64,000 bases of DNA, from NCBI GenBank assembly GCA_963755715.1, contig CAVWLW010000068.1:53304-117303 (forward strand), given 5' to 3'. Positions 1 to 64,000 of the stretch are shown piece after piece. The notes beneath the pieces are model-generated. The model ran no database searches, was not told the origin of the DNA, and was given only the letters and a program-made list of their open reading frames with translations. A program made the translations under genes and the position numbers. Origin of the DNA: an uncultured delta proteobacterium. Its GTDB lineage: Bacteria > Desulfobacterota > Binatia > UBA9968. Position 1 is the stretch's first letter; every line of letters begins with the position of its first letter.

Positions 1-543
1 TTCTTCAAAGGCCAGTCGATGACCGTCGGTCGCAACCATTCTTATCTTGCCACCGTCCCCTTCTTCGACAAACACGCCATTCAAGCTATAACGCGTTTCG
101 TCCATCGAAACCGAAAATATCGTCCGCTCGATCATTTCATGAACTGTCGCCGCCGGCGTCGAAGACAGAGACTTGGCATCGAATTTAGGAAACTGGGGAA
201 ACTCCTTCGCATCCATGCCGACGATTTTAAACACCGATTTGCCGCTGCGGATCTCAACCCAGTCGTTGTCCAGTCGTTTTAGCTGCACCTGCTCGTTGGG
301 AACTTCTCGGATTATCTCGTAAATCTTTTTCGCGTTGACGGTGACGGTGCCTTCTTTGACGACTTCGGCGTCAACTGATCCTCTGACCCCGACTTCCAAG
401 TCCGTAGCGGTAACCCGAACCGAACCTTTTTGTGCTTCAATCAAGACGTTGCCGAGTATCGGCATCGTGTTGCGCCGTTCGACAATACTTTGAGTCCAAT
501 AAAGCGTTGCGAGAAGCTCATCCCGCTTGGCCTTAATTTCCAT
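1..543 (-). CDS. dnaN: DNA polymerase III beta clamp (5' part, runs off the window)
   Basis: ATG at 543 with GGAGG upstream. Reads MEIKAKRDELLATLYWTQSIVERRNTMPILGNVLI..ATDLEVG, a beta-clamp N-terminus directly downstream of dnaA. Confidence 0.95.
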   Translation of the reverse strand, partial: MEIKAKRDELLATLYWTQSIVERRNTMPILGNVLIEAQKGSVRVTATDLEVGVRGSVDAEVVKEGTVTVNAKKIYEIIREVPNEQVQLKRLDNDWVEIRSGKSVFKIVGMDAKEFPQFPKFDAKSLSSTPAATVHEMIERTIFSVSMDETRYSLNGVFVEEGDGGKIRMVATDGHRLAFEE

Positions 544-563
544 ACATCCTCCGCTCACTCCTG

Positions 564-767
564 TTTCTATCTATATATATAAATTTCAGAAGTAATAGTA
601 GGGGCTGTGAACAAAGTGGAAAAGGGCAATTTACTGAAAGAAATTGGGGATGTGAGCTGTGGTCTATTCAGCGGCGATAAGCCGCTTTTCAACCGATTTA
701 CGTCGTCGAACGCGTTGCCGCAAAGTCATCCACAGCGCTGTCATCGGTTGATCACAGCTTATTCACA
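564..767. other. Replication origin oriC (AT-rich unwinding element, DnaA-trios, DnaA boxes)
   Basis: AT tract TTTCTATCTATATATATAAATTT (564-586), trio-like AGAAGTAATAGTAG (588-601), GGGC spacer, then boxes TGTGAACAA 606-614, AGTGGAAAA 615-623, TCATCCACA 726-734, TTGATCACA 748-756, TTATTCACA 759-767, all between dnaA and dnaN. Confidence 0.85.
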
Positions 768-2103
768 ACCTTTTGCGAATATTCAGATTGCGCTCGAGTT
801 TTTCGATCGTCGTTTGCATGTGCGGGTCTTCTTTGATCTTGCGCTCAATGGTTTTCGACGCGTGGATGACCGTGGAGTGATCGCGCCCGCCGAATTTATC
901 GCCGATCGCTGGAAAGGAGGTCTCGGTATATTTGCGGCAGAGATACATCGCCACCTGGCGCGGCATGGCGATGTTCTGAGTGCGCCTCTTTGCTTTTAAG
1001 TCGCCGATTTTGAGGTTGAAATAATCGCAGATCGTCTTTTGAATATTTTCCACCGTGATTTCTCTCTGGGCGCTCTTCAAGGTGTTACGAAGGACATCCT
1101 TGGCAAGATCGACGGTTATCGTCGCTTTGGTCAAAGAAGCAAAGGCGCCAAGACGAGTCAGCGAGCCTTCGAGCTCGCGCACGTTCGAGTCGATATTCGA
1201 GGCCAGGAAAAATCCCACCTCCTGAGGTAGCTTGACCCCCTCTTCTTCAGCTTTCTTTTGTAAGATCGCCACTCGCGTCTCCATGTCCGGCGGCTGGATG
1301 TCGGCAATCAATCCCCACTCGAAACGATTGCGCAGGCGGTCCTCGATTCCCGGAATTTCTTTGGGAAATTTGTCCGATGTGATGACGATCTGTTTGTGCG
1401 ATTCGTAGAGGGAATTGAAGGTGTGAAAAAACTCCTCTTGGGTTCGTTCTTTCCCAGCGATGAACTGGACATCATCCAGGATCAGAATGTCGACGTTTCT
1501 GAATTTCTTTTTAAACTCGTCCATCTTGTCTCTTCGGAGTGATGCAATCAGTTCGTTCATGAAGGACTCAGAACTGAGATAGACGACTTTCAAGGCGGGT
1601 CTTTGGGCCACGGCTTGATGCCCGATGGCGTTTACCAGATGAGTCTTGCCGAGACCGACCCCGCCATAGATGAATAGAGGATTGTAGTGATCGCCGGGCT
1701 GGTTGGCGACGGCAACGCAGGCGGCGTGGGCGAATTGATTGCTTGCGCCCACAACGAAGTTTTGAAACGTATATTTGGCAACTAGATTATTATTTCGCTG
1801 GGGTTTTTCGCGCTCTTTTTCATCTTTTTTCAGCGGTTTTTCAATGTTCGATTGGCCAGCCAATTTGTCATTGATCTCGAAAACAACTTTCACGTCTTGC
1901 TTGGCCAAGGATCTCAGGGTGGTCTCGATTTCCGCTAGGTAATGCTCCATCAACCATTCACGGAAAAATTTACTCGGCACATCGAGAAGAATCTCGTTTT
2001 TGTTTCTCGAGACAAAGGAAATCGGCTTTATCCAAGTCTCGAAGTTTTGCTTACCAATCCGCTCTTTTATTTCTGCTACAGCCGTGGTCCACAGCTCGGG
2101 CAT
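763..2103 (-). CDS. dnaA: Chromosomal replication initiator DnaA
   Basis: NPLFIYGGVGLGKTHL Walker A, LILDDVQF, QEEFFHTFN, GGRDHSTV domain IV. Start taken as MPELW at 2103. Confidence 0.98.
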   Translation of the reverse strand: MPELWTTAVAEIKERIGKQNFETWIKPISFVSRNKNEILLDVPSKFFREWLMEHYLAEIETTLRSLAKQDVKVVFEINDKLAGQSNIEKPLKKDEKEREKPQRNNNLVAKYTFQNFVVGASNQFAHAACVAVANQPGDHYNPLFIYGGVGLGKTHLVNAIGHQAVAQRPALKVVYLSSESFMNELIASLRRDKMDEFKKKFRNVDILILDDVQFIAGKERTQEEFFHTFNSLYESHKQIVITSDKFPKEIPGIEDRLRNRFEWGLIADIQPPDMETRVAILQKKAEEEGVKLPQEVGFFLASNIDSNVRELEGSLTRLGAFASLTKATITVDLAKDVLRNTLKSAQREITVENIQKTICDYFNLKIGDLKAKRRTQNIAMPRQVAMYLCRKYTETSFPAIGDKFGGRDHSTVIHASKTIERKIKEDPHMQTTIEKLERNLNIRKRL

Positions 2104-2150
2104 AATAACACCGCTATCTAGTTGAAAGGTTGAGATAAACGTGAAAATAG

Positions 2151-2185
2151 TTACACACAAAGTTATCCACAGCTGTGGATAACTT
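2151..2185. promoter_or_regulatory. DnaA-box cluster upstream of dnaA
   Basis: Perfect boxes TTATCCACA (2163-2171) and TGTGGATAA (2174-2182) inside a 26-bp perfect palindrome (2160-2185), plus TTACACACA at 2151. Confidence 0.85.
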
Positions 2186-2452
2186 GATGAGGGCGCGATT
2201 TTTCTGGTTTGAGTAAAAAAGTAATCAAGACGAAAACACTCAATCAATAAGACGGCCGGTCATCATCGCGACGCTCGCTGAAAAAAATCATTGGCTAATC
2301 GATAATGGATAAGCATTTTTTCTCGCCGTATCGGAGAAAAATCGCAGTGAAAAAGATGCGTCGAATATTCGAGAAAATTTTTAATAGTCCTTTTCAAATT
2401 TCTTTGCAAGAAAAAAGAAATAATAAAATATTTTTCTGAGCTTTGATTCACC

Positions 2453-2481
2453 TTGACAGGTTAGCGTCGTGGTGTTAGCAC
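2453..2481 (+). promoter_or_regulatory. Putative sigma70 promoter of the hemL-atp operon
   Basis: TTGACA-17 bp-TAGCAC just upstream of hemL. Confidence 0.45.
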
Positions 2482-2496
2482 CATTCACCCGTTGTC

Positions 2497-3783
2497 GTGA
2501 TAGCCTCGAAACAACTTTTTCGCCGCGCCATCACCAAGATTCCTGGTGGCGTGAATAGCCCTGTGCGTGCGTGGAATTCGGTTGGCGGCACGCCGCTTTT
2601 TATCGCGCGCGGGCGGGGCAGCTCTATTTTCGATGTCGAGGGCAGGCGGTATATCGATTTTGTCGGATCCTGGGGCCCGTTGATTCTCGGCCACGCGCAT
2701 CCAAAGATCGTGCAGGTTCTGCAGCGGCGAGCAGCGAGCGGTTTTACCTTCGGTGCGCCAACGAAGTTGGAGCTGGAGCTGGCCGAGCTGGTTGAAAAGC
2801 TAGTTCCGTCTATCGAAAAGCTCCGTCTCGTCAGCTCCGGCACCGAGGCGACCATGAGCGCAATCCGACTGGCGCGCGCCTACACCGGTCGAAGAAAAAT
2901 AGTCAAGTTCGACGGCTGTTACCACGGTCATTCCGATGGTTTGCTGGTTAAAGCGGGTTCCGGCGTCGCCACGTTAGGGCTGCCGGACAGCCCTGGTGTG
3001 CCGCCCGGTTTTACTCGCGAAACCTTGACGGCTAAATACAACGATGCCAATTCACTGAAAAAAGCTTTTGACCGCTACGGTAAAGATATTGCGGCTGTCA
3101 TCGTCGAACCGATCTGCGGCAATCTCGGCGTCATCAAACCCCAGCCAGGTTTTCTCGAGGCTTTAAAAGAGATGACGCGGCGGAATGATTCCCTGCTGAT
3201 CTTCGACGAGGTGATTAGTGGTTTTCGCGTGGCTCTCGGCGGCGCGCAGGCAATTTTTAAGATTGAACCCGACTTGACTTGTTTAGGGAAAATCTTAGGT
3301 GGCGGATTGCCGTTGGCAGCGTTTGGCGGCCGTAGAGAAATTATGGATTTACTTGCGCCGGTTGGGCCGGTCTATCAAGCCGGCACGCTTTCCGGTAACC
3401 CGCTCGCGGTTTCGGCCGGCATCGCAACGTTGAAACTGTTGAGTCGTCAAGGTGTTTACGATCGGTTGGAGGCAAAGAGTAAATATCTCGAGGATGGTAT
3501 TTCAGCTGTGCTCCATCAATGCCGCCTGCGCGCAGTTATCAACCGAGTCGGCTCGATGATGACGCTATTTTTTGGCGTCGATCAGGTGACCAGTCCGGAT
3601 CACGCGCGAAAATGTGATCAAAAACAGTTCAGTAGCTTTTTCCACGCCATGCTCGAGCGCGGCGTCTATTTACCGCCCTCACCATTTGAGGCCATGTTCG
3701 TTTCCCTTGCCCATTCAACCGCTGATTTAAAAAAGACAATTTCAGCTTTTTCTCAATGGGCCCAAGCCGCTATGCGTGGTTGA
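2497..3783 (+). CDS. hemL: Glutamate-1-semialdehyde 2,1-aminomutase
   Basis: PGGVNSPVRA, SGTEATMSAIRLAR, FDGCYHGH, GKILGGGLP PLP-lysine motif. Confidence 0.97.
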   Translation: MIASKQLFRRAITKIPGGVNSPVRAWNSVGGTPLFIARGRGSSIFDVEGRRYIDFVGSWGPLILGHAHPKIVQVLQRRAASGFTFGAPTKLELELAELVEKLVPSIEKLRLVSSGTEATMSAIRLARAYTGRRKIVKFDGCYHGHSDGLLVKAGSGVATLGLPDSPGVPPGFTRETLTAKYNDANSLKKAFDRYGKDIAAVIVEPICGNLGVIKPQPGFLEALKEMTRRNDSLLIFDEVISGFRVALGGAQAIFKIEPDLTCLGKILGGGLPLAAFGGRREIMDLLAPVGPVYQAGTLSGNPLAVSAGIATLKLLSRQGVYDRLEAKSKYLEDGISAVLHQCRLRAVINRVGSMMTLFFGVDQVTSPDHARKCDQKQFSSFFHAMLERGVYLPPSPFEAMFVSLAHSTADLKKTISAFSQWAQAAMRG

Positions 3784-3798
3784 CCCCTTGGGATAGGC

Positions 3799-4104
3799 AT
3801 GCTAGAAAATCTGCCCAGTGGGAAAAATTGGCGGCCGCCCCAAGGCCGGCTCGATAATCAACCTCCCTTCCTGCGACGGGCAGGCTTATATTTAGGAGTC
3901 GCATTTGAGCTGCCAGGTACCATCCTTGGCGGTCTGGTATTGGGATATTTTCTTGACGCTTACCTCGGCACGTCTCCATGGCTGCTGCTCGCGCTGACCG
4001 CGCTCGCTTTCGTCGCCGCCTTCGTGAGACTGATGAAATGGGTAAGGTTTTTTGCCAAAGAGCGTAATGGAAGCCGCGGCGAGAAAGATGATCCTGAGAA
4101 TTGA
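3799..4104 (+). CDS. AtpZ/AtpI-family small membrane protein
   Basis: Two TM helices with GLVLGYFLDAYLGTSPW motif, first gene of the F0 cluster. Confidence 0.8.
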   Translation: MLENLPSGKNWRPPQGRLDNQPPFLRRAGLYLGVAFELPGTILGGLVLGYFLDAYLGTSPWLLLALTALAFVAAFVRLMKWVRFFAKERNGSRGEKDDPEN

Positions 4105-4465
4105 GCTGTGGCACGTGATCTTGCTTGCGGCGCTGTTGGCGACGCTCGGCCAAAGCAGATTTTTGGACCCGACGGCACTAGTCGCCGGCGGCATTTTCAT
4201 GGGCGTCAATTTTCTCCTGTTGGCGTATGGCATCGCCTGGATATTGAGGCCGCTAGCTGGAAAAGGGCGAGTCAAAACAGGTGTCAGTTTACTGATTTTG
4301 AAGATTGCTATTTTTTTGGGACTGTTATCGACGTTGTTTTTTCGTTTTAATCTTGACGCGGTCTCGTTTGCCGCAGGCTTTTCGACCTTGATCATCGCGA
4401 TTATTCTGGAAACGCTTCGCACGGCCGTAAAGGTAGGGACATCGAGCAATGGAACATCCGTTTAG
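4067..4465 (+). CDS. atpI: ATP synthase subunit I-like membrane protein
   Basis: Four hydrophobic helices, immediately upstream of and overlapping atpB. Confidence 0.75.
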   Translation: MEAAARKMILRIELWHVILLAALLATLGQSRFLDPTALVAGGIFMGVNFLLLAYGIAWILRPLAGKGRVKTGVSLLILKIAIFLGLLSTLFFRFNLDAVSFAAGFSTLIIAIILETLRTAVKVGTSSNGTSV

Positions 4466-5234
4466 TTGGCATAACTTGCTGCCGGAGGGATGGCAGCATT
4501 CGATCGGCGATCACACTTTCTTCGCGATCGTATCAGCAATTCTATTGATCCTCTTCGCACTTAAAGCTCGTGGCGCTTTGGCCAAAGCCAGCGATCCGGT
4601 GATTCCGCCGGCAGAGCTCGGCACGCAGAACATCGCTGAGCTGTTGGTTCAACTGGTGGTCAGCCAAAGCGATCAAATCATCGGCAAGCAGGGGCGAAAA
4701 TACGTTCCGTTCTTCGCGACCTTTTTCTTTTTCATTCTGTTCAGCAACTTGATGGGACTTCTGCCCGGCTTTGCCGCGCCCACAGGCAATCTCAACACCA
4801 CCATCGGATTGGCGCTCTGCTCTTTCATTGGCTACAACGTTATTGGAATACGCGAACAAGGGGCGAGCTACTTCAAGCACTTCGTCGGTCCGATGACCAG
4901 TCTGCCCGGTAGCAGCTTGATCGCTAAATTGGCTTTCGTGCCGGTGCTGTTAATTTCCGTCTGCTTTTTTCTAATCTTAGAGCTTTTCTCTCATGGATTT
5001 CGGCCGGTTTCTCTGTCATTGCGTCTATTCGGCAACATGATGGGCGACCATGAGGTTATCGGAGCGTTCATTGGCTTGACCAAACTGGTGATCCCAGTGG
5101 CGTTTTACGCCATGGGAACATTGGTTTCGATAATTCAGGCCTTTGTTTTTACATTGCTGAGCATGATCTACGTCGCCCTGGCGATCAGCCACGGCCACGA
5201 CGAAGAACCCGGACACGAAGCGCATCAATCTTAA
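4449..5234 (+). CDS. atpB: F0F1 ATP synthase subunit a
   Basis: NLMGLLPG, RPVSLSLRLFGNM, IQAFVFTLLS motifs. Confidence 0.97.
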   Translation: MEHPFSWHNLLPEGWQHSIGDHTFFAIVSAILLILFALKARGALAKASDPVIPPAELGTQNIAELLVQLVVSQSDQIIGKQGRKYVPFFATFFFFILFSNLMGLLPGFAAPTGNLNTTIGLALCSFIGYNVIGIREQGASYFKHFVGPMTSLPGSSLIAKLAFVPVLLISVCFFLILELFSHGFRPVSLSLRLFGNMMGDHEVIGAFIGLTKLVIPVAFYAMGTLVSIIQAFVFTLLSMIYVALAISHGHDEEPGHEAHQS

Positions 5235-5329
5235 CATGCACATCAAGCACATCATTAAGCGATGGGCCGCCGTTGCGAGGATGAGGATAGAGGAGTGGCA
5301 GGCATAAGTCGCTGGAAAGGAGGAAGGAA

Positions 5330-5656
5330 ATGAAAAAGCTGTTTTCGCTCTTGAGCTCTTTTGGCATAACCCTTCTCAGTGTTGGGGTAGCCGTGGCGGC
5401 TGAAGGCGCAACTGCCGGGGGTGGTGATTCCACCAAGGCGGCCATTGCCCTTGCCGCTGGGCTTGGCGTTGCCATCGCCGCATTCGGCGCGGCGCTCGGT
5501 CAGGGTCGCGTCGGCGCGGCCGCGATGGAAAGCATCGGGCGCAATCCCAATGCCGCCGATCGGCTGTTTCTGCCGCTGGTTCTGAGCCTTGCGCTCCTTG
5601 AAGCGTTGGCGCTTTACGGCTTCGTTATCGCGATTATCTTGACCGGTAAGATTTAA
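5330..5656 (+). CDS. atpE: F0F1 ATP synthase subunit c with N-terminal extension
   Basis: GxGxA-rich helix, RNP loop, conserved Glu in LLEALALY, strong SD GGAGG. Confidence 0.96.
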   Translation: MKKLFSLLSSFGITLLSVGVAVAAEGATAGGGDSTKAAIALAAGLGVAIAAFGAALGQGRVGAAAMESIGRNPNAADRLFLPLVLSLALLEALALYGFVIAIILTGKI

Positions 5657-5676
5657 CGGGCTGTTTAAAGACTGCA

Positions 5677-5710
5677 AAAAGGGCGGGAAGAGAATTCTTT
5701 CCGCCCTTTT
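5677..5710. terminator. Bidirectional rho-independent terminator
   Basis: AAAAGGGCGGGAAGA-GAAT-TCTTTCCGCCCTTTT between convergent atpE and the deaminase. Confidence 0.8.
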
Positions 5711-5712
5711 CT

Positions 5713-6174
5713 TTATCTTCCCGGCAATTCTACTTTGTGCAGATGTACCTGGGTGTAACGGAGCAATTCCTCCAGAGTGGGCAACTTATAGGGCTTCTCG
5801 TAGTAAATCTCTTTGATGCCCGTGTTGACCAAAACTTTGAGGCAGTGGATGCAAGGCGTGTGGGTGATGTAGATCGCGCCGTCTTTGATGCTGGCGCCGT
5901 TCTTCGCCGCCTGAGCGATGGCGTTCATCTCCGCATGAATGGTGCGAAAACAGTTTTGCTCCGTATCGCCGTTAGGCGTTTTTGATTCGTAAACGAGACA
6001 GCCGACATCGGTGCAATGGGGCATTCCCGCCGGCGCGCCATTGTAACCGGTGGCGAGGATATTTTTATCGCGCACGATGACCGCGCCGACCTTCGCCCGG
6101 CTACAAGTGGAGCGCTCGGCCACCTGTTGGGTGATGGTCATGAAGTATTGGTCCCAGCTCAACCGTTCACTCAT
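5713..6174 (-). CDS. dCMP deaminase (ComEB/DCD family)
   Basis: WDQYFM, RSTC, GYNG, HAEMNA, PCIHC zinc motifs. Confidence 0.92.
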   Translation of the reverse strand: MSERLSWDQYFMTITQQVAERSTCSRAKVGAVIVRDKNILATGYNGAPAGMPHCTDVGCLVYESKTPNGDTEQNCFRTIHAEMNAIAQAAKNGASIKDGAIYITHTPCIHCLKVLVNTGIKEIYYEKPYKLPTLEELLRYTQVHLHKVELPGR

Positions 6175-6191
6175 GCATAACCTCCGCGACA

Positions 6192-6975
6192 CTACGCATC
6201 CGCGCTCAATATAACCTTGTCACCGACTTTAACACCGCAGTTTTGCTGCGCGTTTCCTTTGTAAGCGGCGATCTCCAACATGCCCCAGCTGTTCACCAAG
6301 GCAGCCAGCTCGTTGGTTTTTACCGAGTCGTAGCTCGGTGCCAAACCGTGGATTACGCGCGCCCCGACGCCGATAGTTAATTTACCCAGCGGCAGTCCTG
6401 TCAAATCATGCTCATCGATGTTTGTAAACAGGTTGCCGTAGCCGTCGACGTATACAACCTCGCCTTCCAATCGGTTATGACTTTGCATGACTTTGGGCAT
6501 TCTGAAGCCTAGTAAATGAAGCCAATTTGCCGCCAAAGGCGGACGGCGTAACACCCAAAGAAAGGTGCGCCGCCGCTGGCGCGAAGATATCCCGACCGTG
6601 GAAAGTCGCGCTGGTCGGCTCGAGACGATAATCCGGATTACTCAACTCAAAAACTTGCAGCGATTCCGCGGCTGCTGTAGCCAAGCTGAGCACGCCGTTA
6701 TCAGGCCCGATGAAATAGTTTCCAGCCGATTCGATCAGGAGCGGGCGGCGCGAGCCACCGACGCCGGGGTCGACCACCACGACGTGAATAGAGTCTCGCG
6801 GAAAGTACGCGACGGAATGGCGTAGAGCCAACGCCGCCGCCATGACGTCCTGCGGCGGAATGCCGTGTGTTAAATCAATCACCTGCGCTTTTGGATTGAT
6901 CCCGGCAATGACCCCTTTCATGATCCCGACGAAGGGATCGCGATGGCCGAAGTCTGTGGTGAGCGTAATCAGCAT
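6192..6975 (-). CDS. SAM hydroxide adenosyltransferase / chlorinase-fluorinase family (DUF62), frameshifted near 6500
   Basis: ITLTTDFG, VVDPGVG, GPDNG, TFHGRDIF in the N-terminal frame; VDGYGNL and NSWGMLEIA in the adjacent frame. Confidence 0.88.
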
Positions 6976-7030
6976 AAAACCGCGTTCAAGGCAGGAATCA
7001 TCTAACCAGAAAAGGTTTTGCGCGTAAAGA

Positions 7031-8383
7031 ATGCCCGGGCGACCTGTAGCCATGCCGCCCTTTCCACCGCCGGCCGGAAGGGCTATAAGAAGTGTTGCTT
7101 CCCCTCCAGTTCTGCTTCTGAGGAGTTTTCTAATTCACGTCCTACAACCATTACGCCATAAAAACTACGCTCTTTTTGGCAGCAGCGATTTTATCGCTTC
7201 GATCGGCCAGTTAGTTAGAGAGATCGCACTCTACTGGCTGGCGTACGAGATAACCGGCTCGGCCATGGCGCTCGGAATCCTCGCGCTCTGCGAAGCGACG
7301 CCCCGCCTTGTCCTAAGCGTCCTTGGCGGCGTCATCGTCGATCGCTATGACCGATTGCGTCTTCTTACCGTGATTCAATTCCTCTGCGCGGTACCGGTTT
7401 TTGCGATGGTTGTGCTCTACTTTCTCGGCGTATTGCGGTTTTGGCACATCGCCGTACTGGAAACCCTATTATCGATCATTCGCAGCATGAACCCGACTGC
7501 GAGCCAATCGTTGCTGCATGACTTGGTGCCGCAAGACGAGCTGATGAATACCGTCGCGCTGTATTCGTTGGGGTTTAATTTCGCGCGCATCGTTGGCCCA
7601 TCCCTTGGCGGTGTTCTGGTTCTTTGGATTGGCGTGGGCGGCTGTCTTATTTTTTACGGCGTGGCGCTGTTGATTTCAGGATTTGAATTACTGCCTATCC
7701 GGCTTTCGGTCGAAACCAAGATAAGACCTTCATCAAACTGGGTTCACGAGATTAGAGAAGGGCTGGATTTCATCCGATCTTCTCCGCTGGTGCTGGCCAG
7801 CACGTTGGCGGCTTACGCACTCAGTGCATTCGTCGGAACCTACCAGCGGTTTTTGCCCATTTTTGCCAAAGATATTCTAAAAACCGGTCCGGCAGGTTTG
7901 GGCGCGCTTACGGCGGCGTCTGGTATCGGCGCCGTTCTGTCGCTGGTTTTTTTGGACGCTGTGGGGCGGCGTTGGCGGCGTGAGACACTCCTTTGGTTTA
8001 GCTCTAAAGTGACTCCTTTGCTCCTCGTTCTTTTTTGTCTGTCGCGCAGTTTGTGGTTTTCGGTTCTCTTGATGGGATTGCTGGGCGCCGCGCAGATCCT
8101 TTTTCGCACGGTCAGTCGGTTGATTATACAAGTGGAAGCGCCGCGTGAATTAATCGGACGGGTTATGAGCGTCTTCTTGATGGATCAAGGCATGCGTTCA
8201 ATTGGATCGATGATCATGGGCGCCTTTGCAACGATCTTCGGTGCTGCGTTGGGGCTTTCTTTATGTTCGGTTGTCTCTATCGGGTTTACCACCTTGACCT
8301 TCTATCGCTTAATCGGTTGGCCGAATTGGCTGAACTTGAAAATCGTGAATGAGCCCGGATCAAATCGTCAGCGAACGTTATAA
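7031..8383 (+). CDS. MFS transporter (start uncertain)
   Basis: About 12 hydrophobic segments, GGVIVDRYDR motif A, PRELIGRVMS. Confidence 0.9.
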   Translation: MPGRPVAMPPFPPPAGRAIRSVASPPVLLLRSFLIHVLQPLRHKNYALFGSSDFIASIGQLVREIALYWLAYEITGSAMALGILALCEATPRLVLSVLGGVIVDRYDRLRLLTVIQFLCAVPVFAMVVLYFLGVLRFWHIAVLETLLSIIRSMNPTASQSLLHDLVPQDELMNTVALYSLGFNFARIVGPSLGGVLVLWIGVGGCLIFYGVALLISGFELLPIRLSVETKIRPSSNWVHEIREGLDFIRSSPLVLASTLAAYALSAFVGTYQRFLPIFAKDILKTGPAGLGALTAASGIGAVLSLVFLDAVGRRWRRETLLWFSSKVTPLLLVLFCLSRSLWFSVLLMGLLGAAQILFRTVSRLIIQVEAPRELIGRVMSVFLMDQGMRSIGSMIMGAFATIFGAALGLSLCSVVSIGFTTLTFYRLIGWPNWLNLKIVNEPGSNRQRTL

Positions 8384-9337
8384 TTCCTCCAATATCGCCG
8401 CAAACAACAGCGGCACCATGATTTCCATGTGACCGGTCAACTGGTACCCCTTGCCGCTTTGCATCGTCGGGCGATTGACGACATTGGTCAACGGCCGGTA
8501 ATGCTGAAGAAAGTCAAGATTCACCGTCATGAGGTTCTGCACGGGATGACCCAAATTGCGCGCCAAGCTCACGGCTTTCAGAAAAACTTCGGGTAAAACC
8601 ACCGCCGAGCCGAAATTCAAATAAACCCCCCGATCCAAAGTCGCAACCACGGACGTGAGTGTGCGAAAATCACGCAAGCTGCAATCGCCGAGCGCTTTGC
8701 CGTCGGCCTTCGGGTGCATGTGAATAATGTCCGTACCGATGGCGACATGACAGGTAACCGGGATCCCCAATCGCGCCGCCGTAGCGAGAATGCTTAGCTT
8801 ACGATGCGGCAGGCGATTTTTTACAATCGCTTGTCCGACGGCGGCGCCGATGCCGAGCTGATTCTTCGACCCTTCGCTGATCGCTTGATTGATAAACGCG
8901 CCGGTCTCTTCGCCCATGCCGAAGCTCCCGTCCTTCAGCGTCGCTGCGACATCTTCGGACGTCTCGCCCATGAAAGCGAGTTCGAAATCGTGAATCACGC
9001 CGGCGCCGTTGAGCGCCAAGGCGTGAATAATACCGCGCTCCATGAAATCGATGATCAACGGACTCAGCCCGACTTTGACCGGATGGGCGCCCATCCCCAG
9101 CAAAACGGTTCTGTTCTTGCGGTGGCATTCGGCAATCTTAGCAGCGATGATTTTGAGATTCTCCGCGGCAAGAATGTCCGGCAAGCCGCGTATGAAAGCG
9201 CCGAGGCTAGCGCCCTTCTTAAGGCGTTTGCCGAGCAGCGAAGTTTGAACTTTACTGAATCTTTTTGTGACCGGATAAGTGCGGACTTTGGCGAAATCGA
9301 GAGGTTTAAATTGTTTGTGCGCCATGCTGCGAATCAA
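8378..9337 (-). CDS. Conserved protein, deoxyhypusine-synthase-like fold
   Basis: MGAHPVKVGL, NGAGVIHDFE, GTDIIHMHP, GSAVVLPEVFLKA, TGHMEIMVPL. Resembles a family found beside gmhA in deltaproteobacteria. Confidence 0.65.
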   Translation of the reverse strand: MIRSMAHKQFKPLDFAKVRTYPVTKRFSKVQTSLLGKRLKKGASLGAFIRGLPDILAAENLKIIAAKIAECHRKNRTVLLGMGAHPVKVGLSPLIIDFMERGIIHALALNGAGVIHDFELAFMGETSEDVAATLKDGSFGMGEETGAFINQAISEGSKNQLGIGAAVGQAIVKNRLPHRKLSILATAARLGIPVTCHVAIGTDIIHMHPKADGKALGDCSLRDFRTLTSVVATLDRGVYLNFGSAVVLPEVFLKAVSLARNLGHPVQNLMTVNLDFLQHYRPLTNVVNRPTMQSGKGYQLTGHMEIMVPLLFAAILEEL

Positions 9338-9342
9338 GGTAG

Positions 9343-9919
<577 letters not shown>

Positions 9920-9923
<4 letters not shown>

Positions 9924-11038
9924 GACGCCTTCTCGTAGTGTCTGGCCATCTGGCTTTGCAAGCCGCGCTGCGCCAACGCCTCTTCGAACCATTGGCGCAC
10001 GATCGGTTCTTCGTCGCCGTATTCGATCTGCGCGCCGCCTTTTTTGCGGTCGACGGCGCCCTGATAGCGTGGGCGGACGCCCTGGTATTTCTTGCTGCCG
10101 AAGGCGCGCAGCGCCAGATAGCGCGCCGGTTTGGCGCCGGCGTTGAAATGCTGATGCCACCAGTTTTCCGGCGGCACGACCATGCTGCCTTCATGCCACT
10201 CGTATTTTTTAAGCGGCGCGCCGTCGGGCCAGATTAGCGAGTAACCCTCGCCGCCGAGGATAATCACATGGGCACCGGCGCCATGGCGATGGGCCTTTTT
10301 ATAGGTTCCGACGGGGAATTCTGAAATATGGCAAGCCGTGGTGTTTTCCGATAGCTCGAATTTAATGTTGCTGCCGCCGGCGCCACGTTCGTTGTAGTCC
10401 AGCAATTTGAAACCGCGGGCGTCAGGAACAAAATTTGTCTCCCAGACATTGCCCGCGAACTTGAACCCTTTGTAGTCGCCGGCGTACAGAATACCCTCGC
10501 CGTTGAAATAACTCTGGCGCGCGTCGAAGCGGTCGGCAAAGGCGAAATCGTTGTGGAAAATGAAATCCAAGTTATGCAGCAGATTGATCATTGTCGGCGC
10601 GGTGGTGACGGCGAGGTAACGCGCCGGCTCGCTGCCGCTGCCGTTGAAAAGCTGGTGCCAAGTATTGAGCGGCGGTGAAAAGAGCGAGCCTGCTTGCCAT
10701 TCGAAAGTCTGCTTGCGATCCTCATGGTTCCAAACGGTGGTCGCGCCGCGGCCGCTGATGATGTAAATCGTCTCTTCGAACAATTGGCGCTGCGGCTTGA
10801 GGCTCTTACCGGGCGCGATCTCGCAGATGTAGCAATTGTTGACCTGCCCGGCGCCTTCCATTTGCAGGAACGCACCGTTGCCGCCTTTGCGATCCCACCG
10901 TTCGAGCTTTACGTCGCGAATGTCTTCGACGAAAAAAGTCCTGATGACGGGAATGCCTTCGCCTTCGACCCACTTTTCATAGCTCGATTTGTTGCCGTCG
11001 ACGGTCGCAGCAGTTTCAGATGGTTCAGGTTTAGCCAT
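9920..11038 (-). CDS. Bicupin protein
   Basis: Two cupin repeats (EETIYIISGRG..WHQLFN; AHRHGAGAH..WWHQHFN). Stop overlaps the gmhA GTG start. Confidence 0.8.
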
Positions 11039-11102
11039 GATTACTCCGAATTGAATCGAGGATTGTTGTTTACCATAGGGCCTGCCGCGATGAAAGCAGA
11101 CT

Positions 11103-12302
11103 TTAGCTGCGATAAAAGTCGAGGATTTTGTCTACGATCAGCTCTTGCTGTTGCCGAGTGAGCTCAGGATAGAGCGGCAGGGCTAAAACCTGACTAGCGG
11201 CGCGCTCTGCTTGAGGAAAGTCCCCCAGTTTGTAGCCTAGCCTCGCGAAACAGTTCTGTAAGTGCAGCGGCAACGGATAGTAAATCTCACTCTGAATTCC
11301 TTGTTCGGCGAGAAACTGTTTGAGGTCGTCGCGTCGGGTCGCGCGGATCACGTAGTTATTGAACACGTGCGACTTATCTTTGCTGAGGGGTGGAATGCCA
11401 AGGAGGCGTTTGCCGACCAATTCGCTTTCCTCGATTAATCGGCGATAGGTCTCTGCCCGTTGAATTCTCTCTTCGCACCATTCTTCAAGGTATTTTTGCT
11501 TTACCGAAAGCACGGCCGCCTGAAGGGAGTCGAGACGGGAATTGATGCCGATTTCTTCATGGTAATACTTGGCGCGCTCGCCGTGCATGCGGAGCATTTT
11601 GAGTTTTTCCGCGACCTCCTCATCGTGGGTTGCTATCAGGCCGCCATCGCCGAAACCGCCTAAAGTTTTACTCGGGAAAAAGGAAAAGCAACCGAGAGCG
11701 CCGACCGTGCCGGCGAACGTTTCTTTGCCACCGACCAAGGTTCTGGCGCCGCAAGCTTGAGCGACGTCTTCGACAATCTGCAAACTGTATTTCCGGGCCA
11801 GCTCTGTTAATTCGTTCATCGCGCAGCACTGGCCGAACAAATGCACTGGCAGCAAAGCGCGAATCCGCAGGCCGGTTTCGACATCTACCGTTTGACCATC
11901 ATGCGGCCGACCGCGCGTTTCGAGAAACTTTCTTAATTCCTCGACAGAAAGCAGACACGTGTCGGCATCGATATCGACGAATAAAGGTTTTGCCCCGAGT
12001 CGGACAATCGAGGAAACCGTCGAAAAGAAAGTGAAGGGCGTTGTAATAACCGCGTCGTCGGGCCCAATGCCGAGCGCCATGAGTGCCAAAAGAAGCGCGT
12101 CGCTGCCGGAAGCAACGCCGACGGCGTGTGCACAGCTTAGGTACGCTGCCGTCTGCTCTTCGAAACCCTTCACCGCTGGGCCGAGAATGAACTGTTGCGA
12201 CTCAATGACTTCGTCGATGGCCTGGCGCACCTCGTTGCGAATCTGACGGTACTGCGCGCGCAGGTCGACGATCGGGATTTTGTACGGCGCGGGGCTAGAC
12301 AC
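11103..12302 (-). CDS. DegT/DnrJ/EryC1/StrS aminotransferase
   Basis: SGSDAL, PVHLFGQ, EDVAQA, SFFPSKTLG, NSRLD. Confidence 0.94.
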   Translation of the reverse strand: MSSPAPYKIPIVDLRAQYRQIRNEVRQAIDEVIESQQFILGPAVKGFEEQTAAYLSCAHAVGVASGSDALLLALMALGIGPDDAVITTPFTFFSTVSSIVRLGAKPLFVDIDADTCLLSVEELRKFLETRGRPHDGQTVDVETGLRIRALLPVHLFGQCCAMNELTELARKYSLQIVEDVAQACGARTLVGGKETFAGTVGALGCFSFFPSKTLGGFGDGGLIATHDEEVAEKLKMLRMHGERAKYYHEEIGINSRLDSLQAAVLSVKQKYLEEWCEERIQRAETYRRLIEESELVGKRLLGIPPLSKDKSHVFNNYVIRATRRDDLKQFLAEQGIQSEIYYPLPLHLQNCFARLGYKLGDFPQAERAASQVLALPLYPELTRQQQELIVDKILDFYRS

Positions 12303-13698
12303 TGGTTTTGACCGCTGGCGACTGACCTTTCAAAGCGTTCTCCGCCACCTCGGCGAGCAACTGATCATGCTCATGGTCGAGAGCAAACACCCGGAACTGG
12401 ACGACTTTGGAGGGAATAAACTCAAACAGCTCAGCCAAGGACTCCTTGGTAATTTCGCCGCTGGAGGGATCGAAGATATGGATTTGTTTTTTGCCCATGG
12501 CAAAGGGATTTTCTGGGCGTGGATCCTGGGTCGCCATGTCGACGCGAAAAACCAAATCTCGCGACGCCGCGGGAAGCGCGCCGCGAATGCGCTTTTCCCA
12601 GTCGGTGTCCTGAATCAGCGCCACGCCGTAACGAAGCTCGTTCAACGAAAGCGTCCGGTCGTACGCCATTTTCCATTTGACCTCCCGGTGCAGCACCGTT
12701 TCCCATTCCTTGGCGAGCGCTTCGCGATCGCCCTTTTGTCGGCGCCAGCGCGACACGTCTTCGAGCAACGACCAATCGGTCAAATATAGATAATCCTCCA
12801 TGTGGTCCAGAGGATTGCCCGGAAACAAAACTTTCATGGTTTCCGGAAAAATTTCTCTAAGATGCAAGTCGATAGCGCGGGTCGTGCGGTGATAATAAAC
12901 ATTGGTGTAAAGATAGAGCCGGGCGTTCAGAAACGTCGTGAGCGCGCCGTTGCCGGCTTTGTGAACGGTCAGGCCCTTCGACGTGAAAAAGGTATAATGA
13001 ATCAGCCGCTCACGGTCGATGGGGCCGGGGTGAACGCCACACATGTACGAATCGCGCGAGACGTAGTCGAGGTTATCGAAAGTAAAAATACCACCGGTCA
13101 AAGGCTGAAGAAAGCGCACCCACTTGGGCTTGCGATTGTCTTCTTTGCCATTCTTTTTGATCGGAAAAGCGACGTCTTCAGGGCGTAACTCCTCGCCAGC
13201 GGCGAAAGGTCCGCTCGGACTGCGGCGTAATTGGCGAATGATGTCGCCCAGATGGTTTTGAATGATCGTCTGACCGAGATCTTCGTGCGTGAGATCGTAA
13301 TTGGCGAGAAAATTATCATCGAAGAAGTGGCCGAACGGGCCGTGGCCGATATCGTGCAACAGCCCAGTGACGCGCATGTATTCCTCGATGAACGGCGCCG
13401 ACGGACACTCGTCGCCCAGAACTTTTCTGAGGGACGGGTAGAGATGCTTGGCAAATTCTCCGGCGAGGTGCATGGCGCCGAGGGAATGCTGAAAACGGCT
13501 ATGCTCGGCGGACGGATAGACCCAGCGCGCGCTCTGCAACTGATAAATATAGCGGAGCCGCTGCACCCAGGGCGAATCGATCAAAGCTTTCTCAGTGACC
13601 TCGCCCTTTGTCTGCGGCACCGTAAACTGAATATAACGATGGATCGGGTCGGCGATCAGCGCCGTGCCTTCGTATTCGTTATCGCTTACTGGGAGCAT
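12295..13698 (-). CDS. HD-domain phosphohydrolase (SAMHD1-like dNTPase family)
   Basis: DPIH, QRLRYIYQL, HSRFQHSLG, LLHDIGHGPF, DNLDYVSRD, VYYH. Confidence 0.88.
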   Translation of the reverse strand: MLPVSDNEYEGTALIADPIHRYIQFTVPQTKGEVTEKALIDSPWVQRLRYIYQLQSARWVYPSAEHSRFQHSLGAMHLAGEFAKHLYPSLRKVLGDECPSAPFIEEYMRVTGLLHDIGHGPFGHFFDDNFLANYDLTHEDLGQTIIQNHLGDIIRQLRRSPSGPFAAGEELRPEDVAFPIKKNGKEDNRKPKWVRFLQPLTGGIFTFDNLDYVSRDSYMCGVHPGPIDRERLIHYTFFTSKGLTVHKAGNGALTTFLNARLYLYTNVYYHRTTRAIDLHLREIFPETMKVLFPGNPLDHMEDYLYLTDWSLLEDVSRWRRQKGDREALAKEWETVLHREVKWKMAYDRTLSLNELRYGVALIQDTDWEKRIRGALPAASRDLVFRVDMATQDPRPENPFAMGKKQIHIFDPSSGEITKESLAELFEFIPSKVVQFRVFALDHEHDQLLAEVAENALKGQSPAVKTSV

Positions 13699-13770
13699 CG
13701 TTTGTCTTACGCAGGGTAGTGTGCCATTTGCAATCGTGCTGAGAATTTCGCCAACCTTGGCACACTCTTG

Positions 13771-14199
13771 TTAGACTTCGAAAATCACCTGTGCCGTCCA
13801 CTGATTGCCGGTCTTATCCATGCGGCTCTTATGAAAGGCGATGGCGGCGATTTCCTGCTTGATCTCGTGGCGGTCAGGATCGATTTTTTCGCCGGCGACT
13901 TCCGCTTTGACGATCGTGTCTTTAACTTCGCGAATTTGAAAGTCCTTCAGCAGGTAGCCGCTTCCTTGGTATAAATAAAGCAACTCGCGCATCCAATTGA
14001 CCATCAAATCGTCGCGATCCGTGCCCTCGATCTCCAAGGGGATATGGTCTTTGCAGTCGACCTTGTCCAGGTCCGCTACCATGACGTCGAAAAGCGTGTA
14101 CGCCGAGTTCGCGAAAAGATCGGCCTGAGAAGCACCGACGACTTTCACGGCCAATTCCGATTGATGTTTGGTGATACGGTATTTCTTTTGGTTCTCCAT
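13771..14199 (-). CDS. Archease-family protein (divergent)
   Basis: 142 aa with LFANSA, LMVNWMRELLYL, GEKID..RH, and C-terminal IFEV, matching archease architecture. Confidence 0.8.
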   Translation of the reverse strand: MENQKKYRITKHQSELAVKVVGASQADLFANSAYTLFDVMVADLDKVDCKDHIPLEIEGTDRDDLMVNWMRELLYLYQGSGYLLKDFQIREVKDTIVKAEVAGEKIDPDRHEIKQEIAAIAFHKSRMDKTGNQWTAQVIFEV

Positions 14200-14225
14200 G
14201 ATTCGTCGACCTTCCGGATTACAGA

Positions 14226-14513
14226 CTATTCATGATCTGCCTTTGGTCGCACTTGAGTGAGTTCGTGACGGCCGGTGAAATCATCGTCCAAAAGTTGCCG
14301 GATTTCCGGGCGAGCATAACATTCAACACATGACAGAATGTCGATCGGCTGGGTTAATTTGCGGTATCGAAAAGGCGGCACATTCTCTTTAGTATTGACT
14401 AAATACTCCCATTCGGTGTGGCCTGTGTGAAGCAGATAAAAGTCAACTCGGTAACTCTTCTGCGTATGGGTCGTCCCAAAAACCTCTCTGCCGCAGTGAT
14501 AACACTGGAGCAT
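14226..14513 (-). CDS. Small hypothetical protein with two CxxC motifs
   Basis: CYHC and CVEC, SD AGGA, compact operonic spacing. Confidence 0.65.
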   Translation of the reverse strand: MLQCYHCGREVFGTTHTQKSYRVDFYLLHTGHTEWEYLVNTKENVPPFRYRKLTQPIDILSCVECYARPEIRQLLDDDFTGRHELTQVRPKADHE

Positions 14514-14524
14514 TCCTTCTGTAT

Positions 14525-15274
14525 TTATACCCGGTTTATGAGGCTCGCCGCAAACCCGGCGCCGAAGCCATTATCGATATTCACCACCGTTACACCGGCG
14601 GCGCAAGAGTTGAGCATGCCCAAGAGCGCGGCCAAACCGTGAAAGCTCGCTCCATAGCCGACGCTGGTCGGCACGGCAATGACCGGTTTATCGACTAAAC
14701 CGCCGACCACGCTCGGTAGCGCCCCCTCCATGCCTGCCACGACGACGAGCACTGCAGCGGTGTCGAGGCGATGGCGGTTGTCCAGCAATCGATGAATGCC
14801 CGCCACGCCGACGTCATAAAGCCGGTCGACCCGATTACCCATCATCTGCGCGGTGAGAATCGCTTCTTCCGCCACCGGGATATCGGATGTCCCAGCGCAC
14901 ACAACCAGAACCGTGCCTTTGCCGACGATCTTTATCGCTCTGCCGCTCCAAGTGGCCGCGCGCGCCGAGCTATGAAACTTTAAGCCCGTGCGCAATCGCT
15001 TCAACTGCGCCATCTGCATAGCGTCGACGCGAGTAACCAAAATATTGGCATTGCGCCGACGCATGGCGCGGACGATCGCGGCGATCTCCTTGGCTTGTTT
15101 GCCCTGGCCCATGATCACTTCAGGAAAGCCTTGGCGCAGCGCGCGGTGATGATCGATCTTGGCGAAGCCAAGGTCTTCGTAGGGCAAGTGACGCAGGCGC
15201 AGAACCGCCTGGGTGACGCTCGCCTGTTGTTGTCGCACTTGCTCGAGTAATTCTACCAGACGCTCAGAGTCCAT
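14525..15274 (-). CDS. larB: Nickel-pincer cofactor biosynthesis protein LarB
   Basis: RQGFPEV, AGTSD, DVGVAGIHRL, AGMEGALPSV, PTSVGYG, VNIDNGFGA. Confidence 0.93.
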   Translation of the reverse strand: MDSERLVELLEQVRQQQASVTQAVLRLRHLPYEDLGFAKIDHHRALRQGFPEVIMGQGKQAKEIAAIVRAMRRRNANILVTRVDAMQMAQLKRLRTGLKFHSSARAATWSGRAIKIVGKGTVLVVCAGTSDIPVAEEAILTAQMMGNRVDRLYDVGVAGIHRLLDNRHRLDTAAVLVVVAGMEGALPSVVGGLVDKPVIAVPTSVGYGASFHGLAALLGMLNSCAAGVTVVNIDNGFGAGFAASLINRV

Positions 15275-15327
15275 CGTTTACCCATTGACAAGGCTCGTCC
15301 TTGCTCGAAAGCATATTTTGGCGGCCA

Positions 15328-16338
15328 TTAAACGGACAAGCGAGCTTTTTTAAAGTGATCGTGGCCCTGGACACGCATGGGAACAGCTTTGCCGGAAGGG
15401 TCAAGAACGACTATTCCTCGATCGGCCGGAACGCAAGCTCCGATCCTGGTGATCGCCACCTGCGCGCGAATCGACAATTTTTCGATTTGCGTGCGGTTTT
15501 GTCGCCGGGCGCAGAACAAAAGCTCATAATCCTCGCCGCCACTCAAGGCGTCGCCGCATCCCTCTTTGCCGGCAAGCGCGCAGTAGGCCGGCGAGAGCGG
15601 CAACCGTGCAGCTTCAATAATTGCGCCGATCGCGCTTGCCCGGCAAATATGTCCCAAGTCTTGTAATAAGCCGTCGCTGACATCGATCATCGCCGTTGCT
15701 AGTTTTTTTTTAGCGAGCTGCGCGCCGGCGGCCAGTCGCGGCGCGGGCCGATGGTGGCGCGCGAGCAGCGTGATGGCCTGTTGTCCTTTTCGCGTGCTAT
15801 TTCGCCGGACGCGACGTAAAAGTTTCAGGCCGAGAGCGGCATCGCCCAGTGTTCCGGTCACATAAATATCATCGCCCGCTTTGGCGCCGCGCCGCTGTAC
15901 GGGCTTAGCCGACGAATGACCGATCACGCAGACGGAGATGATCAGTTTCTCGGCGGCGTTGGTGTCGCCGCCTACCAGCGCCACGCTGTATTCTGCGGCG
16001 AGTTCTTCGAAGCCGCGGTAAAAGGCGTCGATATCCTCGCTGTCAAAATGAGCCGGAATGCCGAGCGATAAAATCACGTAATCGGGGATTCCTCCCATAG
16101 CAGCAATATCGCTTAAATTAACCGCGAGGGCCTTATGGCCAAGATCGCGCAGGGAAGTCCAACGCAGATCAAAGTGGCTGCCCTCGATTAAAAGATCTGC
16201 TGTGATCAGAGATGAGTCGCCGCGATTTTTTACCGAGGCGGCATCATCGCCAATGCCGATTCGGACGCCGCGCCCAGCGGGCGTGCGGCGCCGAATTTTT
16301 TCGATCAGACCGAATTCTCCAAGACGACTGAGTTTCAT
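15328..16338 (-). CDS. thiL: Thiamine-phosphate kinase
   Basis: EFGLI, GIGDDAA, NLSDIAAMGG, GGDT, DVSDGL, GGEDYEL. Confidence 0.96.
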   Translation of the reverse strand: MKLSRLGEFGLIEKIRRRTPAGRGVRIGIGDDAASVKNRGDSSLITADLLIEGSHFDLRWTSLRDLGHKALAVNLSDIAAMGGIPDYVILSLGIPAHFDSEDIDAFYRGFEELAAEYSVALVGGDTNAAEKLIISVCVIGHSSAKPVQRRGAKAGDDIYVTGTLGDAALGLKLLRRVRRNSTRKGQQAITLLARHHRPAPRLAAGAQLAKKKLATAMIDVSDGLLQDLGHICRASAIGAIIEAARLPLSPAYCALAGKEGCGDALSGGEDYELLFCARRQNRTQIEKLSIRAQVAITRIGACVPADRGIVVLDPSGKAVPMRVQGHDHFKKARLSV

Positions 16339-16423
16339 CGCACCGAAGTTAGTTTTATCAGGTCGGGCAGGCTCTCTCCGAGGCCTCTCGGTGCAAACGA
16401 CGGGGCGACGCTAAAGATTGGCT

Positions 16424-18922
16424 TTACGGCCGGACGGGAATGGACCTTTCCCGCTGGCCCTTTCGGTATAGCCGCGCGTTTCTCTTCGCGAGCAATCGCC
16501 GCCGGCTTGAAACCAGCTTTTTCCCGCGCTCGACCTTTCCCGGGGCGGTCGTTTTGCGCCGGTCCATCAAGGCGACGGATAAAACATCCGACATGTTTTT
16601 TGCCACGACCCAATTAAGTTTTCGCCGCAGCGGTTTGGGAATTTCATCCAAATCTTTTTCATTGCGATCAGGAATAACGATCGTCTTCATACCGGCGCGA
16701 AACGCCGCCAGCGATTTTTCTTTGAGCCCGCCGATGGGCAACACGCGGCCGCGCAATGTGATCTCCCCCGTCATGGCGACATCGCGGCTGACCGGCCGTT
16801 TCGTCAAAGCGGAAATCAGTGCAGTCGCCATGGTGATACCCGCCGACGGACCATCTTTCGGGATCGCTCCCGCCGGGACGTGAATGTGGATATCGAGCTT
16901 TTGGTAGAAGTCGGCTTCGATGCCCAGCGTCTTGGCATGAGCTCGGGCGTAACTCACCGCTGCTTGAGCCGACTCTTTCATCACATCACCGAGTTGCCCC
17001 GTAAGAGTTAAATTGCCACGGCCGCGCGACAGTGAGGCCTCGACGTAAAGAATCTCGCCGCCGGTGCTGGTCCAGGCCAAGCCGGTAGCGACGCCAATCT
17101 CATGATGCTCTTGTTCGGGTTCAGGCAAAAACTTCGGCGCGCCGAGAAAAGAATGGATATTCGCGCGCGTGACGCGAGTGAGCTCGCTTTTGCCTTCGGC
17201 CACTTTACGCGCCACTTTACGGCAGATCGAAGCGATCTCGCGCTCTAAATTTCGCAGCCCGGCTTCCTTGGTATATTCCGCGATGACGCGCAGAACGGCG
17301 TCGTTGGAGATTTCCAGGTACTTGGTCGAGATGCCGTTGTCATTGAACTGGCGTGGAATTAAATATTTGCGGGCGATCGCCAGCTTTTCCTCGTTGGTGT
17401 AACCGGAAAGCTGAATAACTTCCATGCGATCTGCCAACGCGGCCGGTATGGGATCGAGCAGATTTGCGGTGCAGATAAAAAGCACGTTGGAAAGATCGAA
17501 CGGCAGATTCAAATAGTGATCGCTGAAGGCGTGATTCTGCTCCGGATCCAGGACCTCCAATAATGCGGCGGACGGATCGCCGCGAAAGTCGGCGCCCACT
17601 TTGTCGATTTCATCGAGCATGAAAACCGGATTGTTCGAAGCCGCCTGTTTGATGCCTTGGACAATTCGACCGGGCAGAGCGCCGACATAGGTGCGCCGGT
17701 GGCCGCGGATTTCGGCTTCGTCGCGCACTCCACCGAGAGACACACGGACAAAATTACGCCCGAGCGAACGGGCGATGGATCGTCCCAAGGAGGTTTTGCC
17801 GACTCCCGGAGGACCGACGAAACAAAGAATCGGTCCTTTGAGTTTGCGGCGCAACTTGTTGACCGCGAGGTATTCAAGAATGCGCTCTTTTATTTTTTCT
17901 AAGTTATAGTGATCCTCGTCGAGCACTTGCTTGGCTTTTTTGATGTTGAGATTGTCCTGGGTTTTTTTGCTCCAGGGTAGGTCGACGAGCCAGTCGAGAT
18001 AGGTCCGCACGAGCGAAGCCTCTGAAGATTCCGGGTGCATCTGTTCCAGACGGCGCAACTGTTTGTCGGCTTCGCGCTTCACCTCGGTGGGCATCTTGGC
18101 CTTGGCGATTTGTTTTTTGACCTCGTTGATCTCTTCGGCGCGTTCGTCGCCCTCGCCCAATTCTTGCTGGATTTGCTTGAGCTGCTCGCGCAGGTAGTAA
18201 TCCCGCTGCGTCTTGCTCATCTCTTCCTTGGCCTGGTTTTGGATGCGCGCCTGCATCGTTGACAGCTCGAGCTCGCGGGTCAACAGTTCGTTTACTTTCT
18301 TTAAACGTTCGATCGGATCGAAAATTTCGAGGACCGTTTGGCTCTCGTCGATTTTGAGCCGCAAATTCGAAGCGACCAGGTCGGCCAATACACCCGGATC
18401 ACTGATGTTGTCGGTGACCATGACGATCTCGGGCGGCAAATTTTTGAGATTTAAAATCTGCTCGATCTTTTCCTTGGCCGTGCGCATCAAAGCCTCGACT
18501 TCGATGGGCACTTCGGCCAAGGTGGGCTCGACAACCTTGCGAATCTTGACTTCGAAAAATGGACGCTCCTTCAGGTAAGTGTCGACCTCGCCTTTGGCCA
18601 GACCCTGGACAAGGATTTTGACCCGTCCGTCGGCCAATTTGAGCATGCGCATGATCGATGCGATCGTGCCGACTCGATGAATGTCTACCGGAGCCGGATT
18701 TTCCTCGGCGGAATTCATCTGCGAGACGAGGAAAATCAAACGATCGCGGGAAAGCGCTTCCTCCACCGCGCGGATCGAAATGTCGCGCCCGACAAACAGC
18801 GGCAGCATCATATACGGGTAAATGACAATGTCGCGAATCGGCAGAAGCGGCAGGACATCCGGAATCTCCACCTGAGAAGTCTTGTTGTCCGGACTTTCGG
18901 CTTTCCATTCAGCTTCGCTCAT
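16424..18922 (-). CDS. lon: ATP-dependent protease La
   Basis: LPLLPIRD N-domain, [17 protein letters not shown] catalytic Ser, IGGLKEK. Confidence 0.97.
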
Positions 18923-19075
18923 GATGACTCCAATCCTCGGCCAACTTAACCAGAGTGGCACCCCAGGTCAACTAGAATATCACCGTTGAAGCGATTTCTT
19001 TAGAAAGTGCGACGCGGCACAAAACGCCAACGGGGTTGGGATGTGAATCCGTTTAAGCGTTTAAAAGGAATGACC

Positions 19076-20188
19076 TTATCCAAATAGTTCTTTCACCTTG
19101 TCGAAGAAGCCTTTCGAAAGCGGATTAACTTCTTCGCCACCGAGCTCGGCGAAGTCTTTCAGCAGCTCTTTTTGTTTGGCTGTCAAGCGTGTCGGTGTCT
19201 CGACGATCACACGGACATGTTCGTCGCCCTGTTGCAATCCCTGGACGTCCTTGATGCCCTTGCCTTTCATGCGAAAGACTTTACCGGACTGAGTTCCGGA
19301 GGGAATTTTCATTTTGACCTTGCCATCGAGCGTCGGCACGTCGATCTCCGCTCCCAAAGCAGCCTGCACGAAACTGATTGGTACATCGCAAATGATGTCG
19401 AGATTATCACGCACGAAAATCGGGTGGGATTCCGTTTGGATCACGACATATAGATCGCCTGGCACTCCACCGACCGGACCTGTTTCACCTTCGCCTCTTA
19501 ATTTCAAACGCGACCCGGTGTCGACGCCGGCGGGAATTTTTACGCTCAGTGTGTGCATCGTCCGCACGCGTCCGGCTCCGCCGCAAGTCGCACAAGGCTC
19601 TTTGACGATCGTGCCTTGGCCGTGACATTGGCTGCAGGTTCGGGAAACGCTGAAAAACCCTTGTTGGAAACTAACCTGACCGCGGCCGTGACAAGTGGGA
19701 CAAGTCTGCGGCGCGGTGCCCGCTTTGGCACCGGTGCCGCGACAAGTTTCACAGGGTCCGTGCCGCGGAATTTTAATTTTTTTCTCGACGCCAAAGGCGG
19801 CCTCTTCGAACTTCAATGTCAAATTATAGCGCAGATCTTCGCCGCGCCCTCGGCCGCGGCGTCTGCTTCCACCGCCGCCGAAAAACTCGCCGAAGATATC
19901 GCCGAATACGTCCTCAAAGCCGCCAGAAAAATCGAAACCGCCTGAGAAAGGACCGCTCTCGCCGAACGCCGCATGGCCGAACTGGTCGTATTGGGATCGC
20001 TTCTGCGCGTCCGATAGGACGGAGTACGCCTCAGAAACTTCCTTGAACTTTTCTTCCGCCTGCTTGTCGCCCGGATTTCGATCAGGATGATGTTGTAGGG
20101 CCAGCTTCCGGTAGGCTTTCTTGATCTCGTCTTCGCCGGCGCTGCGATTTACGCCGAGCAATTCATAGTAGTCTTTCTTGCCGTTCAA
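19076..20188 (-). CDS. dnaJ: Chaperone DnaJ
   Basis: HPD motif, G/F region, four CxxCxGxG repeats. Confidence 0.98.
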
Positions 20189-20230
20189 GCGCGATCCTCT
20201 ACGTGATGAATGTTAGGTTAAGTACAAGCA

Positions 20231-20270
20231 AGAAAGCCCCTATCCGCTAATTGCGAGGAGTAGGGGCTCT
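20231..20270 (-). terminator. Hairpin/terminator after dnaK
   Basis: AGCCCCTA...TAGGGGCT stem followed by TTCTT on the minus strand. Confidence 0.6.
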
Positions 20271-20299
20271 TGGGTGAGAAATCTAGGGTCTCGCCGCGA

Positions 20300-22225
<1,926 letters not shown>

Positions 22226-22259
22226 TTAATGACTCCTAAAAACTTTTGTGACAAGTTAT

Positions 22260-22883
22260 TTAATCATCGCTCTGCCCGTTTTCAACCTTGCTTTCGTGGT
22301 TTTTTTTCTCTCGTGTTTTTACTGCTTTAGCCACGCTGACCAAGGCCGGCCGCAGCAGTCGATCGCGCAGCATATAGCCCTTGTGAAGCTCTTCCACCAC
22401 CGAGTTTGGTTCATGATCATCGGTTTCCACTTGGGTCATCGCCTCGTGTTTTGTTGGATCAAACGGTTGGCCTTGGGCCGAAATAGGCATGACCCCGTGT
22501 TTTGCCAAAACGTCGGTAAGACCCCGAAGCACCATCTCCACGCCTTCGACAAGCGGTTTGCCATTGCCACCGCCCGACGCATGGGCGATCGCGCGTTCGA
22601 GATTGTCGACCACCGGCAGGAGATCCTTCAGCAAACTTTCGTTGGCATAGCGAATCGCATCATCACGCTCACGCCCACTACGTTTTTTATAATTTTCCAG
22701 CTCCGCGGCTTGGCGTAACAAGCGTTCATAATAATTTTTTGCTTCCGTTTCCTTGGTTTCTAGCTGTTGTCGAAGAGATAGGAACTCCGCTTCTACTGAG
22801 TTCGAATCGATTTCTTGAGGTGAAGCCTCGTTGGATTGCTCCGCACCTGATTCGTCGGCGTCTTTTTTAAATTCCTCGCTCAT
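22260..22883 (-). CDS. grpE: Nucleotide exchange factor GrpE
   Basis: AELENYKKR, LLPVVDNLERA, FDPTKHEA, KGY..DRLLRPALV. Confidence 0.97.
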   Translation of the reverse strand: MSEEFKKDADESGAEQSNEASPQEIDSNSVEAEFLSLRQQLETKETEAKNYYERLLRQAAELENYKKRSGRERDDAIRYANESLLKDLLPVVDNLERAIAHASGGGNGKPLVEGVEMVLRGLTDVLAKHGVMPISAQGQPFDPTKHEAMTQVETDDHEPNSVVEELHKGYMLRDRLLRPALVSVAKAVKTREKKNHESKVENGQSDD

Positions 22884-22918
22884 CTATGGCAGTTCTCCCG
22901 CTCGGTTTAATCGTAAAA

Positions 22919-22947
22919 AAGCTAATCACGAAGACCATCACTGTCAA
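22919..22947 (-). promoter_or_regulatory. Putative sigma70 promoter of grpE-dnaK-dnaJ
   Basis: On the minus strand TTGACA-17 bp-TAGCTT. Confidence 0.55.
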
Positions 22948-23044
22948 GGCTTGCTATTCTAAATTCTCCTTTTATTTTAATTAGTTGTCTGGTTTAAAAA
23001 AAAATGTTACGGTGGCAAGAGTCAGTTCCGCAAATGATTCGCTT

Positions 23045-23819
23045 ATGCGACCGAGTCATGTCACCGCCGCAATTGTACTGCGTCATCGGCCTTTTGGGGA
23101 GTCTGATAAAATAATCTCATTTTTGACGGAGGACTTTGGCAAACTTACCGGCATTGCCAAAGGAGCAATGCGGTCGCGCAAGCGGTTCGTAAATTCTTTG
23201 GAACCGTTTGCCTTAGTGAACCTTCGCTTTCACGACCGTCCGCACAGTAGCTTGGCGTTTATTCTAGCAGCGGATACTGGTTACGAGTTTTAGCAAGCTG
23301 CTCAATAGCCTGGAACGAATTTCTTACGCCTCGTACTTGGTTGAAATTACCGATGGATTGGTCGGCGAACGGGAAGAAAATGGCGAGATTTATCGCCACC
23401 TAAGGGACGGACTGAGTTTTCTCGAACAAAATGAAACGTCGCTTCGATTTCTCACGGCCTTCGAGTTAAAACTTTTGCGCCTAGTCGGCTACCAGCCGTT
23501 TTTGGACAACTGCAAAGGATGTCGCAGTGTTCTCGACGAGGCCAGATCCCAATGGCATTTCAGTCCGATCGATGGCGGCATACTCTGCGAATCCTGTGCG
23601 CGTGCACGCAAGCAGATTCTGCCGCTTGGGGCGACGGCGGTAGAAGTGCTAACCGCATTACAGATGGAAACTGAACTCTCCCGCGTATCGCTGCCGCGGT
23701 CGGTCATACATGAAATTCGCGCGGCGCTGCTGGGTTTTATACAGTTTCAAATGGATCGAGAAATCAAATCGGCAGCTTTTTTATCCGCCTTTTCTGCCGC
23801 GGAATCCGACACGACTTAG
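23045..23819 (+). CDS. recO: DNA repair protein RecO (frameshift near 23290)
   Basis: FGESDKII..GIAKGA..SRKRF..LEPF, then FELKLL..GYQP and two CxxC motifs in the next frame. Confidence 0.9.
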
Positions 23820-23878
23820 ACTCGCCAACACAGCAAATCTACAGCAAAGTTAAATAACCTCGACGAGGACGCAAAATC

Positions 23879-26590
23879 ATGCCGAACAAGAAAAGGAATA
23901 TTTTCTTTTTTGGAAACGGGAAAGCCGAAGGCAATGCTAGTATGCGCGATCTGCTCGGCGGCAAAGGCGCAGGCTTGCATGAAATGACTCGGATTGGGAT
24001 CCCCGTCCCGCCGGGATTTACGATCAGTACCGCCGTATGCGGCTACTACGATTCGCACAGCCATCGTTATCCTAAAGGTATCGAGGGGCAAGTCGCACAA
24101 GCCCTCGCGCGGGTGGAAAAAATCCTCGATCGGCGTTTCGGCGCCGCCGACAACCCTTTGCTCGTCTCGGTTCGCTCGGGCGCGCGCGAATCCATGCCAG
24201 GGATGATGGACACGGTTTTGAATTTGGGTCTTAACGATCGAACCGTGCAAGGTTTGATTCAGCGAACCAAGAACCCGAGATTCGTATTCGACTCTTACCG
24301 GCGATTCATCCACATGTACGCTGATGTGGTTCTCGGCATCAAGGCGGCGAGTAAGACTAACGGCGATCCCCTCGCTGCGATCCTGGAGCGCAAAAAAAAC
24401 AGCCGCGGAGCGCGTTTTGACACGGATCTCGACGCCGCGGACTTACAAGACCTGGTTTGCGAGTATAAGGCCGAGATCAAGAAAACATTAGGGAAAGATT
24501 TTCCCGAAGATCCCATGGATCAATTGTGGCGTGCGATCGGCGCCGTATTTGGCTCGTGGAACAACGATCGCGCGATCGCTTATCGCGAGCTTTACCAAAT
24601 TTCCCACAATTGGGGCACGGCTGTGAACGTCCAAGCCATGGTCTTTGGTAATCTCGGCGATGATTGCGCGACCGGAGTCGCTTTCACACGCGACCCAGCC
24701 ACCGGCGATAAGCGGTTCTATGGCGAGTTTCTCGTGAATGCCCAGGGCGAGGACGTGGTCGCGGGCATTCGCACGCCTAGGCCCATTGCAGAACTTTGCC
24801 AAGCGATGCCCAAGGCGGCAAGTGAGCTGCAAAAGGTTTGCAAGCTCCTCGAAAAGCATTATCGAGAAATGCAGGACATCGAATTCACGATTGAAAAGGG
24901 CAAGCTCTGGATGCTGCAAACACGCGCCGCCAAGCGCACTGGGTTTGCCGCGGTGCGCATTGCCGTCGACATGGTCGAAGAACGCATCATCAGCAAAAAA
25001 GAAGCTTTGCTGCGCATCGAGCCGGATCAGCTCAACCAATTGCTGCGACCGGTTTTCGACCAGAAAGGCAAAGAAAAAGCTCATCTATTGGGCAAAGGTT
25101 TACCCGCGGGGCCTGGCGCGGCCACCGGCCGGGTGGTTTTTGATGCCGAGGACGCCGTCGAGTGGAAAAAGCGCGGCGAGCGAGTCGTGCTCTGTCGCAT
25201 TGAAACCAGTCCCGACGATATCCGCGGCATGGACGCGGCGCAGGGAATATTGACAGCCCGCGGTGGCATGACCTCCCACGCGGCATTGGTGGCGAGACAA
25301 ATGGGCAAAGTGTGCGTCGCGGGTTGTGAGGTTTTGCACGTCGACTATGCCGCTCGTACCTTGCGAGTCGATCAGACCGAGCTCAAAGAGGGTGAATGGA
25401 TTTCGATTGACGGTAGCACGGGCGAAGTTTTTCAAGGCGAAATCCAAACTTTGCCGTCGGAGGTTTTGCGAGTTGTGCTGACGCACTCGTTAGATCCAAA
25501 AGAGTCACTCATTTATCGACAGTTCGCCAAGCTCATGAATTGGGCGGACGAAGTGCGCACGCTTGGGGTGCGCACCAACGCCGATCAACCCGATCAAGCG
25601 GCGATCGGTAAAGCGTTCGGCAGCGAGGGCATCGGTCTTTGCCGCACCGAGCACATGTTTTTTCAGGGCGAGCGCATCCAGGCGGTGCGAGAAATGATCC
25701 TCGCCGATGACGAGGTCGGACGGCGGCGCGCGTTGGCAAAGCTCTTGCCGATGCAGAAACAAGATTTCAAGGGCATTCTTGAAATCATGGGAACCTTACC
25801 TGTAACCATTCGGACGCTCGACCCGCCATTGCACGAATTCTTGCCGAAGCATGACAGCGAGATCGTCGAGCTCGCTCAGGTCATGGGAGTCGCGGTCGAA
25901 GTGCTGCGCGATAAGGTGAACGTTTTGCACGAATTCAATCCGATGTTGGGTCATCGCGGCTGCCGCTTGGGGATTTCCTTCCCCGAAATAACCGAAATGC
26001 AAGCACAGGCGATTTTCGAAGCCGCTTGCGAGCTGCGGCGCGAAGGCAAGAACCCATTTCCCGAGGTCATGATCCCTCTGGTCGGCTCTCTACCTGAGCT
26101 GCACGAGCAAAAGGCCATCGTAGAGCGGATTGCGAACGCGACCCAGAAGTCTTACGGCGTCAAAGTGCGCTACCTAATCGGCACGATGATCGAGTTACCG
26201 AGGGCTTGCATGGTCGCTGACGAAATTGCCGAAGAAGCTGAGTTTTTCTCCTTCGGCACTAATGATCTTACACAGACCTGCCTGGGCTTATCGCGGGATG
26301 ATGCGGGAAAATTCTTGCCGAGCTACGTTTTACAGGGCATCTTGCCGGAAGATCCGTTCGTCACCATAGACCGAGACGGGGTCGGTGCACTTATGCGGAT
26401 CGCCATAGCAAAAGGCCGGAAAACCCGCAAAAAACTCGAAATCGGCATCTGCGGTGAACACGGCGGTGATCCGAAATCGGTAGCTTATTGCCACGACATC
26501 GGCCTCGATTACGTGAGTTGCTCACCGTACCGGGTTGCGATTGCTCGATTAGCTGCGGCGCAAGCCGCGTTACGAAAAAAATTTAATTAG
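23879..26590 (+). CDS. ppdK: Pyruvate, phosphate dikinase
   Basis: LGGKGA, SVRSGA..SMPGMMDT, GGMTSHAA phospho-His, FSFGTNDL, CGEHGG. Confidence 0.97.
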   Translation: MPNKKRNIFFFGNGKAEGNASMRDLLGGKGAGLHEMTRIGIPVPPGFTISTAVCGYYDSHSHRYPKGIEGQVAQALARVEKILDRRFGAADNPLLVSVRSGARESMPGMMDTVLNLGLNDRTVQGLIQRTKNPRFVFDSYRRFIHMYADVVLGIKAASKTNGDPLAAILERKKNSRGARFDTDLDAADLQDLVCEYKAEIKKTLGKDFPEDPMDQLWRAIGAVFGSWNNDRAIAYRELYQISHNWGTAVNVQAMVFGNLGDDCATGVAFTRDPATGDKRFYGEFLVNAQGEDVVAGIRTPRPIAELCQAMPKAASELQKVCKLLEKHYREMQDIEFTIEKGKLWMLQTRAAKRTGFAAVRIAVDMVEERIISKKEALLRIEPDQLNQLLRPVFDQKGKEKAHLLGKGLPAGPGAATGRVVFDAEDAVEWKKRGERVVLCRIETSPDDIRGMDAAQGILTARGGMTSHAALVARQMGKVCVAGCEVLHVDYAARTLRVDQTELKEGEWISIDGSTGEVFQGEIQTLPSEVLRVVLTHSLDPKESLIYRQFAKLMNWADEVRTLGVRTNADQPDQAAIGKAFGSEGIGLCRTEHMFFQGERIQAVREMILADDEVGRRRALAKLLPMQKQDFKGILEIMGTLPVTIRTLDPPLHEFLPKHDSEIVELAQVMGVAVEVLRDKVNVLHEFNPMLGHRGCRLGISFPEITEMQAQAIFEAACELRREGKNPFPEVMIPLVGSLPELHEQKAIVERIANATQKSYGVKVRYLIGTMIELPRACMVADEIAEEAEFFSFGTNDLTQTCLGLSRDDAGKFLPSYVLQGILPEDPFVTIDRDGVGALMRIAIAKGRKTRKKLEIGICGEHGGDPKSVAYCHDIGLDYVSCSPYRVAIARLAAAQAALRKKFN

Positions 26591-26660
26591 TCCAAATAGT
26601 TAATGGAATTGTATACGGAAATAAAACCTCATTCCTTTATTTGTCACCAGCTAGATTTTA

Positions 26661-26689
26661 TTGACAGAATCTTGGTGATCTACGATAAT
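26661..26689 (+). promoter_or_regulatory. Putative sigma70 promoter of the pilB operon
   Basis: TTGACA-17 bp-GATAAT, 22 bp upstream of the pilB ATG. Confidence 0.65.
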
Positions 26690-26711
26690 TTGTCACTTAT
26701 CGTAGGAACCT

Positions 26712-28439
26712 ATGGAACCACGTTTTGCGGAATTGTTGGTAAAGGGAGGCGTAGTAACCCGCGAGCAGCTCACGGAAGCGCAAAAAAAAGAAAGAGAGAA
26801 CGCTTCCAGTATCATTAAAGAAGTCGTTCGACTGGGGTATTCGAGCGAAGAAATCTTAAGCGCATTTCTCGCCAAACAATTTGGCATTGAAACCGCGGAA
26901 CTCGTTCCCGGCGAAATTGAAGACGCGGTATTTGCCTTAGTCCCGCCGCAGATAATTCAGAAGCATCAGTTGGTCCCTTATAAACTTTTCGGCTCGACTC
27001 TTACCGTCGCCATGTCCGACCCGACGGATCTGGTCGCGATCAACGAAGTCAAATTCGTGACCGGTTACGGTGTGCGCGTCGTGCTGGTGACCCCATCGAA
27101 TATCAAAAAGATGCTGGATCACCGCTTTGGCGGGGTGAGTTATGACGATGTGCTGAAAAAGTTCGGTGACGGCGAGATGGAGGTCGTCCAGGAGAGTGAC
27201 GATGTAAACCTCCAGGAGTTGCAACAAGCCACCATGGACGCGCCCGTGGTGACCCTGGTCAACGCAATTCTTGCCGATGCGGCAAAACGCCGCTGCAGCG
27301 ATATTCATATCGAGCCCTACGAAAAAATCTTTCGGGTTCGGTTTCGCATCGACGGCGTGCTGCAGGAAATCATGAGTCCGCCGCTGCGGCTGAAAAATGC
27401 TCTGGTGTCGCGCTTAAAAGTCATGGCTGGTTTGGATATCGCGGAGCGGCGGCTGACCCAAGACGGCCGCATCAAGCTCAAAATGGGCATGGGCGGTGAA
27501 TTGGACGTTCGTGTTTCCATCCTGCCCACCTTGTTCGGCGAGAAAGTCGTGATGCGCTTGTTGGATAAGTCCAATCTGCAACTCGACATGGCCAAGTTGG
27601 GTTTTGATCCGCAGAATTTGAAAGATTTCCACGAGGCGATTCATAAGCCTTATGGGATGATTCTGATTACGGGTCCGACCGGAAGCGGCAAGTCGACCAC
27701 GCTTTATTCCGCTCTATCGGATCTCAACAAGCCTGATGTAAACATTTCCACCGCTGAAGATCCGGTGGAATACAATTTGGTGGGAATTAATCAAGTTCAG
27801 GTTAGAGAACAAATAGGCCTCAATTTCGCTGCCTGTCTGCGTTCATTCCTTCGCCAAGACCCAGATATCATCATGGTTGGCGAAATTCGTGACCTCGAAA
27901 CGGCGCAGATCGCTATTAAAGCCGCTTTGACGGGCCATCTGGTCTTGAGCACGCTCCATACCAATGACTGCCCGGCGACTGTGGATCGCTTGATCAACAT
28001 GGGAACCGAACCGTTTCTTTTGACGTCGTCGATCAACATAATCCTAGCCCAACGGTTAGTGCGGAAAATATGCGATCAATGCAAAGAGCCAATTGAAATA
28101 AAACCGGAGGTTTTGATTAACCTCGGCATCGATGCTGCGGAGGTAGGCGCAGGTTTTCCAACTTTTCACGGTCGAGGCTGCAACAATTGCGGCGGTACGG
28201 GGTATCGGGGCCGATTAGCGGTGTATGAGGTCATGGTGATGCGTGAAGAGCTCAAAGAAATGATCTTGAAAGCAGCCTCAGCCATGGAACTTAAGCGTGA
28301 GGCCGTCAAACTCGGCATGAGCACGCTGCGCATGAGTGCATTGCAAAAGGTGCGCGAGGGCCTGACCACCGTCGACGAGACTATTCGGGTTACCGACAAC
28401 GATAAAGGTTTCGGTTCGGTTTTTTCGCTTGGATTCTAA
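26712..28439 (+). CDS. pilB: Type IV pilus assembly ATPase
   Basis: SDIHIEP, GPTGSGKSTTLY, EDPVEY, LRQDPD, TGHLVLSTLH, tetracysteine motif. Confidence 0.95.
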   Translation: MEPRFAELLVKGGVVTREQLTEAQKKERENASSIIKEVVRLGYSSEEILSAFLAKQFGIETAELVPGEIEDAVFALVPPQIIQKHQLVPYKLFGSTLTVAMSDPTDLVAINEVKFVTGYGVRVVLVTPSNIKKMLDHRFGGVSYDDVLKKFGDGEMEVVQESDDVNLQELQQATMDAPVVTLVNAILADAAKRRCSDIHIEPYEKIFRVRFRIDGVLQEIMSPPLRLKNALVSRLKVMAGLDIAERRLTQDGRIKLKMGMGGELDVRVSILPTLFGEKVVMRLLDKSNLQLDMAKLGFDPQNLKDFHEAIHKPYGMILITGPTGSGKSTTLYSALSDLNKPDVNISTAEDPVEYNLVGINQVQVREQIGLNFAACLRSFLRQDPDIIMVGEIRDLETAQIAIKAALTGHLVLSTLHTNDCPATVDRLINMGTEPFLLTSSINIILAQRLVRKICDQCKEPIEIKPEVLINLGIDAAEVGAGFPTFHGRGCNNCGGTGYRGRLAVYEVMVMREELKEMILKAASAMELKREAVKLGMSTLRMSALQKVREGLTTVDETIRVTDNDKGFGSVFSLGF

Positions 28440-28533
28440 AGCGAATGGGGTGATCGGCCGCATGCGCATAGATCAATTATTTTTTACGTGTTCGCGATGA
28501 AATCGATTTATTAGCAAGTTAACGGAAGAGGTT

Positions 28534-29760
28534 ATGGCGACATTTGTTTGGGAAGGCCGAACGGCCCAAGGAAGGGTGGTTAAAGGTGACAATCTCGAGG
28601 CGCCGAGTTTGGAGGCCGCACTCGCCCGCCTCCGCGAGCAGCGCATTCGACCGATTGCCAACCGCGTTAAAGAAAAGGGCAAAGGATTCGACAAAGAGAT
28701 CTCGATACCCGGCTTTGGCGACAAGGTCACGACGAAGGATCTCTCCCTAGCTACCCGGCAATTGGCCACCATGATCGATGCCGGTTTGCCAATCGTGCAG
28801 TGCTTAGACATTTTGGCGGAACAATCGGAGAGCAAGCTTCTGCGCACTACGATAGGTACCATTAAAAAGGATGTTGAGGGAGGCTGCACGCTCGCGGACG
28901 CTCTAAGAAAGCACCCCAAGATCTTCGATGACCTTTACGTGAACATGGTCGAGGCCGGTGAAGCCGGCGGTATTTTGAACACGATCCTAAATCGGATTGC
29001 GTTGTTCATCGAAAAAGCCAACCGACTGAAGAAAAAAGTCAAAGGCGCCATGATCTATCCTTGCGCGATCGTCGGCGTCGCGGTGATCGTGGTCGCGGTC
29101 TTGATGATTTTCGTTATCCCCGTCTTTGCCGAGCTTTACGGCAGTATGGGAAAAGCTCTTCCAGCACCGACTCAGATTTGTATCAATATCAGCAACTGGT
29201 TCGTTGCCTACTGGTATGTGCTCGTGGCCGGCATAGCCGGCATCATTAGCGGCACTTCCTTTTACTACAAGACGCCGCACGGCCGCATGAAAATCGATGG
29301 GATCATGCTCCGGATGCCGATCATCGGCGATCTTTTGCGCAAAGTAGCCGTGGCGCGTTTTTCACAGAACATGGCGCTGCTGCTGAGTTCCGGCGTCCCG
29401 ATTCTCGATGGTCTGGCGATTACCGGCAGGACCGCAGGCAATAAAGTCGTTGAAAAAGCAATCATGGAGAGCCGCATAAGCATCAGCCAAGGTAAAACCG
29501 TTGCCGAACCACTGCGTGACAGCAAAATTTTTCCGCCTCTGGTCTGTCAGATGGTGGCGGTCGGCGAAAGTACCGGTGGGCTCGATACGATGCTCAAGAA
29601 AGTAGCCGAGCTTTATGAAGAAGAAGTCGACGACGCGGTCAACAACCTAACGGCAATGATGGAACCGATGATCATGATCGTTCTCGGTGTCGTGCTGGGC
29701 GGCCTAGTCATCGCCATGTATCTGCCGATATTCCAGATGGGTTCATTAGTCGGCGGATGA
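28534..29760 (+). CDS. pilC: Type IV pilus inner-membrane platform protein
   Basis: TRQLATMIDAG, GEAGG, MIYP, GESTG, MYLPIF (GspF family). Confidence 0.95.
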   Translation: MATFVWEGRTAQGRVVKGDNLEAPSLEAALARLREQRIRPIANRVKEKGKGFDKEISIPGFGDKVTTKDLSLATRQLATMIDAGLPIVQCLDILAEQSESKLLRTTIGTIKKDVEGGCTLADALRKHPKIFDDLYVNMVEAGEAGGILNTILNRIALFIEKANRLKKKVKGAMIYPCAIVGVAVIVVAVLMIFVIPVFAELYGSMGKALPAPTQICINISNWFVAYWYVLVAGIAGIISGTSFYYKTPHGRMKIDGIMLRMPIIGDLLRKVAVARFSQNMALLLSSGVPILDGLAITGRTAGNKVVEKAIMESRISISQGKTVAEPLRDSKIFPPLVCQMVAVGESTGGLDTMLKKVAELYEEEVDDAVNNLTAMMEPMIMIVLGVVLGGLVIAMYLPIFQMGSLVGG

Positions 29761-29813
29761 TTCGAATAGCGTTCGATACCAACAGGTGAAAGACCGGCAC
29801 GAGACGCGCTTTC

Positions 29814-31856
29814 GTGAATGATGAAAACAAAAAATTGACGGAAAAGATCCGCTGGCTGCTGCTGCTGCGGGTAGTGATTCTATCTTTTTTTCTAGGCGCG
29901 ACGGCGCTGTTTCATTTCTTTGGAACAGAAGGAGACGTGGCCTATCTGATCAGTCTCTCCATCCCGCTGGTCCTCGCCTACGTCATATCGATTATTTCCG
30001 TCGCTGTCTTGCCCAAAGTAGGCAGCTTGCGCCTATTCGCCCACGCACAAGTCTGCTTCGACGTCATTCTGATCACCGGCATCATCTGGATCACCGGAGA
30101 CATCGCCAGCCCGTTCTCGGTTCTTTATAACCTCGCCGTCATGAACGGCGCGATTTTGCTTTTTTATCGCGGTGCGTTTTTTACCGCGGCGTGCTCAAGC
30201 CTGTCCTATTCGGGATTGCTCCTCTGGTCGCGCTTTCTCAATTCGGGCCAGGGAACGCCGCTTACGTGGTCGACCCTCATCCCGATCGTGCTGAGCATCA
30301 GCAGTTTCTTCGTGATCGCATGGCTCAGCGGCTTTCTGGCCAATAAACTGAGCGAGACCGAACAACTGCTAAAAGAAAAGCAAATCGACTACCAAGAGTT
30401 GGATGCGTTCAAGGACGCGCTGTTACAAGGAATCGGTAGCGGCGTGGCAATCACCGATCCCGATGGACGAATCAACTATTTCAATCAGCAGGCGCAAGCG
30501 CTGACCATGCTCGATGAAGCGAACCTAAAGGGCAAGCGGCTCGATCAAGTCTTCCCGGGTTTGAGCTATGACTTTCAACGCAATCGCAGCGCCGGTGCGC
30601 TCGTGACGGATGAATTGGCTCTTGCCAATTCCTCGACTCAGGGTGCAGCCAAACAGATTCGCCTGACGCTTGCGCCGCTCAATAATTTGAACGGCCAACC
30701 GATTGGCTTTCTTTCGATCTTCGAAGACATCACTCGACAAAAACAAATAGAAGAAAAAGTACGGCTAGAGGAAGAACTGCGCAGGGGAAGGGAAGTTGAA
30801 TTGAACCAGACCTCACCTGCGAGGGATAACCCCGAGTTTCACTTTGAAGGCGTGATCGGTAAAAGCGGTGGAATCGAAAAAATCTATCACCTGATCCAGA
30901 AGGTTGCGGCCAGCAGCACAAATATTCTGATCTCCGGTGAGAGTGGCACCGGCAAAGAGTTGGTGGCGCGCGCGATCCATCTAAACGGGCCGCGCCACGG
31001 CAAACCGTTCATCGCCGTCAATTGTGGCGCGATTCCGGAGAACCTTATTGAAAGCGAGCTCTTCGGACATGTGCGTGGCGCTTTTACCGGCGCCGTATCG
31101 GATCACACCGGACTCTTCAAGCAGGCCGACCAGGGAACGATTTTTTTAGATGAGGTCGGTGAGTTGCCGCTCCACCTTCAAGTCAAGCTGTTGCGAGTTC
31201 TCCAGGAAAAGAGTTTCACTCCCGTCGGCGGCAGCAAACCGATCAAGGTCGACGTGCGAGTGATTTCGGCCACTAACCGGGAATTGCGCAAGGAACTCGA
31301 AGAAGGACGATTTCGCGAAGATTTGTTTTATCGCCTGAACGTCGTCCAGATGGTCATGCCGCCACTGCGCACCAGAAAGGAAGATATCTCCGCTCTCGCA
31401 CACTACTTCTTGCGGAAGTTTGCCGCCTCTCATGACAAAAAGGTCGAAGAAATTTCTAGCGGCGCCCTGATGCAACTGATGAATCACACCTACCCGGGAA
31501 ACGTACGGGAGCTCGAAAATATCATTGAGCATGCTGTTGCGGTGACCAATAAGAATATTCTGGCGGAAGAGGATTTGCCGCAACATATTAAGAGCCTGCC
31601 GCTTGGCGAAGAAGTGGATCTATTCGAGAAAACCGCGCCCGGTGGCGCGGACCTATTTTTTAGCAAAGGCTTGTCGTTAGACGTGGAGCTCGAAACCCAT
31701 GAAAAGTGTATTTTGCTAGGGGCGCTGAAGCGCGCCAACGGCGTGCAGAAAAGGGCCGCTGAGATCCTTGGTATTAACTATCGATCGCTCCGTCATCGTC
31801 TGGAAAAATACGATCTACTCAATTCTAAAAGCGATTCCCCCAGCGACCAGCAGTAA
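29814..31856 (+). CDS. PilS-sensor/PilR-output fusion: multi-TM domain + PAS + sigma54 AAA+ + HTH
   Basis: N-terminus with about 5-6 TMs (QVCFDVILITGIIWITG..SPFSVLY, PilS-like), PAS (GVAITDPDGRINYFN..FEDIT), GESGTGKE, ESELFGH, GAFTGA, FLDEVGE, C-terminal AAEILGINYRSLRHRL. No H-box, HATPase or receiver domain. Confidence 0.85.
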   Translation: MNDENKKLTEKIRWLLLLRVVILSFFLGATALFHFFGTEGDVAYLISLSIPLVLAYVISIISVAVLPKVGSLRLFAHAQVCFDVILITGIIWITGDIASPFSVLYNLAVMNGAILLFYRGAFFTAACSSLSYSGLLLWSRFLNSGQGTPLTWSTLIPIVLSISSFFVIAWLSGFLANKLSETEQLLKEKQIDYQELDAFKDALLQGIGSGVAITDPDGRINYFNQQAQALTMLDEANLKGKRLDQVFPGLSYDFQRNRSAGALVTDELALANSSTQGAAKQIRLTLAPLNNLNGQPIGFLSIFEDITRQKQIEEKVRLEEELRRGREVELNQTSPARDNPEFHFEGVIGKSGGIEKIYHLIQKVAASSTNILISGESGTGKELVARAIHLNGPRHGKPFIAVNCGAIPENLIESELFGHVRGAFTGAVSDHTGLFKQADQGTIFLDEVGELPLHLQVKLLRVLQEKSFTPVGGSKPIKVDVRVISATNRELRKELEEGRFREDLFYRLNVVQMVMPPLRTRKEDISALAHYFLRKFAASHDKKVEEISSGALMQLMNHTYPGNVRELENIIEHAVAVTNKNILAEEDLPQHIKSLPLGEEVDLFEKTAPGGADLFFSKGLSLDVELETHEKCILLGALKRANGVQKRAAEILGINYRSLRHRLEKYDLLNSKSDSPSDQQ

Positions 31857-32052
31857 CAAAATTTGTCACTTGGCTCGCTGGCAAAATTCCGTAATACCAA
31901 AGTTTAAATTTTGCGTGGTGTTTGCCAGGCGCCACAAGATCGAGCTGATATAGGGAGCAACTTGCTAAAAGATAAAGGCTTTGGTCATGGCTAGGAGATT
32001 TATCGATGTGCCGATTGTGGCCGTTATATGACAGGAGTAGGCGAATTTATTC

Positions 32053-32068
32053 TGGCCCTGCTTTTGCT
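32053..32068 (+). promoter_or_regulatory. sigma54 (-24/-12) promoter of pilA
   Basis: TGGCCCTGCTTTTGCT with correct GG-N10-GC spacing, about 170 bp upstream of pilA. Confidence 0.7.
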
Positions 32069-32241
32069 CGCTAGGCGTTGCAACGTTTCAGTCGAAAATA
32101 CGACATCGACACCCAAAGGAGGTGACGCATCATAAGCATGCAGATCAGAAGAGCATTGGACATCGAACGCAGGTAGTTAGTTTAGAAGAAGTCACTAATA
32201 GAGATTACAAACAACCTAATAATAGAAGGGAGTATTGGTAG

Positions 32242-32640
32242 ATGAATAGACTAAGATTACAGAACGAATCGGGGTTCACCCTGATTGAGTTGTTGGTTGT
32301 CGTTGCCATCATTGGTATCTTGGCGGCCATCGCGATTCCTCAGTTTGCGGCATATAGAAAGCGTGGTCATGAGGCGCAGGTCAAGTCTGACTTGAGAAAT
32401 GCAGCGGTGGCCGAGGAAGCGTATTTTGCAGCTCAATCTGCGTACAAATCATCTTCTTCTGCATGGACCGGTGGTGCATCGCCGACCGTCCCGGGTTTCA
32501 ACGCCACCACTGGAGTAGCTGTATTTTCGGTGGCTGGAACCAACACGTTTTTGCTGACAGCGACGCACGCGAACTGCGGTACCAATGTCTGGACTTTCAG
32601 TAGCGGTAACGGCACGATTAGTGGTAGCGCTTGTCCATAA
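32242..32640 (+). CDS. pilA: Type IVa major pilin
   Basis: Prepilin cleavage G|FTLIELLVVVAIIGILAAIAIPQF with E5, C-terminal Cys pair, own terminator. Confidence 0.93.
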   Translation: MNRLRLQNESGFTLIELLVVVAIIGILAAIAIPQFAAYRKRGHEAQVKSDLRNAAVAEEAYFAAQSAYKSSSSAWTGGASPTVPGFNATTGVAVFSVAGTNTFLLTATHANCGTNVWTFSSGNGTISGSACP

Positions 32641-32677
32641 GCGGCAAATACATCGGGTAACCCGATTATCGGGATTC

Positions 32678-32711
32678 AAAAAAGGGGGCCACGCTAGGCC
32701 CCTTTTTTTTC
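32678..32711 (+). terminator. Rho-independent terminator of pilA
   Basis: AAAAAAGGGGGCC-ACGCTA-GGCCCCTTTTTTTTT. Confidence 0.88.
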
Positions 32712-32768
32712 AGCTTTAAAAAATCATACGACGAGGTCAATTCCCACCAATTTTATAGGTCACAAGAC

Positions 32769-35414
32769 GTGCTCGAGAGTCGTAAATCCGTTAGAGAAGA
32801 ATTTCTTGCCATCGCAGCCCTATCGGCAATGGTGATCTGGTTTTGCGACGAGATGATTTTCTCGCAAAAAATCCCATTCTTTCGCGACCTGGTCACATAT
32901 TTTTATCCGATTAAATTCAGCGTTGCGGAAGCCTTCAAAGCTGGCTCACTACCTATGTGGGACCAGCATATGGCAACGGGTTTTCCAATCATGGCCGAGT
33001 TTCAATCAGCGGTGTTTTATCCGCCCAGCATCGCCTTTTATCTCCTACCGTTTTTTACGGCCGTACGGTTTATCTTCGTTTTTCATTACGCCATTGCCGC
33101 GATCGGTTCCTACATTCTGTTCCGATCATGGAAATCACCAGTATATGTTGCTCTTATTGGAGCCGTCCTGTTTGCCTTTGGCGGCACGATGGTTTCGCTG
33201 ACAAATTTATTAAATCATTTTCAAAGCGCGGTTTGGTTACCCTGGATTATCTATTTCTGGGAAAGCGCGGTTAGAGACAAGCGAGCAAGAAATGTTGCCA
33301 TTTTCACGATTATTGCGCTTTGCCAATTACTCGCGGGATCGCCCGAGATATTCTTGCTTTCCATTGGATTGGCACTGCTTGATGCCATTCGGCTCCATCG
33401 CGAAGATCAAAGCCACGGCTTGTTTCGGGCAACGATTGTACTATTGGGGTCGGGATTCGTGATTATGGGGCTCGGCATGGTTCAACTGTTGCCGACCGCT
33501 GAGCTTGTAATGCAATCCCGTCGCGACCAACCGATCCCGGTCGCCGAAGCGCTCGCGTGGTCTTTACAGCCGTCAAGCTTGATCGGGCTTTTGTTACCCA
33601 CCCTCGAAGCTGACTCGTCCCTATCGGTCGGTGTTCGGTTGTTACTTACGGACGGAGTGCCTTTTCTCCTTAGCCACTATATCGGCGTCATCGGAATTTT
33701 GGGCTTGTGTTGTTGGTTCAAGGCTGCACGAACAAAAGAGCGCGTTATCATAACGGGACTAATCGGGCTCTCGTTGGTACTGGCGTTCGGAAGCTATACA
33801 CCGATCTACGCGTCTCTCTACGACGCGATACCTGTACTACGTGTCATGCGTTTTCCCGAAAAATATTTCTATTTAACCTTTGCAATCTTGGTATTCACGA
33901 TCGTTCGCGGATTATCTCAGACGACGGACGCGAAAAATTCTCGGATGTGCTGGGTCTTTGCGTCCTCAATGCTTGTCCTATGGCTCGTTGTTTATGTAAT
34001 TTTTCGATCACAACCAGAGTTACTCGCAAAATTTCTTTATTCTCTGAACACTCACCGACGTGCGGGCGAAGTCACCCCTGCGACAGTAGCGGCCATCCTG
34101 GTGGTCCTAGAAAAACAAATTGCCGTCTCTTTGGTTTTGTCATTGCTATTTTGCCTAAACCGTTACGGAATTTTGCGCGTAACATTGTTTCAACCTTTGC
34201 TCGTTTTATCGGTGTTTCTCGATCTGAGCTCTGCTAATAAACCGCTGCATTTTCTGCGGGACGAAAAGCTTGTCCAAAACGTAGCGCGAGTTATGGAAAA
34301 ACCGCCCGTCGATCACGGCCGCTTTTTCTATTACCCACCGTCAAATAATCTACACCCTAGTTTCATGAGAGTAAGCGGCAATCTGACTTACGATAAGGCA
34401 ACAGAGATTGCGCTAAATAATTTACTGCCCAATGCCGGCATGTTGTACGGTTTTGAATATTTTCAAGATATAGACGCGCTTGGCCGCCGCAGCTACACCG
34501 ATTTTCTGAATTTCATCAATTCTCTGCCAACCGACCGACGGGGCAAACTGCTGCGCGCCGTAAACGTGAAACATGTCGTGGCGTTTCATTCATTGGAAGT
34601 GAAAGGTCTGGAGCTTGTCGGAGAATTTCCCGAACATTACTCCAAGCTATACGAGGTCACCGATGCGGTGCCGCGAGCTTATGTTGCGGCGCGCGCGATC
34701 TATGATCTGGACCCGAAGAGCACTTTGGAGCGGATGTCCAGCGACAGCTTCGATCCGCTGCGAGACGTGGTACTCGACGTGCCGATTCATTTGGAGACGA
34801 AAGGTATTTTTCATGGTGAAGCGGCGATCAAACTTTACGAAAACAATCGCGTGCAGATTAACGCCCAGCTTAGCGAACCCGGTGTCCTCGTGTTAACCGA
34901 TGCATTTCATCCGGGATGGAAGGTTTTTGTCGATGGTAAAGAACAAACAATTCGACGCGCCAACTATCTGTTTCGCGCCGTAGAATTGCCAGCCGGGAAT
35001 CACCGAGTGGAGTTCGTCTACGATCCCATTTCATTCAAACTCGGCTTGGTTATCTCATCGCTGACTGCGGCTTTATTCATCACAATACCCCTGGTTGGTT
35101 GGCTTCGCCGGCGGGCCGCTTTTACACAATCTCGCAGTGCATTTTCGCCATCGCCAGTGTCGCTCAATTGCGGATCGTTCGGGCTAGCTATGGCTCGGCT
35201 GTTTAGGAACTATTTTCTAATGTGGTCAGGCTTAGCCGCCGCTTTGAACTCAAAAACGGAAACCAAAGGGACACCCGCAAGATCGATCGCTAGAAATGGC
35301 TTAGTTGGCGAGCTGATTAGACGCCTTTCCCTTGGTGCCAAGCACACTTCGGCGATGGAGTATAATGTAATAATTAAAGCTTTGGCCGTCGGTGAGTTTG
35401 ATATCGGGCCGTAA
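32769..35414 (+). CDS. YfhO-family (GT-C fold) membrane protein; true 3' end probably near 35200
   Basis: FRDLVTYFYP, P.WD..MATGFP, FYPP, WLP, LLPTAEL..SRR, PGWKVFVDG, RANYLFRAV..G.H.VEFVY; many TMs. Confidence 0.8.
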   Translation: MLESRKSVREEFLAIAALSAMVIWFCDEMIFSQKIPFFRDLVTYFYPIKFSVAEAFKAGSLPMWDQHMATGFPIMAEFQSAVFYPPSIAFYLLPFFTAVRFIFVFHYAIAAIGSYILFRSWKSPVYVALIGAVLFAFGGTMVSLTNLLNHFQSAVWLPWIIYFWESAVRDKRARNVAIFTIIALCQLLAGSPEIFLLSIGLALLDAIRLHREDQSHGLFRATIVLLGSGFVIMGLGMVQLLPTAELVMQSRRDQPIPVAEALAWSLQPSSLIGLLLPTLEADSSLSVGVRLLLTDGVPFLLSHYIGVIGILGLCCWFKAARTKERVIITGLIGLSLVLAFGSYTPIYASLYDAIPVLRVMRFPEKYFYLTFAILVFTIVRGLSQTTDAKNSRMCWVFASSMLVLWLVVYVIFRSQPELLAKFLYSLNTHRRAGEVTPATVAAILVVLEKQIAVSLVLSLLFCLNRYGILRVTLFQPLLVLSVFLDLSSANKPLHFLRDEKLVQNVARVMEKPPVDHGRFFYYPPSNNLHPSFMRVSGNLTYDKATEIALNNLLPNAGMLYGFEYFQDIDALGRRSYTDFLNFINSLPTDRRGKLLRAVNVKHVVAFHSLEVKGLELVGEFPEHYSKLYEVTDAVPRAYVAARAIYDLDPKSTLERMSSDSFDPLRDVVLDVPIHLETKGIFHGEAAIKLYENNRVQINAQLSEPGVLVLTDAFHPGWKVFVDGKEQTIRRANYLFRAVELPAGNHRVEFVYDPISFKLGLVISSLTAALFITIPLVGWLRRRAAFTQSRSAFSPSPVSLNCGSFGLAMARLFRNYFLMWSGLAAALNSKTETKGTPARSIARNGLVGELIRRLSLGAKHTSAMEYNVIIKALAVGEFDIGP

Positions 35415-36859
35415 ACGTCCTTCTTTTTGATAAATGCTGAACATGAAATTGGCTACCGATGCATTCACGCTTGCGTTCATTGGTAGTTTGTCATTGAGCG
35501 CGCGCAAGAAGTTGGGCGTGATGGCTTCCATAAAGTAAGTCGTCTCCAGTCCACGCTCATACGCACCACGGATACCGCCAACAAACCGGTTATAAAAACT
35601 AAGTTGAAACGGGTGACACAGGTAGACATCCAACACAGGACTGAAGCAAGCCAGTAGAACGAAGATACCGGCAACTTTTGTCTTCAGTCTGGTAATTTGC
35701 ATCGGCACATGCCGGTTTCGGAAAAAACTCATCGACCAAGCTGAGCATAGTGTGAAAACCCACTCCTGCCAAAGCTGCAATGAAAGGTAGCACTGAGAGC
35801 ATCTGCCGGACGCCATCGTGAAGGACGGCACCGGGCATAAGGCCCAAACCCAGGATGAAAGTTGCATGGAAAAAAAATAGGAGGGCGACGGACCAATGCT
35901 CTTTTCTCAAAGTAATTGAGAGGGTGCCTAACAAGGCCAGCGCGATGAACGGTTCGGGTGTGGTGACGCCGATCATGAAAAACGAGTAGTACCAAGGCAG
36001 CTGATGCGTAAAATAAAGTTGGTTGAAAAAATAGATCATGAAGTTTGCGTCTGGCCGATACGCACGGCTGATACCTTCATACAAAAACTCCAAAATTCGC
36101 AAACCGGTTTGATGCCAAAGGTAGGGTTGCGTGCCGATCATGACAATCGGTGCAATAAAGAGCAGCGCAAAGACATTGTTCACATACTTGTCCCGGTGAA
36201 ACAGATGCGCCCACAGAATCAGAGGAACCGGAATGAGCACCGCAGGAAATTTGGTGGCGAGCGCCAAGCCCCATAGGACACCGAGCACGACACTCCACTT
36301 CCAGTTGCTGAGACCTTTCCAAAAGGCAAAGACTGTCAGGAACCACATTGAAGCCAGCGGTAGATCGGTGACCGCGAAATGCGCGTAGCCAAACAGGTTG
36401 GGCGTCAGGATGACGCTCAAGGCCGAAAACAAACCTGTAGCCCTGCCGAAAAGCTCCTTCATCCAAAGAAACATCACCGTAACGAGCAGGGCGAAAAAAA
36501 GCGCCGGCCCGATGCGATACGCTGAAAACTTGTCTACAGATTGTGGCGAGATATCCTTAGCAAATCCCGAAATAATCCGCGAAAACGGCGGATGGGGTAC
36601 GTTGTACGGATTCCAATGCCAAGCGGCCTGGATGGTTTGATCGTCGAGGCTCTTTCGATAACTCGCCGTAGGTCAGGTTATCCACGAAACCGCGGATCCA
36701 CCGCACATGGAGATCGGATGCGTGAAAATAGGGGGGCTCGTCCCACGTTACTCCATAATCTTTTGCTGTCGCACCAATGAGCAGCAGAGTTCCGAAGAAC
36801 AAAACAAACGGTATCAGCCAACGTGTTGTTCGAGATTCGAGGGATATCGTTTCATTCAT
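35210..36859 (-). CDS. GT-C glycosyltransferase (GT39/ArnT-like), several frameshifts
   Basis: YGVTWDEP, PHPPF, HFAVTDLP, GLALATK, HDGVRQ, YNRFVGG..GA..GLETTY, in successive frames. Confidence 0.75.
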
Positions 36860-36972
36860 GGGAAGAGATTCTAAGTTTTTAGTAGGTTGGATTACTTCAC
36901 GGTGCTGTTTTTTAGCGCCGTACCAAAACCGCCTCGCGAGCATCTCGTCGAAAAAACCGTACCAACTTTTCA

Positions 36973-37690
36973 TTATCGCTTACGCCAAACGGCTAGAACT
37001 GACTTGCCGATCGTGCCGCGAAACAATCGATCGACAATACGCGATGCCGGCACACAGATCGTATCCCATATTCTAATTTGCGGTTCGGTTGGCATGGATT
37101 GGCGAAGTCCAAGAACATTGCCGAGGGATAGAAACACTCCCGAGTGAGTCAAGATAAGCAAGCTTCACTTCGAGCCATCCGGCGGGCATCATCGATCTGA
37201 GATGAGCTTTGTTGTAACGACGAAAGTGACCGATGCTTTTGTCAAATTCACTGAAGAGCCAATGATGAGCTGGAGACAGGATGACGACATGACCGCCGCT
37301 ACGAACGAGCCGTGCGGCGGCATCGATCTGCGCGCGATCATCTTGGATATGTTCCAGGACATCGATATACAATATGCAATCGAAAGATGGACGATCAGAA
37401 AATGTTCGAAGGGATCCGACAATCACATTCGTTGCCGACCGGCCCCCGCACGAAGTGAGTCGAGCCTTTAGACGCAGTGCTAAGCGCTCGTCCGGTTCGA
37501 GGCATACCCAGCGACGCGCCGTACCATCGTGAAGCACTACGGTGGTGGCGCCGATGCCCGCACCCACTTCCAACACATCGCCGGTAACGTAACGGGAAAT
37601 TTCGCGCTTAATGTAGCCTTTCCAATTCTTGGCTAAAGCAAACAGATCGAGTTCGCCGCCAATATACGAGATTTCATGCGTGTCAGCCAT
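36973..37690 (-). CDS. Class I SAM-dependent methyltransferase (frameshift near 37140)
   Basis: VLEVGAGIG, DVLEHI, FD..IGHFRRY, C-terminal GKSVLAV in the adjacent frame. Confidence 0.8.
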
Positions 37691-38681
37691 AAATCCGGTG
37701 GCGAGCACCTATAACGTGAACATAATCGTGGGTCGGGAGCACGTTGGTGGCATTGCGTGCGGCGAGGATCACAAAGACAAAAACCAGAATCACCAAAAGC
37801 ATCTGGGTCAGCATCACAAGCAAAAGGCCTGTGACATACGTAGCCCATCCGGGGATAGCGAGATCGGTTACCAAGCGGACGGTGATGACACTCGCTAGCG
37901 CGGTCACCGTCACACCCATTCCAACGGACACTACAATGAGAAGTCGGACACCAATGCGGTCGCCAAAAACCGCCATAGCGCTCAACCCATGTACTACCAG
38001 GGAGACCATATCCATGCGTGTTGGCCCCTCTAATCTCGTGCCGCGCTCCGACGGGATGAACTCCATAGGAAGTTTCGCCTTATGCACAGCGGCAGCGTAA
38101 TGGTTCCACAACTCGGATACGGCCACCAATCGTTTCAGAACGTCGGGGGGGACGATACTGAAATTGCCGACACGAACTCGAACCCCCGTCAATAGAAAGT
38201 GGATAATGCGGTACAGGTGGTAAAAGAACGTGAATAGCCAACCCTCAGATCGCTTGGTCCGAGCGGCGAACACAATTTTTTCTCCTCGATTGGCAACACA
38301 CTTGCGCACAAGCCGGGAAACGTCTTTGGGGTCATCCTCGCCATCCGAGTCCATGACAACAACCAAACACTGTGGTTGATTTGCTTCGATGTACGAAAGG
38401 CCGACCGCAATCGCTCGTTGATGGCCTAGATTGCGTCGAAGTGAGAGAACTTCAATAATCTCAATGGATTCGAATCGTGCTGGCGCCAAATTTTCCGGCA
38501 CTGCCTCCGTCGATCCGTCATCGACGAGGATAATACTAGCTGTAAGCCCATTCTCTTTGAGCTCACGATCTAAGATGGGTAGAAGCAGCGAAAGCGCCCG
38601 CCAATCGTTATACACCGGCATCAAGATGATCAAATTGTCGTCGTGCGTCTCTGAAGGGCTCATGACTATGGCGAGGTGCAA
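37683..38681 (-). CDS. GT2 polyprenol-phosphate glycosyltransferase (GtrB/DPM-like)
   Basis: PVYND, VDDGS, RNLGHQRA, MDSDGED, two C-terminal TMs. Confidence 0.88.
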   Translation of the reverse strand: MHLAIVMSPSETHDDNLIILMPVYNDWRALSLLLPILDRELKENGLTASIILVDDGSTEAVPENLAPARFESIEIIEVLSLRRNLGHQRAIAVGLSYIEANQPQCLVVVMDSDGEDDPKDVSRLVRKCVANRGEKIVFAARTKRSEGWLFTFFYHLYRIIHFLLTGVRVRVGNFSIVPPDVLKRLVAVSELWNHYAAAVHKAKLPMEFIPSERGTRLEGPTRMDMVSLVVHGLSAMAVFGDRIGVRLLIVVSVGMGVTVTALASVITVRLVTDLAIPGWATYVTGLLLVMLTQMLLVILVFVFVILAARNATNVLPTHDYVHVIGARHRIYG

Positions 38682-39102
38682 ATAAGCGTTGAGAAAACAG
38701 GATTATTTTAGCAGGTCGCGAAAGAATCGTCACTCAGCTTTTTGACCCGGCTCACGGTGAAACGAGGTCGCTGTGAATTTACCAGTCAGTTTCCGTTCAG
38801 GCGGAGACCTATGCAAGCGTGAAATGTCATTTGTGGTGATCTGTTATCATGCCGACAGTTCTCGAACCGCAGGTATGAATTGGTTGACCTTGATGATCGA
38901 CGCACGACTTGCCATTTTTGCCAAAAACTACCACAAATCCCTTTTGTCAGAGAAAGGCTTATTCGAGTCAGCGCTCAACCCACGGAAATTACGGCGACGA
39001 GGGGACTTTCATCATTCCTACGTGGAGACGTAAACTTTTCTTGTCGGCTCAAGATAGACGTTGTATCATCCTTTGAGACAATAATCGTCAAGGAAAAACT
39101 TT

Positions 39103-39522
39103 ATGTGCAAGAGACCCATGCTTTATATAATTGGCCTCACCGCGTTACTTATTCCGACGGTTGTTTTTGCTCAAGCCTTTGGAGAGTATGGCAGAGCAGT
39201 CGGGAGTATTCCGCATGGACAAGGGATCACCGGCGGGAAAACTCCAGGCGGCGTGAGCCAGGGAAATGTCTCTGGCGGTGGCGTGGGCGAGGTCGGTGGG
39301 CGCGGGTTGCCGGTCCGATTGGTTGTTGTATCGCAGAATACAGGACTTTATCCACGGCAGGATGGTGAAGCAGAAAAAATCGCTCAATTGACCCAAGGCG
39401 AATTTCTGGTTCCGATGGTTCAGGCGGCCGGCGGCAGCGACTGGTTTATGGTCAAGACTCAAAAAGGTCTAGTCGGCTGGGTCATGGGCGCGGACGTTCG
39501 CGACGAAAAAGCAAAAAAATAG
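39103..39522 (+). CDS. Secreted protein with SH3-like C-terminal domain
   Basis: Signal peptide (..VFA|QA), Gly-rich linker, DWFMVKT..GLVGWV. Confidence 0.65.
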   Translation: MCKRPMLYIIGLTALLIPTVVFAQAFGEYGRAVGSIPHGQGITGGKTPGGVSQGNVSGGGVGEVGGRGLPVRLVVVSQNTGLYPRQDGEAEKIAQLTQGEFLVPMVQAAGGSDWFMVKTQKGLVGWVMGADVRDEKAKK

Positions 39523-39849
39523 TTTTCGATTGCTACAAGGCACAATTTTTTCACACTTGGCTGCGTAAAAACGAAATCCGATCGATACCGTCATTTCGAA
39601 CCGCTGGTCATTTTACCATGAGGCTGGCTCGGCGTAGCCGGTGCACTCGCCCCGCAAGCGCATTCAATAATCAGATACCAGGCAAACTTGTCGCCGCTAA
39701 TATTTGAGTGAAGAAGCAGGCTGATTCGCCTCCTTCATTCGCTCTGTCTGCACTTCCAATTGTCCGCAAAAGTCAGCCAAAGGTTCTAGTTCCTGCCACA
39801 GGTTGCGTCTTTCCCAGCCTGGCATCGAAGATGCTCAAGGGGATCTCCC

Positions 39850-40005
39850 ATGACGCTTCGAATAAAAAGCAAGAAGATACTCATTCCTGATGTTCCGCCG
39901 CCATTGGCACGGACCACCAAACAGGGTTTAGTCATAGCCGGCATCGGAGCTTTCTGTGCCTCGGTAGTTGTCGCGGCTGCTCTGTTTGTTTTTTTCGGCG
40001 CGTAA
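39850..40005 (+). CDS. Small single-TM protein (51 aa), not in the ORF track
   Basis: MTLRIKSKKILIPDVPPPLARTTKQGLVIAGIGAFCASVVVAAALFVFFGA*, with AAGGGG SD-like sequence upstream. Confidence 0.45.
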   Translation: MTLRIKSKKILIPDVPPPLARTTKQGLVIAGIGAFCASVVVAAALFVFFGA

Positions 40006-40261
40006 GCTTCAATCAGGGTTCAGCCTCTGGGGTTTTGATCGCGTTAACATGAAACGGATCTTTAGAATATTTTCACTCGCAGTCGTGTTGCTCTTGGTTG
40101 CATGAGAAATGATTGTGACTTTCGAGCGCCGATGACGCTTCTGCTTTCTCTCATTCGCCACCAACGATCTCTTTCCTGGGCAACTAAATCTGCGGGGTGA
40201 CACACGCGGAAGCGGGTTTATTCGACCGGCAGCGGGGCGGACTGCGACAGATTACGATTGA

Positions 40262-40702
40262 CTAAGCGACTTTTAGGCGCTTGAGCACCGAGTCGTTGCC
40301 GATTACATGAAACTCCATATAGTCGATCAAGCGTCGCGCCACGAAAAAATATCGTTGCAATTTTTCCGCGGAGGACTCTTCGGAGGGCACATCAGGAGGC
40401 GCCTTGGCAAGCGCGACATCCGTCGATCGATAGGACTCGATTTCTTGAACTAGACCCCGTAAGGCCGGCGGCAATACGTCCCACACGCCGGTTGATTGGC
40501 AGATCGAAACCAGTTGGCTATGATCATGCTGTTGAGGCAAGCTGCCGTGGCTTTCGATCAGCGCCGCTTTAATGGCCTTTTCCACAGCTTCCGCTAACTG
40601 ATTGAAGTCCGCCGCCTCAGCGCTCTCACCGGCCGTCTCGTGATGAAGAGATCGAATCCTGTCCCGCGCCTCACGCAACCACGGCTCCGCGTAGAAACCC
40701 AT
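40262..40702 (-). CDS. HEPN-like domain protein
   Basis: W..EA, F..LAEAVEKAIKAAL, P..HD..QL pattern; SD GGAGG. Confidence 0.6.
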   Translation of the reverse strand: MGFYAEPWLREARDRIRSLHHETAGESAEAADFNQLAEAVEKAIKAALIESHGSLPQQHDHSQLVSICQSTGVWDVLPPALRGLVQEIESYRSTDVALAKAPPDVPSEESSAEKLQRYFFVARRLIDYMEFHVIGNDSVLKRLKVA

Positions 40703-40878
40703 CGTGCCTCCTAACCCGAATTACTTCCATCAGCAGTATGATAAAGTCACGGTCGGTTTTTCGCAAGTAAAGCTTTTTACCGCAGAGGAGACGGGATCAC
40801 CGCAAACGGCCAAAGAGTTTGTTTAGCTGCCCATGTCCCTTGTTGCGGTGAGCGCCAAGTTGTCGGCAGTATAAATCT

Positions 40879-40913
40879 AAAAAAAAGCCCCCGGAGAGTT
40901 CCGGGGGCTTTTT
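40879..40913 (-). terminator. Rho-independent terminator after the aldolase
   Basis: AAAAAAAAGCCCCCGGA-GAGT-TCCGGGGGCTTTTT. Confidence 0.88.
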
Positions 40914-40933
40914 GCGAATCAAGTCGGCTGGTT

Positions 40934-41893
40934 TCAGGCTGCCGACCGGGAACGGGCGGCCTCGACCAATGGACGATATTTCTCGTTGAGCGTTTTCCAG
41001 TGCGCCGCGCGCCCTTTCGCTTCGGCAAGCTTAGCTTCGGGGAAGGTAACAAAGGGCACGCGCGTGGGCCCGACTTTACAATAGTCGGCGAATTCCTGCG
41101 GCCGTTTGTTGCCCGAACCGGGAACCGGTTTGCCAGCCCCTATGCCGCCGAGGTCCGCGATCACTTCAATAGCTTTTTGAGTGTCACCCTTGCGGACTTG
41201 CTCCAACAGGTAAAGTATCGGCCACGGACCCATCCAAACTTCGGTTGACCAGCAACCAGCGGCGCCCATCTCATAGTAGGGGTACAATTGTGACTGGTTG
41301 ACAAAGACGCTGATCTTGCCGCGCACGATCTTTTGCAGATTCATGAATGCCTGAGTCGTGCGGTGGCTGTCTTTCATGCCGATGATGTTGGGTTTTTTGA
41401 CTAGTTCGGTAAACGCCGCCACCGGAATTGTAAACTTATGATTGTCCGGGTTGTGATAGACCACGATATTCAGGTTCGGATAGAGGTCAGCGATGTCATG
41501 ATAGAATTTGATCGCGTCTTGCACGTGCAGGGGTTCGTAGTACGGTACGCCGAGGAGAACGCCGTCCGCGCCGAGATCTTTGACGAAGTTCATCTTCTGG
41601 ATAACTTCGCGCGGATTCGGACTGGTAACGCCGATAAAAAGCGGAACGCGCTTTTTCACCGTTTCGACGGTTGCGACCGCGAGCGTTTTAAATTCGTCGA
41701 AAAGCAAACTATAGCACTCACCGTAGGTTCCCGTGGTAGCGATGTTTTGGATCCCGTCTTTGATGATCTTGTCTACGCCCTCTTTGAGATTATCGACCGC
41801 AATAGTTTGTGTCGCCTTGATGTCGGCCGCGTCGGGCGTAGCAAAGGCGGGCATCATTCCCAAGACCCCTTTTAGTTCGTTTGCGCTAAGCAT
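40934..41893 (-). CDS. DHDPS/NAL-family aldolase, NahE/PhdJ hydratase-aldolase-like
   Basis: GTYGEC (compare NahE GTFGEC), VYHNP, Schiff-base Lys in GMKDS. Confidence 0.8.
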   Translation of the reverse strand: MLSANELKGVLGMMPAFATPDAADIKATQTIAVDNLKEGVDKIIKDGIQNIATTGTYGECYSLLFDEFKTLAVATVETVKKRVPLFIGVTSPNPREVIQKMNFVKDLGADGVLLGVPYYEPLHVQDAIKFYHDIADLYPNLNIVVYHNPDNHKFTIPVAAFTELVKKPNIIGMKDSHRTTQAFMNLQKIVRGKISVFVNQSQLYPYYEMGAAGCWSTEVWMGPWPILYLLEQVRKGDTQKAIEVIADLGGIGAGKPVPGSGNKRPQEFADYCKVGPTRVPFVTFPEAKLAEAKGRAAHWKTLNEKYRPLVEAARSRSAA

Positions 41894-42054
41894 TGCTTTC
41901 CTCCTTATCCGTTATTGGATTGTTCTTGATATTCGACCTAAACCTAAATGCTGGCGGATACTTTTTAATTATGCCCTTGTTAACAGGTCAGCGGAGCGGT
42001 TGTCAAATTGCGGGAGAGCGATGAAAGTACAGTTAAAGCGACGGCTTGGCCGCT

Positions 42055-42498
42055 TTAGCTTGCGCGTTGCCGAGGAAGAGTCAAGGTGCACCGGCCGGTA
42101 AGAATTTGTTTATCCTCTTGGTTTGTTCCTATGAGATCACAGGCGATCCAAGAGTCCAATGGATCGCTCGACTTCTCGACGATCTTGGCCGCAAACCGCA
42201 TCGTGTCCCCTTCGAATGTCGAGTAAATATGGCGAACGCTGATTTTCTTAAGCCAACCGCGCGGGCCGATCCAATCGGTGAGCATGCGCATCAGCAAAGC
42301 CTGGCGGTAGGCGCCGCTGGCGATAAAAGTCTTGAGCCCATTGTGCTGGCGTACGTGGTCGCGATCATAATGCAGATGCTGCCAATTTTCCTGCAGGCCG
42401 GCCCAGCGCACCGTGTCGACGATCGTCAGCGGTCCGTATTCACGCGGCGGAATCGCGTCGCCAACGGCGACATCGTCGAAATAAATCGGTTGGTTCAT
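42055..42498 (-). CDS. MaoC-family dehydratase (hot-dog fold)
   Basis: YFDDVAVGD, NWQHLHYD, GDT, GTNQ. Confidence 0.8.
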   Translation of the reverse strand: MNQPIYFDDVAVGDAIPPREYGPLTIVDTVRWAGLQENWQHLHYDRDHVRQHNGLKTFIASGAYRQALLMRMLTDWIGPRGWLKKISVRHIYSTFEGDTMRFAAKIVEKSSDPLDSWIACDLIGTNQEDKQILTGRCTLTLPRQRAS

Positions 42499-42514
42499 AA
42501 AAACTCCGAATGAA

Positions 42515-43610
42515 CTATTTTGCGCCTGTGGCGGCGCTTTTCGGCAATATCTCGGTGTTATGCTCGCCAAGCTTCGGCGCTGCGCTGAGCTGGTTGCCCA
42601 AGACGCTGGCGATGGCGCCTTGAGGAAAGTTGATTCTGCCGAACTCCGGATGATCCATCTCGGTCAAAAATCCGCGCGCGATAAGTTGCGGATCGTTGAC
42701 TAAATCGAGCGTTGTGGACACCGGCGAGGCGGGAAAGTGCAAGCGCTGGGCTTGTTCCACCAATTCTGTCTTCGCTAAAGCCCTTGGCCCATTGATCTAA
42801 TCGCTCCATGATGAAGTCCCGGCGCTTGTGCTGGTTTTCTTCTTCGGCCAGCGACGGATCGGCGCTCAATTCCGGGTCTTGCACCCAATCGACGAACTTA
42901 GACCAACGGCCGGGCCGATGAATCTGGCTGATCACCCAGTGTCCGTCTTTGCACGGCAGTGCGCCGGAGACAGCCGTGATAGCTCCTTTGCTGCCGCGCC
43001 GCTCGGTGATCGTCCCAGAAAAACTATATTCGACCATCGCCTGCTCGACGAAGGATTCCAACGACTCGCGCACGGAAACCGTCGCTATGAGTCCGCGACC
43101 GGATGCGTTGCGCGCGAGCAGTGCGGCAGCCGTAGCAACCGCGACGTATGTCGCGACCGCCATAAGTGGGATATGGCCGCCCAGCGTGACCGGCGCTTGA
43201 TCGGGATGGCCGGTCAAGGACATCAGGCCCGATCGCGCCACGGCGCAAAGCTCCGGCGCGTCGTCAACGATCTTGGTCAGAACGAGTTTCGGATTGGCTG
43301 CCAGACATGCGGATTCGCCAATAGGTGGCGGCGAGTTAGCGAGCAAAACATCGGCTTCGCCCAGCAAGTCGAGCAAGCTTTTTCGGCCTTCCGGCGATTT
43401 GAGATCGAGTGTCACGCTCTTCTTGCCGGCGTTTAAAAACTGATGGAAGGCGCCATGCTCCAAATCTTGGCGCTTTTTAAGAAAGGGTGCGAGGCGTCGT
43501 AACTCGTCGCCTTCGGACGGCTCGACGCGAATGACTTCATGTCCTTCCTCGGCGAAGAGGCGAGCGGCGTATGCGCCGCTCAGTGTCGTTAGGTCAATAA
43601 CGCGCAGCAT
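42515..43610 (-). CDS. Family III CoA-transferase subunit (frameshift near 42775)
   Basis: RVIDL, VIRVEP..GD, NAGKKSVTLDL, C-terminal APKLGEHN in the second frame. Confidence 0.82.
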
Positions 43611-44147
43611 TTAATTGGCATCCTTCGGCGCGGCGGCGAACTCTTTATCGGGAAACACCGCTAAGGTGTGGCGGCGTCGCAGGACGATCTGCTGCTGCGC
43701 GTTTAGCACCTGTTCCTCTTGGCTGATATAAATCCCCAAGCCTGCTTTGCCCTGACGCGCGACGATATCGACAATAGAACTCCGCGTCGAAAGTTGCTCG
43801 CCCAGGTAAGCCGGCTGAAGCCACTCGGTCTCCGAACCCGCGTTGCGCACGTTGGTGTACTCTCCCGGCAAAGGAATCTGACGTCGCAGATCCGTCGGCT
43901 CGCTTTCGGCTCGCTCGGTGCCTTCCTTGAAGCTGAAAGGCACCCAGCCGACCAGAGTCGGCGGCAGTATGCGGCTGCGATAGCCCGCGTCGCGCGCGAA
44001 ATCGTCGTCCAGCCACAGCGGATTGGCATCGCCGGTGGCATCGACATAGCGGCGCACGTCCGCGGCGCTGATAATTTCCAACGGACGCAACGGCGTTTTT
44101 CGGCCGATCCATTCGCGCAATTCGGGCGTGATAACAGTATCACTCAT
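43611..44147 (-). CDS. MaoC-like dehydratase partner subunit
   Basis: VRRYVDATGDANPLW.D..A, PPT, NAGSETEW. Confidence 0.8.
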   Translation of the reverse strand: MSDTVITPELREWIGRKTPLRPLEIISAADVRRYVDATGDANPLWLDDDFARDAGYRSRILPPTLVGWVPFSFKEGTERAESEPTDLRRQIPLPGEYTNVRNAGSETEWLQPAYLGEQLSTRSSIVDIVARQGKAGLGIYISQEEQVLNAQQQIVLRRRHTLAVFPDKEFAAAPKDAN

Positions 44148-45361
44148 TGAAGCACCTGCTCTCGTTTTAGGTTCTCGATGTCCGCGTCGGAACAGTTTAT
44201 CCACGCGCGCAAAACTTCGCCGCTATGCTCGCCCAAACTTGGCGCGCTGGCCGGGGTGGGAAGATCGACGGAGGACAAAGTAAAGGGCAATTTTGTCGTT
44301 CGCATGGAACCGACGCGCCGTTCGGCCATCTGAGAAAATACCGTCGAGCCAGCCGCGCCGTCGACGACTTCGTTGATGCGGCGCACCCTATCCGCGCTGA
44401 TGCCCGCCGCACGCAAGCGTGCTTCGACTTCTTGACTCGAATATTGCTTGCTCCATGTCGAAATTGCCTGATCGATCTCGTTTTGGTTTTCGTGGCGACC
44501 CGCCAGGTTTTCAAAGCGAGCATCCGTGGCCCAACGTTCTTGGCCGATGAGCTTTGCCAATGCTTGCCACTGGTTATTGGTTTCAACCGAAAGAGCGCAC
44601 CAATTGTCCTTCCCGGCGCACGGATAGACACCCTGCGGCGCGGAGCGGTCGGAGCGATTGCCGCGACGAACGGGCACTTTGCCATCGACGGCGCTGCTTA
44701 GTAATAAAGAACCGATCATCGCGGCACTGCATTCGAATTGACTCAAATCGATCCGTCTTCCTTTTGCGCTATCGCGGCGCTCATCGAGGGCTTGCAGAAT
44801 TGCAAAACAGGCGTGCAATCCGCCGATGTAATCGTTCCAAGAGTTGGATATGGCAGTGGGAGGATCGCCCTCTGCGCCGCTGACCGTCATCAAGCCGCTG
44901 TACCCCTGCAAGTTCATATTCATGCTGGTCCAATCCCGGCGCGGCCCACTGTGGCCGTAGCCGGACATACTGACGTAAATCAGCCGCGAATTGATCGCGC
45001 TGAGCATTTCGTAGCCGAGATTGAGCCGGTCCATCACTCCCGCGCTGAAATTCTCAATCACGATGTCCGACACCGCGGCTAAGCGCGCAGCGATCTTCTG
45101 ACCCATTTCGTTCTTGAGATCGATGGCGATGGAGCGTTTGCTCCGGTTGGTATTTAAATACGAAGCATGGCGGCCATCTGCGCTGACGAAAGTAGATTGC
45201 CAGGGATGATCCGGATGCTTGCTACTTTCCACTCGAACCACGTCTGCGCCCAAATCGGCGAGCAGGCGAGTGCAGAAAGGACCGGCGAGTACATGAGTGA
45301 AATCCAAAACCCGGATGCCAGCAAGCGGCGCGGGTATTCTCATTGAGGCGTCGGTAGACAT
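44144..45361 (-). CDS. Family III CoA-transferase (CaiB/BaiF)
   Basis: PLAGIRVLDF, AGP, LADLGADV, ENF, SGYG, catalytic Asp in WNDYIGG, APSLGEH. Confidence 0.92.
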   Translation of the reverse strand: MSTDASMRIPAPLAGIRVLDFTHVLAGPFCTRLLADLGADVVRVESSKHPDHPWQSTFVSADGRHASYLNTNRSKRSIAIDLKNEMGQKIAARLAAVSDIVIENFSAGVMDRLNLGYEMLSAINSRLIYVSMSGYGHSGPRRDWTSMNMNLQGYSGLMTVSGAEGDPPTAISNSWNDYIGGLHACFAILQALDERRDSAKGRRIDLSQFECSAAMIGSLLLSSAVDGKVPVRRGNRSDRSAPQGVYPCAGKDNWCALSVETNNQWQALAKLIGQERWATDARFENLAGRHENQNEIDQAISTWSKQYSSQEVEARLRAAGISADRVRRINEVVDGAAGSTVFSQMAERRVGSMRTTKLPFTLSSVDLPTPASAPSLGEHSGEVLRAWINCSDADIENLKREQVLQ

Positions 45362-45366
45362 TAGGA

Positions 45367-46371
45367 TTACCTGATATTCAGTTCTTTTTGTGCTTGAATC
45401 AGCAGGTCGCGACTGGCGACTTGGGTTAGCGGAATGTCTTTTTTAACCGTGCCCCGATCGAGCTCGTACTGAATCAAATCCCGCAACGCTTGGTCGGTCA
45501 AGCTGCCATCCGCACTGTAACACGGCAAGTAGTTCTCGAAAGCCGCGCGGGCGGTGGCGAGATCCATGCGGAGCCACTTGGAAGCGATGGCGACGGACTC
45601 TTCTTGATGCTCGCGGATGAATTTGAGCGCTTCGATGCTGCCCTTGATGGTCCGTTTGACCTGATCGGAGGATTGCTTGAGTTTCTTATCCGTAACGACG
45701 ATGGCGTTTTGTGTCAGCGGCACTTGGTCGCGGCTCCATAGCAATACTTTGTAACCTCTCTTGGCGCCAAAAATATCGAATGGAGAGGAGAGAATACTCG
45801 CATCGATTTTGCCTGCGTCCATCGCTGCGAGCCTGGCGGCATTATCGCCCGCGGGCAAAAGGTTGACGTCTTTTCCGGGTTCCATGCCGGCGCGGCGGAA
45901 AAGCGTGACCGTCGTTAAATAAGCCTGGCTGCCAAAGGTACTGATGCCCACCGTTTTGCTGCGTAGATCGGTGAGTGTCTGGACATTCGGCTTCACCAAC
46001 AAAAGATAGCCGAGCTTATCTTGTGTCGTCATGATCAATTTGATCGGCAGTCCCTTGATCGCTCCCGATATTCCCGGCCCAGTACAGACCGCGTAGTCGA
46101 GATCCTCGGAAAGCAGCGCGTTCGTCGCGATCGCACAGGCGATCAAGACGTGCTCGGTCCCGAGCCCGTGCTTGGCATAAAAGCCTTTCCGCTCCGCGAC
46201 GACCGTGGGCAAGAAACCCAGCGACGCGGTCGAAATGCCGATACGAATTCGGTCTTGAGCATGCAGGCCGCGCGCAGCCGCCGTCGATAGCAAAGCGCAA
46301 ATGAATAAGCTCACTTTGAAGATTAAACGCGCATTGTGACCGTCCGCTTTTGAAGCCAAACTTGTTTTCAC
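45367..46371 (-). CDS. ABC-type solute-binding protein (NitT/TauT/SsuA-like)
   Basis: Signal peptide, VAERKGFY..GL, DLRSKTVGI, G.EPGKDV; GTG start with AGGAG. Confidence 0.85.
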   Translation of the reverse strand: MKTSLASKADGHNARLIFKVSLFICALLSTAAARGLHAQDRIRIGISTASLGFLPTVVAERKGFYAKHGLGTEHVLIACAIATNALLSEDLDYAVCTGPGISGAIKGLPIKLIMTTQDKLGYLLLVKPNVQTLTDLRSKTVGISTFGSQAYLTTVTLFRRAGMEPGKDVNLLPAGDNAARLAAMDAGKIDASILSSPFDIFGAKRGYKVLLWSRDQVPLTQNAIVVTDKKLKQSSDQVKRTIKGSIEALKFIREHQEESVAIASKWLRMDLATARAAFENYLPCYSADGSLTDQALRDLIQYELDRGTVKKDIPLTQVASRDLLIQAQKELNIR

Positions 46372-46373
46372 AA

Positions 46374-46545
46374 CTAGACTCTCCTGTCGAAACCGTCCGC
46401 CGGTTTGAGATCGTAAACCCGCGCGGCGTAGCCGATCGCCAACTTTTGCAGCTTGGTTCCATCGGCGGACCACACCGGGGCTGAAAAACACAAAAGCGAC
46501 AACAACAATAGGGTGATGGCGCATCGTTTGATGAACGTCGAAACT
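46374..46545 (-). pseudogene. 5' remnant of another solute-binding protein
   Basis: CAITLLLLSLLCFSAPVWSADGTKLQKLAIGY: signal peptide plus first strand, then stop. Confidence 0.45.
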
Positions 46546-46618
46546 TCTCTCGGGCGATTAGTCGGTTGAAGACGCAAAGAAGGGCCGAGAAAAAACCACG
46601 AAGAGTTCCACTGAAAGA

Positions 46619-47638
46619 TCATTTCCCCAACTTGGTGAAAAATCCCTCGTTGTCGATTTCCCGGATCAGCGACGCGTCAAAAAAGTCTGAGGTTTTCATG
46701 TTTTCGAGCTTGGGGGCTGTTTCTCGTAGATCTTCGATGCTCGTCTGAATGGAATCCTCGCGCGGATAGGGTTTGGCAGGAATCGCTTCCAGGAATTGCA
46801 CTCGATAAGTGAAGTCCAAGAGTTTTGGATTATCGATCCGCATGTACTTGCGAAATACTTGATAGGCCAGTTCTCGGTTTCTTCTGCCCGCGGCGATGGC
46901 GTCGCTGTAGGCCATGAAAAATGCTTTAAGCCGCGGCCGCAACTCCTTCAGGGTTTGTCTCGTGGTATTGATCTCACTGCCGGGAGCCGGCACGCCGAAG
47001 TCTTTCGGTTCTCCTAACACGGAGATTTTCTGCCCGCCCAAGTCAACGACTTGAAAAACTTTGTCGGATTCGCCGATGGTTGCATCGATCTTACCTTGTA
47101 ACATCAATTGAATCCGTTTATCCGATTCACTCACGCCGGTGGGAATGAGCGATACGTCTTTGCCCAAGGTAAATCCCAATTTCGCCAGGATGCGGCGTAG
47201 CAAAAAATCGGTGCCGGCGCCGATGCGGCTGCTACCGACGATTTTTCCTTTGAGGTCCGCAGGAGCTTTAATCGACGGCACCGCAATCAGTTGATAGGGC
47301 AAAGCGCCATTGGTGGAGACCGTAACGACCGGCGCGCCGCGCGCCACGGCGCTAACGACGGTCGAGCTGGAATCCGTGGTTAGATGAACATTTCCAGCAA
47401 GCAGCGCGGTTAGAGAAACGCTGCCGGCCGCGATGTTCACGAGCTTCACATCGAGACCGTATTTTTCGTAGAGTCCCAAGTCCTTGGCGATCCAATAAGG
47501 CGCTCGGTTGCCGGTAAAAGAGCTGTAAGAAACGATCAAGGGTTCGAGCTTTCTTTCCTGCGCAGAGGCAAAGCTTGACGCTAATAATGCCAGCCAGCAA
47601 ATGACTGAAAGTATGCGACGCAACAAGGCTTTCTCCAC
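46619..47638 (-). CDS. ABC-type solute-binding protein (NitT/TauT/SsuA-like)
   Basis: Signal peptide, PYWIAKDLGLYEKYGLDV, DLKGK, FFDASL..EIDNEGF. Confidence 0.88.
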   Translation of the reverse strand: MEKALLRRILSVICWLALLASSFASAQERKLEPLIVSYSSFTGNRAPYWIAKDLGLYEKYGLDVKLVNIAAGSVSLTALLAGNVHLTTDSSSTVVSAVARGAPVVTVSTNGALPYQLIAVPSIKAPADLKGKIVGSSRIGAGTDFLLRRILAKLGFTLGKDVSLIPTGVSESDKRIQLMLQGKIDATIGESDKVFQVVDLGGQKISVLGEPKDFGVPAPGSEINTTRQTLKELRPRLKAFFMAYSDAIAAGRRNRELAYQVFRKYMRIDNPKLLDFTYRVQFLEAIPAKPYPREDSIQTSIEDLRETAPKLENMKTSDFFDASLIREIDNEGFFTKLGK

Positions 47639-47734
47639 TCGAAACCGAAACGAAATGACAATCTAGAGCATAGATAAGAGATTTGGTTTCTTTATTCAAA
47701 TATAATATTTGATGAAAACGATAGATCACCGTCA

Positions 47735-47870
47735 ATGGAAATTAATCTTCATCAGCTGGAGATATTCTTTGTATAGCGCGCGAACTGAGCTTCTCGAAGC
47801 CAGCGGAAAAACTGGGAATCAGCCAGCCAGGTATCCGTCCAAATAAAAAACCTCGAGGATTCTTGGGTCG
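47735..47870 (+). pseudogene. LysR-type regulator N-terminal HTH remnant
   Basis: MEINLHQLEIF / IARELSFSKPAEKLGISQP / VSVQIKNLEDS across frameshifts, then truncated. T-N11-A palindrome ATCTAGAGCATAGAT at 47661-47675. Confidence 0.7.
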
Positions 47871-47969
47871 CATTGAAGTTCTGTAGATTCGTGCGACGGA
47901 TGATTCAATTCAAATCGACCGGTAAATAATCAATTCACTTCTTGATCGACCGCAGCGATCCTGCCGAAA

Positions 47970-49040
47970 TCAGCGCAGTTGGAAAATTTCCTTCCACAAC
48001 TTTTCGTATTTAGGAAATTCGTTTATCTCAGTCGCGGACAGCAGGTAGATCGCTGCCGGCCGTGTTTTCTCGGTCGGCTCGACATTGGGGTGAGCCGGAG
48101 TTTCGCCGGCCTGGGCATAAATTTTTTGTCCTTCTTCACTGATCGCCCAACGCGCCCAAAGCAAAGCCGCGTTCGGATGGGGCGCGCCGTTGAGTATCGA
48201 GACACTGCCGCCAACCTCTCCCACTCCCTCGCTAAGCATCGGTTGAATGGGCGCGCCTTTTTTTATTCGGGGGGCAAAGTGGTGCGAATAACAAGTGAGG
48301 CAAACCGGCGCCTGTCCCGCCACCAGCAGCTCAATGAGATCCGAATGACCTTTGTGAAATTCGACCCCGTTCGAGGCAATCTTCTTGAACAAGTCGACGG
48401 CCTTTTCATCGCTCTGGTATTTTCGTTTGGCCAGACCCATCAACAACTGAAAATCACGCGGCTCGGCGATCAGCTTGTTCTTCCACTTGGTATCCGCGAG
48501 ATCTTCGAATTGCTTTGGCTCTTCTCCTTTCTTGACAAGGTTGGTGTTCCATCCCGCGATGTAAAACTGGGTGTCGGTGGCAACCCAATTGGCTCCTTTC
48601 AGGAGTGCCGGGTAGCTCGCCGCTTCCGGGAGTGAGAGCGGCGCGAGCAGCTTCTGCTCTATCAACCGGGTCAGATAAGTGACAGTGCCGCCGAATACGT
48701 CTGCGATCGTTCTGCCGCCCCGCGACTCCGCCATGATGCGCGTCACCAGGGCATCCGAAGTCGCGTCGATATGGTTAACTTGGACGGCGGGAAATCTTTT
48801 CTTGAACGCCGGCAGAATGATTTCCTCCGAACGGACGGATAGGGAACTATAGAGAGTTAGCTGGCCGCCTTCTTTTTTAACCTTTTCGTAAAGCTCATCG
48901 AGAGACTCGCTCTTTGCCGCCGTAGCGGCAGGTGAAGACGGTGATGCAGCATCGGCAGCGGGAGCATGAAGCACGCAAAGGAATGCATAGAAAACAAACA
49001 CGCCGACAAAACAGTTGAAGAAAGTGTTGTTCCTATTCAT
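47970..49040 (-). CDS. Extracellular solute-binding protein (Fe3+/polyamine cluster type)
   Basis: Signal peptide, KKEGGQLTLYSS, WNTNLV, DLAD.KWK, APHPNAALL..W..S.EGQ. Confidence 0.87.
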   Translation of the reverse strand: MNRNNTFFNCFVGVFVFYAFLCVLHAPAADAASPSSPAATAAKSESLDELYEKVKKEGGQLTLYSSLSVRSEEIILPAFKKRFPAVQVNHIDATSDALVTRIMAESRGGRTIADVFGGTVTYLTRLIEQKLLAPLSLPEAASYPALLKGANWVATDTQFYIAGWNTNLVKKGEEPKQFEDLADTKWKNKLIAEPRDFQLLMGLAKRKYQSDEKAVDLFKKIASNGVEFHKGHSDLIELLVAGQAPVCLTCYSHHFAPRIKKGAPIQPMLSEGVGEVGGSVSILNGAPHPNAALLWARWAISEEGQKIYAQAGETPAHPNVEPTEKTRPAAIYLLSATEINEFPKYEKLWKEIFQLR

Positions 49041-49051
49041 GAGATGTCCAA

Positions 49052-50086
49052 TCACAACTGCGTTCCTTTTTTGATCGACTCAGCGAGTTCGCGCAGATAC
49101 TCTTCCTGCTCTTTGCCCTCGTATAACGCCAGAGAGCCGTCGTTTTTCAGCGGGATACCGCCGAAGAAATGAAACGCATGGCCATCCCAGTCGTAAAACT
49201 CATCGCCCCGTTGATAGATCTCCTTCCACTTGTAGCCGGTCGGACTGCGGTGTAGTCCGGTGCGCGCCGGAAAGTTGTCTTCCTTTTCGCGCGAATCATT
49301 GAGATGCTCCTTCGGACCTGCCTCTTCCGGTAGCCCATCCCACATGCGCCGGTAGTTGGGCAGGAACTCTTCTTCGCGGACCAACAACGCCGTGTGCATG
49401 TCCCACCATGGACTGTGTCCGGCGATACGCTCATCGACCTTGTCGACCAATTTATAGATAAACCGGGCGCCCGCTCGCATGCGCAGAACCAGCGTCCCTT
49501 CGGCGGTTTGAGAACTACGCTCCACTTCCATGCCGCAGTACTTCTCGAAAAAGCCCGCGGTTCGCGCCAGATCCCGCGAACCGTAAACCGCATGGCTGAT
49601 GCGGCCGACTCTCTGATCGGTGGCGATCTCCATGGCGCCTTCGGGCATGTGCAGCGGCGCCCAGAACTCGAATTGATTGCCGTCGGGATCGGCGAAGTAG
49701 ATGACCGTGCCTTCTTCGCCCTCGGCAGCTGTTTTTACCGGGTCGGTGTGCACGATCTTGTGCTGGTCGAGCCGCTTAAGGTGCATGTCGATGTCTTCCA
49801 ACCTGATGTAAAAGCCGCAGCGCGGCAGATCCTTGCCCAGCTCTTTGGCGGACGGGTAGACATCCGGTTGAAGAAAAGCGCCGATGCGGCACGAGCCGCC
49901 GTCCCACCACATGAAGCAGAAGATCGGGGTATTTTTCTTTCGGTTATTCGTGGTGAGACCATTGATCGGTCGGATCGGCAGTCCCGTAGCGTTCAGCGCC
50001 CAGTAAGTCCAGCTCGGCAAGTCGTTAGTGCCGACGACGTAATGATCGATCCAATGTACTGCTCCTTTGGGTTCGACGTTGGTCAT
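49052..50086 (-). CDS. Tandem VOC (glyoxalase/extradiol dioxygenase fold) protein
   Basis: IDHYVV, IYFADPDGNQFEF, ISHAVY, FYDWDGH. Confidence 0.75.
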   Translation of the reverse strand: MTNVEPKGAVHWIDHYVVGTNDLPSWTYWALNATGLPIRPINGLTTNNRKKNTPIFCFMWWDGGSCRIGAFLQPDVYPSAKELGKDLPRCGFYIRLEDIDMHLKRLDQHKIVHTDPVKTAAEGEEGTVIYFADPDGNQFEFWAPLHMPEGAMEIATDQRVGRISHAVYGSRDLARTAGFFEKYCGMEVERSSQTAEGTLVLRMRAGARFIYKLVDKVDERIAGHSPWWDMHTALLVREEEFLPNYRRMWDGLPEEAGPKEHLNDSREKEDNFPARTGLHRSPTGYKWKEIYQRGDEFYDWDGHAFHFFGGIPLKNDGSLALYEGKEQEEYLRELAESIKKGTQL

Positions 50087-50147
50087 GATTTAATCCTCCG
50101 TGAAATTAAGCTGCATGCCGTCAACCGCAACTATAATCCAAACAAAT

Positions 50148-51083
50148 CTAATCGACCATATGCGTGGTCGCCTTCAAGTGCTTATCGATAGTGACGTAAC
50201 CTTTCCACTGATCGACGAACCAGTAGCGCACGCCAAACTCGAAGCGCAGCTCCTTCATGTCTCTGTCGAACGGATTGAAGTGCTGGTGGTGCAGCATCCC
50301 CGGAGGCACGTGCACCGCGTCGCCTTGGTTCCAATCATAGCGTTTGCCGCCAATCTCCGAGTAACCGTCCCCTTCAAGCGCATACAGATAGGCTTCCGGG
50401 TGGGCGTGGCTGTGGCTCTTGGTGTGCGGCAAGTCCACAAAGATCGAGCTGATCGCGACCCCGGTGGCCTTGAAACCGTTCTGCTTGCCGCTGCGGCCCA
50501 TTAAGAAGTAAGTCGCGCCGTGCTTGGACTCGTCGGACTTCTCGTGCTGCTTTTGGTGCAGCGCGATGCGCCGGCCGTCTTCGGGCCAGTACTGGGACTC
50601 TTCTTTGGGAAATGACGCTAAAACCTTAGGATCGTTCTCGCCGCACTCTTCGAGCTGTTCGAGCTTGCCCATGTAGGTGTCGGCTTCGAGGTGCCAGGCC
50701 AAGCCGGATAGGTATCCCACCGGCGCTTTTCCCGTGTTGAAGAGCTGGTGCGTGGAGCGATAGGGGACGTGAAAGATGGTTCCGGGAAAAAAGTCGTAGC
50801 GCTTGTCGTCCAGAACCAGGAAGCCTTCGCCGCTTTCGACATAAATGGCTTCTTCGCCGTGAAAGTGCTTGCCGGTGTGCCAGCCGACGGGAATCTCGGC
50901 GCGCATCAGACAGCTCCCGCCGGTGGGAAACCCGAGCTCGGGGGCGATCATCAAGGCGGCTTTGTGATCCTGGGGCGTGCGCTCCCACTTTAAGTCTTTG
51001 GACCGCGTGACCCGCGGCGCTTCGTCGACTTTCTTTTGATTGCTCTTGGACCGTTCTAACCAGGCACTGTAAAAATCGCTCAT
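50148..51083 (-). CDS. Bicupin protein (gentisate-dioxygenase-like architecture)
   Basis: HFHGEEAIYV..G.G..HQLFN and HSHAHPEAYLY..W.QGD..PP..HHQHFN. Confidence 0.8.
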   Translation of the reverse strand: MSDFYSAWLERSKSNQKKVDEAPRVTRSKDLKWERTPQDHKAALMIAPELGFPTGGSCLMRAEIPVGWHTGKHFHGEEAIYVESGEGFLVLDDKRYDFFPGTIFHVPYRSTHQLFNTGKAPVGYLSGLAWHLEADTYMGKLEQLEECGENDPKVLASFPKEESQYWPEDGRRIALHQKQHEKSDESKHGATYFLMGRSGKQNGFKATGVAISSIFVDLPHTKSHSHAHPEAYLYALEGDGYSEIGGKRYDWNQGDAVHVPPGMLHHQHFNPFDRDMKELRFEFGVRYWFVDQWKGYVTIDKHLKATTHMVD

Positions 51084-51285
51084 TCTTCCTCCTGTATGTC
51101 TTGTCAATAGTTCTCTCTATAATCCAACCTATAAGGATCGGGCGCCTGAGTCCAATATATAATCTTCATGGGATGGATAGACATTTGTAAATGAAGATCG
51201 ACGCACGCTCAACCTATAGACGCCACAGACGAATAATAAGGATTGCCGCGAGGTTCTGAAGCGTCGCCTCGAGGTCGGTTCCATA

Positions 51286-53834
51286 TCAGACTAGCTCGCG
51301 CACAACTTCACGCGGCTCTTTGTCTTCGCGCAGGCCGGCAAATTTAGCCTGCCGCAAATGGCCGTCTGGGGTCCATTCTGTAAACTCGATCTGTGCGACT
51401 AATTGAGGCTTTAGCCATACGCAGTTTTTCATTTCCTCGCGGGTCAACGCCCAGGGCGTGCGACTTTTTTTTTCCGGGAGGTTGCCGAAGGGACACGCCT
51501 CTATTTCAAGGCCCTTGAATTTTCCATAGACGTCGCGCCGGACACGTGGAACGAAACCGTTTCTCACCTTCGCCGCAAAGTAGAGCTGGTTGTCCTGGTA
51601 GTAGCCGACAATGAGCGCATCGAAAGGGTTTCCCGGTGTGTAGCCGCCGATCACCAGCTCTTGACCTTTGTTGATCCTGTACTTGACCCATGCGCCGCTT
51701 CGTTTGCCCGGCTCGTAGAGGGAATGCTTACGTTTGGCGACGACTCCTTCAAACCCGAGTTGTTTAGCAATGCGAGGCAACTCTGCAGAATCGACTTCAA
51801 AGCTCTCCGACATCTGGATAGATTCGCCAAGCGAAGCAACCACCTGAGCGAGTAGCTCGCGACGCTTCGATAATTCTAAACCGAGCAGGCTGCGTCCCCG
51901 GTAAATTAAAAGATCAAAAGCGTAGAAACGGATCGTGTTTGCCCGTGATCGATGCTGGAGCAAATTGAAGGACATGCGGCCTTGACCATCCAGCGCGACA
52001 ACTTCACCATCGATGAGTGTATCGCTGGGAAGGTCCGCGCACGCTTGGGCGACGCCCGGAAAATCCTCGGTGAAGAGATTTTCGCGCCGCGACCAGAGCC
52101 GAACGCCGCGCGAATCTTTTCCGGCGAGACAGCGGTAACCGTCCAGCTTGATTTCGTACATCCAGTCATCACTGTTTTGCGGCAGTTTCGCCACCGCGTC
52201 TGCAAGCATCGGCTCGATGAATTTTACTGGCGCGCGCGGCAATGACTCGAGATTCAAATCCTTGCCTACCTCAATCAAGGAACCCCGCTTCGGATCGGCT
52301 CTATTGCTATGCCAGACGGCATCACCGTCCTGCGCGATTTTTTCCATGGGACGACCGGTCAAGGCTGAAGAATCTTCTTCCTTCTGAGACAGCCTCTCCA
52401 TTCCCTGGCCGCCTTTGATAAAAAACCAGGCATTGCCTTTTTCGTCACGATTATGACTCTTGACGAGAATCCATTCTCCCTTGAGTTTTTTGCCGTTGAG
52501 AAATACGTGAAGCTTTCCTTGCCAATAATTCCCGTCCATCAGCTCATAGGTGCCGATGTCCCAGACCATCACCGTGCCGCCGCCGTATTCTCGCCACGAG
52601 GAATCAAGCCTTCGAATTTGGCATATTCCATCGGGTGATCTTCAGTCGCCATCGCGAGCCGGCGCTCGTTGAGATCATACGGCGGTCCTTTGGGCACCGC
52701 CCACGACTTGAGGGTGCCGTCCATTTCAAGACGGAAGTCATAGTGAAGGCGACTGGCCGCGTGTTTCTGAATGACGAATAGTTTTCGACTTCCTGGATGG
52801 CTCGATTTCGGCATCGAGGGAGGCGGTTCGGCAGTCTTCGTGAAGTCGCGCTTGCGGCGATAGGTGTCAAGCGGGTCGGCTCGGGGCGCATGACGAGGGT
52901 TTTTCTTGTCGGACATGAGCTCCAAAAATGGCTGCGGAAGTGTTTGCTTGAGCGTCGGTACCGGAGCGAACGGGTCGCCATTCTTTTTCACTTCCCGGAG
53001 GGCGGCATCCGGCTCGAAAAAAAGCGCTCTTGCGTCCCCTTTCTTTAGCGCCTTGCGCAATTGCGCCCAGCTCACCGGCATGGCGACAAACGGTCCGTTT
53101 GCATTGGCCCGTAAGGAGTAAACAGCGACGGTGGATTTATGTTCTGAGTTTTGACTCCAATCGACAAGCACTTTTCCTTTGCGTTTGTGCTTCGGCATTT
53201 CTGAGACGATCAGATCGGCATGTTCGCGCTCGAGTAGCTGGGCGATGCTTTTGGCAAATGGCTGGCTCGCTTCGTAACTGATCTTGGTATTCAGCGGCAC
53301 ATGCAAATGAAGGCCTTTAGAGCCGGAAACTTTTACAAATGACTTGAGGTTGAGCCGGTCCAGTAAATCTTTGACTAAGAACGCGACTTCGCAGGATTTT
53401 AAAATATCCGCCCCATCTCCAGGATCAAGGTCAAAAACAACCATCGTCGGTCGTTCGATGTGCGGCGCTTTCGCGAGAAACGGATGGAGCTCCAGATTTG
53501 CCAGGTTGGCGCACCAAATGAGGCTCGGCAGATCGTTGATCAGAATATAATTGACGACCGAGTTTTCGTGGGTGTGCGGGATCGGGAATTTTTTTATCCA
53601 GGGGGGCGTAAACGACGGTGCATTTTTTTCGTAAAAATACTGCCCATCGACTCCGTCGGGATATCGTTTCAAGGTGATCGGCCGATCTTTGAGATGAGGC
53701 AAAAGATAGCGCGATATGGAAGTATAAAAGTCGATGACCTGGCCTTTGGTAAAGCCGGTCTTTGGATACATGATTTTATCGAGATTGGAGAGGGCGAGAC
53801 TTTTACCGCCGATTTTCACCGCTGCCGATGCCAT
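51286..53834 (-). CDS. ligD: NHEJ DNA ligase D, polymerase-phosphoesterase-ligase order (frameshift near 52590)
   Basis: [26 protein letters not shown] (Pol); [28 protein letters not shown] (PE); [19 protein letters not shown] (Lig). Confidence 0.92.
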
Positions 53835-53970
53835 CGCAACTTTATATAATTTTCCAGCACGCTGATCTAGACAAGATTGGAGGTGGCGGGTTGGCAATGC
53901 TAGACAGATGCCAGACACACCAGAGCTGAGACGCTTGATTTAGAACGGCTTTGATTGTTTACTACCGAGT

Positions 53971-54309
53971 ATGAACTTACTTGACCTGACACCAGAGCAA
54001 CTAAAACGTGCTGCCTCGATCAAGGAACAGGTCGAGGATCTGAACAAAAAGCTTCGTGCTCTTTTCGGCGCGCCAGTTAGATCGAGAGCTGCGCCAAAGA
54101 GAAAGCGGACCGAAAGCGCTTCTGCGAAAAAGAAGATTGCAGCTTCTCAAAAAGCACGATGGGCAAACCTTCGACGAGCGAAACCATCAACGGATTCCGT
54201 CAAGCCCGCTGCAAAGGCCAAGAAGAAGAGAATGGGTCCGGCAGCGAGAGCGAAGCTGTCCGCCAAGTTGAAGGCTTACTGGGCGGCGAAAAAAACCGGC
54301 AAGAAGTAA
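53971..54309 (+). CDS. Small highly basic (K/R/A-rich) putative DNA-binding protein, copy 1
   Basis: N-terminal coiled coil plus two repeats of (S/G)xxx(K/R)xK(I/L)xAxxKAxWA; conserved with copy 2. Confidence 0.75.
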   Translation: MNLLDLTPEQLKRAASIKEQVEDLNKKLRALFGAPVRSRAAPKRKRTESASAKKKIAASQKARWANLRRAKPSTDSVKPAAKAKKKRMGPAARAKLSAKLKAYWAAKKTGKK

Positions 54310-54744
54310 ACCTGAGCAACTTGATGTCGTGAAGTCGCTAAGTCCCATGTGAGAGTGTCGACTTCTGATGCTTTGTTTGTCCGGCGTCTCTTGCCCTAAG
54401 CCACGCGGTTAGTCTATCCTGCTCGAACTTCACCATATCTGTAGTATCTTTAGTTCAATTTCTTAATTCGCACCACAAGCGACTGTCTCACCGCAGTCAT
54501 CAATGCCGACAAAATAGACGGCGGAGAACCGCGCGCAATGCCCGCGTCGGTTGATCGCTGTTTCATTTGTGAGACTTGCAAAAACACCTGGACTAACTCT
54601 TGCGCGCTGATATGGTCGCCGAGTCTGCCGCTGCCTATGGAAGCGTTTAGTCTGCAGTACCAACTTCGCTGACTAATTTTCTGTACTTGGCTACCGTAAG
54701 TTAGCGCTTGATTTAGAGCGGCCTTACCTGTATGTATTGCAAAT

Positions 54745-55083
54745 ATGAACCCACTTGACCTTACACCTGCCCAACTAAAACGAGCTGCCTCGATCAAGGA
54801 ACAAATCGAGGGTCTGAACAAAGACCTGCGCGCTATCCTTGGTGCGCCAGCTACATCGGGAGCTGCCCCAAAGAAAAACCGGGCCATGAGCGCCTCTGTT
54901 AAAAAGAAGATTGCCGCTACGCAAAAAGCAAGATGGGCAAACCTGCGACGAGCCAAACCAGTAACCTCTTCGGTAAAGCCCACTGCAAAGGCAAAGAAAA
55001 AGACAATGAGTCCCGCGGCCAGAGCGAAGTTGTCCGCCAAATTGAAAGCTTTCTGGGCGGCGAAGAAAGCGGGCAAGAAGTAA
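54745..55083 (+). CDS. Small highly basic putative DNA-binding protein, copy 2
   Basis: Same 112-aa length, 89/112 residues identical to copy 1 by manual alignment. Confidence 0.75.
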   Translation: MNPLDLTPAQLKRAASIKEQIEGLNKDLRAILGAPATSGAAPKKNRAMSASVKKKIAATQKARWANLRRAKPVTSSVKPTAKAKKKTMSPAARAKLSAKLKAFWAAKKAGKK

Positions 55084-55195
55084 CGTTGACGAATTTCTGG
55101 TTTACTAAGTGGGCACGACCGGCTTTGAGCGGTTCGAACCTCGATCCATAAGTTCTGATTTCATGTCTTGGGCGTGATAGTTGCCGCGGCTCAAA

Positions 55196-56251
55196 TCATC
55201 TGCGCGCAAATTCCGAAACAAGTTTCTGCCAGCGATTCATTGCTTCATCGTATTGAGAAGTTGTGAAGCCCTCTTCGGGATACCATCGTTTGAATCCATA
55301 GTCCCTCACGGGGCTGCCGTGTTTAAATGTCTCGATTAGCATTTTCTGTCCTTCGGGACTGAGGAAAAAATCGATCAACAGCAACGCGCCATAAGGATGT
55401 TGGGCGTGGGAGAAGAGCGCGATGCCGCCGGAGATTGCGGGCACCAGGTCCATGGGCGCCCACGCCACCGACGCGCCCTTGTCTACTGCATGACCAATAT
55501 TGCTGTGAATAGCTGTAAACGATATTGGCACCTCTCCCGATACAATTAATTCATTGAAGCCGGGACCATTGAGCCCATGAACCACGACGTCCTGGTCTTT
55601 TAACTTCCTTACGAAAGCTTCGCCTTTCGATTTAATCATGCCGCCGACGAGGCGAGCGGCGACATCGTCGTTGCTGATCGACATTTTTCCTTTTAGCGCC
55701 GGCTTTAGCAGGTCGTCGAAGTTTTTCGGGATGTCGGCTGCAGGCAGGATGTTCTTGTTGTAGCCGACGCCGATATAGGACTCGCGGTCAGCCGTCCAAA
55801 GCACTAGACCGCCGGGAGCTTTTTGTTTCGCGGGTTCGGGGTATTCGGACAGATACGGCGAGGTATACGGCAAAAGAAGTTGGCTATCGCGCAATACCAT
55901 CAAGCCCGGCGGCGAAGTTTCAATGACGTCTCCGAGATAACGCTTCGACTGTGCTTCGGCTAGCACTCTGGAGGCTAACTGCGTGCCGCTGGCGCGATAT
56001 GTCTCGACTGTTACACCAGGGTACTTAGCCTCGAAGATCTTAACAATCTCTTTGTTCGCAATCAGGGACGTGTACCATAAAAACTTGCCTTCTTTCTTAG
56101 CTCCATCATAAAGCACGCGACCCCGGTCAGCGCCGGTGTATTTAGCCAAATCCGGCAGGGTCGCCGGCTTAGGACTCTGAGCCCACGCGCCTCCCGAAAG
56201 ACTTGACAGAAAAAACATCGCGGTGAACAACGAACGTCGAACAAGCATCAA
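55196..56251 (-). CDS. Extracellular solute-binding protein
   Basis: Signal peptide, GAKKEGKFLWYTS, YNKN, DLLKPALKG, HPYGALLLIDF.LS.EGQ. Confidence 0.87.
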   Translation of the reverse strand: MMLVRRSLFTAMFFLSSLSGGAWAQSPKPATLPDLAKYTGADRGRVLYDGAKKEGKFLWYTSLIANKEIVKIFEAKYPGVTVETYRASGTQLASRVLAEAQSKRYLGDVIETSPPGLMVLRDSQLLLPYTSPYLSEYPEPAKQKAPGGLVLWTADRESYIGVGYNKNILPAADIPKNFDDLLKPALKGKMSISNDDVAARLVGGMIKSKGEAFVRKLKDQDVVVHGLNGPGFNELIVSGEVPISFTAIHSNIGHAVDKGASVAWAPMDLVPAISGGIALFSHAQHPYGALLLIDFFLSPEGQKMLIETFKHGSPVRDYGFKRWYPEEGFTTSQYDEAMNRWQKLVSEFARR

Positions 56252-56420
56252 AATACCCCCGGGAGCGTGTTGTACTTTACATTTCTTAGCTGCAGTAAAG
56301 GACGAAAGTCAATGTAAGAAATGCATTCAAAGCCGACCTTTAGGTTGACGAAAGATCCGCTTGTTGGATATCGTCTGAGCAAGAATGCTGATACCGCTAC
56401 TCATCCGAGAGCATGAAACG

Positions 56421-57424
56421 ATGAAGTCCATTTCTCTTGTTCTTCTAATTGCCGCCTTCATTGCTTTGCTTCTCGAGGATCCAGCGCAGCAACTAGAGAA
56501 GACCTCATTGAAGCGGCCAAAAAAGAACGTGAAGTAGTTTTTTATACGACGACGAATATAGAAGAAGCCGCCGCGATGAGTGGTCGCTTCAAGGCGAAGT
56601 ATCCGTTCCTCGACGTCAACATCAACCGGGCGGAAGGCGAACGTATCGTCACCAAAGTCCTGCAAGAGACGCGCGCGAAGAAATCCCTTGTGGACGTGAT
56701 GCAAACCCCGGCATTTTATCTCCACGCACTAAAAAAGAGGGGAATTTTGGGCGAATACGCCTCGACAGAAGATCGCTTTTACCCGCGGAATTTTAAAGAA
56801 GAGAAATCCTGGACCACGACCTACTACAACCCATATGTGGTTCTTTACAACACCAAGCTCGTCTCAGCTCAAAACCTGCCGAAGCGGTACGAAGATCTGC
56901 TGAGTCCTTTCTGGAAAAATAAAATGATCTTGGAAAAGGACAAGATCGATTGGTTTACGGCGATGCTGGAGATTTTGGGAAGAGAAAAGGGCGTCAAATA
57001 CATGAGAGAGCTGTCCAGGCAGAATCCGATGCTGCGGATCGGGCAGACCCTCATAACCCAATTGGTTGCCGCCGGCGAAATAGCGCTGCAGATCAACGCC
57101 AATGCCGTGAGCGTCAACCGGCTAAAGCAAAAAGGCGCACCGATCGATTGGGTTGCGCCAGGACCTCTGCCGGGGCTCATGGTCGGAGTCGGTCTTGTCT
57201 CTCAAGCGCCGCACCCCGCCGCGGCCAGACTGTTCATTGACTTCTTGCTGTCTAAAGAAGGACAACAATTGTATCAAAACGCCGGACGATTGGTCGCGAG
57301 GTCCGACCTGCCTCAAGATGAGAGCATAAAAGTGAGAGGAGCGCAGATTGTGCCGGTCGACCCTGCCTGGGCCGAAAACTTCGACGAAGACTCGAAGCTG
57401 TTGAAAGAGATTTTTTCCAACTGA
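56421..57424 (+). CDS. Extracellular solute-binding protein (frameshift near 56470)
   Basis: MKSISLVLLIAAF signal, then LIEAAKKEREVVFYT joins ORF 56576-57424 (YNTKLV, APHPAAARLFIDFLLSKEGQ). Confidence 0.82.
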
Positions 57425-57512
57425 GAATCGAATAAAGGCAAGTTTCTCGTGGATCGACGACATTATTTTGAACAAATGCGAGGGCGTAACAAAGCATAAT
57501 GTAGAGGTAACT

Positions 57513-58694
57513 ATGCCGGAGCAAACGATCAAAGACAAAACTGCGATCGCCGGGATTGGCTGGACCGCGTTTTCGCGCAAATCCGGAGTCACGACGTTGA
57601 CCCTCGCCGCCGAGGCGAGCCTCAAGGCGATCGCAGATGCGGGGCTGCAAGTCCAAGACATCGATGGGGTGGTTTCATTTTACCACCGACAGCCGGAAGG
57701 CCAGATGGTGCGGGAGTTGGTTCGCGCGCTCGGACTAAAGAAATGCAACTTCGAATTCTACAGCGACGGTGGCGGCGGTTGGAACTGCGGCGCGGTGCTC
57801 TCCGGCGCCATGCTCGTGCATTCGGGGATTTGCAAAAATGTATTGGTTTTCAAAGCGCGTAATCGTTATAGCCAAGGCCGCGCCGCGCGCGCGGAGCGGG
57901 CCAACGACGTCAAGGGCGACGCGCAATTCACGACCCCTTTCGGCATCCACCATGCCGCGGCTTCTTTCGGTCCCATCGCCACGGCTCACATGGCGCGTTA
58001 CGGCACCACGACCTTGGACTTCGCCCATCTCGCCGTCACCGAGCGCAGTCACGCCGCACTCAACCAAAAGGCGATGATGCGCAAGCCCATCACCATCGAA
58101 GACCATCAAAACTCGCGCTGGATCATTTATCCGTTTCGATTGCTCGATTGCTGCCAGGAAAGTGACGGCGGCGTCGCGCTGGTAATCACCTCGGCGGAAC
58201 GGGCGCGCGATCTGAAACATGCGCCGGTCTATATCATGTCGGGCATGGGCGGCCAGGGTCAGACAGCGGGTCTTTGGGAAACCAATGGTGTCAACGCGGC
58301 GCCGCTGCTTTATGAAGGAGCGGGCATCACTCCGAAAGACGTCAGCATCGCCGAAATCTACGATCCCTTCACCTTCATGTGCATGACGCATATCGAAGAC
58401 TTCGGTTTAGTGAAGAAGGGAGATATCGGCGGATGGGTCACGGCGGGCCACAATCGCCTCGACGGCACCCTGCCGGTGAATACCCACGGCGGGCTCATGT
58501 CCGAGGCGCACATTCACGGGCTCAATCATGTGATCGAGGCGGTCCAGCAACTGCGCCCCGAAGGGGTCGTCGATGACTTGTGCGACGGCCCGCATACCTA
58601 TGACCGTTCCACTTGCCGCCAGGTGCGAAACCCGGAGATCGCGCTGGTCTGCGGCGAGTGCGGCGAGAGCGCCATGCTGCTGAGGAGGGCATAA
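57513..58694 (+). CDS. SCP-x/Ltp2-type thiolase-like protein
   Basis: AIAGIG, LLDCCQESDGG, EIYDPFT, VNTHGGLMSEAH, EAVQQLR. Confidence 0.88.
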   Translation: MPEQTIKDKTAIAGIGWTAFSRKSGVTTLTLAAEASLKAIADAGLQVQDIDGVVSFYHRQPEGQMVRELVRALGLKKCNFEFYSDGGGGWNCGAVLSGAMLVHSGICKNVLVFKARNRYSQGRAARAERANDVKGDAQFTTPFGIHHAAASFGPIATAHMARYGTTTLDFAHLAVTERSHAALNQKAMMRKPITIEDHQNSRWIIYPFRLLDCCQESDGGVALVITSAERARDLKHAPVYIMSGMGGQGQTAGLWETNGVNAAPLLYEGAGITPKDVSIAEIYDPFTFMCMTHIEDFGLVKKGDIGGWVTAGHNRLDGTLPVNTHGGLMSEAHIHGLNHVIEAVQQLRPEGVVDDLCDGPHTYDRSTCRQVRNPEIALVCGECGESAMLLRRA

Positions 58695-58696
58695 CG

Positions 58697-59113
58697 ATGG
58701 CAGACTATACCAAGCCGCTACCGATACCGGATATCGACTCGCAGCCATTCTGGGACCGATGCAAAGCGCACGAGCTTTCGGCGCAGCGCTGCGGTGACTG
58801 TGGAAAGTTTCGCTGGCCGCCCCAAGCTTTCTGCCCGCATTGCTATTCCTGGAAATTCGACTGGACCAAGCTCAGCGAAACCGGCACCGTGTATTCTTTC
58901 GTGGTCGTGCATTATGTGTCGATTCCTGCTTTCGAGAGCGACGTGCCGTATGTCGTAGCGCATATCACTCTCGACAATACTGACGATCAGATAACGATGA
59001 TTAGCAACGTGATCCAATGTCCGTGGCAGGAAGTCCGAATAGGGATGCCCGTGCGATTGGTCTTCGAAGATGTCACGTCGGAGGTGACTCTGCCGAAGTT
59101 CCGTCCAATGTAA
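58697..59113 (+). CDS. DUF35 Zn-ribbon/OB-fold protein
   Basis: PFW, QRCGDCG..PP..CPHC, GTVYSF, PYVVA, IGMPV, LPKFRP. Confidence 0.9.
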   Translation: MADYTKPLPIPDIDSQPFWDRCKAHELSAQRCGDCGKFRWPPQAFCPHCYSWKFDWTKLSETGTVYSFVVVHYVSIPAFESDVPYVVAHITLDNTDDQITMISNVIQCPWQEVRIGMPVRLVFEDVTSEVTLPKFRPM

Positions 59114-59154
59114 AAGGTACTCCAACACTCCAGCTCTTCAAGGAGGATCGAACC

Positions 59155-60315
59155 ATGTCCGGCGCTCTCCAAGACTTACGTGTGATCGATTTTACTCACG
59201 CCCTCGCCGGACCCTTCTGCGTAATGTTGCTTGGTCATCTAGGCGCCGACATTATCAAGGTCGAGCCGCCCAACGGCGATGAGTTTCGCCGGATATGGAT
59301 GCAACCCGGCGCCACCACGGATGCCTACGAGTCCTTGTGGATAAACGTCAACAAGAAAAGCATCGTCCTTAATCTAAAGAATCAAAAAGGTGTGGAGATT
59401 GCGCGCAAGCTCATTGCGCGCGCCGATGTGCTCGTCGAGAACTACCAAAAAGGGGTGATGGAACGATTCGGTTTGGACTACGACTCGGTCAAAGCGCTCA
59501 ACCCGCGGCTGGTCTACGCCTGCTCGCGCGGTTACGGCGAGTGGGGACCCTATGCGAACTACGGCAATACCGCAGCGAGCAACAACAGCATCGCCGGCTG
59601 GACCCATAGCGCGTGGAAGAACAACGGCGCGCCGGGAACCAAGACGCTCGGCATCGGGGACGAAGCTGCGGGTGTGAGCATTGCGCTTGGTATCCTCGCG
59701 GCTCTCCACGCGCGCGAGCGCACCGGCGAGGGTCAGAAGGTAGAGGTTTCGATGCAAGAAGCCGTCCTTGGTTTTATGACCAGCTCGATGCACGAGCATT
59801 TCACCGGCAATAGCGTCGGCAATCGGCCCATGAAAGTGGCCGACGGCTATTTTACTTTGCGGGTGCCGGAAATGAGCGATGCCGTTTGGGCGCAGACAGC
59901 TCCACTGATCGGTGGAAACGATCTACTGCAAGATCCCCGCTTTACAACAGCGGCGGCGCGTCGGCAGCACCGCGCCGAACTGGAGCAGATAGTCCGAACC
60001 TGGGCAAGCGGAAAAACTCGCCAGGAAATTTGGGACGGATTGCGCGAGCTGGATTATTTCGGCGCGCCTGTCCTGTCCATCGGCGAGGTGATGGAAGATC
60101 AGCATATCAAAGAGCGCCGCGCGTTTATTGAACGCGATCACCCGACCGCGGGACGCACTACATTACTTGCTCCCTGGATCCATCTATCCAAAACACCTAC
60201 CAGCATCCACCATGATGCGCCCGCCATCGGCCAGCATACCGACGAGGTGCTCGGCGGTCTTGGGTTGACCACGGCGGACTTGGCGGATCTGCGGGCACAG
60301 GGTGTTGTTAAGTGA
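59155..60315 (+). CDS. Family III CoA-transferase
   Basis: LRVIDF, AGP, LGADIIKVEPP.GD, NKKS, catalytic Asp in IGDEAAG, APAIGQHT. Confidence 0.92.
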   Translation: MSGALQDLRVIDFTHALAGPFCVMLLGHLGADIIKVEPPNGDEFRRIWMQPGATTDAYESLWINVNKKSIVLNLKNQKGVEIARKLIARADVLVENYQKGVMERFGLDYDSVKALNPRLVYACSRGYGEWGPYANYGNTAASNNSIAGWTHSAWKNNGAPGTKTLGIGDEAAGVSIALGILAALHARERTGEGQKVEVSMQEAVLGFMTSSMHEHFTGNSVGNRPMKVADGYFTLRVPEMSDAVWAQTAPLIGGNDLLQDPRFTTAAARRQHRAELEQIVRTWASGKTRQEIWDGLRELDYFGAPVLSIGEVMEDQHIKERRAFIERDHPTAGRTTLLAPWIHLSKTPTSIHHDAPAIGQHTDEVLGGLGLTTADLADLRAQGVVK

Positions 60316-60356
60316 AACAGCGTCCCAGAAGATCCGAAGCGATTTATTGAAAAAAC

Positions 60357-60403
60357 TGGAGCCACCCGCCGGAGTCGAACCGGCGACCTACTGATTACGA
60401 ATC
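60357..60403 (-). mobile_element. 3' half of tRNA-Thr(CGT): probable att site (island end)
   Basis: Minus strand GATTCGTAATCAGTAGGTCGCCGGTTCGACTCCGGCGGGTGGCTCCA contains anticodon loop CGT, T-arm GGTTCGA and CCA. The 5' half (D-arm, acceptor strand) is absent. Confidence 0.8.
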
Positions 60404-61002
60404 GGGGCAACACGCTAAGAACAACCGGAGAGTCCAACCTCCCCGATAACCTTGCAGGTTGATGCTATGTTGTTCGGGGTTTTTGGGGTCTCTTCGGAAA
60501 GAGTTCTCGGACAAAGCGGACACGGTCAAAGCCGTCTTGTGTCAGCTTGACACCTAAGCACGTTCGGACCTCCGCACGCCTTGGACGATTCCCGCCCACA
60601 CCAATGCTTTCATTGGGTTGATGCAGACATAATATATCGCCACGGCGACTACGGTGAATATGACAATTGTCCGTAAAATCTGCCTCAGCCGGTTTTGCGT
60701 TAAAGACTATTCTTCCAACGGAAATACTTGATAAGCGTCGTCGGCTGCGCCGTGGCTGCTGGGACCATCCATAACACTTGAGTATGTCGTCTCCACTTTG
60801 CATTGGCGAAGTAGGGGGAGTATAAGCATCGGCTATCCGCCGGAAAATTGAAGCACAATCGAACCGTCGAAATCGTTGAGGAGAAAATCGAATAACCGCT
60901 ATCCTCACCGCACAATACGCCGGAGAAAAGTAGATAAGAAAACGTAACGGTTTCCAAGCAATCGCCAGCGACCTGAGCTGAAGAAGAAAAAGAACGTGCG
61001 CA

Positions 61003-62594
61003 ATGAGGGTGAAGCGAGCCATTGTTACTGGCGCAGCCCTAACTATCGGGCTGGCAGTGTTCGTCGAAGGATGTTTACTCGGACCGAACTTCAAGTCCCC
61101 GCCAGTAGGTATTGCCGACAAATGGATGGAAGAAGGGAATCAATCGGTGGATCCCCGTGCGGCGGACCATCGAGATTGGTGGACGGTATTCAACGATCCC
61201 GTCCTGAGCGACTTGATCCAGCTCGCGTATCAGCGAAATCTCACGCTGCAAAGCGCCGGAGTACGAGTCCTGGAAGCCCGCGCGCGCCTTGGAATCGCTA
61301 TCGGCGAGTTCTACCCGCAAAAACAGCTGGTCGGCGCATCGTTAACGCATAATCAAATTCCCATTTCGTTGCCGCAAAACGTCATTACCAATACCTACTG
61401 GTCGGACCAATTCGGCGCTCAGGCCGCATGGGAGCTGGATTTCTGGGTAAGCTGCGCCGCGCCATCGAATCGGCCGACCGCGCCTTTTTGGCCTCGGTGG
61501 CCAACTACGATGACGTGCTCGTGACCTTGGTGGCTGATGTTGCCAGCGCGTACGTGAAGATCCGGACCAACGAACGGCAAATCGCCATCGCCCATGACAA
61601 CATCACGCGTCAGCGCACGGCCCTGAAGCTCGCCACGGTCAAATTCCAGTATGGCACGGTCGCCAGGCGTGACGTTTATCAGGCCGAGAATGTTCTCGGC
61701 GCTACCGAGGCGACCATTCCGCAGTTGAATATACAACTCGCACAGACAAAAGACGCGCTCAGTGTATTGCTCGGCATGCCCCCAGGGCGGCTGGATAATT
61801 TGCTCGCTGGCTCCGACGATATTCCCACCAGTCCCGAACAGGTGATTGTCGGGATTCCCGCAGATCTGCTCCGCCGTCGACCCGATGTCAGGCGCGCGGA
61901 ACTCCAGGCGGCTGCGCAGTCCGCGCAGATTGGCGTCGCCAAGGCCGACCTCTTTCCAACTTTTGCTCTGGTCGGCAATGTTGGCACGCTGGCGACCGAT
62001 GTCGGTACCAACAATCTCGGCGATCTTTTCTCGCGCGGCAGTTTCCTTTACAGCGCCGGCCCCAGTGTGCAATGGAACATTTTGAACTACGGGCAAATTA
62101 CCAATAACGTGCGGGTCCAGGACGCTAAATTTCAGCAACTGCTCATCGACTACCAAAACACAGTCCTGAAAGCGCAGCAGGAAGTGGAGGACGGGATTGC
62201 GGCATTTATCCACTCGCGCGAGCAGGCAAATTTTCTGCGCCAGAGTGTCAACGCGGCTGAAGGTGCTTTGCGCATTGCGATGCTCCAATACCGCGAAGGC
62301 ATTGCCGATTTCACCACGGTTCTGACCGCAGAGCAAAACCTCTATCAAGCGCAGAATAATCTCGCCCTCGCTACGGGAAGCATAGCCTTGGGACTGATTA
62401 CGACGTACCGCGCATTGGGCGGCGGATGGCAGATTCGCGAAGGTAAAGACTTTATTCCTGCCGAAACGCAGCAGGAGATGCGTGAGCGGACCAACTGGGG
62501 CACTTGGCTGACGCCCGAGTTGCTCACGCCCCAGGCGCCGGGACTTCCCTCGCCTCAGGACCAAGGACCGCCAGTCCGATTGCCTGAATGGTGA
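61003..62594 (+). CDS. TolC/NodT-family outer-membrane efflux lipoprotein (frameshift near 61445)
   Basis: Lipobox-like EGC.LGPNF, WWTVFNDP.L, WELDFWG, LLRRRPDV, YRALGGGW. Confidence 0.88.
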
Positions 62595-62672
62595 CGAGCC
62601 AACGGCAACTTTCAGACTGGTCCGGTCAAAAGGAGCAACCCACAGCAGTAATGAAAGGGAGGATTTCACTAG

Positions 62673-63840
62673 GTGCGTTTGCGGCATGATACGTTTTGGT
62701 TGCTAATTCTCATCAGTGTGGGCGTCGTCGGCTGCCGCTCCAATCCTGGTACTTCGACGGCGGTGCCCGCGACGGTTACGATCGCCAAGCCCGCTACCCA
62801 GAGCGTGACCGAATATCTCAATTTCACCGGCAATACCGCTGCGATTGATTCCGTGACGCTGGTGGCGCGCGTCGAAGGATATTTGGAAAAAGTCCACTTT
62901 AAGGATGGCGCTCCGGTCAAGACCGGCGATCTCCTGTTCACCATTCAGCAGGATCAGTACAAGGCGCAGCTTCAACAGGCGAATGCGCAGGTCGCCGCGC
63001 AACAGGCAGCACTGGCGCATGCCAAAGAGGAGCTGGCTCGCTATACGGGCTTGTTTAAAGAGGATGCCGCGCCGCAAACCCAAGTGGATCGCTGGCAATA
63101 TGAGAGAGACTCTGCCGCCGCGGCGCTGCTCTCCGCCCAGGCGCAGGTCGAACTCGCCAAGCTGAATCTTGGCTATACCCAGATAAAAGCACCTTTTGAT
63201 GGCAGGATCGGCAGACACCTGGTGGATCCCGGGAATGTTGTCGGTGCGGCCGGCGTGCGAACGTCGCTGGCCGACATAGAGCGCATCGATCCGCTGTATG
63301 TCTATTTCACGGTCAATGAGCGCGACCTGCTGCGCGTAATCGAGCACAGGAAACAGACCTCCGCGCCTCCCATAGCGGAAAGGCGCGTTCCCGTCTTTTT
63401 CGGATTATCCAATGAGGAAGGATATCCCCCATGAAGGGCGGCTGGATTTTGCTTCCATCAGCGTCTCGTCGACGACGGGAACTCTACAGGCGCGAGGCAT
63501 CTTTCCGAATCCGGATCGCAGCATTCTGCCCGGGCTCTTCGTGCGCGTGCGTGTGCCCGCGTTGGAGAAGAAAGACGCGCTGCTGGTCCCGGGAGATGCC
63601 GTAAGTTTTGATCAGCAGGGCGAATACGTCCTGGTCGTCAATGACAAAAACATCGTCGAACGCCGAGGCGTCAAAACCGGATCTCAGGTCGGTAGCATGC
63701 TGGTGATTGGAGAGGGACTCAAACCTGACGATCGGGTCATTGTTGAAGGTATCCTGCAAGCGATTCCAGGTCGGGTGGTGAAAGCGCAGCAAGCCGAAAA
63801 AATTTCGCCGTCGGCGCAAAGCAAAAAGATTACTGAGTGA
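62673..63840 (+). CDS. RND efflux membrane fusion protein (frameshift near 63430)
   Basis: Lipobox VGC, ARVEGYL, GDLLFTI, IKAPFDG, TGT, LPGLFVRV, GLKPDDRVIVEG. Confidence 0.88.
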
Positions 63841-63940
63841 GAGTTGTCGAAAAGTCCAAGCGTCTATCGATAATACCGGACCCCTTCTTCGCGCCATGCT
63901 GCGTGTCTCTAGTTAGTTAAAGGAAAAAAATCTCACTATC

Positions 63941-64000
63941 ATGTCGAAATTCTTTATCGAGCACCCGATCCTTGCGAACGTGATTGCCATTATCACGATC
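63941..64000 (+). CDS. RND efflux permease (AcrB-like), start only
   Basis: MSKFFIEHPILANVIAII, a typical AcrB/MexB N-terminus, following OMF and MFP genes. Confidence 0.8.
   Translation, partial: MSKFFIEHPILANVIAIITI

Follow-up and report, generated by a model that had tools for sequence, protein, structure and literature searches.

A membrane-anchored PilS-PilR fusion predicted to act on sigma54 in the pilus locus of the uncultured class Binatia

Introduction

What controls the pilin gene of a bacterium in which one gene occupies the slot of the two-component pair PilS-PilR? This question is raised by the window, the whole stretch of 64,000 nucleotides analysed here, from an uncultured member of the class Binatia. 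In Pseudomonas aeruginosa, PilS has six transmembrane (TM) segments, contacts the pilin PilA and exerts feedback via its phosphatase function, as described in PMC6058289 and PMC11960060. We analysed the architecture, ancestry, distribution and probable target of the Binatia gene.

Architecture of the fusion protein

The gene had been described in a first-pass annotation as one uninterrupted 680-aa reading frame between pilC and pilA, and the frame indeed runs without an internal stop between pilC and the type IV pilin gene (Table 1). A Pfam scan of the translation identified a 6TM_PilS domain (E 6e-19), followed by PAS, Sigma54_activat (aa 347-513), AAA lid (aa 519-594) and HTH_8 domains. HisKA, HATPase_c and Response_reg, which the annotation had reported as absent, were not found among 16 families at E<=0.1, and the same three families were all detected in the control PilS and PilR of an outgroup locus. 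The motifs named beforehand (FEDIT, GESGTGKE, GAFTGA and FLDEVGE) are all present in the translation, and the AAA+ part carries Walker A, GAFTGA, Walker B, the arginine finger and sensor II. The "charged linker" of the annotation needs revision: the charged stretch exists, but most of it belongs to the PilS helix that runs towards the phospho-His box. The junction sits just after this helix, within a short linker, and the phospho-His box itself is missing.

Table 1. Positions of the pilus genes, fusion domains and candidate regulatory sites in the window
Feature	Position	Strand	Remark
pilB, assembly ATPase with MshEN domain	26712..28439	+	
pilC, upstream neighbour of the fusion gene	28534..29760	+	
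Fusion gene, 680 aa, 6TM-PAS-AAA+-HTH	29814..31856	+	GTG start
PilS-type six-TM domain, aa 3-185	29820..30368	+	Pfam
PAS domain, aa 200-310	30411..30743	+	Pfam
PilS-derived post-PAS helix, aa 307-332, plus short low-confidence linker, aa 334-338	30732..30836	+	
PilR-derived sigma54 AAA+ domain and lid, aa 347-594	30852..31595	+	
Fis-type HTH, aa 626-666	31689..31811	+	recognition region PilR-like
Palindromic candidate activator site	31853..31869	.	16/17 to consensus; overlaps stop codon
Sigma54 -24/-12 promoter of pilA, GG-N10-GC	32052..32068	+	sequence match
pilA, major type IVa pilin gene, likely target	32242..32640	+	mature pilin from 32275, Glu5 kept
Terminator-like GC hairpin between A and T runs, 3' of pilA	32685..32702	.	

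An AlphaFold2 model built from 85 sequences (mean pLDDT 89) has a pTM of 0.58, so that the placement of the domains relative to one another is unsure. In the model, the N-terminal domain is all-helical, with six hydropathy peaks in the fusion alignment; one continuous helix (aa 152-206) leads from the last TM segment into the PAS domain, and a further helix follows the PAS domain before the low-confidence linker. For the AAA+ part of the model, matches to NtrC4, NtrX and FleQ were obtained, with a Z of about 31 and an rmsd of 1.4-1.7 across 242-252 residues. Fold searches with the whole model returned AAA+ matches only, and a profile of the TM domain found no sequence match in the PDB at E<=1. 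No second PilS-type TM domain was found elsewhere in the host genome.

The predicted protein thus shares the six-TM domain and PAS domain of PilS sensor kinases and lacks their HisKA phospho-His box and HATPase_c; its AAA+ and HTH parts descend from PilR, and the N-terminal receiver domain of PilR is absent. A TM region and a DNA-binding domain are predicted in one polypeptide, as in transmembrane transcription regulators, and the AAA+ motifs, GAFTGA loop and HTH, together with a candidate upstream site and a -24/-12 promoter, are those of a sigma54 enhancer-binding protein. By architecture, the fusion belongs to the sigma54 activators and to the membrane-bound regulators, and is neither PilS nor PilR proper.

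Integrity of the junction

A collapsed assembly, or a one-off deletion in a lineage whose relatives keep separate pilS and pilR, could be held responsible for this layout, the more so as the host assembly is frameshifted in at least one other place, the rpoN gene. Against this, contigs from two independent soil studies span the junction without gaps: contig X3 covers 30105-31087 with 9 differences and contig X5 covers 30637-32193 with 6 differences, in a comparison that used 4 of the 24 listed sequencing runs. A homologue search with aa 1-345 of the fusion matched 648 proteins; among the 120 listed, every one carries 6TM_PilS, PAS and Sigma54_activat, none contains a kinase or receiver family, and the HTH is missing from two shorter proteins. 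Separate pilS and pilR genes are therefore not the rule in relatives, and the same layout extends over 12 families of the class. We reject assembly collapse on these grounds, and the probability left to an artefact or a one-off event is negligible.

Ancestry of the two halves

In a quick tree of the AAA+/HTH region, from which two fragments and the fusion gene's own duplicate were excluded, 33 fusions and 27 PilRs defined by their locus grouped together, apart from 29 other activators encoded in the host genome (SH-aLRT 98). The 30 Binatia fusions in this tree fell on a single branch (99). They did so again in the tree of the TM-PAS region, in which the three fusions from outside the class fell among PilS kinases.

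Comparison of the fusions with PilS kinases located the missing segment. In the PilS sequences that match the pattern (36 of 37), the phospho-His comes 29 residues after the Asp that ends the PAS domain, and the His-box pattern was found in 0 of 88 fusions. In the fusion, similarity to PilS stops about ten residues ahead of the phospho-His position, and similarity to PilR picks up directly ahead of the AAA+ domain; the deletion therefore took out the receiver along with the kinase's His box and ATP domain. By sequence comparison, pilS and pilR were joined in this gene by a deletion, with both ancestries and the loss of the relay evident.

The junctions are not the same in all fusions. That of genome G026 retains a PilR-like helix, and in P0125 and its relative P0272, which are closest to canonical PilS, the junction lies right after the PAS domain. 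The best 150 representatives matched by the TM profile comprised 108 kinases, 7 proteins with AAA+, 30 short proteins and 5 others. One sequence, P0220, carries behind its PilS-type TM domain a stretch that we take to resemble a Lon protease domain; being a single sequence, it may be a chimera.

A single origin of the fusions was not rejected with the initial sets of rows (AU p 0.15 and 0.17). With a realigned set that had gained two fusions and lost three long-branch rows, it was rejected under LG+G4 (AU p 0.003) and was borderline under a mixture model (AU p 0.055). None of the bootstrap trees of two careful analyses placed all two-protein rows on one side. These results suggest that the fusion probably arose more than once.

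Distribution in the class Binatia and beyond

The TM domain was matched in 135 of 351 sampled Binatia genomes. Complete fusions were present at 26 of 29 loci of the window's family, the other three being cut (two) or frameshifted (one). Of the 95 TM-matching genomes outside that family, 60 were examined: the TM and AAA+ domains share one frame at 58 of the 60 loci (two of these with later frameshifts and one cut by a contig end), frameshifts interrupt the remaining two, and at none of the 60 is the TM domain attached to a kinase. Outside the class, a canonical TM-kinase PilS was found in 61 of 64 distinct genomes and a fusion in three (G020, G026 and G036), in a set that is not random because long open frames were deliberately picked. 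For G026, the comparison set held no other genome of its class.

The fusion is not universal within Binatia. The pilus gene pilM was found in 202 of the 351 genomes, and some families have no TM match, among them f99 (pilM in 25 of 26 genomes) and f5 (17 of 23). Inspection of five pilM-positive genomes without a TM match gave two without fusion, promoter or palindrome, two with the promoter only and one with a fusion of two TM helices. In the near-complete genomes G325 and G320, which have no fusion gene, pilA also has neither promoter nor palindrome. Two f5 genomes keep a sigma54 site upstream of pilA though no fusion was found; at these loci (L211 and L212) pilA comes immediately after pilC, neither a palindrome nor a clear PilR orthologue was found, and another activator may have taken over. 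The short form, found in G316 (L213) and G332 (L230), consists of about two hydrophobic helices followed by PAS, AAA+ and HTH; it lies between pilC and pilA in G316. At seven f107 loci and at L164, the fusion is followed by neither a pilin gene nor a strong sigma54 site within 4.5-6 kb downstream, and at three f3 loci a sigma54 site is retained behind the fusion and the pilin motif is absent. Taken across the sampled genomes, the comparisons indicate that the fusion is real, ancient and conserved across this uncultured class.

The pilA promoter and its upstream site

A promoter near 32053 had been proposed, and a -24/-12 site is present there, ahead of the likely target gene pilA. Glu5 is kept in 59 of 59 pilins. 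On an ad hoc scale of our own, a GG-N10-GC site scoring >=8 precedes pilA at 64 of 73 loci, five loci with long gaps having been dropped; shuffled sequences gave a mean of 0.5 and a maximum of 2.

The candidate activator site is a 17-bp palindrome located 201 nt upstream of the -24 GG. Matches of >=13/17 were found at 27 of 61 fused loci (0.3 in dinucleotide shuffles) and at 7 of 8 two-protein loci (0.08), against a consensus read by eye from the same loci as were scored and with four loci excluded as duplicates, as frameshifted or for want of a clear promoter. The other 34 fused loci score <13/17, and beyond the window's own family a half site is often all that is left of the palindrome. In the window it is the sole 16/17 match of the 7.4 Mb genome, and of the 17 genome sites at >=14/17, only the window copy has a strong sigma54 site nearby. 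Helical phasing of palindrome and promoter was rejected (resultant length at most 0.27 over 30 positions).

RNA contigs extend over pilA in two runs and, in one run, over two short stretches of the fusion gene; such contigs yield neither a ranking of expression nor a start site. One of the pilA contigs begins upstream of the expected start site, at 32034, and therefore may reflect read-through or DNA. An Rfam search over 31800-32800 gave no match at E<=1. At 32116-32126, about 120 nt ahead of the pilA start, the window carries a strong Shine-Dalgarno-like word, and 27 of 62 leaders have a comparable word upstream. A short reading frame with a His/Asn/Cys-x-Pro-Pro motif, a pattern written post hoc, was found in 14 of 69 pilA leaders (0.26 in shuffles), namely those of L088, L090-L094, L099, L104, L106, L108, L116, L117, L120 and L130, and often terminates at a stop directly after the prolines. 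Such a frame is absent from the window's pilA leader; where present, it is a possible regulatory leader peptide.

Several neighbouring genes deserve mention. Between 26712 and 29760, pilT is missing between pilB and pilC, unlike in most other families of the class, and two pilT-like genes lie on contig C29 of the host genome. The region 5' of pilB (20300-26590) holds dnaK, grpE, recO and pyruvate phosphate dikinase, named by eye from their translations, with recO split over two frames (22985-23293 and 23337-23819). Behind pilA, at 32769-35414 and 35599-38681, lie a YfhO-type membrane glycosyltransferase gene and a piece of a PMT-type glycosyltransferase with opposite-strand neighbours; the YfhO-type gene also stands behind pilA in many relatives of the family. 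These glycosyltransferase genes are candidates for a role in pilin glycosylation.

Conservation of the motor

The motor of the fusion is well preserved across the 88 fusions aligned. The Walker A pattern and sensor II are each found in 86, the Walker B Asp-Glu in every fusion except one truncated row, and the sigma54-contact loop reads GAFTGA in 82, GSFTGA in 5 and otherwise in 1; most motif misses belong to frameshifted or cut loci. Among six close relatives, pN is 0.04-0.27 versus a pS of 0.56-1.0 in all five regions, synonymous sites being saturated. The rpoN gene was found in 48 of 48 genomes of the window's family. In the host assembly it is split by a frameshift (L203/L204, G000:C34:25713-27141), likely an assembly indel, and one further genome of the 48 looks split.

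A PilS-PilR fusion as such is already known from Neisseria gonorrhoeae. By the description in PMC10269533 and PMC6528607, Rsp is a remnant in one species that joins the membrane part of PilS at its N terminus to a DNA-binding domain from PilR at its C terminus (Nps-Npa); it is repressing according to the former and has no role according to the latter, and pilE uses RpoD. The Binatia protein resembles Rsp in these parts and could, in the same manner, be a remnant or a repressor that binds upstream of pilA without activating it. Unlike Rsp as described, however, it keeps its full motor, with the ATPase and sigma54-contact motifs conserved class-wide, rpoN is retained, and the promoter of pilA is of the activator-requiring type. 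The sequence gives no sign of the loss of sigma54 activation that marks an Rsp-type remnant, and we regard a remnant or repressor as very improbable.

Conservation of the sensor

In the membrane part, none of the 88 fusions departs from R19, D83 or Y105, and R19, Q79 and D83 are invariant in 37 PilS sequences. The spacing from TM6 to the PAS domain (F165-G218) is 53 residues in 88/88 fusions and 37/37 PilS, and the D83-Y132 spacing is 49 in all of them. An arginine in TM1 of P. aeruginosa PilS presumably pairs with Glu5 of pilin.

The TM region might nevertheless serve as an anchor or for localisation in a pilin-blind activator, whose output would be set by protein level, proteolysis or proximity to the pilus machine. 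This view is favoured by the survival of the two-TM form in G316 and G332 and by the PAS-to-AAA+ linker, which is acidic, often contains proline and ranges in length between 31 and 48 residues (one frameshifted row has 22); a title cited in PMC6058289 also ties the PilS TM region to polar targeting. A mere anchor, however, would need neither six helices nor invariant polar residues of the buried type, nor fixed spacings shared with PilS, and the TM1 arginine is kept even in the two-TM form. A pilin-blind activator thus appears unlikely to us.

Alternatively, the PAS domain could read a small molecule or redox signal, as in ordinary one-component sigma54 activators, with the TM region playing a minor part. 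The PAS domain is retained even in the two-TM form, R283 is fixed in the Binatia fusions at a place where PilS has Gly, and, according to PMC4641369, the one-component activators of Desulfovibrio use PAS more often than any other sensor. Yet the domain was inherited from PilS, it is less conserved than the TM core, and no ligand motif was found in its sequence. We consider this input decidedly improbable.

Proposed mechanism

The earlier proposal of a phosphorylation-independent PilS-PilR fusion with an intact sigma54 motor is backed by the domains, the tree, the motifs, the promoter and the palindrome. Its further points, that contact of pilin with the TM domain controls AAA+ oligomerisation and that the promoter is tethered to the membrane, are conjectures drawn from P. 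aeruginosa PilS and from conservation. Phospho-His, kinase ATP domain and receiver are all absent, and the fusion is accordingly without the kinase and phosphatase arms of PilS signalling. On balance, we favour the view that the fusion, seated in the inner membrane, activates the pilA promoter, and that it probably responds to how much pilin the membrane contains.

The activator step is the part of which we are most confident: the HTH very probably binds the palindrome at 31853-31869, and looping of the DNA would bring the AAA+ ring to the sigma54 promoter at 32052, which it would open. That pilin is the input, acting through the TM bundle with negative feedback, is a reading towards which we lean by analogy with PilS. 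Unassembled pilin would touch the TM bundle and impose on the PAS domain and the helices behind it a dimer geometry in which the ATPase domains are kept from forming a ring; once pilin is withdrawn into pili, the restraint would ease and pilA would be transcribed. Gating of the ring through dimer geometry is speculative and drawn from general knowledge of sigma54 activators. As the PAS-to-AAA+ linker varies in length, control would seem to work through geometry or docking and not through a rigid helix running into the ATPase. More tentatively, kinase sensor and regulator may have merged repeatedly into a membrane AAA+ activator in which pilin, without any phosphorylation, gates ring assembly and its own transcription; this switch would be fixed in most of Binatia and would have evolved independently in at least one further lineage.

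Comparison with known systems and implications

The fusion shares with the PilS-PilR system, as found in P. aeruginosa and in deltaproteobacterial pilC-pilS-pilR-pilA loci, the six-TM PilS domain, the PAS domain, the PilR-type AAA+/HTH, the genomic slot, the promoter type and the palindrome; it differs in being one polypeptide, with its ATPase tied to the membrane. Its best NCBIfam matches, all below cut-off, are one-component sigma54 activators of the PrdR, NifA and DmpR type, in which a sensor is likewise joined to AAA+ and HTH without phosphotransfer. In contrast to these, it carries a polytopic membrane domain derived from a kinase; the one-component sigma54 activators surveyed in PMC6615313 are mostly without TM regions. 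Membrane-anchored one-component DNA-binding regulators of the ToxR, CadC and ChiS type resemble it in layout, but it is predicted to work on sigma54 through an AAA+ ring.

In the membrane-regulator census of PMC10269533, "Sigma54" has no match in the protein table, which may reflect the census selection, and "Binat" and "Sigma54_activat" have none in nine text supplements; "fused" and "fusion" are absent from the text of PMC6060248. A literature search drawing mostly on sources outside subscription journals returned no description of the Binatia fusion in the portions it reached.

The fusion would represent a natural experiment in which a two-component system has turned into a one-component system with its input and output retained. 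PilS sensing is reduced here to a TM-PAS-helix unit with a direct readout, and the sensing of membrane pilin can therefore be tested with one gene and a reporter. It raises the question of how a sensor of the dimer type gates a ring ATPase, and how a ring at the membrane reaches DNA; the two-TM form and the differing junctions hint at the minimal parts such a regulator may need.
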